64,000 nucleotides of DNA from Trichosphaerium sp. ATCC 40318. Taxonomy: Eukaryota > Protista > Tubulinea. Position 1 is the stretch's first letter. Each line of letters starts with the position of its first letter. The notes below the pieces were generated by a model. It saw nothing but the letters and a program-made list of their open reading frames with translations, made no database searches and was not told the origin of the DNA. A program made the translations under genes and the position numbers. Shown in pieces: positions 1-64,000 of this stretch. The stretch spans positions 2,500 through 66,499 of the forward strand of contig JALMLS010000131.1 of NCBI GenBank assembly GCA_038496445.1, in the 5' to 3' direction.

Positions 1-744
1 CAACTACCAAACTATTTAGACACCAAAATGATGTATTGCAATCGGATATGTTTCAAGTTATTTCTACCTGAGTCTGTAAGGTGCTCAGACTGTACAAAAC
101 CGACAAAAACTTTTGTTTCATAAAAAAAGAAATATGTAAAAAAACCCGAGGCTATTTCTCATTACACGTGCCTTCATGATAACCCAAAGCAAGTTGTGGA
201 TTCTGTTGTATATCTTCTTGTTCTACTAAATGATTATGCGATTCATTCTGGCAGGGTGGATGGACTACGGGGTATTTATTTCGAACTACGCGCAAATTCC
301 AGTTTGAAGCTTTATTTTTGCGTAAATTAGCGTAAAACCGACAATAAATCAATAACACGCACCAGATTCGCCGTAATAAAGTAGATGTTCTCCAGTTTCC
401 TTCTCGTTTCCAGGGCAAAAAGGGCACGTTGGCGTGTAGCCCTTAGGTACGCTCTTTGTCATGTTTTTCTAACGGTCTTAGAGGTAAAAATGACTATTTT
501 GGTAATTCATTGCGCTATTTTCTCTCTAATGGTATACTACTGGTACCTCTACGCGATTAAACTGATTTGGCCTGCCAGAACGGTCTGTAGCGAAAATAAC
601 CCAGTTATTAGTCCCTGGATTATACCTGAAGAAGCTAGAACTCTTTTTGCCGTTAACGTATGAACGTGATAACCGTCTATGCCCATTATTTCGTTCAGCA
701 CGTATACCACGTCTAGTAGCGCCGTAGGTATACTTTGACAACAT
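1..744 (-). CDS. GALT: Galactose-1-phosphate uridylyltransferase (GalT/HIT superfamily)-like, 5' part; multi-exon, continues beyond the left window edge
   Basis: Spliced translation gives RYNPGTNNWVIFATDRSGRPNQF, CPFCPGNE (Zn motif), WNLRVVRNKYP and GYHE, the ordered N-terminal GalT motifs. Confidence 0.85.
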
Positions 745-947
745 TTACGCTCGCAACAAAACAATAATTTGACGTTTATGAAACTTATTTAATTCTAACA
801 AACTCTCCACTCTATTTGGCTACTACGCCTAGCTTGTCTTCCACATTTATCCCCTCTATTGTTACAGCTATATGATGAGAGCAACAAGCGTTGACACCTT
901 GCGTGACAGTTTTGGTTTTTCTTCGTTTTAACGAATTGTACGTGATG

Positions 948-1473
948 CTATGGTTCGCTTGGTTCATTCATGATTTGGCGTTTGATGCATTTGTAGGCTC
1001 TAAGAAGTACTTGCTCATTTTAGCCTTTTTTGATCTATTAACAAGTTAGATTTTAACAATACAACCGCGTACGCAGTTTGCCACGCTTGTTCAGGTTTTA
1101 TAGCATGTTTAAACGACGATGTAGCAATCACATTGCAAATATCATTTCTCGTGATTGTTAAGCTGCTAACTCTAATAGACAATCGTAAATGCGCAGTTAA
1201 ACTGCATTTAGGTACTTTTGGTTTGGATGTTTAGCTTTTAGCGCTGTTTTTGCAACGAGCTCTCCGTTTTCAACCATCTCTTCAATAAACGCTTCTAGAA
1301 CTTGTTGAATAACCAACAGGCTGTTCCAGAGTTAAATTGTCAAAACTACTTTCTAAGTTTGTTATTACGCACCTAGGAGCACGAAATCGCGTGGTAGAAC
1401 CTCTATTACTAACGTGATGCCTTACAAAGTTTTGTATTTTTTTAGTTGGTGCGTTTCTGCCCTTACTAGACAT
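948..1473 (-). CDS. Small tail-less histone-fold protein (H3-like / NF-YC-POLE4-like), 4 exons
   Basis: Manual splicing over 3 GT-AG introns gives MSSKGRNAPTKKIQNFVRHHVSNRGSTTRFRAPSLLVIQQVLEAFIEEMVENGELVAKTALKAKHPNQ..LTITRNDICNVIATSSF..MNEPSEP*, matching the helix1-RF-long helix2-TI..DI-helix3 pattern. Confidence 0.6.
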
Positions 1474-1629
1474 TACGTTGCGCGGAATAATATGTAGCGT
1501 TAATGTAGTATCAATTTAAACAGTTTAAACTGTACAAAAGCGGTTGACCATCGTTGAATCGGGGAATTAGTAATTTACATTTTTTTTTTCGGATTTTACA
1601 GGTTCACGGCTTGCTTTTGCCACGTTTTA

Positions 1630-2115
1630 CTATACTTGTTTAAGTATCTTAATATTTTGTGTCATGCTCATAACGTGTGGCGGATCGCATCTTTCGATGA
1701 AGTCGGCAGAAGCCAAAGTAACATTATCGCTTAATTGAGAAAAAAGTGGTTGGAAAATAGTCGATTTTTCAGTTTCTGGAATGACTGTGCACTCCTTAAC
1801 GCAGTGCTTAGCTATAGATAAAGCAATCTAGGAATGAGTTAGACATACTACAATGCAAAAGTGTTTGTAACAGCGTACCAGGCAATCATTCTTTCGAGAT
1901 TGTTTAAGTTTAGTTCCGGAGTAATAAGCTGTCTTGCACTAATCGTTATGAGTATTATAAGCATACTTCGAGCAGTATTGACGTACTATAAGTTGTGTCT
2001 GTTGCATTAAACATACAACAAGCACAGGTCGTTGATTCTGTTTAAGGTTTTCTCCAGATTGTAACAATCTACATATTATGGCATTCAGTGCCTTTTTCTG
2101 TTTCTCTACACTCAT
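1630..2115 (-). CDS. Hypothetical protein, 3 exons
   Basis: MSVEKQKKAL... splices in frame over two GT-AG introns to ...KILKQV*. No recognised motif. Confidence 0.45.
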
Positions 2116-2228
2116 CGATTTATCTATATCTGTGTGAAACATTGTGCTAACAAAATCTAGTAGAGGAATATCGTTGAACACATGAACCGGGAAAATAGTT
2201 TTTTTGCCGGGGTAATTATTTAAGGATT

Positions 2229-2432
2229 TTACAGAAGCTTTCTAAAAAAACACGTGTCAGAGGAAATATGCTAATCGCCAAAATGGCGATTGACTCTTTT
2301 TTTAGTTTACTGCAAAAACCGAAAACTTACTTTTGCTTTCAATTTTTTTAAAACTCCTTTTTGAGCTTCTAGTATATCCTCTAGCCTCTCTATACGATCT
2401 AAATATTCTTTATCATCATTGCTCCTTGACAT
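2229..2432 (-). CDS. Short coiled-coil peptide ORF (possibly the 3' part of a small gene)
   Basis: MSRSNDDKEYLDRIERLEDILEAQKGVLKKLKAK, then a strong GTAAGT donor and KLL*. Confidence 0.3.
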
Positions 2433-2858
2433 TTTAACAGTCTAATAGGTATGTGACCGGAGTAACGGTTTCTCGTTTAGGTATTGTTAAAGCAAGTAAC
2501 GAAAAGCGTTACACAAAATGACTTAACTAACTTAAGTGAAGAGAATATTGTACAGCACACAGCTCGCTATCCTAAGGTTGCACACTGGTTTTGTCCGTAC
2601 CATTAGACGCGTAGGAAATTATTTATCCGATTCTACAAACAAAAAAAACTCAACAAGATACAGTGGACACGATTTTTTAACATGAGTGCAAACAAACATA
2701 TTGAAAGCTTTACAATTTTTTTTATTATTATTTTTTTAGGATATGTTGGTTAGTACACAACTCAAAAGACACTATGCCTTTCGACAAAGATGTAATTATG
2801 CTTGTCACTTACGATCCTCGCGACTATTGTACAAGGTTAATTCACAAAATAACAAGAA

Positions 2859-5800
2859 CTATAAAACATACGGAGGACTTGCTGAGCGGTCTCGGCTTGT
2901 ACTTCTGCTACGTGATTTGCTCTCATCCTTATCTCGCCTATCTTTGCTCTTACTACGACTTCTACTTCTTCGCCTACTAGAACGATCGCGATACGACCTG
3001 TCATATCTACCGTGAAAAAGAAAAATAAGTCTACTGTTCACAAAAAAAAAGGTCTAAGAAAAGTATGCCACCCTACCTGTCTCTACCACCTCTTCGCCTA
3101 TCACCACCACGCTCGCGGTCATAACCTCTATCTGAACGATAATCACGGCCCCTTCTTCCGCCATCACGGTACCCTCCACGACCTCTACTGCGATAACCAC
3201 CGCCATAGTAGTCTCTAGAACCTTCATACCCTCCTTCGCCACCTTCCATGCCACCTTGGCCATAATAGTAACCTAGAAATTTATTAAGGGGTAAAAAACG
3301 CAAGCTACTAAAGAAAGCACATCTAACGTGGACCAAAGGTACGTTGTCACGTGAGTTCTTTAAAAAATAAATCGTACTGTAGTATTTTTTCCAATATTCT
3401 TCAATGTCTTCTTGTGAGTATTGCTGTTGTTGCTGTCTAGCTCTCTTTAACTCAGCAGGTAGACCGTCATATCCTCCTTCACGTGGGCGCTTTCTAGAGT
3501 TCTGAAAAACCCGTCAAATAACGTAACACTCAACCAAGTAAAACGACTTACATGCTTCCCGTCTCCACCTTGCTTAAATCCACCATCATTATTATACTTT
3601 TTAAAGTCCCCACCGTTTGGTGGACCATTACCATCGTGCCCAGGCTTCTTTATTAAAGACCTTGGGAATTTATCAGAGAAGTTATCTGGAGGCGGTCCTC
3701 CTTGGTTAAAGTGTTGAGGCCTGCCACCGCCACCGCCACCATCATTATCACCCTAAAGATAGGGTGAGTAAACGTTAGTTTAGATTGTATTGTTCGTACA
3801 TAGCTTCCGCCCTCTCCAGGTCTATTGGAGTATGTATTGTTCATAGAAGGCTTGAATCCCTTAATTTGTAGATTAGAAAAAAAAGAGCCAAGCACGTGTT
3901 TCACTTACGTTAGATGTACCAATAGGAACAACAGATTCACCAGTTTCCCAATTAAATCGCTCTGTAGCTCCAAATCCGCGAGCCCATCCAACCTTCATTG
4001 GACGACCTTCAAGAAGCATATCATGGGTAGCCTATGATTCTATTAAACCAAAAAACCAAACTACAACCCAGGACCCTCCAAGATGTCTCAAAAACAGAAC
4101 AACAAAAAAAATCACGTGAAGAGGAGAAAGAAAAAAAATAGACTCAGTTCAGACTCCTTTCATTGTGTACCTCTCTAGCTTTTTCAGCACCTGCTCGATC
4201 ATAGAAATTACAGAAAGAAATGTGTTTGTGCGCCAAGTACTAAAATTGAGTTTATAAACACAATACCGTACACTACAATGTTTCTTATTAAGAAACAAAC
4301 AAATACAAACCTTTACAGATCTTATAGCACCGTGTTGACAAAATATAGCAAACAACATTTCTTGGCTTACAGTAGGTGCCAGATTTCCAACAAATAATGT
4401 AGTACTTAACACTAAAAAGGAGATAATGTTAGTACAGTCTTTGTAACAATAAAAAAAATCAATGTGGCCTACCTTTACGATATCCTGGAGCTACCTGCCA
4501 ACTCCCATCACTCTCGTCTTTTGGTGGAGGTGGTAGAGAGTTCTGCTAAAGATAGTTGTAAGCACTTTTGGTCACCAAACTATTAATGTATGTGGCGTAC
4601 TTGTTCTTGCTCTTGTTGATTAAATAATTGTTGTGGAGGTACAAGCATAGCTTTGTTTGACCTATTATAATGTAAGACGTAAAGAATAAAAGCTTAGGTA
4701 ACGTGGTTTTACTGTTTAACATGTCTAGCATTTAAACTTAGTACTTACGCTTGTGAAGCAATAGCTACAGCCTCTTTTGTTCTTCTCTCGGCAGCACTCT
4801 GCTGCTCTTGTCGTCTACGGTTTTCCTCTTCTTCTCGTAGTCTCTGTTGTTCTGCTATTCTACTAGCATCATCTGTTTCCTCATCATAATCGAACAGTGG
4901 GTTTGGCACCTTATTTACTGCAACAGGTTATTAGTGATCAGCGTGAGTTAAGAACTACGCTCTTATATACGAACCTTGTGGTTGTTGAATGGTCTGAATA
5001 GGTTGTGCACTTCCAGGGGGCGTTGAAGGCCGAGGAGGTGTGCGAGAACCTAAGAAATGGTAAGATATCATTCAATTGAAAGAGCAGGCTTACTGTTCAA
5101 GTTTTGGTGTCCGTTCCATCCAGCATTGTTCTGTTGGTATCCTTGTGGCGGTGGGTAGTTAGGCGGAGGTTGTTGATATTGTCTACCAAAGTCTCCTATA
5201 TCCAACAATCAATACAGACCAAAGAAAGTAGAAACTACAAAATAGATACTTACCTTGTTGATTGTAACCTTGTTGATACGAGTTTGGTGCATTTCCACCC
5301 ATATTATTCTGTTGGTATCCTCCTTGATTAGGTGGATAACCACCTTGATTAGGCCACTGGTTTTGTTGTATTTGCTGTGGTGGCATACCACCTCCTTGAA
5401 AATTGTTTGTTGGAGGTGCTTGTTGAGGTAACTGTACACCTGCATAACAGGTAAGCGATGCATTCTACTGAAACAATACCAACAAAAAGTAAAAAAACTG
5501 GGTTTGACTCCGCAAACCGGCTGAGTATGGGTACGAGCTCAGTTCTGCTATCCTCCCGCTTACCACGATGGAAGCTTTTCCCTGCTCTGTTTCCAGCCTG
5601 AGGCGGTTTACCTCTCATTATCAACCAGGATCTCTCCACCTCCGCGGTGAAACCCCTGTTGGTCGATGGCACGAGAGGACAGAACATCAACACCCGAGGA
5701 TCCCACCTCACATCCGGTCACGTAGTCATTCCCAGTCTTTAAATGGCCTACTGCTAGTAGTTACAGGTATTCGCTACACACCCGCCGATAGAGAAATGCA

Positions 5801-6614
5801 AACATAGACTTTTTAAACACTCGCTAGCGAGAATAAAATTTGTTGTGGGTTTGATTTGTTTTACGATCATTTCTTCCTTTACGCGGTTTACAAAAGGTAC
5901 AGTACCTTCTGGTGCTTGGCCTGTCTTTGCCATAATCACCAAAGCAAGTGCTTGTAATATCTCTTGGTTGAACAAGCCTCCTTTACCCCATATACTTACA
6001 ACCTTACGCACAGAACGCTAAAGTTCGCTGTTAGTACGGAAAAAATGCATAATAAAAGAAAACGATCAAAACTTATAGTACACGCGTTAAAACGCTACAA
6101 GTCCGGTATTTTTACGCGTACCCTATCCTTTTCTACACATTCCAACACCTGAGTAATTGTAGTCACGATATTCTTTGCAAATCTATCTGCATACGTTCTG
6201 TCACTTCCATACTTGTTTCTGAATACTTTACAGATAGAATCTACAAGGTACAAACCAGACAAGCGAAATTCAGGCTGTGCCCTTGCGATGAATCGCTCGA
6301 TAAGGTACACAACATCTTTGTAATTCTATACACTACAATAAAAAGCAATTCGTTTGAAAGAAAAGAACAAATTTATTTTTTCGCCCGTTACAAAAGTTAC
6401 AAAGGCACAAAACGAAGTTTTTTTCTAATTTGCTAAAACGCTCTTTTCCTTCATTAATACAAACTACAGTACACAGGTACGAAACAATACATACTTTGCG
6501 ATACTTCAGAGCTAGTTTTGTAACCGAAGCTACACGACGAGCAGATACTGGCGGTTTTTTCTTAGATATTGCTGCCAATTCTTCTGTGAGTTCGTCTTCG
6601 CCATCCCATGACAT
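2859..6614 (-). CDS. Pol II CTD-interacting (CID) + RRM + RGG/RS protein, Nrd1/Seb1/SCAF4/SCAF8 family; many exons
   Basis: N-terminal CID (PPVSARRVASVTKLALK..RLSGLYLVDSI..RFAKNI..KVVSIW), a Q/P/G linker, an RRM (STTLFVGNL..KVGWARGFG..TGESVVPI) and C-terminal RGG and RS tracts. Confidence 0.9.
5492..5786 (-). ncRNA. Signal recognition particle (SRP/7SL) RNA, about 295 nt, nested in an intron of the CID-RRM gene
   Basis: Minus strand: 5' Alu domain GGCGGGTGTGTAGCGAATACCTGTAACTACTAGCAGTAGGCC with the UGUNR motif; helix 6 with a GGAG tetraloop; helix 8 CAGGCTGGAAACAGAGCAG (human CAGGTCGGAAACGGAGCAG); helix-5 pairing of ACTGGGAATGACT with AGTCAAACCCAGT; ends in a T7 run. It is a GC-rich island in an AT-rich intron. 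Confidence 0.92.
5811..5850 (-). promoter_or_regulatory. Upstream sequence element (DUSE-like ACCCACAA at -64..-57) plus TATA-like TTTAAAA (about -31..-25) for the SRP RNA gene
   Basis: ACCCACAA (plus-strand ttgtgggt, 5843-5850) matches the Dictyostelium upstream element WCCCAYAA in sequence and in its roughly 60 nt spacing from the RNA start. Confidence 0.7.
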
Positions 6615-6893
6615 GGTAATATTTATCTAATTGACTTCACGCAATGGCAGAGAGTTCGCTAAATACAAGCCAAGAATGATAGTCAAACAATTTATGTAGA
6701 CTTTGAACTGAGACACCAGCATCGTAGTGACGTTAAACACGAGTTTGTTAGTTCGCTAGCCGCATTTTGTTATTAGTTTTGACCTGTGGTGTCTAAAATG
6801 CCAAATGAGATTACTGGATTGCTTACGGCTACTAGTTAGCTACCGTAGAGCTAAAAGCGCATTAAAGTAAGTTTTGACACGAAATGTTTCAAC

Positions 6894-9399
6894 TAATGAT
6901 GTTGGTTTAAGAATAAACTGCAAATTCATATTTATTTGGAAGTGGTCAAAAGTTATTTTTATTTATTCATATAATCATTTGTGTTCATCTTGGAGCAAAT
7001 GGTTACGACACACAGAGTACTTACAAACACGAGTAGGAGAGAGTCTGTTTCTATCATTAGTAATTAAGCGACTAGCCTGTGAAAAGCTTCTTTCAGTCAT
7101 TGCTTGAGAGGCTGGAATCGCTAAATATTTCTGAGCCAAAGATGCTAAGATTGGATACTTTTCTTTGTTTGTTCTCCACCATCTAAGCTCTTCGCCATCA
7201 TTAGTGGTTTTTATCGGTGGTTCTACCTTGTATCTTTCTAGTTCTTTGCTTGTATCAAGCGGAGTAGTAGGGGATGGTGCACTACTAAACAGAAGTAAGT
7301 AAACATTGAAACAAAAAAAAGTAAAACAGAAAAAAGACCAATACGTGAAGAATTGTCTCGCTTCTCCTGCTTCTGAAACTCCTCCTCTAGTGCTCACTGC
7401 ACTAGGTACTTCACCTTCAATACCCTTATTGTACAGTTAGTACGCATTATGTAAATTATTGTACTGTAGGCATGTTCTCATCTCTTGATACAGCTACAAG
7501 TTCATTAAATTCGGCTTCTAATATTTCCCAAGCTTCATCCTCGTCTCCATCAGTGAGGTGGTTGCAGCCCTTAAAGCGCGGATCAAGGACTGTTGCTAAG
7601 AGGGTAACAACAGGGAGCTCATCTCATATGAGACGTATGGCATTGAGATAGTTTGTAGCCACATTTTTGGTTTGTATTTGCATTTCATCAAGATTTTCAT
7701 TTTCGGCAATTTCTTCCACTACACAAGTCAGTAAAAAACAATAATGAAGCTAAACAACACATACACGGATGAATCATCTCTTGGAGAAGCTTTTCTATCT
7801 TTTCTAAGGCCACCAACACCCATGATTGCGTTGTGTACTTCTCTGCTTCGAGAATTTCAATAGCATAAACTGTTGGTTGAAACAAAAGAATCATGTTCTC
7901 AATAAAACTCCATTTCTCAAAGGAAAACTCAGGTACGTATGGCTACAAACAAAGTAAATATTTACACGTGCACAAAAAAACCAGTACATACCCTAAATCT
8001 ACTATCACATACTAGTCGGTAGTTTGTAAGCATTCGTCTCATTTCGTGAGCTTTTTTCAACATTGTAATTGTTGATGAGAAGCGTGTACAAGTATCACGT
8101 GGCAGTTTTTTGTATTGGTCACTGCAAAACGCTTTCCAGGCGCGTCTAAACGGATCTGAGCAGCTACACCTCGCAATAAACACTCTTAAGGGCTTGAGAA
8201 TGCTTTCTTCAATTTCTGGGATTAATGCTTTACGCATTGCGTTATTCAAGATGTGACAGAGGCAGCGAAGGTCAGTAACCATTCTAGGGTACCACCAATT
8301 AATTTTATACAAGAACAATGGTAGTTAAACGTACTCAGAGGTATATTTCGCCACTTGGGCGAGTGTGTCTCTGCGAAGCTTTCTTGAAGAAAAGTAAGAA
8401 CAATAAATAATAAAAAAAACCCACAAAAAAAACTAGTCGTACCCAATAGTGAATTTAACTGAGGCCAATTCGCCTCCATCTGTTACACCAGCAACTGGTA
8501 AAACACCATCACCTAGCCACGCCACGTTTGAGCCATCCCACTCTCCACAAAGTACGTCAGCTACAAGTGAACCAATAGTTACCGCTGCCAAAAAAAGTAA
8601 GCAAAAAAAAAGTTTAAACAAAGTTGTTTCGTGCCTTTGTGGTCTTCTTCACAAGGCACCACACCTACCAACTTACGACACAATACATAGTCATCGGATA
8701 TCCAATGCATTGATATGCCAGCGTAATATTCTTTGGAAACTTTACTTTTCCAAAGATCGACTGCAAAGGTTGGTGACTTCGCTGTTTGAGTTATCAGCTT
8801 AGCTTCATTTATTGTTTTGTCGCTGAGTGCATCAGCCCGTAAAGTGATCTTGTTTCTCCCTGGTAGAATGAACCCAGGTACAGCATAATTAAACAATAGT
8901 TTAAAGTACCGTTTTGATACGAGGTGAAAAGGAAGATTGTGAGCAACAAAACAAATAGCCAACAAATCTATCAATTTCTAGCGAACAATTAGAAATTGCA
9001 AAAAACCACTTGTTATTACCTCTTGTTCCCCCGGTAATAAAGGCCGAATGGTTCTGGACACATACTTGTCCATAGGACCTGTTTTATCTTCTCCGTCAGC
9101 AAAAGAGTCTGTTTTGGAGTCGTAGCCATGTTTGGTGCGTAAGTGAGTTAACAGGTTGCTTGTTGATGTTCCTTTAGGTCGAGGCACAAAACAACTACAA
9201 CGTTTACACTGAAAGCCTCCATCAACATGTACAAAGTGTTTATACACTGGTGATCGCAGAGTACGAATACTACAAACCACTGTGTTTTTGGGCTCAGCCA
9301 TCTCGATGAATTGTGTAAATTCAAAAAGTCAATTCATAGTCCAATTTTTTTTGGTGTATTCAAATTTATTCTTTATTTATTCTTAAACCAACATCATTA
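6894..9399 (-). mobile_element. Autonomous-type hAT DNA transposon, 2506 bp
   Basis: Perfect 24-bp TIRs TAATGATGTTGGTTTAAGAATAAA (6894-6917 and 9376-9399), perfect 8-bp TSD GTTTCAAC (6886-6893 and 9400-9407), and an internal transposase gene. Confidence 0.95.
6975..9301 (-). CDS. hAT transposase (BED finger, DDE core, C-terminal dimerisation domain), multi-exon; 3' end approximate
   Basis: BED finger SPVYKHF..CKRC..GTSTSNLLTHLRTKH; catalytic AVDLW, VTDGG and TERSFS; CLCH (CxxH); LDPRFK; WWRTNKEKYPILASLAQKYLAIPAS. Confidence 0.9.
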
Positions 9400-9445
9400 G
9401 TTTCAACCCAAAAACGCAATAAGATAACGAATCGCTAGCACTACA

Positions 9446-11818
9446 ATGTTGCGTGGAATAATTTTTTTGGTAAGTGCATAAATTACATTATTGTATTATA
9501 AAAACAATACGCGCGCTTTTACGCAATACTGCCGCCCTACTCACTTCATAGGATGCACCACACGTTTTTTTGTGCAGCAGTGTCGCTTTGTTCGTTTTTT
9601 GTTTTGTTGCATGCAGAAATAGCAGGCAAGTCATATTGCGAGCGCCACCGAAGCTAATCAAGCTGTGTAGATCCAGAAGTTTTGAATCATTGAGTACTTC
9701 CTTTTGCTGTGCAACTAAGTCTCGCACTTTATTGCTCCACGGAAACAAAGCACGTTGCTAACGCTGAGTAGATTTCGATGGATTCTTCGCTCAAGATATT
9801 GATATAACGAGCGACGGACTTTTAGTTATTGCAACAGCGTCTGGCGTTGCTCTTCGTGGTTGTAGCTTATTGTTTATGGAATTAACCAACGGTACTCCAA
9901 TTGTAACACAAATCAAGTAACCGCCCTAAAAGGTACCATTCTACACAACCTTACAACATGGGAAGGTGGCGCATTTAGTGACAACCAGCCTCAGACCGTA
10001 CAAGTGGTAGCAAGTGGTAACATAATAACAGCGAAAACAACACCATCTGCAATAGTACGTACTCAAAAAGTGTCACCAGATTTTTCTTTAGAAAAAGGTG
10101 ATAACTTCCAAAAAGAAAAACTTTTTACTTGGGCGAGTAACCTTAGTCTATGGAAGTTTTATTCCTTCCATTAAATCTATAAAGACTAAGTAAAATTACA
10201 TTGATTAGAAGTGGTTATGCTCGTGACTTGCATTATCTTGTAAATAGCCTAACTTTGTTTAGACGATATTTAATTCGTCACGGGATCCTGTTCGAACACT
10301 TTCAGCGTCAGCTAATGGTATGTCAGTTTATAGTACTTTTTTTCCAATGTAGGAACCTAAATTTAATGTAGTGGCTCAAGCATGCCTACCTTTTCCAGAA
10401 GACACAAGATTAAAAGCTTCAGATTATACATGGAAACAAGTAGCAATAAATTCTGAAGAAACACAAGTTGCCATCTCAATGAGGCTCGGGTTTATAGTTG
10501 TATTGAGTATAGTGGATGGTACGTGCTGTTTTTATTTTTGTTTTGTAATAAACTGTCTTTCTGATGGATCCCCGTTTATTTTTAGACACATTTCTATATT
10601 GTATTCCACTTCCTGTTGAAGGACCTCAGGCTTTTAGAAGCATTATTGGTCAAGGTATTAATTTTGTAAGCAGTGAACTACTACTGGCTACAACATACAC
10701 AATATCAGATACAACTAGTGGTGGCGTTTATCTTTTAAATCACACTTGTGCGTGGCTTGTGCTTTTTTTCTAAAAGTTTTTCGATTCTTATAGATTATTA
10801 GCTGTAATTCGCGAAGTTGCTGCTCCAGAAAATGTTACTGATATTGACTACTTTCAAGTAAAGGTGTGGGGTGCCAATTTTGTAATTGGAGCATCTTCAA
10901 GGTATGGTTTACTTGAAAACGTTGCTGAAGGCAGTCTGATGTTCTTTGGAAACTGTACTGGAACATGCCAATCAGGTGTTGTTCTCCCAAGTGGTGCGAA
11001 CACTACTTAGTTTATTGTTTCTTCGCAGATCTAATTGTGTAATAAAGGCGGGTTTGTTGCGGCCGTAGAAAACACAGTAGATGTATATTCACCACTAGTG
11101 CTGCCTCCCTCGACAGTTCCACCTACGACCATGGCACCTACCACAACAGCGGCGCCCACAACTATGGCGCCTGTAGACCCTAATTGTGAGATACCATCAT
11201 GCGAAAATGTAACTATTACACATCGTGTTTTGAATTTAACACGTGCTGGTTTTGAAAGGTAAGATAAGATTGGTTTTTTTCTTTTGGTGTTAGTTAATTC
11301 TAGTTTTCTTCTTTAGGGACTGCAGTATTAGAAAATGTAACGTTTGTGCTTCCTACTAATATTATCAACGACCAAGCACCTATTGTGTTTGCAGACACTT
11401 GTCCTGATATTCGTAATCTGACAATAATTACTTCCGAAAATGATGGTGGAATGTACCCTGTTACTATAATCTCAGTACCTGATTTTTGTACTGATCTTGA
11501 TTTCACACAAATTAAGGTCGATGAAGACCTTTGCACTAGAACAGGCAAGTATACTTTAAGTGAATTACTGTTTATTTATTATTTTTTATTATCGTAGATA
11601 CCTCAAGGTTAGGTATAGTTAATATATTGCTTTCACAATGCTCTACTGAGTCAAGTATTTCAAATAGTATTCCTACATGGATGTGGATTGCTGGTATAGG
11701 TGATTTTGTGGCTATTATGGTGGCTGTTGTTTCATTTATGGCGTTGTACAAGAAAATGAGGAGGAAGAAACAGCTCGCTAGTAACTTCAATTTTCCTGTT
11801 GCAGTAGCTTCACAATAG
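9446..11818 (+). CDS. Single-pass cell-surface protein (beta-rich ectodomain, Pro/Thr stalk, TM helix, short basic tail); 5' exons uncertain
   Basis: Spliced exons with beta-propeller-like segments, stalk PPSTVPPTTMAPTTTAAPTTMAP, and TM WMWIAGIGDFVAIMVAVVSFMALY followed by KKMRRKK. Confidence 0.6.
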
Positions 11819-12010
11819 TGTCAATTGAAACAGGTATTGTAAAAGGAATATAATAAAGCAATTAAATACATTTTTCAATGCTGACTTGTCAAAAATCAAA
11901 AAAAAAAAACCACGAGAATCGTGTTTTGTCTCAATGAATTACTCAGAACTGTTTACTCGCTCTGTTTTGTTTTCTTTCTTTGTTGAAGCCGCTTCTTGTC
12001 TACTTTAAAA

Positions 12011-13400
12011 ATGCACCTACGCCAAAGAGATCGCGAGAATACAAGGGTACATTACAATAATAAACGGTACTCTGCTTGTCTTGAAAACGCAGAAAAAGTT
12101 CTGCGATACAAGCCACGAGACGTTATACAATGGTTTTATAAAGGTGAGTAGCAGTTGTTCAGGAATTGCTGATGTTCTTAAAGGTTTGTCTCTTTACTTC
12201 CTGAAGCAGTACGAAAGGTCTCTTGAGTGCTATGAGATAGTTCTTCGCCTAAACCCGGATGAAGTAAAAACCTATCAAGCGCTTACAAACAAAGGTGCTT
12301 GTCTCCGTCGGCTTCGCCGTTTCGAATCAGCTATAGAGTGCTACGGTACAATACACTTTTTTTTTAGATTTGTAGAATGTTGACATAGCCGATTATGATC
12401 CTAATACTTGGTTTGCTAGATCAGGCGATGGCACTACGGAAGCTATGTAAACAAAACTACACGCCTATGTACAATAAGGGTATTGCCTATGATAGTGCTA
12501 AGAAGTATAAAGAAGCAATCAAATGCTATGATCACTGCCTACAATATGCACCAAACGACTACGAGGCTTTAACCAATAAGGTGTGTTTTATTTTTCAGTA
12601 GGTGCAAACAACAAACTCAATTACGCTACAGGGCGATGCGCTTGATGAACTTGGTCAGCATGAAGAAGCTATTAACATGTATCTACATGCGCTGAGACTA
12701 AACAAATCTTACGCAAAGGCATCAAGACACTTACGAATCGCTATGAATCACTACAGGGGATCAGGTTAGCATGATTGTGTTTTTTGTAGAGTAGTTTTAA
12801 AACAGAAACGCGTAAAGCTCACTTTTTACTCAGCACCACTTACGCGACTATGCGAGGTTGTACTAGTGAATAAGGTTGTGGGTATTTCTACAGCTGTAAA
12901 ATGCTACCAGATAGCTTCTATTGTCAATGTAGAAGAATTAAAGAAAGCGAGTTTGTCGTTCATTTTAAAGAACTATGACGCTTGTTTACAATCTATTCCA
13001 GTTACGTCCTATTAACGCATAAGCGCCTGTAGCTTACTTTTTCCGAAGAGTAATTTTAAACTACGATATCACGAAGCAACTCAATTGTATAACATAGTAG
13101 AGAACATCGCAAATGCGCAAGGTACCAACGTAGTTATTTCGTTCGTTCGCATTTTACGCTTTGTTTTTTCTTACTTTTTTCTTATTCTTTGTACTAGCTT
13201 CTAATAATATTGTTTGTACTCTTTGCAATATGGATGAACTACATAAAGATAAGCGGCATATCTGTACATTATGCAAAAGACATACATGCAAAGGTTGCCG
13301 TTATTCCAAAGCATCTCGCGTGTTTTGTAACAGTTGTATTGTTATTTGGACACCAATTGAAGAATACACCAGGATTCTAGAACAGAAGTCCTGTGAATAA
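12011..13400 (+). CDS. TPR-repeat protein with a C-terminal Cys-rich zinc finger
   Basis: TPR motifs (ALTNKGACLRRLRRFESAIECY; YNKGIAYDSAKKYKEAIKCYD; KGDALDELGQHEEAI) and C-terminal CTLC..CTLCKRHTCKGC..CNSC. Confidence 0.75.
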
Positions 13401-13584
13401 AATGTTAGAACCAGTTTGATGAATAAAACGCTTCCGGTGCAAACTATAGTTTTGAAGCACAAAATCTAAGTTGAGGTACCTTAGGAACAGTGCAACCACC
13501 AAGAGAAGTTTACCAAATACGGCAACTAAACGAGCAAATATGGTTAAAACCTGAAAAGTAGTTCATTTATTGTACTTGCATCCA

Positions 13585-14229
13585 ATGAAGCTCTTAATAG
13601 CCCTTGTATCTCTTATAGTGTTAGTACACGCACGCTTGTGTACGGTACCCGTTCCTTGCAAGGCTATGACCGTAGGAAGAGACGGGTACCTGTGGAGGAC
13701 TCAGTACTTATACAACTGCGCTCATTGCGAAAGTGCAAACGTCAAGTGCAAGAACTCTGCCCTCGTTCCTATTCGCAACGGAAAAACGACAATCTACAGG
13801 CGCGAATGCGTGGTAATGGGAATAAAGTACAATCAGCGACTTCTGGCCGCACCAAAAACAGATTATGCAGATGTTGATTTTAGCAGGCGTGTATCATGCC
13901 TAAAAGCGTCTAACATTGCATCGAGGCAGATAAAGAACGATCTAAGGCTTTTCGGTCCTCACAAAGATAAAATGCTTTGTTTCAACCCGTTCAACGAGGA
14001 AGTACTCCCTTCTTTGGTAGATAGCAAATACAATACAGATAGATTGGTATTAAATATTATGGTTAACAGGAACACTTGCATAAGAAATTACTATCCATTA
14101 GATGGTGATCTTGTTGTCTGTAATGTTCCTGGAAGAACAACCTCTACACCTAACCATAAAAAGTCTCGAGGTAGTTCCTATAGAACTAATCACTTTAGAA
14201 GTGTTTTTCGGAACATGAGATTCAAATAA
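13585..14229 (+). CDS. Intronless secreted Cys-rich basic protein of unknown function
   Basis: Single ORF with signal peptide MKLLIALVSLIVLVHA, about 10 Cys and an Arg/Lys-rich C-terminus. Confidence 0.7.
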   Translation: MKLLIALVSLIVLVHARLCTVPVPCKAMTVGRDGYLWRTQYLYNCAHCESANVKCKNSALVPIRNGKTTIYRRECVVMGIKYNQRLLAAPKTDYADVDFSRRVSCLKASNIASRQIKNDLRLFGPHKDKMLCFNPFNEEVLPSLVDSKYNTDRLVLNIMVNRNTCIRNYYPLDGDLVVCNVPGRTTSTPNHKKSRGSSYRTNHFRSVFRNMRFK

Positions 14230-14457
14230 GAATGCACGTGTTTTAAATAAACGAACATTTGTTTTCCTTGTCCTAGTAGATTCAACAAAAATATATCAAA
14301 GTCATTTTCAAATCATAATACTGTTTGCTGTCTCCTTTTGTTTTATCGTAACTTTGCAGAAAACAATCTCGATAGTAGTACTACACCACACTGTTCAAAG
14401 ACCGCTGTTTATACTACTACGTTTTACAGCTCTAGGTTAAAGTATCCTTGGATCTCC

Positions 14458-15430
14458 CTACAGTTTACCATCTTCCGTGGTTACAACAACACTGTAACCT
14501 TTTATATTTCCTCCAATCGTAGCGTTGCTATAGTGCCCTTGATATTTAATACAAAATCCGTTACAGTTCCGCTTAATTGGGCCATACTTAAGGTATAGGT
14601 GACCGTTTGATCCCACGTATTGAGAAGCAGTCGCGCCTAGTAATAAATTCATAAGACAGACATAAAAAGCATGTTTAACGAACCGGCAATTTGGTTGTAC
14701 TGTACAACCTTTGGCATTTGAATTGGCTCATTAGGTCGGAACATATAACCACACCACGCAACGTCCATTGGCTGTTATTGCTAATGAGAACAAAAAAGTA
14801 TCAAAAACTCATAACGCACTTCTCCAACACCATAAGAATACCCATCAAGGCGATATTTATACATAACACCACATCCTGTAAAGAATTAGGGATGACAAAA
14901 AACTTTCAGGATAAACCTGTTGTACCAGCTACTAAAGGGTACATATGTGGTAATAACGTTGTGCCCAGTCAAATCCTTGCGTTGGTGGATCACCACTTGC
15001 AGTTCCCTCACTGTGGTGATTGTAGCACAATACGATTGTCTCTGCGTAGAATGTATCAGTGTAGAGAGCGCCAGATGCTGCCATTAGTGAAAGAGTAAGC
15101 GATGTTTACAGCTGTTGACCAAAATATTAGTTCCTAAGGAACTTGAGATAGTGCCTAATACATTGTATCCTCACGTGTTAAAGTATTACGCTTCATACTT
15201 GCCCTATCGATAGGTAGGTAGACTTTGATTTGAATCATGACTACTTTTTCAATGACCCCACTAGAGTATGCAGTATTTATTATAGTTCGTGATGCTAATT
15301 GAGCAAGTGATTTTTAGCCAGGTCTTATGAATAGCAAAAGCATTAAATGACCGAACACGTGTTCAGCTACGATCTTTCTTCTCAACACCTTAATGGAGCA
15401 ACCAAGGCTTTAAAGTATTACAGAGTTTAA
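14458..15430 (-). pseudogene. Probable pseudogene: degraded BTB/T1-like 5' part plus an intact-looking C-terminal beta-rich domain
   Basis: 3' exons read QRYYHI..MYKYRLDGYSYGVGEPMDVAWCGY..SQYVGSNGHLYLKYGPIKRNCNGF..DGKL*. The 5' part has in-frame stops and frame breaks with IDR and LKFLR remnants. Confidence 0.35.
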
Positions 15431-15473
15431 TATTGTGCGTGAGTGTTTACGCAAGTAAGTTAAAGAACTTTTA

Positions 15474-17081
15474 TCATTGATAACGGAGCTTATGTTTTAC
15501 ATTTTGTTTCTTTTTTTGAAGTTTTTATCATTCTTGTTTTTCGTCGGAGTGTGGTTCCATTTTTGTCTCACCTCTGCATACTATTGACTCATTAACATTG
15601 TATAAGTATTTATATGTATGTTACTTACCCATGCTTTCTGTTCATTACCGAGTGTAGACTCACGTTTCATAAAAGAGTACATTTCTTCTAAAAATGAAGA
15701 ATCTTTTTCAACCAATAAGTTACAATAAGTTTCAATCCTTTCTCTATCATATAGCCTTTCTTTTGGTATCCAAGCATGTCCAAAACGCGCACCAAGTACG
15801 CTACCACAAATAGCAGCAACAGTATCAGTGTCATACCTACACAATTGGTTGGAAAAGACAAATAAACCCGAAAAAAATGATGAAAAAGCTTAAAATGTAC
15901 CCCAAAAGAACTATTTCTCTGAGTATTTCTTGTGGTTCAATATCATCTAATAATGCCATAATAACACCATGGCATCCGCCTAGAATAGCGAAGCCTTGAT
16001 TACAATGACATACTGTAAACCTTGAGTATTTCTTTCCATTTTCAGACAAGAATTTCCTAATTGCCGATCTGTCACTCATCAACTTCGGTTTATTGAATAC
16101 AGCAGCCAAAGTATCACTCACTAATATCCATCCATTAGCAACAAAAGCATACAATCAAAGCAAATAGTAAGCATTAACTTACCTATATGAGCATCTTTTC
16201 TATCAACCTCCCAAGCCTTCTTTTCATCAGACACCCAACGTTTTTCTTCTTCACGAACAACACCTGAAATCTTAGTTCGAATTTCAGCTACACTATCTCC
16301 ATTTACAAAGCAATAAACAGCGTAAGCTGTTGCTATATATAAACGTAAGTATGTATCAATACATTAGAGCTCTAATAGATGGTACCAAAAGCAATTGAAG
16401 CAGCAGTAATAGATCCATGTGTCATCAATGTAGATTCATAACAAACAGTCTTTAACAAATCGAGGTTATCAGCATAAACAGCGCCTATAGGTCCAATACG
16501 CATAGCAGCACCCATTCCACTTGAATCACTACCAGATTTCTCAGGAGGTGATTTACGTTTTAAAGCCTTGACAGCCTGTGAGAAGTTTCTACCAAATCCT
16601 CTCCAAGCACTATTATTGCAACAAAATTAGGCCAATGTTTTACACTAGTTCACGTGCTTTGTACGCATTCCCTCGGTGAGCCACTTAGTCCATGCTGCAG
16701 TAGACCATTCTGGTTGCCTCATGCAACAGTTTATAAGCGCCATAGCTTGTTGAGTGTCGTCTGAGTGGTAACTTTAATAAAAGTGTCAATTCATTAGGTG
16801 CATCGGCCTGTACGTACCCAAGAGGTCTCATTTTTTTAAAAAATCGGCTTTTTATGTTCTTTGAGTACGTTTGAGCTTTTTCAAAGTCAAAAGCCTCTGG
16901 AAACTCTCTGTACTCTCCAAATACGTGTTTAATATTGTTTTGACGCCATCCTTCCATAGGACAGCCGAAAACATCTGCGTGTTGTTATTTTTATGTTAAA
17001 AGTCTTTATAATACCTCCCCAAGCTAATCCCCATAGGCTGCCTGCAATTTTATCTTCTTTAGAAACCTGAGGAGCTGCCAT
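15474..17081 (-). CDS. ADP-ribosylglycohydrolase (DraG/ARH3 family)
   Basis: GSLWGLAWGDVFGCPMEG, SDDTQQ, SGNGAAMRIGPIG, MTHG and DTDTVAAICGSVLGARFG..WIP. Confidence 0.92.
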
Positions 17082-17649
17082 TGTAACGACTTTCAAATAA
17101 TAGCCTCTTAGCAAGACAATCGTTCACAGAACTCATACAGGAAATATCTACGATATTTATCGCTTTAGTACTACTCTTTTCTTTGGACTTGCCAACGAAG
17201 AATGCTCACTAAATGTACTGGCCGTGCATACACTTACGGTGTTACACGTGCTTTTTTTCGTTGAAATTAGAATTGCAAAATACACAGTTTACTACTACTA
17301 TTGCATTCACTGTCCATCTCCGTTTGCAAAAAAAACAAAGTGTATAAACTAGATATATTTTATCTCACAAGCATTGCAGGGAATTAGCCTAGAATAGTTA
17401 CATCTCGTCTCCTTTGTGGACAACAACTACTTGTCGCACAAGCGTTATCAAAAAAGATAGACAAGCTATCAACGGAACTCTTGTAGAAGTCAACATAACC
17501 TCAAAACAATTGATAGACTCATGTGAATTTAGCATAACCTTCCTTAGAGTCCGTATATAAAACACATACATACAACAGTAATCTTTGTTTTATATTGGTT
17601 TTTTTACATTTGCGGTTTTTGTTGGTTGTTTTCTTGGGTTTTTTTTTGA

Positions 17650-19102
17650 TTAAATATCTACAGCAAGAAACAAAAATAGTACAATAAAGAGTATAGATAC
17701 AACAAAAAACATTCCTAGTATAATAACTGGTAAATACTCATCGCATACATCATCATCAACACTTTTTCCTCTTTTTTGTGCGCGTATAATTGCTGCAGCA
17801 GGTAACTCTCCAAGCTAATAAAAAACGTCAAAAAAAAAGAAAAGAAGAATTGGAAAAAAGTTTTTTTGTACAACCAAAATCCGTCAATGCATACGTATTC
17901 ATTAAAAGCTTGTGGAGGTGCAATGGCACGATCATTATGACTCAAACCTCTCCAATCATAATTAGAAGCTGCCAGATCATTTGCAATACGTGCAACTAAA
18001 GGAATAGTATCCCTTGTAGGTTGTGTTCCTCCTGAAACACAATCCAAAAATAACTCGATTCTAAACACGTGCATTTTTAGTTGATTGAATTTAAACTAAA
18101 TTATCATCCTTAGTAATGAAACGTACTTGTCTTCCATCCATCTCCAATATTGTTTAGATCTATATACACGCCAAACTTTAACTGTTTCAGACGAAGCAAA
18201 AAAGCAAACAAAATCACAAATGTTGACGTCCAAAACTTCTAAACAAGATCTTGTTAGCATGCCTATTAATGCGTATCAATTTACTACTAACCCATTTGCC
18301 TATATGAAAATAAGTTATAGGAACATAAATAAAAAGGTTTGAAGCGAAAGAATTAACACCAGTCCGAGCTATGAACACAAACGTGTCTGGTGATTTCTGC
18401 AATAATTTTTCATTGAAAATCTTGTATTTTTTTTTGATTGAAGAAAACTCAATGACAACGCACAGCTGCATCTGTGCCATGTACTCTGGAGGTATCACAT
18501 TCCATTGACGCCTTAGAGGACACTTTATTTCTACAATAGCTCCGTTGTAGTTTGCCTCAGGATGTTGAGAAACAAAACCATCAGGTGTTGCACCTATTTC
18601 TTCGTTATTAGTTGATATTATCTATTTAAAACGTTTCCACAGTGACAAACAATGATGCGTTAATGAGTACGTTACCTAATTGGTTTGCCCAGCGTCCTTC
18701 ATGCCAACAGAAATCACCTTCACGTATATTTACTTTTAGTTTGTACGCATACCTATAACGACGTTCATATTACTCAATTCTCGTACTTCTGTACTCACCA
18801 TGCGCGTACGAGGCCTTCATATTTATGGCCGTGCTGTATTGCTTCACTTGTTACTTTATCACGCGTTACTTTTCCTACTTTAACCTCCCACAAGCTGTAG
18901 TAGTTAAAACAAGAAGCTGTTAATTACACTTACCTCTTTGGTGACGCGTATAGAGATAAACCGACGGCAGCGGCTACTTCTGATGCAGTTAGGTGGTTTC
19001 CAGGACTTAATACAATCAGTAAACGAAACAGTTACGCGTTTTGTACCTACTATGTATTCTAGCCCATTCCTCAGATGAGGCGCTTAGTCCCTTACGTGCC
19101 AT
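17650..19102 (-). CDS. YqaJ-like viral recombinase / lambda-exonuclease family nuclease with a C-terminal transmembrane helix; multi-exon including an 8-nt microexon (18292-18299)
   Basis: SEEW..HLTASEVAAAVG, HGHKYE, LGATPDG, VEIKCP, YMAQMQLQMEVLD..CDFV, VWRVYRSKQYW. The last exon ends YLPVIILGMFFVVSILFIVLFLFLAVDI*. Confidence 0.88.
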
Positions 19103-19197
19103 TGCTACTACGTGGTATTGCTTCGAATAAGTGATGGGTGACCGAGAATTCGCGCGTTGACTTTTTCTATGCTCAGAAATGTCTAAAGTCATGTAAT

Positions 19198-22100
19198 ATG
19201 GCAACCACTGATACAAAAACACGCGTACACTCGCATCTAGAGTTCTTACTGAACCCTGAGTTGCTTGATAAGCATGTACGTCAAACTTTTTTTTTTCAAA
19301 CGTTTAAATTGGTTAATTGTACTTATTTTTAATAGATTGAGCGACTGAAAGACGGCACAGAAAAGTTTCCAACGTGTATTGATTTAATCAAAGTATTTTT
19401 GAAAGAAGAGAATAAATGTATCGCAAAACAGAATTATCAGCGTTCTTTTGCATTTGCAAAGCTTGCAGCCACTGTACAAAACTTATGTAGGAAAATACAC
19501 TAAAAGCTTTAAAATAGGTACCAACAAGCTATGGAATGGATCTAGAGTCCATAGAGAAACAAATACCAAGCAAATTCCAACGACAACTTCTTGGTGACAT
19601 TGTACATTCGTTTGCGGATCAACCGTACGTCAAACCATACTTTCAGGCGTAATTACGGTAGTCTGCATTCAATTCAACTACATCGGTGGGTCGTGAGACG
19701 CGTTTTAAACCAAGACGATGCCAAGACAATCTGGCCACCTAAGGTACACTAAAACCGCAATGGCTTTTTGTTAATAACGTTCTTTAACGAAACCCTGATT
19801 TTGAACTTGAAACGTTTTAAACTGACGGATTTGAAGGGAGAACCAACAGGTAAACAGCTACCTCTTAAGAACACTATAGATGAACTTGAAGAATGGGTCA
19901 ACAAAGACGAGAAGGTAAGAAAACAAGCTTTTAGCTTGTTCGCTTGCAACATTTTTTTAAACAATCGGATTCTTTAGAAAACAGGCAATGCTCTGAATGT
20001 GTTAGTGGATGTATTGATAGAACTTGGTGAATACTTTCTAGTAAAGCCATCACCTGATCCTGAGAAGGCACTCACTTTCTTGAAAAAGTGCAAGAGTGTG
20101 ATATCAAGTGAAAAGTAAGTTCTTTTTTGCATTTGACTTTTTTTTTGTGCTGACTTGTCATTGAAGTGCTGATAAAATATTACGACTTGATGCTATGATT
20201 TTTGCTTGTGAGAGTGTTAGTAACCCTGATATGGATCTTGGAGATGAGTATGCGCTTGTTATTGATAATACCATCGAGGAATTGAAAACAAGCAACATGC
20301 ATACACTTGAATCTTTGCAAATCAAATTATTTCAAACGCTTCTTGATGATAACCTTGTTGGTAAACTCAATATTCCGTATAGAACATCTCTAGTAGATGT
20401 ACCAACACTTGAATCTATTAAAATGGATGTGGCTGTTGCTAATATCATACATGCAACGCTAAGAAACGGTGAGAAAATTACTTTTTTTGTTTTGCTTTTT
20501 CTTTAAGAAAACCTTTGATTGCAGAATATTTATCTTGTATAGAAACTGAGCGCTATTATGGTGAGATCATTGACCTTGGCCTATTTGGCTTTCATAAGCT
20601 TTGTAAGGCGTGTGTTGAAACACTACAGCGAGTAAAGAGTGTAAAAGATTCGAAATACACATATGATCAGCTTGTCCCATTGTTGAGGTACTTGATGAAC
20701 TGACCTACTATTTACACCTTTGAATCATACTTAAAATTATGTAGGACACTCCTAAGTAGTGTTTGCAAAGCATATGATGTTCCAGACATGTGGGAAGCGC
20801 TCATTCGAGGTACTTTTTTTTTTGATTAGAAATCAAATGTTTCAAATGTCTTGGGCTCCATTATGTCTTTTTAACTAAATACGTAATTAGTTGGTGTCCC
20901 TCTATCACTGGATGAAGATAAAATATCTCATGCTAAGTCTAAGGAGATACAAGATATGTTTAAAAAGGTTCAATGACTTTTAGTGCTTTCTTCGTCTATA
21001 TGACTTCTAACTCAGTGCTAAGGACAATAACGTGAAGAAGAGTTCTTTGGCGTCTTCTAATCATGTAAGATAGTTGTATTTTGTGGATGCAGTTCTAATA
21101 CTTGTTGCTTTCTTTTAGCTGTTGAACATGTTAAAAACTGATGACCCAGAACAAATTAGTAGTAGCTTTGATGCTATTGTAGCGGAAAACAAAGGACTTA
21201 ATGTGTTCTTACAACATGTAAAGAAGGTACCAATGAAGTAATGTATTTATGTTGTGACTAATACCCACTTTTTTTAAAAGGATGCTTCAGGTGTTAAAAC
21301 AAAACTTCTAACACAACGTGCAAGATCCTTTTTGATGCAGGTTAGTAATGGAAAAAATTTAGTTGGGTTTTCTTTGTTTTCTTTCTTGCTTCTTTGGTTC
21401 TAATGTATTGTTACTTTAGAGTAAATATCAAGAAGCAGAGAATGTGTATACCTATTTAAAGGATGAAGGAAACTCAGAATGCGCTTGGGGTCGTGTTGTG
21501 TTGGCTATAATGAAGTCTAAAGGTCAAAATATTTCAGACTTAATTACCAATGTACTTAACCAAGTTGTTGGGAATCAAGGTATCTTCCCACCTGATCTAT
21601 TTTACCTTGTACGTTTATTTATACAATTGCATTATTTCTTACTAATTTTAATCGTACAGGAGGAAGTATATGGCTTTCTCTTGAATAACAGCATGGTTAA
21701 CGAGATGACTATGCTTTCTGATGGTATGCAAAATGCTGTCCAGAAAGCTTCCTTTGTAGTCCCTTTGGCAGGTACACAGTGTTCTATCTTTGTCACCTCA
21801 GTCACTTACTATTAAGTATAGGTAAAATCACACAACTTGGTAAGCTTTGTGTTGCTATTGGAAGGATGGTTGATTTAGAGAAAGATTACATTCAAAATTC
21901 AGGTTTGTTTAAAAAAAAAGTTTCACTCCAAAAGTTTGATGTCTTTATTCGTTTGTAGATAAGATGACAGATAGTAATGATGATCCAGCCGAAGCTAATG
22001 TAAAGAGTATATCTAAAGTATTATCAGATTTTCTTAGTATAGTTCTTGCATCGCCGCAAAGTAATGGTGCTTTCGATGTACGTTGTTTCCTCTTTTTTTC

Positions 22101-23657
22101 CGGTTTAGTCTTTCTACTTTGTTGGGTTTTTGGACTTACTGGTGACTGTGCTTGGCTGCTCTTTCTTAAATTTTGTTTTAGGTAATTGATTGGCATTCGG
22201 ATACAGGTATTTTATCTAAACTAAAATCAGAGGCGGCACTGAGACTTCTTGCAACGCTTATGGCTTGCTGCTTGGCTTTTCTACGCAGAACAACAAAGGT
22301 AAGTTCTCTCACAAACTCAGTCAGTTAATAGGATTATTGCGTTTTTGTAAAGCTGTATCTAATTGTACTTTAGAGACCGTGGTCAATGCGTTTATTAAAG
22401 CATTACGGACTCCTTTCTCATGTTGCAGCTGAAGACGATTTTTTTGCACCAAGGTATGATGACACGTTTTATTGTTTTTTTGAAGAAAGTATATTTATTC
22501 ATCTTCCGTAGCGCTTCTTTGCTCACCAATGAGACTGAACAAAAGCTATTAATGCTATGGGATCATACACTAGTTGTAATGGGTCGTGTTTCAAATTGGA
22601 GCGATTATAGATGGATTCTTGCTCGTGCTCAAGTTTTCTTTGATACGAAACGATTTGATAAGGCTGTTGAGTAAGCCATCTAACTTGTTTCGTTTTTTGT
22701 TGTTGTGGTTGTTAGTGTTAATGCGTGTTATTTTTTGTAGGTATTACTTACTTGGAGGTGCTCTGAATAGTAGTTTCTGGACAGATATGGCATCTTCTAT
22801 GGCGTTTAATCACTGTCTAGAAAATTTGATTCATTCGCTTGTTCAAATTAAAGGTATGTACTCAAAGATAATAAGTTCTTATGCACTTAAAACGCATGGA
22901 TTAAATCTATTGTCTTGATAGTCTTCACGCTGGGTGTATTTTAAACCTTCCAAGTGGACATTTTTGTACAATTTTTTTTGTGGTTTTTTCCGCATTTGGA
23001 GTGCTGGAGACGTAGAGATGCTCGGTTTGAGATCGGGTTTTTGTTATTTTTAATGCTTATTCATTCTTTACAGCTCCGTTACCTGCGGCAATATTATGTC
23101 AAACTCTACGGACAATGGATCTAGGATTGGCATTCAAGACATTAACAGAGTGTGATTTACGTAATATTGATCAGAATTATTTTCAATACATTTGGCAAAT
23201 GCCTCTCTTTGAGTTACTCCTAGGTACCCTTAATGACACATTCTATCATTTCATTTTATTAGTACAAAATCAGACATGCTAACTATTATTTTTAGACCTG
23301 TACACCAAAGGAAACGATGAAGAGTCTGTAGCAAAATTGGTATGTTCCTCTGTTTTTTCCCTTTTTTGGTCGTTTCTCGGTTGTACAAACTTCAACTTTC
23401 CAAAAATTTCAGATGACATGTCCTTATCATAGTACTGAAACTCACACATCAAAAACTTTTCACGAACCAAGACAAGAACAAGCCAGTCTGAGTTTTTTCA
23501 TCTTTTTCTTATTTTTTTCTAGATTTATATCATTGGACGTCCAGAGATGAATGAGTGTAACCCACCCAAGAAAAGAAAGAAATTTGTGAATTCGCTTCAT
23601 ATCAATTTCTTAATATCGTTATCTCAAGAGTACCTATCAGAGTTTGATGTACAGTGA
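19198..23657 (+). CDS. INTS8: Integrator complex subunit 8
   Basis: N-terminal HLEFLLNPELLDKH and C-terminal YFQYIWQMPLFELL..IGRPEMNECNP..FL resemble the conserved INTS8 termini; long multi-exon helical protein. Confidence 0.8.
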
Positions 23658-23709
23658 GTACGCAAACAGACTAAAAAAAATAAAACTGTACATTAAACAT
23701 TAAGCAAAC

Positions 23710-24120
23710 CGGGCTTTTTTATCAACAAAAGGAAGTATCAGGTTTGAATTTCCTTGCTCCAATGCCTTCACTTTGCTTTATGCAAGTTTCGTGCATATTG
23801 AAAGGAGCCAGATTTCCGAAGATAGACCTTTTTGTTTACCACAAAGATGACTGTATAAATTTACTTACAAGTTTAACAAGCGATCACTCACTAATAGTGA
23901 ACCACTAACAAAAAACTATCAAATCATTCAAGACCAGCTGTGTCGATTACAAGGAGACTGTATAGCGTTTAGTCGCAGCACGAAGCTGTATTTCAACTCA
24001 AAGTTGGTGTGCCAACAAATGCTTTAAAGGAAGGCAGCCTGGGTTATTGCCATGCACAATGATAACTGTCCATCATCAAGCAACGTATTCATGCCTTTCC
24101 GTAGCTTATTTTCCATGAAT
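23710..24120 (-). pseudogene. Degenerate Ras-superfamily small GTPase remnant
   Basis: LLVIDTAGLE*FDS (G3-like with an in-frame TGA), upstream FVGTPTL (switch I-like) and downstream VIFVVNK (G4-like). No intact ORF. Confidence 0.35.
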
Positions 24121-24306
24121 GTATCTGTTAGTATACGACTGCTGTATCGCTATTCTATTATCTAGCGTAACACTAGCGCTAGTAGTGTGAACTACAAGGT
24201 GAGAATTCGTTTATGTGGTCTTCACATCAGCCACCAAATTTATGCGAATTCGTCAACTATTTTCTAGCACGTTTTTTCATGTCACTTGCTCATACACATA
24301 TACAAC

Positions 24307-26299
24307 ATGAAGCTTCTATTGATTACGTTAGTTTGTATCCTCTTAGTTAAAGCGGAACAGCAGAGTACGAATCGTCATATAATCTTTTTATGCCAAAATA
24401 CACGTGATAACAAACCCGAAAAGGCCAAAATCCGGTTGAAACTGATTGGTTTTTGGCTGCTCATGGCTCTTCACGTACACGTTTTGTTGGTACTAATGAT
24501 GACTGGGCTACTAAATACACTGGTGACCTGAGTTTTAACTTTCCTTTCTGGATGGTTCCTTTTGGTACGGTTAAACGTGTAGAAAGTTCAGTTGTTTTTT
24601 CCAAACGGACAATCTAGCGGAAGTTTATGACAAAAAAACCGTTAACACGTGAACTTCATTGTCAAAAATATTGTATTGATGTACCCGCCTAGGTGAGGGG
24701 CCTAACCAAGCTGGTGGCGTTAACCAAAATCCATCAAACGGCGTAATACACATACCTCTATTGGGAGATGTTAAATACGGTGGTAGCCCTTCGTGGCCAG
24801 TTGGTACTGTCACTTTCACATTTATGCCTCATACACTCATCTAATTAGGTGGGGCTACGCGCGATTACTCACCTTTCTACATATGGGAAATTGATGGGAA
24901 CACTGGTGAGCACAGGACGGTAAGGATTGGATGGATCTTTTCTTGTTCGAAACTAAAAAGTATTAGCTGTATGACTTTTCTGGTGAGGCCTCATTGCCTC
25001 GTGTCGACTGTCCGAACTCAGTCGTAAAATACACATCAGACGGATACCCTTTATTTGCTGGTTACACTAAGGGAAAACGATCAGTATATGTTCTTGAGCC
25101 TGGAAACACTAAAGAAGTTTCTTTTGAACTTGATAAAACAAGCTATGAACCAAGTTTAATTTCTGTCACTGGTACTTCCCCTCAACAGCTCATATGGGCA
25201 GGTACGCTCCACAAGACTACAATAACCTTCCGCTAACTATATGTTTTGTTGTAGGCCTAAACGGGAACTCAGGATTTGATATTGACGGCCACAGCCCTGA
25301 TATGGAAACTTTTTTCTCAACAAGTGCAATATCTACAATAATCTTTGGTACAGACGGACGCACTCTTTACAACAACCAATTCTTCAATGGACCTTCAGGC
25401 ATTCAATTATTTGACTCACCACTTTCGAATCAAACAAAGGTAACTTTTCATTTAAAATGAAATCACGTGATATACAATGATTTCTTTATTACGATGATCA
25501 TGTTTTTGCTTCAATAGTTCGCTGTTACCCCTCAAGATTATAATCCGATTTATTAGGAGAAAGCCTTTTATAGGAATTGTAACACAAGACCATGGATAAT
25601 GGCGTCAGACTCAAACGACAACATGTTTGCACTGTGTAGTAGCAACGGTACCAATTCTAATTCTTCGTATCATACGTACTAATACATGATCATAAGCTCG
25701 TACTCTTATATCTGTCAATGTAGAGGCTGGTGTTGAATCATGGTCTGTCAGTGGAGTTACAGCGAACTTCGTAGTTTTGACAGGTAGGAATAAGCTAGTG
25801 CGGTTAAGTTGCTAACTTATTGTTAAGATGATGAAAAGATTGTATTGACGGGAAGTGCCAGACAATGGAACGGATACGATGCATCTACTGGAACCTCTTT
25901 ATGGCAAACGAACGCTCAAGACTTCGGATATGGTACTTGTATGCTCTCCGCCCAGGTAAGCAAACTTGAAGTTGATTGTTTGATAAGCTATATTCATTTT
26001 CTCACTTCATCGTCTAGCCTTGGGCTCCACGACAACCAATTCCATTAAATGGAGGTTATTTAGCTATACTATGCTTTAATGTACGTTGTTGGTACCCATG
26101 TGTTTGCTTACTAGTTCTCTAGGAAGAGGAAAATCATATTCTTGTTCTTGATACTGCAACCGGAAAGAAAGTTAAAGATGTTCAACTCAGCATGTCTGTT
26201 AGACCTGCAATGATGACCGCTGACGGAAGTCATAACGTATATGTATACGGTATAGCAGATGGAAAACCTGTTGTAGAACGCAAGTCATTGGACTTATAA
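24307..26299 (+). CDS. Secreted beta-propeller (PQQ/BamB-like repeat) protein
   Basis: Signal peptide MKLLLITLVCILLVKA; repeats such as WEIDGNTGE, GYDASTGTSLW and VLDTATGKKV. Confidence 0.65.
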
Positions 26300-26433
26300 G
26301 AATAAAACTACACCTGCCCTAACATGTTTTCTTTGTTATAATTGACTAAACGTAAAGAAGTTGATGATGTCCAATTGTTTGTGCGCAAACAGATGGGTTT
26401 GTTCATTGTTCTGTAGACAAAACAAATCAAGGT

Positions 26434-27915
26434 TTATAGCTTTGAAGAAAGAGAAGCAATAAGTTCTTCTACTTTGAACGCTGATCCCCATGAGTAGCTT
26501 ACACCAACCCCAGCATGTCCATAATTATGTATCACAACACCCCTTTTAGTTTGTTCTAGTTCTATGCGCATACCAGACTTCCTAGATGGCCTGAGGCCAA
26601 CCTAACCAACTATAAGAAATAACTGTAAAAAGGGAGAATAAGGAAAGTAGGAAATCTGGCGCGGAAATCACAAGCTCTTAGTTTCATAGAACGAAAAGTT
26701 GTACCCATGTTTTAAGAATTTTTGCTTTCTTCACTTTCAGATGAGGCACAAGTCTATTGTCATAATTAGCGTGCTCTTTTTTTAGGATTAGTACTTGTCT
26801 ATTCTATCTAGGATACCATCAATGATTTCTCTATTGACAACTTGACTTGAAACGCCAACTTGTTTTGAGCCGCCTTAACAAATTTACTTAACCTAAAAGA
26901 AATTTATGTTCCTTGATATCATACCCATTATACATCCATCTGCTCGGGGCATGAAATATGTATATCCACCTGGATTTTCTTCGTCAAAATATAGAGTATA
27001 ATCTTTGAGGGTTATAGCGTTGTGTTCAATCAAAATCATGTGACCAGCTTTGTTGATAAAAACAATGTCAGATTCGTTCCAAAGAAAATGTCTTACCAAC
27101 TGGTTGTACATCTTTATCATCAGCTAATTCTTTCGAACCAGTGCCTGTACAATTGATGACAATTTGAGTATTCGGAAATAGTTCAAATACGTCACTTAGT
27201 CTGCTGACAGTCATTCTCTAGTGTGGCGTTAAATTTTTTTTGCTACTTGATTTGACAGACCTTCATTTCGACACCATGTTCCTTGAGACGATCCATCAAG
27301 TATCTGAGATAAATTGGCATTGTTACAACAGGCATGTTACAAACAAAACCATACTTAGCTCCTGCGGCGAACAAATTAAAAAATAATCACGTGATTGTTG
27401 AGGATTGCATTGTCATTCAGCAACTAATCGGTCTTCCTAATTTATTTCGAAACCACACGTACCTCTACATTCTTGCTTTGTAGCTTTTCTACAACTAGGA
27501 TGCTGCTTCAATATAGAATCACGTTCTTCCAAAGCATCTTTACTTCTATAAAGGACATGACAAGGCGTCATCTTAACGCCTAGCGAGGTACAAAATGTTA
27601 AAGAAAATATCATGTGAAAGATATAACCAAACCTGCTCTAACGCCATCAAACTTAGCTATATCTTTGAATTTAGCTTTACTGATCCTTGCTAAAGGGCCT
27701 TCAATATCCATATAGGCTATCTAAGCGCGTTTGAGGTGACAATACTAAAATGAGTGGCAAGTTACCATTCCACCGCTTAAATCTGACGCTTTTGTATTAG
27801 GTGTGTATTCTCTCGCCACAATAGTCACATTGTACGCTTTAGATTGTGCCAAGTGAAGAGCAGTCGTTAAACCTACTACACCAGCGCCAAGCACAACTAC
27901 ATTTCTACGGTGCAT
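26434..27915 (-). CDS. DAO: Peroxisomal D-amino acid / D-aspartate oxidase
   Basis: VVVLGAGVVGLTTA (FAD-binding), IVNCTG, VGLRPSR, IHNYGHAGVGVSYSWGSA and a C-terminal SKL* (PTS1). Confidence 0.92.
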
Positions 27916-28002
27916 CTCAGAAGTTCAACGGCGCCTAGTGTTCTAATTTACAGCTCGTTGACGTCATTTGAAACGGTTTTTTTAATTAAATTGAACTTCT
28001 TG

Positions 28003-28871
28003 ATGTCTGCTGGAACGCGTTGGGGTAGGGTCACACTTTGGGCGGCAGCCGTTGATGGTACTGGTACAGCTTGTACGATTTTTTCTAAAACCCTGCACAG
28101 GTGATATAGAGAGGTGTAAAAAGCGATTGATTAACTCGGAGGTACGTTGCAAGTTCTAAACGATCTTTTTTCGCTTTAATTTGCATTAAACGCGCAAAAA
28201 GGCGAACGTTGACGAACTAGACAGTGACGGACGCTCTCCTTTGCTATTGGGTACACGAAAATTAAATTGCGTACAAATTTCTTAATAACGCGATTAGCTT
28301 GCAGATATGGCAACCTAGAAGTGGTACAGTACCATTAATGCGTTTTACACCAATATACTACAGGTTAAATTGCTTATCGAACATGGCGCTAACATCGACC
28401 ACGCATACGACTACAACGACGACTGTGCATTGCATTTTGCAGCGGAGAATGGTCACGATGAAGGTACAGTAAAACTAGACGAAAAACAAAAAAAAATAAT
28501 GACAGACTTGCGTTTGTTGGCTTTATCTTTACAACAACCCTTCAAGTCACGTTCTTACATGTCTGTAGTTGTAAAATACTTGGTTAATGATCTCAAACAA
28601 GATATTAATATGTTAAACGGCACTGGTACATTTTTTTTTTGGATTTTTTGTACTCATCTCATTTTGTCAATAAGGTAGTACACCATTGATCCAAGCAGCG
28701 TCTAAAGGAAAGGGTAGCACCATTACTCTACTCATGTCTCTTGGCGCGGATTTAAAGATCAAAAACACTCATGGCAGGACTGCTTACCAATGTGCACCAT
28801 CTGCTGATATTAAAGAGCTTCTAACAACAGTGAATTATACGTCCGCTGTCAACTATGGCAATAAACATTAA
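28003..28871 (+). CDS. Small ankyrin-repeat protein
   Basis: GRSPLLLACRYGNLEVVKLLIEHGANID, ALHFAAENGH, STPLIQAASKG and GADLKIKNTHGRTA. Confidence 0.88.
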
Positions 28872-29356
28872 GACTTTTTTTATGGATTGGGTAGGCATTA
28901 TGTTTTTGGTTTACTAGTTAAATCTGAGCGAATGGCGTCTCTTGATGTGCAGTTTTACGTAAAGACTCTACAGTTTTTATTTTTCCGTTAGTTTTTCATT
29001 AGTTTGTCTGTTCTCTTTTATAGTGCTACTAATGGTTATATTCATCACATTTTGTGGTTTTTTTACGCTAAACAGCTGTTAAAGCAATGACAAAAATTTG
29101 TTAATTTTCTATGTTTCTCCGTTACAGTTTTTCCATCTATTAGTTGCTGAATGCACAATTGTATTGGTCACAGCCGTAAAAGTTTCATCAAACTTCATAC
29201 AAGGCTTTGTAACGTTCGAATGGTTCGCATAAATAGCGCAAGACGCGTCAAATGCGTTGGAGATACGTTTGCGCGCGTATTCCTATCACCAAGACCGTAA
29301 TAACAAAACTACTTTTGGTTGTCAAAACTTTATAAGTTCCAGGCTGTAAGAGGCTC

Positions 29357-32317
29357 ATGGCCACCAAACGAAAGCGAACAACGACTACAGCACTCGCGTG
29401 TGGTGCGTGTAGGAGCTCTCACCTCAAATGCGATGGCAGGAAACCAGTTTGCACCAGATGCTTGTCAAAAGGCTTAGAATGTGATTGGAGTAGAAAACAT
29501 AGAAAGCGAGGGCCTGTTGCGGGTGCGTTAAACTCCACTGAGGAAATCGGATTCATAATTTTACGAATGCGTCTCCAGCCAAGGATTACACTGCGCACGT
29601 TGTTACAAATACAACAGTGGCTCCTTGATAGCAATTTATGTAAAATGATACTGAATTAATAACGCCATGTGTAGGTAAGTTATCTACGCTCGAACAGCAA
29701 GTGGCTGCGTTGTCTCTCCAAATAAAACAGAAAGACCAAGTCGTGGAATACTGGAAAAAGCTTTACGATTCCCAAAAGAGCGCTAATGAGGTGAGTTAAA
29801 CATTGATAAGCAATAGCGGAGTTGGAAGAGAAATTACTTTTACAGATTACAACAAAAGAAACAAAAACCTACAACTCGCGATATCGAAAAGCGCACATAC
29901 TCGTTTAACTTTTAACACTATTGTCGCGTATTTTACACAAGCTTTACATTCTCCTTCTTTTTTTTCATTGTTTCAGTTCAGGTTTTTTCTGACTGTTTGT
30001 TAGCAAGGAGAAGCGCCTGTACCTGTTACATCTCTTTGCTCTAAGGCAATTCTACGTGCTTGTCTTGTTGCGTTTGATGTACATTGTAATCCTATTATCA
30101 ACCTTGATTTAACGGCATATCTACGACCTACATATGATATTACAGCTGCTATTGATGCTGTACCAAATCCAGAAACACTTCAAATTTATGGGATGCTTTG
30201 TGTTGGTGCATTACGTATTGGTAACTCTAATTTGGCTTCTACATTTGCTGGCAAATGTAGACTACTACTGGGTGATTTCTTCGACCTTAAAAATGTTCAC
30301 ATTGCTGGTAAGACCCGAGGTCTTTTTTTGAATTGAATCAATCAAGTTTTTTGGTTTTTTTTAGTTTTTTTGGGAACTTAGTATTCTCCTCGCAAGTTTA
30401 ATGTTATCTCTTTTGCTGTGTTCTAAATCGTTCTACTTTAATAGCTGGTATTGCTCTTCTTGGTTATTTTCATCATGAAGCTGGTACTGATGATGATACC
30501 CTTTATTATTGTACTATGGCTGTTACCATGTGTAGAACTCTTCTTAGACGTAAGAATGATCCTAATTTGATAAAGGCGGTAAGTGTTTTATTTATTGGCA
30601 GGTTTTATCGACTTTTATTACAGTTTGTTTAATCTCGGCTATTTTTGTTATATTTTACCTCTAAATAACGAATTCCGCTTTACTATGTATTAACAAACGT
30701 ATCTAATACTAATTGATTCAAAAAGGTTGAGCAGATTCGAAGATTTGCGCAAATCTTCCTAGGCGGACTATCTCAGTCTAGGTACGTACTTTACAGCGCT
30801 CCAATAGGTCTTATAACCTGTTTAAATACATTGTTGTTTGGTTTGCTATGATCCTGACTTAATCCAAAGGCTCGCTTCGATTGCTTATCTCCGAGAAATC
30901 GCAAACGACCTTGAGAAGAACTTCTTTCTTTCTGGCAAAGGAAAATACCCTGTCGGTCTTCAGTATCTTACAATCAAGTTTAAGCTTATATGGTACCAAC
31001 TGAGTTCTTGTAACTACCTAAAAGAGAGGTGGAATGAATATGGAGATGATTCTATTTGCCTGGTACGATAAATAGAAAAATCCCTGAGCCACCTTTTTTT
31101 TTTTTTGACTCACGAATGAACTCAAATTAACTCACTTGTCTGATTTTTCTCGATCGAAAATATTGTTTTAAACGATTACTTGGATCACGTACAATACATA
31201 CCCACGCTTGTAGATTTTTAAAAGTTCTGCTGACTTCAGGAATTTACTCTAATATTTTTTTTTAGAATGCTGTTGAACTTGACTCTCTATTGCAAAATCT
31301 TAATGGCATATCTGAGATTCTTCGTGACTCACCAAGACACCCTGCAAACTGGAAATTCTTTGGATTAACACTTGTTAAAGTATTAAAACTACAGATTATG
31401 CTTCTCCTTGGACGATTTGAGGAATGTTGTGCTCTGGAACAACATGTTAAGTTCGGAACAAACCAAGTGGATATTTTTAGCGAAAGCTCAAGATGTCCTT
31501 GGGCTGTTGAATCTGTATTTTGCATGGCTCTTATCCACTTACAAATGGGTGCATATGAGAAGTATCAGCAGGTATGATTCGCTTTGATCCTAGTTATGAA
31601 GTAGTTTTTTTCGATGATTTTCTTGTGCTTACGGTCTTGTTTTTAGGATTGTAATATTTTGTCCACGTGCTCTTCGACTTATCCGCTAGCATCTGTATTC
31701 CTTGCGTCTCTTCGCACTCAGACAACAGCACGAAGTCCAGCTGAAAAACTTGAAAAGAAAGAAAGGAACATTGGCGCAATGGCTTCTCTTTTACAAACTA
31801 GTATTCCAATACTTTCAGGCATTGGTAAGTCTTTCCAAAATAATTTTAGGCATCAACTACCACTTTTGTCAACGCATAGAGTTGGTTTATAAAGTTCTTC
31901 CGTGTCACAATTCGTCTGCTTTAAGTGAACTTGAAAAAAGTAAATTCTCGATTTTTTTTTGTACGTGATTTTTGTGCTTACAGTTTGCCTTCTTTAGACA
32001 CCTTCCAGCCATCCCACGTGCCTATAAAAACAGAACCAGAGGAGAGCTTAGCAATGCCTTTATCATTAGATATGGACCATAATACTCACATGAGCATGCC
32101 TTCTCCTTTTGCTATGCCTTCAAATGAAGGAATGGGATTAGACACAGTTCAACCTGTTTTCCCTGGAGACGATACTTTGTTCCATAATGTCAATGAGAGT
32201 GTTATGGATGCTCGTTATAATGCTCTTAACCCTGAGAGACAAACAGTGGCAACAACTGTTTTACTTGGTGATTATGTTCCAGATGAAGAGTTAGATGCTT
32301 TCTTAGCAACATTTTGA
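29357..32317 (+). CDS. Zn(II)2Cys6 binuclear-cluster transcription factor
   Basis: ACGACRSSHLKCDGRKPVCTRCLSKGLEC..KRGP, followed by a coiled coil, a helical middle region and an acidic C-terminus (DEELDAFLATF). Confidence 0.88.
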
Positions 32318-32637
32318 TAACATAATAAAACACTAAATGTATTTTTAGCATTCTTCACGTGTACATTACTTAATGTGGTTGTAGTAGTACTGACACGGCC
32401 CGAAGCTTTTTGTGCTTGTTGATATTTGGTATGAATTAGCCACTGTGTTAGATGTAGGGTTGGAGAAGCTTGAGGATGTCGTGTTTAATGTTGCTACCAG
32501 CGGTGGAGGAAATGAGAAAAGCAAAACGACGCTTGCAGTCAACTATTTTCGGAATGAGTTTTTCCACGCCCATCATTTGACAATTAAACGCGAAGTAATC
32601 TCTTTTTTTTACATCTCAAGAGGGTTATAACACTTAA

Positions 32638-33804
32638 ATGGCTGTAAAACAACAATCGCTAAAATACGAACTTAAATCACTTCAGGATCTACCACCGGAG
32701 ATACTGGCGCATGTGGGAAGGTATTTAAGAAGAAACCAGCGAATCGAAGCAACAACAGTTTGTCACTTGTTTAACAACGTCATTCGCCACAATGTTGGCT
32801 TTTGTCGTATCAATATACAACGCTCAGCAGATCTTCATACCCTAGAAGGCAGTCCTTTGCTAAAGAACACCGAAATAAGCAATCTTAACGGCCACGTGCT
32901 ACGTCCAAAAGATATGATTTGTATACGTGGCGTTCACACTTTCTATACATTTGAGGCACGTGATGGAACTATTCTAGCATTGTTAGGAGGAGAAGACAAA
33001 ATTCACAGTATTTCAATGCCCTATACACACATAACAGATGCTTCATTGAAGGCTCTCAAGTCTGTTCACACAATTGATATTAGTGGGTGTAGGAATATTA
33101 CTGTTGATGGAATAGAAGCGCTTAAAGACGTACATAAGATTACTCTCAGTCCAAAAGCTGAATGGCTTGAACACCTCGGTAATGTACACTCGGTTGTTTT
33201 GTATAAAGCCAAAGATCTACATAGTCTCGAAGCACTATGTAATACCAAACACATAGTGATATATAACAGTGATACTATTACAGATAACAGTTTAGTTCAG
33301 TTGAGTAAACTTGAGCGTCTTGACATTCAACATGTTCCAAATATTTCTGGATCATGTTTCAAGCACTTGGTCAACCTTAAGCACCTCAAACTTTCTGGTC
33401 TTAGTAATATAACGGACGAACATATGGTTCACTTGGTAAATATTCATCACCTAGAGCTTGATAGAGGATCAAAGATAACAGACGCAGGTTTGAAACAATT
33501 GACTAATCTGAGGCATCTTACGTCATCAAATAAGCTTATTACAGATGAAGGGTTGAAGCACTTGAAGAAGTTAGAGCGTCTCAAGCTCCCAATTGATCAT
33601 TTAACCAAACGCATCTGTACTTGCAACATAACAGCTAATTGCCTGACATACCTGACATCGCTTGTGTACCTTGAAACTCATAACTCACTTAACATATCCA
33701 AACGCAAAAATCAATCACAGCATGACACTGCCAAGGACTTGGGTATTGTTTGGAACATTAAAGGTAAATTTTTGATCCGAACCAAACAAAAACATTACAC
33801 TTAG
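32638..33804 (+). CDS. Intronless F-box + leucine-rich-repeat protein
   Basis: LQDLPPEILAHV F-box start; ITDxGLxxLxxL/VHTIDI repeats. Confidence 0.85.
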   Translation: MAVKQQSLKYELKSLQDLPPEILAHVGRYLRRNQRIEATTVCHLFNNVIRHNVGFCRINIQRSADLHTLEGSPLLKNTEISNLNGHVLRPKDMICIRGVHTFYTFEARDGTILALLGGEDKIHSISMPYTHITDASLKALKSVHTIDISGCRNITVDGIEALKDVHKITLSPKAEWLEHLGNVHSVVLYKAKDLHSLEALCNTKHIVIYNSDTITDNSLVQLSKLERLDIQHVPNISGSCFKHLVNLKHLKLSGLSNITDEHMVHLVNIHHLELDRGSKITDAGLKQLTNLRHLTSSNKLITDEGLKHLKKLERLKLPIDHLTKRICTCNITANCLTYLTSLVYLETHNSLNISKRKNQSQHDTAKDLGIVWNIKGKFLIRTKQKHYT

Positions 33805-33976
33805 TAAATAAAACAACCTTACCAAAACAACTTGAATAAGATTACATTTTTTATCACGTGCTAAAACAGCGAAAAACGGTTACCAAAAATAACGCTATTT
33901 AACTGTATTATGAGGATACTCTCACAAATCCCTTTATAATTAAGGATATCTAGCTTACAGCTATCCCAAAAAGCAG

Positions 33977-34735
33977 TCATGACCACTGCCTTACACCATT
34001 TGAATACATGTACACAGATTTTAACCCTCCATCGTAATACCATAACTTGCACTCTCCTTCTAGCTTGTTATATTTGTAGAACTTCTGCTCATGCTGTTGA
34101 CCATTTGAGTGCCAACTCTTATACGTGCCTTCATACTTCCCATTCATATACTTACATTCCCTTTGCAAGTGACCGTTTTGATGCCAAGTTTTGAGTTCTC
34201 CGTCTGGTTTGCCATTTCTGAAATTGCTCTTTTCTCTGAGTACACCAGTGTTGTACCAGCTAAGAAACTCTCCTTCAAGTTTACTATTGACATATCGACA
34301 AAGAATCCGCAATTGACCAGTAGCGTACCACTTCTTGACTTCTCCTTCGACTAAACCATTGATATAGTGAAGACGCATAGCCAAGCTACTGTTAGGATGA
34401 CTACTCTTGTCATACCATTCTATGTATTCTCCTTCTCGTTTATCATTAACATAGTGACATGTATTATACAAATGACCACTTACAAACCACTCTTTGTACT
34501 CTCCTTCTTGTTTATCTTTAACGTAATAACTCTGTGTATGTAGATTACCATTGGGGTACCATTTTCTACACAACCCATCACGTTTACCATGTGCCCAATG
34601 ACACACTTGACTGTACCCTGAAATTGTTTGTCCCCATTTTCCATGTTTTTTTAGCTCGCTATCAAACCTTGTTGTCATTGCTGTTTGTCTCGATAACAAT
34701 GGCCATATTGCGTACAACGCATAGTCTAAATCCAT
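33977..34735 (-). CDS. Intronless MORN-variant (YwqK-like) repeat protein
   Basis: About 8 repeats of roughly 24 aa with consensus NGKxEGExKxWYxNGxL. Confidence 0.85.
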   Translation of the reverse strand: MDLDYALYAIWPLLSRQTAMTTRFDSELKKHGKWGQTISGYSQVCHWAHGKRDGLCRKWYPNGNLHTQSYYVKDKQEGEYKEWFVSGHLYNTCHYVNDKREGEYIEWYDKSSHPNSSLAMRLHYINGLVEGEVKKWYATGQLRILCRYVNSKLEGEFLSWYNTGVLREKSNFRNGKPDGELKTWHQNGHLQRECKYMNGKYEGTYKSWHSNGQQHEQKFYKYNKLEGECKLWYYDGGLKSVYMYSNGVRQWS

Positions 34736-35579
34736 TATATCGAGCTGTATCTCCAGAGGAAGATGTAAGAGAAATTTACAACGAGCATATGACTCGCTTA
34801 TCTGGTATGGTTAGCAACTGGTAGCGTAATTAAGAGGCGCACCTCTTGTTTAGATGTCATCAAGCGATAACCGCTTAATAATTACTCGTCGAACTCCTAA
34901 CAACGTGATTTCTCTCAGTACAACGCGTGGTTACAAGTAAGAACGCGATTGAACATAACTGTGAAGACTGACATTGACTTTAAATTCCCTCTTTTCATCA
35001 CGTGGCCGAGCTGTGAAGTGCTACAGACACTATCTTTGTCTTTTTATGATATTCTCTAAGTATTCTCTAGAGGTTGACCTTAAGTCTGGAAAGGAAATGA
35101 TTGCCTCTTCCCTCTTAGTATGTGGTACAACGAGCGTAACTTTAAGCCGAAAATTCCAAAGTTGTTAAGCTATGTTCCACTGTGTGCCACTGTGGAGCAA
35201 AGATGAAAATTTATCATAAGTATGCTTATAATGCACGTGGCTCTATTACTGCTTTCGTTTATAACACTAAGTTTATGTCAAATCAATATACAGGTACCAA
35301 AGTGTCGAAGCGTGCTTTTGTACTTACACGTTTGAGATTTTTGCCTCCTTTGATTGTACAGGTACAGTGGCGCATAATATCACCAGAGTATATGACACTT
35401 GCTATCCTCCGGGCGCTAAAACGCTATTGGCAAAAGCAACGCGCTATGTGGGATGCAGGGAAGGTGTTTTTGGGACACAAAAGGTAAATAATCACGTGGT
35501 TGTTAGTTTAACATATTTTGCTTAGATTGTCTACAGAGAATACAGCACGACGATATGTGATACGTTTGATAGGCAATAC

Positions 35580-36009
35580 GAGCTAGAAACAGAGTTTTGC
35601 TTCTCGCAACCACCTTTATCTTATCGCGCAACATGTGGATTTAATGTGGTACGCATGTTCCACGCGCGTACACGTGACATATTTGTATTTAGAAACCTTC
35701 GAAACCTCTTCTTGTCATTTCCGAAGGGTTTGTTGGTACAGATTGTACAGCTGCTCCTTTGGTGTCTTCGAACTACACGGAAGGTGAATGCGTCAATACT
35801 GCTTCTGGAAGTACTATCGCTATTTGTGCTGGTGTAAGTTGTAAATGTAATATTGAAATTAATCAACATAGGAACAAGTTCAATTGACTGAATGGTCAGG
35901 TAGGGGATGCGACAGCCCAGACTTTTCACCTATAAGTTTGCAAGAAGGGCAGTGCAAATTAGAACAAGGTGTTCCTGTACTTCAACGAGCCAGATGTATT
36001 GAACAATAA
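35580..36009 (+). pseudogene. Small secreted Cys-containing protein gene; first exon appears broken
   Basis: Exons 35690-35832 and 35872-36009 splice in frame (KPSKPLL..DCTAAPLVSSNYTEGECVN..GCDS..GQCKLE..ARCIEQ*). The signal-like VLLLATTFIL is out of frame and lacks an ATG. Confidence 0.4.
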
Positions 36010-36370
36010 AGAGCACAAGTTGAATATTCTTGCTTTTACACATATTGTCTGGGGAACATATATCGGATACTAGGACTACTGCGGCCAAGCGCAACTCTCG
36101 CACCTAGCAGACGTTGTTAAAGTTCTCATGTTTGATGTAGCTCCAAGCCTTCATGTGATACCTTCCATGAGAACGCCCTTAAAAGTGTTTTATACCTTCG
36201 AAGGCTAATAGCTGACCAATCTGGTTGTGACGTTTTAAGAAAAAAGACAGATTAACCTTGCACATTCGTTTCAGGACTCGCGGCTTAGAGGTTATAAGAC
36301 TTAAGGCGTCACAGCGTGCTTTAGCAGAGAACTATACACAACACACGTTAATTGTCCTCGCCCACGATAA

Positions 36371-37741
36371 ATGGAGCAGTACAATATTAGTAAGCATCTT
36401 GAAGACTCAAACGAAGACAAAAACAAGGATTTGGAATCAACAACAATATTATCGCTTCCAGTTGAAATAATCGTTCATATTCTCAACCAAGGTAAATTTA
36501 CACTGCGTTCTGCACAAACATGCCATTTTATACACGATATTGTCCATAAATACATTGGATATGGGTGTATAGCAGTCTCCCACGTCAGCGAACTATCGCT
36601 ACTTGCTGGTACACCTTTATTAAAGAATACACGTGTATCTTTTAGAACAAAAGATATTGAAGATTGTCACTTATATTCACTTGTGGGTGTACATTCAATC
36701 GACCTACATGACTGCAAGTTAATAACAGATGATGGGATCAAAGCATTGGCTGGTGTTCATAGAATTGATTTAACCCGTACAAGAGTAACAGATGAAGGGA
36801 TCAAGGCATTAGCTGGTGTACACACAATTATTTTATCAGGCACAAATGTTATGTGCGAAGGGGTAAAGGCATTGGCTGGTGTACACACAATTGTTTTGAA
36901 CAATACAAGAATATCAGACAAATGTTTGAAGGCATTAAAAGGTGTGCACACTATTAAACTACAGGAGTGCAGACGTATTACCAATGATGGGATAAGAGCA
37001 TTGATTAGTAACAACACTGATTTATGTAAAACAACAGCATCAGATGAACAGTTTAAGGCCGTGACAGGCGTGCACACAATTGAACTAAGGGGTACTAAGG
37101 TTACAGATGGAGGAGCCAAGTTGTTGGTTGGCATTCATCAAGTTGGTTTAGCATTAACTACTATAACGGATGAAGGTTTGAAAGCATTGGCAGGTGTACA
37201 CACAATTTTTATATGGGGTTGTAGACATATTACAGACAATGGAATTAAGGCATTGGCAGGTGTTCATGAAATTGATTTATCTTATGTATCAGTAACAGAT
37301 GAAGGTTTGAAGGCATTGGCAGGCGTACACACAATTGAATTAGGTTGGTGTAGCCAAATTACAGACAAGGGGATTAAAGCATTGGCAGGTGTACACAAAA
37401 TCGGGTTGTGCTTCACAAAAGTTACAGATGAAGGGATCAAGGCATTAATCGGAGTTCACACTATTGATTTATCCGGTACAAGTGTTACAGATGAAGGGAT
37501 AAAGTCCAAGGCATTGGCTGGTATACATACAATTGTTTTGAGAAACACAGAAGTCACAGACAAATGTTTGAAGGCCTTGACACGTGCGCATACTATAAAA
37601 TTAACTAAGTGCAAACAAATTACGGATACTGGGGTCAAGATATTGACTGACGTGCACACAATTGATTTATCTGGTACAAGTGTTACAGGTGAAGGGATCA
37701 AGGCACTGGTTGGTGTACACGAAATTGTTTGGAGGTACTAG
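36371..37741 (+). CDS. Intronless F-box + LRR protein with highly regular 22-25 aa repeats; paralog of 32638-33804
   Basis: ILSLPVEIIVHIL F-box; about 15 repeats of GVHTIDLSGTSVTDEGIKALA; shares the G(T/S)PLLKNT linker with the first F-box gene. Confidence 0.88.
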   Translation: MEQYNISKHLEDSNEDKNKDLESTTILSLPVEIIVHILNQGKFTLRSAQTCHFIHDIVHKYIGYGCIAVSHVSELSLLAGTPLLKNTRVSFRTKDIEDCHLYSLVGVHSIDLHDCKLITDDGIKALAGVHRIDLTRTRVTDEGIKALAGVHTIILSGTNVMCEGVKALAGVHTIVLNNTRISDKCLKALKGVHTIKLQECRRITNDGIRALISNNTDLCKTTASDEQFKAVTGVHTIELRGTKVTDGGAKLLVGIHQVGLALTTITDEGLKALAGVHTIFIWGCRHITDNGIKALAGVHEIDLSYVSVTDEGLKALAGVHTIELGWCSQITDKGIKALAGVHKIGLCFTKVTDEGIKALIGVHTIDLSGTSVTDEGIKSKALAGIHTIVLRNTEVTDKCLKALTRAHTIKLTKCKQITDTGVKILTDVHTIDLSGTSVTGEGIKALVGVHEIVWRY

Positions 37742-37987
37742 AGTGACAGACAAAGGTTTGAAGGTAGTAAATAGATGTGTAGCGCTAATTGAGGATAAAA
37801 GTGTTTAACAACTACCGAATTCCTGTTTTAGTATTAAAGTACTTTATAAAGTATTTTCAAATAACAGCATGGGCAATAAACCTATTTGACGCCAGAACTT
37901 GCGTCATAAAAAATGTAGAATTAAATACGGCACTTGTTTAGTAGCCAATAGAGATAAATTTACAAGTATTTGTTAGTTTATTGTACA

Positions 37988-40973
37988 TCATTCCCATAAA
38001 GGTTCTTCCATAACAGTGTCCTGAAGGTAACAATTACAAAAAACCAAAAAAAATACTAAAAACAAACCTCTAGAGTTGACCATAGTAAGTCCGGAACATC
38101 TAGGTCAATTGATTCCACTTTAAAATTACGTTCATATTCACAAGATATGGGTTCTTCTGTATATCCTTCAGGTGAAGCCATGAGAAGTGATGGAAAGAAC
38201 TACAGACAACATTATACTGACTTCAAAAAAAATTAAAAATCACATTGATCAGTTGTACCTCGCTATCGCTTTGTGTTATTGCGCTGAGTGTTGGGGAGTT
38301 TGTCAGTTCTATTTGATCGCTTATACTTGGTACATTTGTTACAACAGGCTTTGAATGAACACAAAAAGAACCAACAGGTAGGCATATAGCGTTTTGAAGT
38401 GCAATAAGTTTCTTGATTGCTTCAGGTGAATCGATAATATTAGGCTGATCAGACTCTGTGATATTATATCCTTCTCTTTGTAGTTTACAAAACATATCGT
38501 TTACCTTGGTACCTTCCCATAGTATAAAATTAGCGCAGTGGTCATTACCCTCCTCGTTTAAACCCGGAATGCGTGCTAGAATCATATCATGTTCAGGCCT
38601 TTTGTACTTCATGCTCAAGAACAACTAAACATGTATGTTAATGACCTAAAGGGATAGTGTATCTTCTTCAATTTAGACATACCCTGAATATCATTCGTGC
38701 CATTGGCCATCTATTAAAGGCAGAAGTTAGAATTCTTTCGAAGTTCAAAACAGAATTTAAATAGCATATTTTTCTGAGTGATCACGTGCTTTTTTGCTGA
38801 GGTTCTGATATGGTTTAGGCAACATAAAAATTCTTCTGCTGAATCTAGCTGAGCAAATGTCTAATAAAAAAGTGTCAATGCTCAACGCTCACTTAGATAA
38901 CTTTAAATTTACAGAAAAAACTGTTTACTCGACTTACCTCAATAAGTAATTTGACAGTTAGAAGCATTAAAACTGCATTCTTATTTACTTCGTGTAAGTA
39001 TTCTACGCCTTTTTTGGCATGCTGAACAGTGTTAAGTAAAATTCATTGAAAAAAGAAAGGTGTAGTTTCTTACTTTGATTGCTTCAAATCGATTTCCTTC
39101 ACATAAAAGGAACTTAGCCTTCGCCAAGTGGGACATGATGTCAACATGAACGCCCATGTGGCCAGTATTGATTGATTGAACTTGCATTAATCTCAACTGG
39201 TTATACGTTAGTACTGCTTTTTTTTTAAAATGCTTGTTCGTACCATGCAATCTGACTTTTGAGACACCGTCAGAGGTTTCTTTGTTACAAGTGAAGTGGA
39301 TGTCTTTTAGTAAATGAGAGGTGTAAACAGTTTAAATACGAGAAGTTCTCTTTGTTTTTGGCTTACCTTATTGTAAACTTTTCTGAGCAAGCAAATGACC
39401 AGAATCTGCTTGTCAATGAGAGAAATATGGTGTATATTACCTAAACATACGTTGGAGTTCTTTTATCTTTGTGTTTTCTGGCCTACCTCCACAAGAAGCT
39501 AAAATATCGCTAACAGTTTTTTCATGTATTTTTTTGCGTTTTCTGGTGCACATGAATTTACAGTCTTGCCACGTGATTACACGAAGTAAAGTACGTTGTT
39601 CTTCTGTTGCAGCATCTAAAGGGTTGTAAATATACGTCTTTAATTATTAAAACGCACATACCAAAGGAGCTTGAGTTTTTACTCGCTTTTTTTCTTAGTG
39701 CAACTGATCTTGAGTGGTCTCCGTTTAAATAATACATCATACCCAATATAGTCTCCCCAGCTATAATATATTATTACAACTACTTACTGTTCGACCTAAC
39801 TGGACCTACCTGCCACTTTAGGGTGAGCAGTCAACGTCAGTTTATTTTTGAAGTCGTTCGCCATATCTTCAAATTTTGATCTACTTGAATGATCACCCGT
39901 AACAAAGGCACCCATTGCAGCAGTTGCAAAAGCATGAAATGAAGTTGGTGACACTAAAAAGATGTAAGTTAAAGCTTGTCTATAATGTAGTAATACACGT
40001 GATAACCATTCCAACTTACAAGAGGAATTCGAAACAAAGAAGTACCTATTGAGAGTGGATTGTTATTTAGGCCAGTTGGATGCAACACATGAGCAATTAT
40101 CGACGATTGACTACTATGCATAGCGTCTATATAATGCAATACAATAGATGAATTCATCTAAACAAGATTTAGATATTGGTTACAATAAAAAAAAATCACG
40201 TGATTTTTTTTTGGAAAGATAACAATAACGAGGAGTGTACCATTTTAAAATCGATGGTAGAAGGTGATAATGTAGTGAGTGTAGTAATAGGGAATGGTGA
40301 ATCTTTTAAAAGTGTTATCTCTTGTTTTTGTTCTTCGATCAACTTCTCAAGATACTTTATCTTTTCTTCATACTTCTTACGATAACCTAACACGATAAGC
40401 GTCTTTCGATTTTTCAGTCTTTATGTCGGCTTTCAATTAACACTGGGACACTTTTATTTTTTTATTTGGGATAAGAACATTTGAAACGAATACCTTGCGC
40501 CCGCAGATACCTACAAAGCAAATGCTAACCAATAAAATTACTGTTGTATTGTCCGTTTCAGTCAGCTAGTCAACCCCTTATTCGCCAAGATTTTTTCGCT
40601 ACAAGTTCTCCAATGTACACAGCGATACAAATAAAGTGGTTCAGAGCAAAAAAATACTGCCGAATAAAGGGTTGACTAGCTGACTGAAACGGACAATAAA
40701 TGAAACTCGATAAAGAAAATAATACCTGGACGTGGCCCACGTTTCTTCAGAGGTACGTAAACGCATTTAGTGTCTGCACGCCAACAATTACAACAAGGAA
40801 AACCTAAATACCCGTTAATGCTTTGAGGTGATATGACCTGTTTTATACAATAAAGCTTGTTTTATTCCTAACAAGTGTACATTACCTCCGTCACACTTTT
40901 CATGCTTTTCACGGCACCGCTTACATGTTTTCTTTGGTGTATTCTTCCTTTTTTTAACGTTATGGACAATCAT
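37988..40973 (-). CDS. Second Zn(II)2Cys6 transcription factor, convergent with 29357-32317
   Basis: Spliced KTCKRCREKHEKCDGGFPCCNCWRADTKCVY..KKRGPRPG, coiled coil KKYEEKIKYLEKLIEEQKQEI, ends ..EEPLWE*. Confidence 0.85.
40547..40698. mobile_element. MITE-like inverted-repeat element (about 150 bp, flanked by TA) inside an intron
   Basis: TATTGTCCGTTTCAGTCAGCTAGTCAACCC is a perfect 30-bp inverted repeat of 40669-40698, extending to about 54 bp with 5 mismatches. Confidence 0.65.
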
Positions 40974-41285
40974 AGTGATCTATCTTCGCTGTATTACTGA
41001 CGGTTTAATATATTTCCCGCGAGCCTTAATCAGTTTTCCCGGTTAAGGCAGCGTTCCATATCAAGAAAGCGTCACCACGTGTGGTAGTTTGTCTAAATCA
41101 TTATAAGATCAAAACAACCCACGTATCACTGCTCATGAACTCGGCGGCAAATTATCACAAGAGCAATAGCATAACATACAATGTTAATATGTATAACACA
41201 TTTTTGGGTGGCATGCTACAGAGTAAGTTTCTATCATGCATGGTAGCAAAAACAAGCGAAATTGGAATATGTATTTTTAGTTATC

Positions 41286-42452
41286 TCATTGTACAATTAT
41301 AGAAGCACTAAAACTGTGCACAAGTGCTTTACACGCATCAAAATCACATTGTTGTTGCATCACTTGAAGAACACGAAGAATTCTACCTTCTTCAACACCT
41401 CCGAGAGGTTCAATAACTAAGATTTTAGACAGAACTATTTACAATTGTCAGTAGTGCACTAGTGATAACGTATGAGACGTACCAACATCGCAAAAGCGAT
41501 TTACTGACATTTTTGGTAGAACGACAGCCATTTGTTCTAAGAATGAATAGTAAGGTAGTTTATTGTGTTTTGACGCTTGCTTAGAGTCATTGAAAAGAGC
41601 ATAGAGAAGCTCAAATCCGTAAACCTCTCTATCAGATTCTGGTCTACAAAAAAGAAGGTTATAAGAATCTTGGTCAACCAAGTGCTACGTACAATGTTTG
41701 GGCAATGGAGCCGAAGGATTCAACCAAGAATTCAGCGTATCCGCTGTTATTTATTTGAGGAAGGCAAGCTACATCCAAAAGCCTTTCTTTTACGTTATTG
41801 ATGTGCTCAGATGTAAAACGGACAGACTGCAATAGTGAACTCAAAGTTGTAGGATCTATTGGGTGCTCGATAATTTCATTAACAAGCAATTCTAACGATT
41901 GTTAGACTGACGGAACATAAATACGAGTAGTCGCTGTTGTAGCTTGCCTTTTGTAGATTGAGGTACGATTTTGAAAAACAAAGGTAGAAGCTCTTCTTCA
42001 CGCTTTACTTCGCACATTATCAATATGGGTTTTACAAGAGACTTGGAGAGGCCTTCGTTCTTCAACCTGAAAATAACTGTCAACGTTGTTGTTGGTTTAG
42101 CTTGGCGCACCATTGAGCGGCATCTGGTCTTGTGAATAGCGTAGATAGAACTGAGTAGAGCTGAGAGTATACTTTTTGTAATACTTGTATTGGAGCGCAC
42201 TCAATTACAACGTTCAGTAGGAATACAACCTTTTTAAACCTAGATGGCGAGTTTATCTCTGCGCGTAAACCGAGAAATATGCCATTCAATACAATGGTTA
42301 TATTCTTTAATAGTAAGTTTCCTAGCCAACAGATCAGCGTTTTGTTTGTCTGATAAGTTGAAATTACTACCTCTTCCGTCATAGCTTCTGTTTCGTAACG
42401 TTTGGGCTGCTGCCAGCAAGTCTCGTGGAGTTATGTTGCAACGATCGGCCAT
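41286..42452 (-). CDS. Hypothetical alpha-helical (HEAT/ARM-like) protein, multi-exon
   Basis: Successive frame-shifted ORF segments joined by short introns; amphipathic Leu-rich helices. Confidence 0.55.
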
Positions 42453-42963
42453 AGCTGTTTTTTGAATGCTGGTTTTCTATTTCCACGTGACATGCTTTGT
42501 TCTTGCTTTGCGAACTAACATGGCACCCGCTGGACGTTCCATGAAGTACAGTGACTTACGAACGTATTTGAGATTAACAACTTGAAGCAGTCAGTACGGC
42601 ATGATTTGGAACAGGTACAGATTCTAGAATTCACTTTGAGGAATTTTACTGTTTGTTTTTGTTTGTTTATTCAAGTCGGGATCACAGCAACGCTTACGTA
42701 TACAACAAAAACATGTTACGTGAAATACACAGAATGATTAACAGATTACTGGTGGCCACAAGTTCCCCAAAACGTTGTACATACAAGCAAACTGTACATA
42801 TAACTACTGAGGCGTGTTGCTGACGGCGAACTAGGAAAAGTCTGTGAATAGACCGAGGATTGCGGTTTTTTTGGAACCTCTCGACGAAATCTCGATGAAA
42901 ATTCACGTTGAATTTGATTGAGTACAAAAAGTGAGCCAAAAACAAATTCACGTATACAACATA

Positions 42964-44154
42964 ATGAGCACCCCAGGATCTAACCCAGAGCCAACTCAAA
43001 CCACAAACGCGCCTCAAACACGCACTTTTTTTGGCGTTATACAATTTCATGTGCCTATCGTTATAAACGCCAATACAGAACAAGCGGGCGAACCTCCACT
43101 ATCGTACGACAATTTAGGAACCTGCAATTCCTTCACTAACCAAACGTCTAGAATTGCTGATATATTGCGACAAATTAACCCTGCGTTTTCGGCAGACAAT
43201 CTAACGCCAGTTGCCGGCCAACCTTTTCCAATTAACTTTTCAAACCTACCAAACATGCCAAACATGCCGAACATGCCCATGCCTAATCTCCCTACCGGTG
43301 TTAATAGTTTCCAAGACCTGCTAGACTCAATGTTTCAACAACACCAACCAACTGGCCCACCACCGGCGTCAAAAAACGCTGTGGAGAGCTTACGACAGAT
43401 TGTGGTCGATGACACGCTCGAGAAACAAAACGTCGAATGTACTGTATGTAAATGTAATTTCGAAGCAGGTACGTTCCTTTTACGCCATAAAAACCGCGAA
43501 ACCAATCATGGTATTACTTTATTTACCCGCGCTAGGCGATGAAGCTCTAGAGATGCCCTGCAAGCACTTATACCACTCAGATTGCCTAAAGCCATGGTTA
43601 AAAACACATAATACGTGCCCTGTACGTTATAAAAAGCCAAACGACTTTTTTTGTTAAATGGCGTGACACGTGTAAAATTTTAAAACTGTGTTTACGTGCC
43701 AACGAACACCAAATCACTCTAGCTGCCGTTTACGAAGGAGTGGAATTTTTTTTTTGGAAAAGTTCTTGTAGGCTCACTTTTTCTCCCTCAGGTTTGTCGA
43801 TACGAACTAGCTACATCAGATGCTACGTACGAAAACGAGAGGAAACGCCGTATGGAACAAAGAGATAACTCTTGGAGCGGTTACGACACTAAAAACGCCC
43901 CAGAAGCTAAACGCGCTAAGAAGCATCACCATACATGTGCTCTGGAGCTAGAAACAGAGAAGCAATGCGAATTCAAAGAAACAGGCGAACCTGTTCGTTT
44001 AACGCTTCACTGTGGTTGTAATTATCACAAAGAGTGCCTGGAGAATAATTTAAAGAAGAAGGATGTTGATATAACAAGCTTGAACACTATACACTTTGAG
44101 TGCCCATCTTGCAACAAGAATACTTCTATTATTCCGTTCATTGACATAGATTGA
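42964..44154 (+). CDS. RING-H2 E3 ubiquitin ligase (RNF115/RNF126-like) with a second C-terminal RING-like finger
   Basis: [50 protein letters not shown], then [18 protein letters not shown]. Confidence 0.88.
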
Positions 44155-44567
44155 TCAAGTGGCATTTTTTTAAAACCCTAACTGTCAAAGTCTTCGTATA
44201 ACAACAAAGGCGATTGAATATTCTCCCGCTACAAAATCACGTCAAAAGGATAGACACAAACCAACTGTAAAAAACTACAAATGTACATAAGGAAAAAACT
44301 GTAAATAATAAGTAAATTAGAACCATTTCAAGTTGAATAAATTATAATTCTGTTATTCATACACTTCCTGAAATATAATGCGGAAGCAAGTAGCCTTTTA
44401 CCACTTTGTATGGATTCAGCTGTGTACCAAACATTCAGTGCTATCTCTCAAGTAGGAGCTAAAGCTCCGACAAACTCTTACAGGCTCATCACAACAGATT
44501 GTAAAGTACTATAATAAATTTTATTTATGACATGTCAAGGTTTTCGCATCATTACCACTGCAGTTTA

Positions 44568-46730
44568 TCACCAAACACCCTGCTCCTTTTTTTGCTCTAT
44601 ATATTGCCTTGTACGATAAGTAATACGCATACGTTTCTTCTTCATCCTTTCGACGATTTGTTTAGCATCATCAACTCTACCACGCTCACATTGTATCTTT
44701 ACCATATAATTTGAATTATAAAAATCTGCTGTAATGCCATCAGAAATCATCTTTTTGTAAATTGAATAAGCGCCTTCAAAATCATTTCTTGTCATGTATA
44801 ATTGTATAAGAGTATTGTAAGTAACAATATTACTTTTAACACCAGCAACTCTCTGCATCTCTTTGAGTAAATCATTGCTCTCTTCTATTGTTTTGTCACT
44901 GTTGGCGCACATATTTAATATAGTATTAACCACATAAACATTCCAATGGCTTTTATCTAAAGCCAATAATCTTTCTGTAATCTTAAATCCTTCATCAAAC
45001 TTCTTAAGAGTACAAACCGCCTTTAACATCATAGAGTTTGTATAGCAACTAGATTTAAGACCTTCCTTAATCATACGATTGTATAAAGCCAATACTTCAT
45101 TAGGATCAGAGGCATACGCCTTCATCAAGTTAACATAAGTATCTGTATCAACAGGAACACCATCATTCTTCATTGCTGACATGATATCTTGTAGAAGCAT
45201 TTTATTCTTCAGTTTACCCATTACCGAAAGAAGCCAGTTGTAGTCTTTCACACCAAGATCAATAGAAGAGTCTTGTAAATCTGCGTAAACAGATATTGCT
45301 TCATCTTCTTTATTGTAAGTGCAAAGAGCGTCAAGTGTATGCACATATATTTGTTTCTCTTTTGGTATTCCTTTTGATCCACATTCTTTATAAAGATCAA
45401 AGGCTCTTTTACTATCTCGAAAGTATTTGCATGCTCTTATAGAAGTAGAATATGAAAAACAACTAAGAGTGACTTTCTTGTCCTTCATGACATCCAATAG
45501 TTTAAATACTTCTGCAGGCTTCTTCGCTTTCAAATATCCTTCCAGAACAACATCGTAATTAAATGTACTTGGCTCTATAGTCTCTTCCATATATACTAGT
45601 AATGATTGGGCGATTCCAGGCTTACCATTACCACAAAACTTTGCGATGTAAGTATGATAAAAAAAAACATCAGGTTTGATTCCAACATTGACTAACTTGT
45701 TTACAATCTTACGGACATCTTCGACTGTATTAACATCCAATCCTGAACCTCTTGATGCTTCATTAAAAGTGTTGATATCAGGTTTTAGACCATCATCCTT
45801 AATACGCTTGAATACCGCAGCAAACTTGTCTTCAAGACCTAAGTGTCTATACATTGCCAATATTTGGTTATAAATCCGTATATCTGGTTTTATGCCTTTC
45901 TCCTTCATATCCTTTATAATTTTCTCAGCTTTTTCTGGTTCTTTTGCGTAACAGAAACTTTTCACAAGTGCGCTGTAAGAGATTAAGTCAACGTCCAAAT
46001 TTTCTGCCATTTGTTCGTAAATTTCGTAAGCTTCATCAGGCCTACCGGCATTACCGTAAATCCGGATAAGATTACTGTAATTAAAATCATTAGGCTTGAT
46101 GCCATAGTCATTTTCTAGTTCATGAAATATCTTGGAGGCTTGGTCTGGGTCATCGCTGTATTTTGAGATAATTGCATTCGCACACCAATTATCCATTTCC
46201 AAGTTATTTTTCTTCATTTCAGTTATCCATTTCTCGGCTTCTTTTGCGTTTGGAGCCAATTGCAATAGCGTAGTATACACTCTTATATCTGGAAATAGAC
46301 CTTCTAGCTTTAAAGCGGACAATTGACGTTGTGCAAATTCGTAATCGTCGATTTTCGGCATGAACTTATTAAACATCTGGAAAGATGGGCTATACTGTTT
46401 ACTCATCCAGAAGTACTCCTTTATTGAATTACGTTTGTGTAACGGCATGTCGTTGAATTGTGCGAAACTCGGTTTTTTGTCATATTGTGAAGCTTCGTAA
46501 GAGGTGTCTTCGCGCGTTGCATAAGCGTCGTTGAGTTCGTTTTGCATACAGAAAGGCTATTAGCGTTAGTTTCGGACAAAATATTAAAGCAATATTCGGA
46601 ACGCTGTTTTGACGCGCGTTTAGGTAGTTCTAGACAGTAGAGCGACTTTTAACAACTTTCACCAAAAAAGAATGGCAAAGAGCCATAACCGAGTCGCGTA
46701 ACACGTACCGTAGTAGACAATAATACGCAT
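44568..46730 (-). CDS. Pentatricopeptide-repeat (PPR) protein, probably mitochondrial
   Basis: A 659-aa exon of 35-aa repeats (GIKPDIRIYNQIL, PDINTFN, NIVTYNTLI) plus short 5' exons. Confidence 0.92.
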
Positions 46731-47116
46731 GGTATTCGTAAGAATAATTTATTTGGCCGAGAGCTTGCTCTAGCGGCCAACCTTAACATATCGTCCTCTT
46801 ACACTCCCCGTAGTTACTAAAAAGAACTACAAATGGGAAACCGTCAGCGTTGGTCTTTTCTCTTCGCAACCACTTTATAGTTTGTTGTTGCCCGTACCTT
46901 CGTGTACACGAGGGGAATAAACGTGTTATTTTAATTTTAAAGTCCGCTTAAACCATTTTTAACAAAATTCGCTGCGACTAAGAACAACATACGTAAGTGT
47001 GCAACACAAACACTTAATAACGTATTTCGCTTATAACGACTGCATTAGAAACAAAACAAACAATAAACAGATAAAACCTGAACCATCACGTGCTCAACTA
47101 TTTATATTCAAACAGC

Positions 47117-49112
47117 ATGGCAATGAACCCTGCACAATTGATAGAGTGGGAGCGTATTGGCCAGGAATGGCTTGAAATTGGAAGAGAACGTAAAACATTA
47201 TCAAAGGCAACAGCTTTTGCTCTTTCTTTTGAAGGTGAAAAGGCAAATTATGAAAAAGCAGTAGAACGGTTTTCTTTCGCTGCAAAAGCGTTTGTAAACG
47301 CTCAAAACTGTGCGTTTATTATAGTATATAACTATCGGCACGTTTAGTGTCAAAAACTGACGATAGTGAAAGGGGACAAGGTTGATGAAGCTATAACTGA
47401 AATAGTATGGTGTCATGTAAAAGATAGAAAGGGTGTACAAGTAGCAAAAAGCTTTATGAAGGTTGCTACTTTATTGAAAAATAGCATAAAGACAGCAGGT
47501 ACGTTTTCGAAACCGTTTATACACTTGACGCTCAAAAAACATGCGATTGTATTGACGGCGCACGTGTTTTCTTTGGCGAAAAGGTTTTTCAGTTTTTTGT
47601 TGAAGGAGGATCTTTGGGACCTTACTCTTAACCGCAGGTTCACTTCAAAGTTATGTGGAAGAGTATAGACTTGCTCTCAAGGGTTTTGAAGGTATGACCA
47701 TTCTCTTTTTCACCTTTTTTGTCACTAATAGATGTATCAAAGGCGAGGATTTAAAAACGAGCGCTAAGTTCTACGATACTGTTGGGAACATGTTTTTGGG
47801 ACACGAAGCAACTGAAACTATAAAGTGTCTGAACGAGGCAGCTGAGCTGTATCTAGCACGTGATTTTTTACGCTTCATTCTCAGTGCTTATAATACCTTA
47901 TTAGGAAGCAGGATTAGAGGCTGAGGCGGCGGCATGCTGGAAAAAGCTAGTAGACCTTTTGGTTCTACCTGGATTAGCGAACTACGAGCGAGCTGCTACG
48001 TTATTTGAAGATATAGCAGAACATGAACGTACTGCCTCTTTTTACCATTTTTTATTTCACATTGCAAGCTGTTGATGATCGAGCATTCCAGTCCCAGTGT
48101 AAATACTAATTCATACTTTAAAGTTAGAAAGATATTCTCTGATGAGGACAGCGATATGGAAAAAGCGCGCGACCTCAATATTTATTTCCTGAAGGCTATT
48201 ATTTGTTACATAATGGTACGTGCTCTATTGTCTTTTCTTGCTTTTTTCTTGTTGCATTCTCAGCACCTGTATAGAACATTAACAATGCATCGATTGCTAA
48301 GGAAGCGACTGACAGGTATCTAAAGATACCTAATCAAATGCTTTATGGTAGTAACGAGCTCGAGATAATAAAGGTAAAGACATTCAATTCGAAAGCAAAA
48401 CTCTGACAGCATTTGTTTTTGGTGTTCTTACCTTTTATGTAGAACCTCATTGCTGCGTGTGACAACCTGGATAGTGATGGGATTTTGAGTCTTAGTATGG
48501 ACACAAGAGAGCTTGTTAACAACGATGAATGGCTTGACATTCACATGATGAAGCTTCAGATGTCGATTGCAAAAATAGAAAAGTCAGCTGTTCAATATAC
48601 TAATACGGCCAAAGGTCGTATTTTTCTCTCACCTGATTTATTCATTTAATAGTAACGATAAAACAGTTTGCATTGAGGAAGAAGAACGCAACAGAAACCT
48701 TACAAAGGCTATTGTTTGTCAACTCATAACGGCAAGTGGCGAGACACATTATTCTTTTTTTTCTCTTTTTTTTGCAGTGTTATTTTGACGCTCATTTAGC
48801 CCGACTTGAATAGAGCCAAGAAGAGTCTCTCTGATTTTTATAAACTATATCCATTGTATAATGACTCAACATGGGGAAAATTCGCAGCGGTGAGTATAAG
48901 GAAAGATGGAATCCTCAAAAAAAAAAACTTTTTTTATTTACCAAACCTTGTAGTGCCTAATAGAACAATGCGAGAAAAATGATGTCATGTTACCAGAGAT
49001 GAAAGAAGATGATTGGATACAAAGCCAACTTGATACTATAAAAGCGAACATACTTGGAGGACACTTTGGATTGGAGGAAATAGACATAGAAACGCTGAAT
49101 CGAAAACGTTAA
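47117..49112 (+). CDS. Divergent SNAP (soluble NSF attachment protein)-like protein with a duplicated C-terminal module
   Basis: YEKAVERFSFAAKAF, LNEAAELY, NYERAA..FE and YFLKAIICY are SNAP-like helical repeats. Confidence 0.65.
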
Positions 49113-49481
49113 AACAGCAAAAAAAATAATAGAGCTGATTTTGTAAAAAAATAAAAACTTAAAGACCTTAAAGTATTACTGTCCGATTTTATGTATTGTA
49201 GTTCCCTTTTCACGGTTCAAGCGCTACTAAAACAATTGCCAAACGTGACACAGCTAAAATTGCAAGTGAGAAAAGAAGGGATTATGAAAACCAAAAAGAA
49301 AGTTAGATATTGCTTTATTTCTTATACATTGGCTCCACTTGCTTTCCTGTTGCATGTCCCTACAGATACTAAATGCTAGTGGAGGGTTTTTTTGCTATTG
49401 GTATATTTATTCTAGTGTACATTGACAACACACGTGGGATACTGTCAGTCCTTTTTTTTGCTGTTAGGTTACTGCGGTTTT

Positions 49482-51255
49482 TCAAAATAGTTGTTTCCTA
49501 GGTGAAGCAAGGAACCCCATGCGTATTTTATAGTCTGACTCTTCTTTAAAGTTTAACCGTTTTGATAGCCATTTGTGGGAGGCTGGAGATCGCGGAGCCT
49601 TAACCTTTTTGGATTCAAAAACTTCTAAAAAAATACATTTGTAAGAAAAAACTTGGAAAGCAAAATCAATGGTAAACGTAGTGGTGTAAACACTGGGTCT
49701 ACATTAGATATAAAGAACAATAATACTCATAATGTGGAAAAGTGTTTTGAGCGCTGAAGGAACAAATAACTGCGCAACAAAACACTTTTTGTGGAATTTG
49801 AAGGAAATGTAACAAGTGACCTCATAAAAGTGTTCACAGACTCCACCAAGTTATCCCTTTGAAAGAACCGTTTGTTTTGAACATGGCTCAATCAGAAAAC
49901 CATGAGTAGTTTGGTGGAGGCTTACACTAAAGGACTGACACGTGTGGCTTAAATAAAGCAGTTTCCGTTCAGGTGTTTGTGAGTTTTTCTTTAGAAATGA
50001 ACCCGTTTTGTTTCAATGTGATATAGAGAATGATTTCGTCAAAAAAAGGGTTTTCAAACAATCGTATGTTAAAGCTGCAAGCCAAAATAGAATAGTAGTT
50101 GTGGATTTCTTTCTTTCCAGGAAAAAAAAAGTATATGTACCTGATACTTCAAACTCTGCTGGATATATGTTACGCCCAAATATATCATCAGGATCTGTAT
50201 CAGCTTGGTTACGAATATTTTCTTCTTGTGGATCAAGAGACCACAGAAATTCTTCAGGACTTTAAAAACAACAAAGTCAGCCAAACGAATTAGTCAAAAA
50301 AACACAAAAAACAACAAACAGATTTCAACGTAATACAACGCTCAAACGAAAAAAAACAATCGTCACAAACGGATGCCAATGCTAAAAAAGATGTTCCTGT
50401 GGTAGTGGATCACGTGGACGGTTTGGTGTTATAGATCAAGTAAAAAACATGAAAAAACAAAATGCAAGAAACGCACTCTTTGGGTACTTTCTCGCTATCG
50501 AAAGATAGCCTAGGTTGAGAACCTATACTACTTGGAGACACAGAAATATCATAAGTGAACCCCGGACAAGATGTATTACCTACATAGAGACTTAGTAGAG
50601 CTGCGGACGAGGTAGGAATTCAAAAAACTAAAAAGTCTATTTAAACTGCTACAAAAAGTCCTCCAAATCAGAAAGGTTCGCCATTGGATCTTATTCACGT
50701 ATACGATAACGTACCATACTCTGTGAGGTCTTGTTTCTGGTTTTTTAATTTTGAATCGGTTATTTGTTGTTTTGAATTTAAACTTCCTCTAGAGCCCTTT
50801 CGACGCGTCGAGTTTTGCTCTGGAGCATCTTTCACGGTGGCGCGAACTTGGTTTGCTTCCACTTTTGCGTTTTCGACTATTTTCATTGCCTCTGCGTTAG
50901 CTTGCATGACTATACGCCGCGCTTCGGCTGATGCAGCTGCAACGATACTTTCGTACACAGCATTTGTTTTATCGTTAAGAGCTTCTTGTTCTCCTCTCTT
51001 TTGCTCTAGTTTGTATTAATATAACGGTTGAAAGCTAACCCGAGGTTTGCACTTACGTTCTAACAAGCTCATCCTTTGAACTGGCGGTAAAATGTTTTGA
51101 ATTGGAAAGACCGTTATTCACAGTTGAGAACTACAAGCTCCTCTTTATATTGAGAAAAAACAAGTGTAGATCCATCTAGACGTTAAAAAAAAAGATAACA
51201 CTAATTTAGGAATGTGAAAACTCGAAAAAACCAAAATTGTTTGCGAATTCTCCAT
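49482..51255 (-). CDS. Hypothetical multi-exon protein with a coiled-coil segment
   Basis: Exons with GT-AG boundaries, AAASAEARRIVMQANAEAMKIVENAKVEA coiled coil, ends ..SPRKQLF*. Exon structure uncertain. Confidence 0.45.
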
Positions 51256-51410
51256 TTTTTTCAGACTTTACTCTCACTCCTCGTACGCTCTTTGCTTGTA
51301 CTATTTACTAGTATTTTCATCACAGAGGTTGGAGCAAACGGCACAAAGTGCAACTACTCGTTTTTTAAACTAAATTGATTGGTTTTATGTACAATGTTGA
51401 TGGTTCTTTT

Positions 51411-53396
51411 TTACACTATCATGTTTTTTACAGACAACAACTTTTCTACAGCCCACATTGTCATATCAGAGTAAAATCTCTCCCAGTAAGTAGCTTTAGA
51501 CCTTGCCGTAGATGTAGCTGCCGCAGGTTTATCAGACAATGAGTGCCACCTTTGAAAAAAAATAAGAAAAAAAACAGGACATACTTAAAATTCACGTACT
51601 TCAAAAGTATAGCTCCATAGAGCCATTTCGTTGATTCAGCACCAACCAAAAGTACTAAACCATCTTCTGGAACTTCGTTCTTCTCTACAATTTCATCCAG
51701 GCATATCAGACAAGAAGCATTTGCAGTATTTCCAACACGATCAAAATTATAATAAATCCTATGACAAAAAACAGTAAATACCAATCTTGTTCATTCACGT
51801 TTAGTACCTCTCTTTCTTAGCTCCCATAGCGACGCCTATTTCTACTAATTTTCCATTCGCTTGATGAGGTACGAGAAGGTCAAAATCATTTGTTTGAAGA
51901 TCATTATCCCTGTAAAAAAACCAAATGAGTAAACAACGAAAAAAAACCAACATTCGTCAAAAGCGTACTTAAGAGTATCTTTAAAAGCTCTAAAGTAGAG
52001 ATCAGGTCCATGTTTTATTACATCACGGAAGTTATGAGCAAAATAATGTTGCTTCTTGTCAATCATCTCTTGATTAGGTGGGTTTACACTACAAACAAAA
52101 AAAGTTAACCCAAAAACCGAAAAACTGGTAAAACAAGAAAAACCGGAAAAAATTTTCTGAGCAAGTGTCACTCTCATTGTGGCATTACATGGCTCTAATA
52201 GTATTTTTATTGTATTTGTAGTACGTACCATCCGCCTCCAGGCATCCAAAATCCTTTTTTCTGACCAACACCAATTGAGTTTAATTTAGTATAAAGTACT
52301 TCTATACCGTATGGTATTTCACCAGCACCATTTACATCAAAACCTCGTAGTATCATACATCCGCAACCATCACCTTAAACGTAAAATTAATAAAACCAGA
52401 AATAACAGCGCCTAGAGCTTTACATACCCATCATTAAAGCGTTTACTTTAGCGGCTTTAGGAATATCACCTCCGCCAAGATCTAACTCAGCGAAAACGGA
52501 TCCAACATCGCACCCAACAACACATACAGTCTTGTGTGTTCCTGCTTTTAAGTATTGGACAGCTAAAAACAGTTTTCGTGAGAATAAAGTTCCGAACAAT
52601 AAAAAATAAAAAATCGACTGAGAAAAAAAGGCAAAGATTTCTATTTTTACCTGCAGCTGTTGCTTGAAACGCTCCGCAACACGCGGACCTCACATCCATC
52701 GTTGCACATTCTCCCATACCAAGTTTTTCTTGTACTATTGCAGCTTGCCCAGGGACGAGAACTAAAGAATCAGCAAACAGTAAAGTGTATTTTAACAAGC
52801 AAAAATGATAAGGTTTTCGGCGTTTAGGCGGTACTATGCCGAAAACTAATCGAAGAAAGCGTTAAAATAGCGTTTTTGTAAATTATACGACAAGTTTGAT
52901 GCATTTAGGAGACGTACAGTCCGGTGTGCAAGTAGCTGTTATTAACATGTCTATCTCGCTTTTTTTAATTCCCTGAGAGTCTAGTGCGCGCTCTATGGCC
53001 CTATAGAGAATGTTAAAGGACTTTGACAAAAATGTAGTAGTGAAAACAGTGTTGTGAAGTAAAAGTACTTACATTTTGCATAAATCAGAGTTTAATTGTC
53101 CCTCCGTTGCTTTCTAGAGTTACAGTATTAAGAGTGTTTCTCCACGTTCACAGCCGTACCTGGCCATCAGATAGCGGAAGATGCCTTACAATGTGTCGTG
53201 TTTTAATGCCTAATAATGACGCAAGTTACAAAAAAGCGCAAAGTGATCAAAAGTTCTCAAACTGCGTACCTAGCTTTTTGTCTATCCACTCTAGGTCTAT
53301 GTCTTTGATACCGCACTCGTTTAAGACAACAGTGTTGTCAACTACTGTAGGCGGCATGTAACGGCCTGTAGCTATGATTCTCACTTCTCTTATCAT
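51411..53396 (-). CDS. fabH: 3-oxoacyl-ACP synthase III (FabH/KAS III-like), bacterial type, intron-rich
   Basis: IIATGRYMP..VDN, LGIKTRH, ATCTPD, DVRSACCG (catalytic Cys), MGDG, PHQAN (His) and GNTANAS (Asn). Confidence 0.9.
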
Positions 53397-53769
53397 GTTT
53401 ATGTAATATGTAGACTTGCAGACGCTTATCTGAGTGCGCTATTGCTATAATTGTGCTTAAGACAAGAACGTCAAAAACTACCTTAGCACGTCAAAAAAAA
53501 TGGAATTTCTAATATCTTGATAGTTGTCATGGTACGCCCACGTGCTATGTGTATTACCAAACTAAGCCTTTATTAGAACCTAACAAACGGAGAACTTTGG
53601 ATTGGGTGTCATTACTCAACTTTTCGCTAGTACGTGATCAAACGCTTGTTTGGTGCTCTGTGAATGTTTTCTCTATTTTTCACGTAGCCTTAAAACGCGT
53701 AAAATAGCTAAATACGTCCGTTTTTTCCTGAAAGATGAACGTTGACTTGGGAAATGAAAGGAAGCAACC

Positions 53770-56065
53770 ATGAACGCCCTCATTCGGCCGCACGTACGTG
53801 TTACAAGCGTATCCTAAATATAAACCCTAACTCTACCAAAAAACGATTCACACACAGACTTCCCAACTCATACCCTGTACCTCCTGATCTATTTTTTAGG
53901 ACATAACGTATCAGAATGAGTGTAGTATTACATTAAAAGACAAAAAAACGATAGACAAAGCTACAGTCATTGTAACGCCTACAAAACTATTTGTATTACC
54001 ACAAGGTAGTAAGGTAAAGTCTAGTTCTACACTCCGTTGTAGTTAGTTTGTTTTTCAGACAATGTTACAGTCCTATTAGAACGATAACTGTTCAACTCAC
54101 ATGTTCACAAATAGGCTCCTTTGCGAGTGTTGGAGTTAAAACAATGCCGTGTTGCTAGAAAAAAAGTTGACAATACTGTTGTTGTAATCAATGGCGCAAA
54201 TGGCTTTAGTGCATACACACAGAAACCAGTACGAAGCAATTTGGATCAAAAGATCCAAAAATGGATGTTCGAACAAAAAATTTCGTTTTGTAGCTTACTT
54301 TTTTTGAAGGCTCACCTTATTGACTTGTTTCGTGTGTTACGTACAGTGATATGGGGATGTAAGGTAGTTGATTCTGCAAGCGCTGAGACAAAACAGGTAA
54401 CTGTCGTTTGCTTATACGTGTAACACGTCATCAATAGTAATAGTTGCGTTTTTAGGCGCTTTGCGAGGTAAAGAGCAAACTGTCAGAAAATGTGCCTTGG
54501 AAGCCGTTAAAAGTTTTACGCTTTCTAGAAGAGAACGATATGTGCGTCACTAAGGTGATAAGCATGTATGAAGCACACTGTGTATCCTTTTTGTCACCAG
54601 CTATCTATTTGCTTTCAAACGTTGAGTTGCTCCTTGTTTTGTCGTATTTCGCATATATTCCTTGACTGTGTAGCGTTGGGTGCTACAATTTAATTTGAAG
54701 GGGCTTACAATCGCGGTAGTGCGTGAAACACTACGACGAAACGAGGTAGGAGCTTTCTGACGCTAAACTATTAACGCGTAATGAGGTTTTCATACCTGGC
54801 ACACATGACAACGAGGGACGCCCAATTATTGTGTTTAACGCAGCAAATCACGAACCTAACAAGATATCGTTGCTGACAACCCTACGGTACATAAAACCAA
54901 ATAATTCTTCTCCTTACAATACGCTAGACTTGTTGTATACTGCATACAAGTAGCAGAGCGCGAATTATTTGGCGCATCATCAAAAGGCAAAGTCAACGAT
55001 AGTATTTTCATCATTGAAGATTTACGTGGTTTCTCACGTTCAAATGCCGACCCAAGACAAGCAAAGTTTCTCTTGGAGCTCAAACAGGTACATTACAACT
55101 TTAGACAAGCGCTGCAAAAAAAAAAAAGTTTAAGTTCACACGTGTTTGCTAGAGCCATTATCCTGGCATCGTTGGTAAATTTTGTGCTGTAAATGCACCG
55201 TTTTATTATAGACTTGTTTGGAATGTTGCAAAGCCATGGATAAGCCCAATGCTTGTAGATAAGGTCTGTAGAATATTACTGTCTATATTATCTCATTTTT
55301 TTCTAGATTTCAATTTCAAGTGACACAAAGTCACTCAAACGTTATATTGAACTAGATCAACTACCGAAAAGTGTAGGAGGTACTGTTGAATTTGATATGG
55401 GCGAATGGATAAAGACACGAAGTGTTGTAGAAGGCGTTTCAGAAGATACAGATTCATCTTCACATGATATTGATGCGAATTTACTAGCTCAAATAAGTGA
55501 CATGGTTAGGCCTCATTCTTCCTCCTGCTCTTAAACTAACTGCTTTTCTATATAGCCAGCAAACACTGTAAAAGAAGATGCTATATTATCCGGATGGCTT
55601 GATAAGCAAGGTGGTTTTGTTAAGCTATACAATAGGAGATATTGTGCTTTAAAAGGAGATGTTTTGTTTGTTTTCGCTAAACCTAATGTACGGATTTCAA
55701 CAATTCTATTATACTTCTCAAGTATTAAACACTAATTGGATATGTAGAGTAATAGGCCTTCTGGTATTGTTCCTTTAAGTGGCGCAACACTATTAGATCA
55801 TAAATCATCCTCAGAGTTTAAGATTGTCACCGTTTATGGAAAACAAACAGCATATATTTGTGATAGTAAAGCATGTGCAGCAAAATGGAAACAAGAGATT
55901 CGAAAGATCATTGAAGGATCTTCAGTGACTACTCCATATAAACCTAAACATAAAAAACGTAGAAAGAATAGAAGATACAGTATGTTTGGAGCACCAGAAG
56001 AAGTACCCGTATTATCATGGACACGTGAAATACCAGAAGAACGTAAACTAACACAAACTATGTAA
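53770..56065 (+). CDS. CRAL-TRIO (Sec14) lipid-binding protein with a C-terminal PH domain
   Basis: LRFLEEND, GTHDNEGRPII, IIEDLRGFS, HYPG..VNAPFYYRLVWNVAKPW, QLPKSVGG; PH domain GWLDKQGGFVKLYNRRYCALKG..W. Confidence 0.88.
54582..54673 (+). other. U12-type (minor spliceosome) GT-AG intron
   Basis: 5' GTATCCTTT, branch site TTCCTTGAC (54658-54666) 7 nt before the end of the intron, no polypyrimidine tract. Removal restores the frame (EAHC|RWVLQ). Confidence 0.85.
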
Positions 56066-56263
56066 TTAAAGCACATTAACATACTTATCCAATCGGCTAA
56101 GGAATACCTTGATCTCAAACTATTTACCTAAGCCTTGAAACTGATTTATAAATCAAGTCTTTGTTCCAATAGCATACTAAAATATTTAACCCATACTACA
56201 TAACATAGCAAATTTGACACAAAATACTACTGAAGATAGATTTTTTTTATGGATTTATTTATC

Positions 56264-58120
56264 TCACTTGAGAAGAGCTTGCTTCGATTTTTCGAAGTTA
56301 ACACTTCCCAAACCTGTTACAGGATCCCAACCACTTGTAGCATTAAACCCATAAGGACAGCAAGTAAACTGTTGCTGCCTACCATAAACTCCTGTACAAT
56401 GGTTGTCTCCAACGGTCATATCATTGAACGCTTCAGGTGTCGATTCAGCGATAGCATAGAGCGCTTTGTTTACTGGTCCGAGTACCGGTAAACCTGCTTT
56501 AATTCTTGCATCTTGTATAATAGCGATCATACCAGCGAAGAGAGGTGCTGATGCAGAGGTTCCACCATTTGGAAGAAATATTCCATTAGTTATTGTATTA
56601 ATGTTATTTGCTACCAGCGCAATGTCAGGGTATGCTCTTTTGTTAGAATTATATGTGCTTGATGGAGGTAATGTATCTACCATATTCTTGAGGTATGTAG
56701 AAACCAGGTTGATCATACCTATTAAAACAAACAATAAGAAAAAGACAAGAAACTCATTCCAAAAACAACTGTTCAGAAAATCGCTTGACGTGCTTCAAGT
56801 TTGTTGTAAAAAAGTTGATAAAGCGAGCTAATGTAATAAGCGTTTACCGTACCAAATAGAAAATCCTCCTCCAGAAGTCGTAGTGGCTTTATAGTTTTCA
56901 ACATTTGTTTGACATGTGCGCTCTTTTAAACCATATTCCGGTCCAAATGTTCCTCCTACTGTGGTCACCCATGGTGATCCAGCAGGATACTGAGGTGCTA
57001 AACCACAAGCTGATGGATTACCCCGAGCTTCTCTATAGTTAACACCGTCATCTCCAGAAGACGTTACAAAAGTGAATCCTCTAACTGATAACTTGGCAAA
57101 CTCTTGATCTAAACGTTGAGCCAACGATGAAGTTAAATGAGATTCCTGAGGTCCCCATGATATAGAATGAATCAGGGGAGGATCTTCAGCTTCTCCAAGT
57201 GATAGTAGCCAAGCAAGAACGGGATTACCAACAGGTGAGATAACGTTTGTTGTCCAGTATGTAAAGTTCACCATAGGTGCCATGCCAAGCACCATTTCGA
57301 CGTCAAGAACCGGTTCAGCGCATGCATAGTTAGGACAACCAAAAGTGACGTTATCACCACGGAATTGCGTTACTGGACTTATAGGTAAACCGCTATATTG
57401 TTGAAAAGTTGCCAAGTCAGGTGGGTTGTAATATTCATAAGGAGCTTCGACTTCAAATACAGAAATATTGCTGCTTAACATGTCTGTTGATGATGACTTA
57501 TCAACGTTATAAAGCTTCTTTATGGAATCCATGGACAAGTAAGGACCTGCTGGGAAGCCATCGTTTGTGTATGCAAGGACAGAAAGTTTTTCTTTAAAAA
57601 CTGGGAAATCTGAGACGCCTCCAACCCAGTCCACGTGGTTTCGAAGTTTGTCTGGTATGGAATGTCTGTTACATCTTTGTAAGTGAATTGTCGAACTCGA
57701 TTCGCTTGGTGTACATTCGTAATGGAAGCATGTTGTTTCGAAGAGCGTTTCAACTGTTTTCAATGGTAGCGTTGCTGATATCCATAGTTGATCTGTACTT
57801 ATAGCGTCTATTGTTGCTCCTACCTTTTGTAGGTACGATACAGTTATTTTTGAGCCAATTGTGTTCTTTGTGGCCTCTAGGACTTGCTCCTTTGTCCAGT
57901 ATGACCCATACAATGAAGACTTTGGGTCTGAAACCACTTTCAACGAATCGTATATTTTTGCTACATCTTGTCCGTTTTTGACGCCTACAACTATCTTATG
58001 TGGTATGTTTTGAGCGCTTGAGAGAGTTTGAGAAGTACAGAATGATGGTACAAACGATTTTGTTTGTACAAGCGTTAACAGCAGCACAAATAAGATTAAA
58101 ATAAGGCACTTGTGTACCAT
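56264..58120 (-). CDS. TPP1: Sedolisin / tripeptidyl-peptidase I (peptidase S53) with prodomain
   Basis: Signal peptide, VSDPKSSLYG prodomain, EPVLD, SISWG, SGDDG, GTSASAP and GWDPVTGLG. Confidence 0.93.
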
Positions 58121-58223
58121 GAGCTTATTGACGTTTCGTTGTTGTGGTACTTTAAGTTTAAAGGCCAAATGAACTTAGCTTAACGTTGGCAACGAAAATC
58201 GATAAAGAAAAGTGGATCATCGA

Positions 58224-58501
58224 TAGAGGTGGTCCCGGCTAAGAAAGTCAGCAACAAAATCTGTATCGGCTAAACCAAAAATGAGCGATTTTATTGATGT
58301 TGTATCATGGCACCACAGGCTTTTTTTTTACATTTTAGATGCTCTCAATGGCTTTGAATTCGTAAGTGTTCGATACATAGGTTCAAAGCCTAGTATTAGG
58401 CAAAAAACATGCAAAAAATGGTGACTTTTCCCTTATTTTTCGTAGCCGGTGAAAGCCGGTCCAAAACTTAAAAGGCTGTAGCCGTTTAGCGACCACCTCT
58501 A
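58224..58501. mobile_element. Non-autonomous hAT-type MITE, 278 bp
   Basis: 11-bp TIR TAGAGGTGGTC; 8-bp TSD ATCATCGA/ATCATCAA (1 mismatch); subterminal CGGCTA/TAGCCG repeats at both ends. Confidence 0.75.
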
Positions 58502-58760
58502 ATCATCAAACAGCAAAAATAATTACATTGTACAGTTTTTATGGAATGATATTACTCTAAAATGTGAATATCTCCTAGCTAGGTAACTTTGTTCGTCATG
58601 TATCACACCCATTCTTGAGGCAAATAATTGTGCAACGTGGCAGAATAAAGTTGATAAGCGGAGCCATTTGACAATTAAAAAGGTTGTAAGAGCCAAGGCG
58701 TTATTAAATACTCACTAAGGAAATTATCTTTATTGCATTAGTATGTCTTTTACAAGGTGT

Positions 58761-59882
58761 TTACAAATTAAGACAACACAAAAATACCAACAAGTTGAAC
58801 ACTAAACAACAAATAGAATTTAACGTATTTGATGAGGAGGGTATACATGCACCTGTTGGCATCACGGTTGTTGGTTGTACTGTTGTTAGTGATATTGGAG
58901 TTGTTGGAGCAGGAGTTGTTGGTGCTAGTGTAGTTGGAGGTAGCATTGGAGATTGCGTTGTTGGAGATAGTGTTGTAGGTAGTAATGTTGTAGGAGGCAG
59001 TGTTGTAGGTGGTAATGTTGTTGGAGGTAGCGTTGTTGGAGGGGCCGTTGTTGGAGGGAGTGTTGTAGGAGGAGGTAATGTTGTAGGTGGTAATGTTGTA
59101 GGAGGCAGTGTTGTAGGTGGTAATGTTGTTGGCACCAGCGTTGCTATCTGATAAGTTACAGAATTCACACGTGCGTTTGATCCCGACATTGCCCCAAGTG
59201 AAAAACTGCAATACGAAAGAGTTAATATAAATTAGAAGAGATTGTGTTACTCGAACATACCCGAACGACGTTGAATTGAAAACGGCATTAAACGGAACGA
59301 ATGTAAAATTGTTTGCAAGTAGTGTAATTCCTGAAAGAAACGTTAGTTAAACAAGCTCTAAATATAGGATGTTTGGCTAGATACCTCCTATAACTGGTTG
59401 ATCCATCACACACTCCAGTATAAGATTTGACGTTGGGTTACCTGAGCTGACTTCAATGATGTATGTTAGGGAATTTGTGTTAATATCAATTGTGTGTTGT
59501 ATTCCAGAAATTGAAATTGGTGCTCGATACTCTACAGCTGTATCATTAACGATAAAGCCGGGGTTGTTTGGTTCAGCAGAATTAGCAGCCAAAAAGTCAG
59601 CGAAGGTCGGAACGCGCATTGTACATCTTCCCGAATCGCCTACGCCTATGTGGATAGGTTAATGAATAGTTACCAAAACAGTGCAGCTCTTTGCTTGTTG
59701 TTGCGCCAAACAGCTTCTCTAGAGAAGCTACGTACTTAGAGCAAGCGTCAGTGCGAATAGAGTACATAAACATAGAAGTGCTTTAATCATTGTGAGAAAA
59801 TGATAACAATAGTAAAAATAGTATCAACCAAAAAAAAAGTGTAAAAATAACTAGCTACTGTTGCGGAGAAAATTAATTCCAT
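58761..59882 (-). CDS. Mucin-like surface protein (Pro/Thr stalk, hydrophobic C-terminus, possibly GPI-anchored); first exon uncertain
   Basis: Signal-like FYVLCTLFALTLAL, a globular N-domain, PTTLP repeats and C-terminal ICCLVFNLLVFLCCLNL*. Confidence 0.7.
58860..59140 (-). repeat. Coding 15-bp tandem repeat (PTTLP)n
   Basis: Repeated ccaacaacattacca/cctacaacactgcct units. Confidence 0.9.
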
Positions 59883-60852
59883 GTTGTATGTCCATTTCCC
59901 GACCTTGCAAAAACCTTTGGACTTGTACTTCTCGTAATATAATTTATTTTTGGCTCATAATTTTAAATAAAATATATTTTCACACGAAAGTAAAGAATTC
60001 TGATTTGTCCTATTTTTGGCAACTGGTTTTTTTTTCAATTGTAAAGTTTAATAACACGCTTGTGACTCCTGTGTCCACTGTCAAATATTCGTGCTCTTAA
60101 TAATAGTCTATTATAGAAGTCAAAATGTGCCCAACTTAGAACAGTACTCTGATGGCTACTTGGCGGCATTGAGGGACCGCTTCAATAAAGTATAAGTAGT
60201 CTATTGTAGAAGTCAAATTGACGTAAGAACCATTTTGTAACTTGGTTCCTAAATTTAGCGATTGTTTGCATTTGTTTGCATTGTTCGAAAACTATGTGAG
60301 TGTAGGACAACGAATGCCAGCAAGGTACGGGCTCGGTTCGCTTTCGGGAACGCCTGTGGCTTTAAAAAAATGCAAACTAAATTTAGTGTCCGACAAACGG
60401 TTTGCCTTACTTACGCTATAAACGCCGAAAAAAACTTCGTGTGGCAGTAAGAGCACAGAAAACTAAAAAGTTTTTATTTCCCCGACAAGTTACATGTTGA
60501 ACTAGTAAATCTTATTTGGTGCAAAATCTGTTCAACAGAGAATGATCGCATTATCATATTAGTCTATACTACATTCTCAAGAGGGAGGGAGCATATGGCA
60601 AGCAATAATGGGTTTTACCAATTTTACCAAAAAGTCACACCGAAACGTTCCCAAAACTGAACCGAAAATGATCCGAAACAATAATGTAGCATACATAATC
60701 CCACGGCTTTGTAACATGTTTTAAAACATTCTGCCAAAACTAAAAATGGCACATGACAGACGATGAAGTTTAATAGAGGAACTTTTAGCAAATTTTTTTC
60801 ACTAGTTTACTCCTCATTTGTTTCTTGTTGTAGTACGTTTTTAGTTCACAAG

Positions 60853-62222
60853 CTATACTACTGGTACAATTGGAAATTCATGTACTGATTTTGCACCAAG
60901 TTCTTCGAAGGTTTCTTTAGAAACCCAACATTTGTTGAAAGAATCCAATGTTGCAACTTTTGAACCACCAAGCCAAGAAGAAAAAGCTCTTGAAGTAGAT
61001 GCTACTATACTGACATCTTCTACTGTAGTGTTAAGAAACTTTATCTCTTTAGAAAGGCGCTCTTTGAATCCTTTAGTCAGTGTACTACCACCAGAAATAC
61101 ATACGTTGCTGTAAAGGCTCTGTTGATAGTACAATAAGTACTACAGCAAAAAAAAATCAAACAGTACCTTCCTGACATCACTAGGACATGCCATTATTGT
61201 ATCATGTGCGAGTCTATGAATGCCGTAACCGCTCATACCAATAAGGGATGGATCAAAAAAAGCTTCATTGCACTTAAACAGCTCTAACCCAGCAGGAATA
61301 TCCTTTCCATTTGGAAGCTCATACGTAACCGCTTTTAAACTCATTCCTATTTCTTTCTTAAAATTAAGTGCTATATAACTCATCTTCTCCTTCATATCAC
61401 GGATAATATCTACCTCAGCACTTGTTGTAAAAGAATAACCTCTGCTGTTAAGCAATTTAACAAGGTACTCAGTAATATCACGTCCACCAATGTCAATTGT
61501 CTTAGCACCAGCTGAAACAGCATTTCCTTTGTAGACAGCGACTGTTTGAGTTAACCCATCTCCACATTCAACAACTAATCCACTGTCTTTATCTTGAGCA
61601 TATATAGATAATCCTGGGGATGTAGCAATATAAACACTAGGAACCTCAAACGTCTCAAACATTATCTCCGCTTTCTTTTCTCTAAACAATGATTAATCCA
61701 ACAAAAAAAACAACTTCAAACTGTTGCACAAAGTTATGACTACTTCAGAAATTGAGACCTACCTGTCCTTGATAGGCGTAAATAGAGCCTCAGTTAACAG
61801 CAATGGTTGCTCCTGTGGATCACAACGCAACGCGCTATAAATAACAAAATGCCAAACAGTTTCCATTGTGTCCCAATCAGTGACTATACCGTGTTTCATA
61901 GGATATGTTAAATCTAGTAGACCTCGGCATTGGATAGCATAAGATCCTATCCTTGTATTCCTTGGTCCAAAGCCTCCCAATGACGAAGTCTTGAGGTTTA
62001 TAGTGCCAAAGACGTTTGGCTCAAAACAACGTGGTGAAACATCATCAGCGAATCCAGCAATGATGTTTCCAGATCCGTTGTCAATTATTACAGGCGGCGA
62101 ACCTATTTTTATGTATTAGTATCGTTTTGTGCAATTTTCGAAATGGAATTGCGTTTTTCTCAGTCGCGTTTGGGTCAATTGTATTTAAACGTATGTAGTT
62201 GCGTACTACACGTATCAGACAT
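60853..62222 (-). CDS. Divergent actin / actin-related protein
   Basis: VIIDNGSG..AGFA, YPMKHGIVTDWD, LLTEA, EIMFETF, GDG, GGRDITEYL, YELPNG, SGGST and WLGGS. Confidence 0.92.
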
Positions 62223-62667
62223 TGTTGTCGGACTACTAAAGATAATCAGCGACTAGATTTAACTGCGAAAGTATTTGTTAGTCATCCAGAGCGTATTTTA
62301 TACAAGTACAGATGGATTACGATACAGTGCACCGAAAAACGCTGTAAATGCCTAACAATGACAATTTACGTACTCCAAGTGTACGCTTAATGTAACGTGG
62401 CCTACCACACCCGCTGCGTAAATTAGCACGTTCTAGCTGTGTACACCACTACGAAACTTGCACTTTTTAAGTTAGAGCTTTGCGTTAAGTTTTGTGGTGT
62501 CAAACTGGCAAACTCATTACCTTTCGTGCGATTCTTCTACAAAATATTACCTTCTTAAGAAGGTGAACAAGCGTAGGCAAATGGTTACAGTGATGAGAAA
62601 TAACACCATCAAACCGAATATTTTTACAATGAAAGATTTATTCTCTTTTTTTTTTTTTTTTTTTTAT

Positions 62668-64000
62668 TTATCCACGTAGAAGGTTCATAATCTCATCCTT
62701 TGTGATCGTACTCACAAACCTATCATTTTTCTGTACACGCCAATAACTATCACAATGTTCACCAAGTAAACTAACAAACTCTTCGTCATGTGTAATAACA
62801 ATAAGCTGAAAACCTCGTTGTTCACGACGTGTTTTAATAATGCTACAAAAAAATTATTAGAACTAAAGAATCACGTGAAGATTTCTAAAGACTTACTTGC
62901 TCAATGCGTTTGCAAAACTTTCAACATTAAATCGATCAAGGTTTGTTGTTGGCTCATCAAGTGCAAGTACACCACAATTTGTACAAAATGTCTCAGCTAA
63001 AGCAAGCCTGATAATAAGTGAAGCCAAAACCTATTGAAAAAAAATTAAAAACTTTCTTTGCCTTTAAAATTATTACCTTTTGACCAGCAGAACATCTACC
63101 ACGCATATTGAGTTCTGTACCTATATATAATATTAATTATGAAATCAAACCGTATTAAGGAAGTAAGGTAGGGTTGTAAAAGTGTCAGTTTTTGAAGAAA
63201 AAAATTCCCAATAAAAGAATGAAAAGGTTTGTTGTTTTCTGATTTGAGAAGCGCCTTACCTTGTTTTACCATAACCACTCTATAATTAAATACACGTTTA
63301 GTCTTTCCAGACTCAGAGTCGGCTCTGATTTCAAGGGTATCAATATCTTTACCCTTATAAGTAGCTTGCCAGAGTTCCTTTATAATCTTGTTAATTTCCT
63401 TCATTTTAGCACCATGATATGTTGTCAATGCATTATCAAGGGCATGATAATATTTATCTAGATCCGCTGTAGTCATCTTAAGCGTCTAATAATGAAAGTT
63501 TAGGCGAAAGAAATTGTAAAAAAAAAAATCTTCAAGTTGAAGCTTTAAAAAAAAAGTTGGTGCTATTCTAACTTGGTACCTTCAGTTGAACCATACGCTT
63601 ATTATATAAGTCATCAGCTCCAACATAAGATTTCTGACCCAACTGATCTGTTATTTCCTTTTCCTGGGACTTATACGCTGTAACTTGGCCAACGAATTTG
63701 TTTTTCTATGAAGGCGTAAGTTTCGTTTGGGGTTTTAAGAATAAAACAAGAAGGAAGCTCGTTGCTTAAGTGAAGCCTTGTCCTGAAATTTTTTACGTTA
63801 TAACTAAATTTTTATAATACGTACACTAGCAGTTATAGTATTTAACTCTTTTTCAACAACTGCAGTATCATTGGCAACAGTTTCATAGCTCAGTCCAGAA
63901 AAGTCTTTTTTCTTCTTTTTAATGCTTGTTTCCAACTCTAATATTTCATCATGTAGATTCAACAGCCTGATATTCTCTTCTATTTTCTTACATGTTCCTA
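62668..64000 (-). CDS. RAD50: DNA repair protein RAD50, 3' part; continues beyond the right window edge
   Basis: [48 protein letters not shown]. Confidence 0.96.

Follow-up and report, generated by a model that had tools for sequence, protein, structure and literature searches.

The closest described relatives of the nuclease reported here are LHK-Exo (structures 3syy and 3sz4) and lambda exonuclease (1avq, 3slp, 3sm4 and 6m9k), with which it has its fold and catalytic motifs in common. As described in passages of PMC3239189, Arg12 of LHK-Exo, four residues past Trp8, binds the 5′ phosphate, as Arg28 does in lambda exonuclease; loss of Arg12/Arg28 in these enzymes lowers rate and processivity and abolishes 5′-phosphate discrimination. 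YqaJ proteins of giant viruses (mimivirus R354, PDB 5yet; those of medusavirus and pithovirus) are of the same family, and the history of YqaJ in giant viruses is itself unclear, according to a passage of PMC3493329. YqaJ is already listed in eukaryotes (among the entries of PMC3424549) and occurs in ISL2EU transposons (a passage of PMC4482050). Soluble eukaryotic forms, i.e., those of plants, of other protists and of the second open reading frame of ISL2EU, have the domain in common with the nuclease studied here, but carry no C-terminal tail in the rows examined.

Mammalian TREX1 has a DEDDh fold, unrelated to YqaJ. Passages of PMC8517477 describe this enzyme (DNase III) as a single nuclease domain with a C-terminal ER anchor, facing the cytosol, and this layout alone is common to the two proteins: TREX1 is of the opposite polarity (3′ to 5′) and acts upstream of cGAS-STING.

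Here we analyze the window, i.e., the whole stretch of 64,000 nt, in which a sequence-only reading had proposed a viral-type nuclease gene domesticated to encode a tail-anchored membrane protein. The window gene differs from those of LHK-Exo and lambda exonuclease in having eight introns, an extension of about 45 residues and a C-terminal hydrophobic helix, and its product appears to have a histidine at the position of Arg12/Arg28.

Results

The nuclease gene and its transcripts

The YqaJ-type nuclease gene lies on the minus strand at 19102-17650, where a spliced open reading frame of nine exons (882 nt) encodes 293 residues. All eight introns are of the GT..AG type and measure 39-164 nt each. 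Exon 1 (19102-19047) holds the start codon at 19102 and the motif-I residues Trp13 and His17, exon 2 (19005-18934) the T-x-S motif (aa 25-27), and exon 3 (18894-18799) the G-x3-E motif with Glu69, together with a weak YqaJ match (E 0.16). Exon 4 (18752-18676), like exons 1 and 2, is supported by spliced contigs. The PD and ExK motifs (Asp105, Glu122 and Lys124) are in exon 5 (18593-18464), as are Tyr138 and Gln141; taken by itself, this exon matches Pfam PF09588 (E 2.3e-4, 21.9 bits on 42 aa). Exon 6 (18299-18292), a microexon of 8 nt, completes the Gln-rich motif, exon 7 (18238-18127) encodes the final strands and helix of the nuclease core, and exon 8 (18060-17895) encodes a clade-specific extension after the core (aa 184-239). 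Beyond the last intron (17894-17815, 80 nt), exon 9 (17814-17650) encodes the linker, the predicted tail anchor and the stop. All of these features are on the minus strand.

Contigs of four public runs, from at most two samples and two studies and with no source run on record as RNA, were judged from their own features to be cDNA, because they contain spliced joints and end in what we take to be a template-switch adaptor. All eight introns are supported by spliced contigs, and a single 893-nt contig of run X4 bridges all of them. The last intron, which had been placed at about 17815-17894 and in phase 0, was confirmed: it is spliced out in all four runs from the two studies, the junction being exact in X1, X4 and X5 and accompanied in X3 by one synonymous change beside it. 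The letters of the microexon are found between the two sides of the joint in X3, X4 and X5. Run X2, which belongs to a third study, covers a single inner junction, and runs X6 and X7 yielded no contigs here. One X1 contig extends 15 nt into intron 6 and may represent an unspliced precursor.

Comparison of the contigs with the window revealed six allelic differences, all of them at third positions and synonymous in the spliced frame; the four that lie in the last exon would all alter residues in the frame with the intron retained. Junction support and synonymous differences together argue that the last exon is real and is read in the frame first proposed. Retention of the last intron was rejected, being without read support and giving a frame with a hydropathy of only 1.47, and six other downstream acceptors for the last exon were translated and also rejected, none having read support. 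An upstream in-frame methionine is present; the start codon at 19102 was kept because the cDNA contigs start at about 19124-19128 and the starts of the orthologs coincide with it. Two short database fragments (P0133 and P0134) break off where exon 5 does within the motif, an indication that they come from other species with the intron that follows exon 5.

Relatives and the nuclease domain

Profile searches returned a small group, with P0135 and partial rows among its members, that scored far above the remaining rows. The 256 profile-positive rows were cut to 237 by length and to 129 by thinning at 70% identity; a quick tree of these 129 gave support of 82 to a group of six. Besides the window protein, the group comprises P0122, the closest full-length relative, with its cluster mates P0003 and P0123; P0005, from Protostelium nocturnum, in which the first motif is missing; P0007, from Arcella intermedia; the partial P0008; and L001, a five-intron gene close to P0122. 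In a core-only tree, for which 57 rows were hand-picked after the quick tree and cut to the nuclease core with tails excluded, the clade had support of 96/89 under a mixture model and 97/89 without it. The window protein was sister to the Arcella ortholog (99/89), and Protostelium branched apart, a placement by which the host is likely an amoebozoan. Sister to the clade (92/82) was P0135, from an ENA contig of 4531 nt, which has a similar extension and ends in a basic and acidic stretch in place of the tail; no close viral match to it was found, and it may represent the form that preceded gain of the tail.

Four loci were recovered in a metagenome scan, three of which (L001-L003) represent one five-intron gene, with intron positions unlike those of the window gene. 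Inverted repeats of 175 nt tightly flank this ortholog (L002:3346-3520 and 4897-5071, equivalent to L001:38-212 and 1589-1763); they are 94% complementary, and each contains an outward-pointing tRNA-Gly(GCC) gene. Such repeats could be the trace of an inversion or of tRNA-mediated relocation of the ortholog gene. There are no tRNA genes in the 64,000-nt window. With the 42-aa exon 5 peptide, one search gave a single match and another gave six, four of which were unrelated long repeat proteins. An Atlas search with P0122 returned generic YqaJ clusters only, and one with its last 114 residues returned none at a value of at least 0.9.

The catalytic motif residues of the window protein are T25/S27, E69, D105, E122, K124, Y138 and Q141, and the last six of these are the majority residues in 117-129 of the 129 rows. 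The metal-binding motifs are intact, and the protein is a predicted nuclease. Over 240 columns it is 40% identical to P0122 (303 aa; E 6e-61), and it was with this ortholog and with single window exons, in place of the spliced window protein, that profile libraries were scanned. P0122 matched PF09588 with 87.8 bits (cut-off 22; E 1e-24) and TIGR03033 with 69.1 (cut-off 68.05). PF09588 was the sole Pfam domain on the orthologs and window exons, which had no DEDDh exonuclease domain. A structure model of P0122 (mean pLDDT 86.6) gave LHK-Exo and lambda exonuclease as the best solved matches (E 2e-10 to 3e-10), with target TM-scores of 0.66-0.73 against 3syy and 3sm4; the same two enzymes were the best solved matches by sequence (E 1e-14). 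Among predicted viral structures, the best matches were giant-virus and phage YqaJ proteins (E ~2e-13, 21-27% identity). The window protein is, as predicted from these comparisons, a YqaJ/lambda-type nuclease. TREX1 was not among the listed fold matches of the P0122 model and, as there is also no DEDDh domain, the window nuclease is at most an analogue of TREX1.

These matches also bear on the substrate. An ER-bound nuclease might act on RNA, alone or along with DNA, as do the shut-off alkaline nucleases of herpesviruses, which have the same fold. RNase activity is known for the related PF01771 alkaline exonucleases (as given in PMC3424549), and these came up as weak structural matches (E 0.01-0.04); mRNA is abundant at the ER surface, and the altered 5′-end pocket described below hints at another substrate. 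However, the protein is far closer to LHK-Exo and lambda exonuclease, both by sequence (E 1e-14) and by fold (E 2e-10), and we consider an RNA substrate improbable.

The 5′-phosphate pocket

The position of the motif-I arginine, four residues past Trp13, is occupied in the window protein by His17. Of the 129 non-redundant rows, 18 were without an aligned motif-I Ser/Thr and 30 without the Trp; the 81 that were left have arginine at this position in 65 cases and another residue in 16, five of them histidine, and four of these five are clade members. By this alignment-based count, histidine is found in all four clade members with an N-terminus, and arginine in 65 of the 77 outside rows with an alignable Trp; the assignment of arginine to histidine is by spacing from the Trp rather than by structural overlay, and the loop behind is three to four residues longer. 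In the amoebal clade the 5′-phosphate-binding arginine thus appears to be replaced by histidine, a change that is new here, although a histidine at the pocket may still bind phosphate. Because the arginine, although highly conserved, gives way to another residue in 16 of 81 rows, His17 marks a variant, and membership of the family stands. The remaining pocket residues (T25, S27, T103 and Q141) are retained. The sequence-only reading, in which all motifs were said to be kept, was right about the catalytic and metal-binding motifs but not about the motif-I arginine. Since the pocket arginine appears to be histidine, a relaxed dependence on the 5′ phosphate, with lower speed or processivity, is probable.

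The hydrophobic tail

The protein ends in a run of 26 uncharged residues (aa 266-291; 17736-17659 on the minus strand), followed by two residues and the stop. Evidence for a transmembrane helix here is hydropathy rather than a dedicated predictor: the best 19-residue Kyte-Doolittle mean is 3.26, at aa 269-287 and six residues from the end, and this is the highest C-terminal score of the 733 six-frame segments (at least 40 aa) in the window, of which seven attain 2.5. A C-terminal hydrophobic helix ending two residues before the stop, as first proposed, is thereby upheld. The linker, described earlier as acidic, is acidic only where it adjoins the helix (the final 15 residues have a net charge of -3); the part that precedes this is basic. 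By hydropathy there is no N-terminal hydrophobic signal (11-residue maximum 1.27).

Tails were also found in orthologs, with scores of 2.58 in P0122, P0003 and P0123, 2.95 in L001 and 1.85 in Protostelium, each with its end 8-9 residues short of the C-terminus. Among the 129 non-redundant rows, the window protein, L001, P0122 and Protostelium rank highest in C-terminal score, and only one of 123 outside rows reaches 1.8. The value for Protostelium is weak, being matched by 57 of the 733 six-frame window segments, and the Arcella ortholog, which its source gives as complete, lacks a hydrophobic tail (0.49). With Arcella untailed and P0008 partial, four of the six clade rows are tailed; because P0122 and L001 are near relatives of each other, this amounts to about three independent lineages. 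P0122, L001 and Protostelium have the tail in the same place as the window protein; its absence from Arcella speaks in part against the reading first proposed.

Between lineages the tails could not be aligned (3-6 identities in 50-54 columns, and no local alignment), and it is by position only that they point to a single origin. The clade-specific extension of about 45 residues between core and linker is conserved, with 11-16 identities in 44-46 columns between aa 194-239 and four orthologs, and has a high-confidence fold in the ortholog model. That model places a helix at 272-295 after a low-confidence linker at 246-272. If the tail were an annotation artefact or a chance read-through without function, tails that do not align and an Arcella ortholog without one would be in order, but this is largely refuted by the junction in all four runs, by last-exon differences that are synonymous in four cases out of four and by the recurrence of tails in other lineages, and we find it scarcely credible. 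We are highly confident that the tail-anchored YqaJ architecture is real.

Because there is no N-terminal signal and the sole hydrophobic segment is terminal, the protein would be inserted as a tail-anchored protein. Among mammalian and yeast proteins, low tail charge combined with a hydrophobic helix favors the ER, and positive charge on the tail favors mitochondria and peroxisomes (as stated in passages of PMC5450235). High hydrophobicity and a tail charge of 0 to -1, the latter seen in all four tailed rows, favor the ER over mitochondria or peroxisomes, under a rule that is carried over to amoebae from mammals and yeast and cannot tell the ER apart from later compartments or the nuclear envelope. 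The continuity of the nuclear envelope with the ER counts against an ER-specific reading.

The same features weigh on a tail-anchored protein at the outer surface of mitochondria or peroxisomes, where it would handle leaked organellar DNA. The mitochondrial nuclease MGME1 has this fold and is a remote structural match (E 3.5e-4), and the Protostelium helix is merely moderately hydrophobic. The other three helices score 2.6-3.3, however, and none of the four tails is positively charged, as the mitochondrial and peroxisomal tails of the rule are, which makes this location very unlikely.

Long transmembrane helices favor later compartments. The uncharged run of the window protein is long (26 residues) and the linker is predicted to be disordered in P0122, features that would suit a protein moving from the ER to the plasma membrane or the phagosome, where it would guard the cytosolic face of that membrane, or freed by proteolysis of the linker. 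The hydrophobic cores of the orthologs, which are shorter than that of the window protein and rich in phenylalanine, argue against later compartments, and we regard movement or release of this kind as quite improbable. The nuclease domain cannot face the phagosome lumen, because there is no signal peptide.

Origin and neighborhood of the gene

Among the sampled rows there were no viral members of the amoebal clade, nor does the hydrophobic tail occur in the sampled viral rows. The best identities were about 34% or less to named phages, 35% to IMG/VR contigs and 32% to bacterial genomes, and none of 80 IMG/VR open frames, most of them from phage, had a hydrophobic segment scoring above 1.33. 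In the best tree the amoebal clade was not nested among giant-virus-like rows. When the clade and P0135 were constrained with twelve giant-virus-like rows, p-AU was 0.147, and with six plant- and protist-like rows it was 0.224, for groups that were named after the tree was seen and a giant-virus-like label that reflects motifs and one IMG/VR contig. At these values a sister group of either kind, virus-like or eukaryote-like, is not rejected. Domestication from a virus was thus not borne out, with no viral clade member, viral identities of about 35% at most and neither sister group rejected; a viral origin of the gene is possible, and capture, if it happened, predates the split of the Protostelium and Arcella lineages.

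A recent capture from a giant virus was rejected in view of the eight introns, the placement in a clade of its own with Protostelium and Arcella, and the viral identity of 35% or less. A mobile element of the ISL2EU type was also rejected: unlike the ISL2EU form, the window gene has no transposase beside it, and no convincing terminal repeats were found in 16500-20000.

The next gene downstream (15584-17081, also minus strand) is spliced and encodes an ADP-ribosylglycohydrolase (PF03747), a pairing not seen in L001/L002. Upstream, a divergent spliced gene begins at 19217-19477 (plus strand, intron 19276-19335), about 100 nt from the nuclease transcript, and had no Pfam match in the three pieces tried. 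No neighbors are shared between the window gene and L001-L003. Gene neighbors are, in any case, little informative in eukaryotes. Farther away in the window are a hAT-type transposase gene with a BED zinc finger and a C-terminal dimerisation domain (6975-9328, minus strand) and an open reading frame of 224 codons with a hydrophobic start and many cysteines, which has no Pfam match (13555-14229, plus strand). Three long open reading frames without apparent introns (32638-33804, plus strand; 33977-34810, minus strand; 36371-37741, plus strand) stand out in this intron-rich genome; they encode one MORN_2 repeat protein and two proteins with leucine-rich repeats, of which one has a weak F-box match. 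Genes of these kinds are common in giant viruses.

Tree, linker, pocket and neighborhood all bear on a further location, the inner nuclear membrane, where the tail would anchor the nuclease in the service of the cell's own genome, i.e., in resection, repair, meiosis or removal of chromatin bridges or discarded chromatin. ER-inserted proteins with a small soluble part can reach this membrane, and the soluble part here is small, at about 265 aa. The branching of the clade tracks host lineages (Protostelium apart from Arcella), as that of a housekeeping gene would. There is a short basic stretch in the linker of the window protein and the tail-less P0135 ends in a basic cluster, but the stretch is not retained in P0122 or L001. 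End resection for recombination is the known job of the family (as given in PMC3424549); the apparent loss of the pocket arginine nevertheless speaks against fast, processive resection, and the genes next to it, in the window and in L001/L002 alike, included no identified annealase or repair partner. We consider this location unlikely, though a serious alternative.

Discussion

The reading that we prefer is that the gene encodes a predicted ER-anchored, cytosol-facing 5′-to-3′ DNase that clears stray DNA, to which we would assign a probability of about 0.4. The tail would pin the nuclease in the ER, or in endomembranes connected to it, so that the enzyme faces the cytosol. On the basis of family membership the activity would be that of a 5′-to-3′ DNA exonuclease, and linear stray DNA would be trimmed from its 5′ ends. 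The substrate could be cytosolic DNA from digested prey, endosymbionts, viruses, mitochondria or broken nuclei, and the altered pocket would suit the clearing of ragged DNA better than long recombination resection.

By analogy, a TREX1-like role of the window nuclease can be put forward as a hypothesis. In its fullest form, this would be the amoeba's own TREX1: an ER-tethered, cytosol-facing DNase made from a phage-recombination enzyme, with a rewired 5′-end pocket, that destroys DNA of giant viruses, endosymbionts and prey. So extended, the proposal is speculative and on present evidence unlikely, and the same holds for its further element, retention since the split of the major amoebozoan lineages.

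In our search of the literature, largely open access and seen in part, we found neither a membrane-anchored YqaJ nor a YqaJ of an amoebal host described. In a survey of PD-(D/E)XK nucleases, a form of this kind is named neither in the 14 entries on YqaJ architectures nor in six passages of the supplement that deal with transmembrane parts; this covers the text entries, and an example drawn in the architecture figure could be missed. The main text of PMC13294678 contains no occurrence of YqaJ. There is also none in the text and four supplements of a paper on the Acanthamoeba mitochondrial proteome (PMC13632651), to which we give no weight, an ortholog in that organism not being established. What we report is apparently an undescribed subfamily: an expressed, tail-anchored lambda-type nuclease in amoebae, with a changed 5′-end pocket.

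To our knowledge, little is known of how phagotrophic amoebae, which are hosts of giant viruses and of intracellular bacteria, dispose of cytosolic DNA. The gene provides a concrete, expressed candidate for this function, in which a membrane tail is combined with a changed 5′-phosphate pocket. If the enzyme is located at the nuclear envelope, a widely used enzyme family would still gain a membrane-bound member not described before. If it is cytosolic DNA that the enzyme clears, the layout of TREX1 would have been invented independently on another fold and with the opposite polarity. Should the amoebal-TREX1 proposal itself be true, the main hosts of giant viruses would possess a cell-autonomous enzyme of defense or clearance, convergent on the mammalian design.
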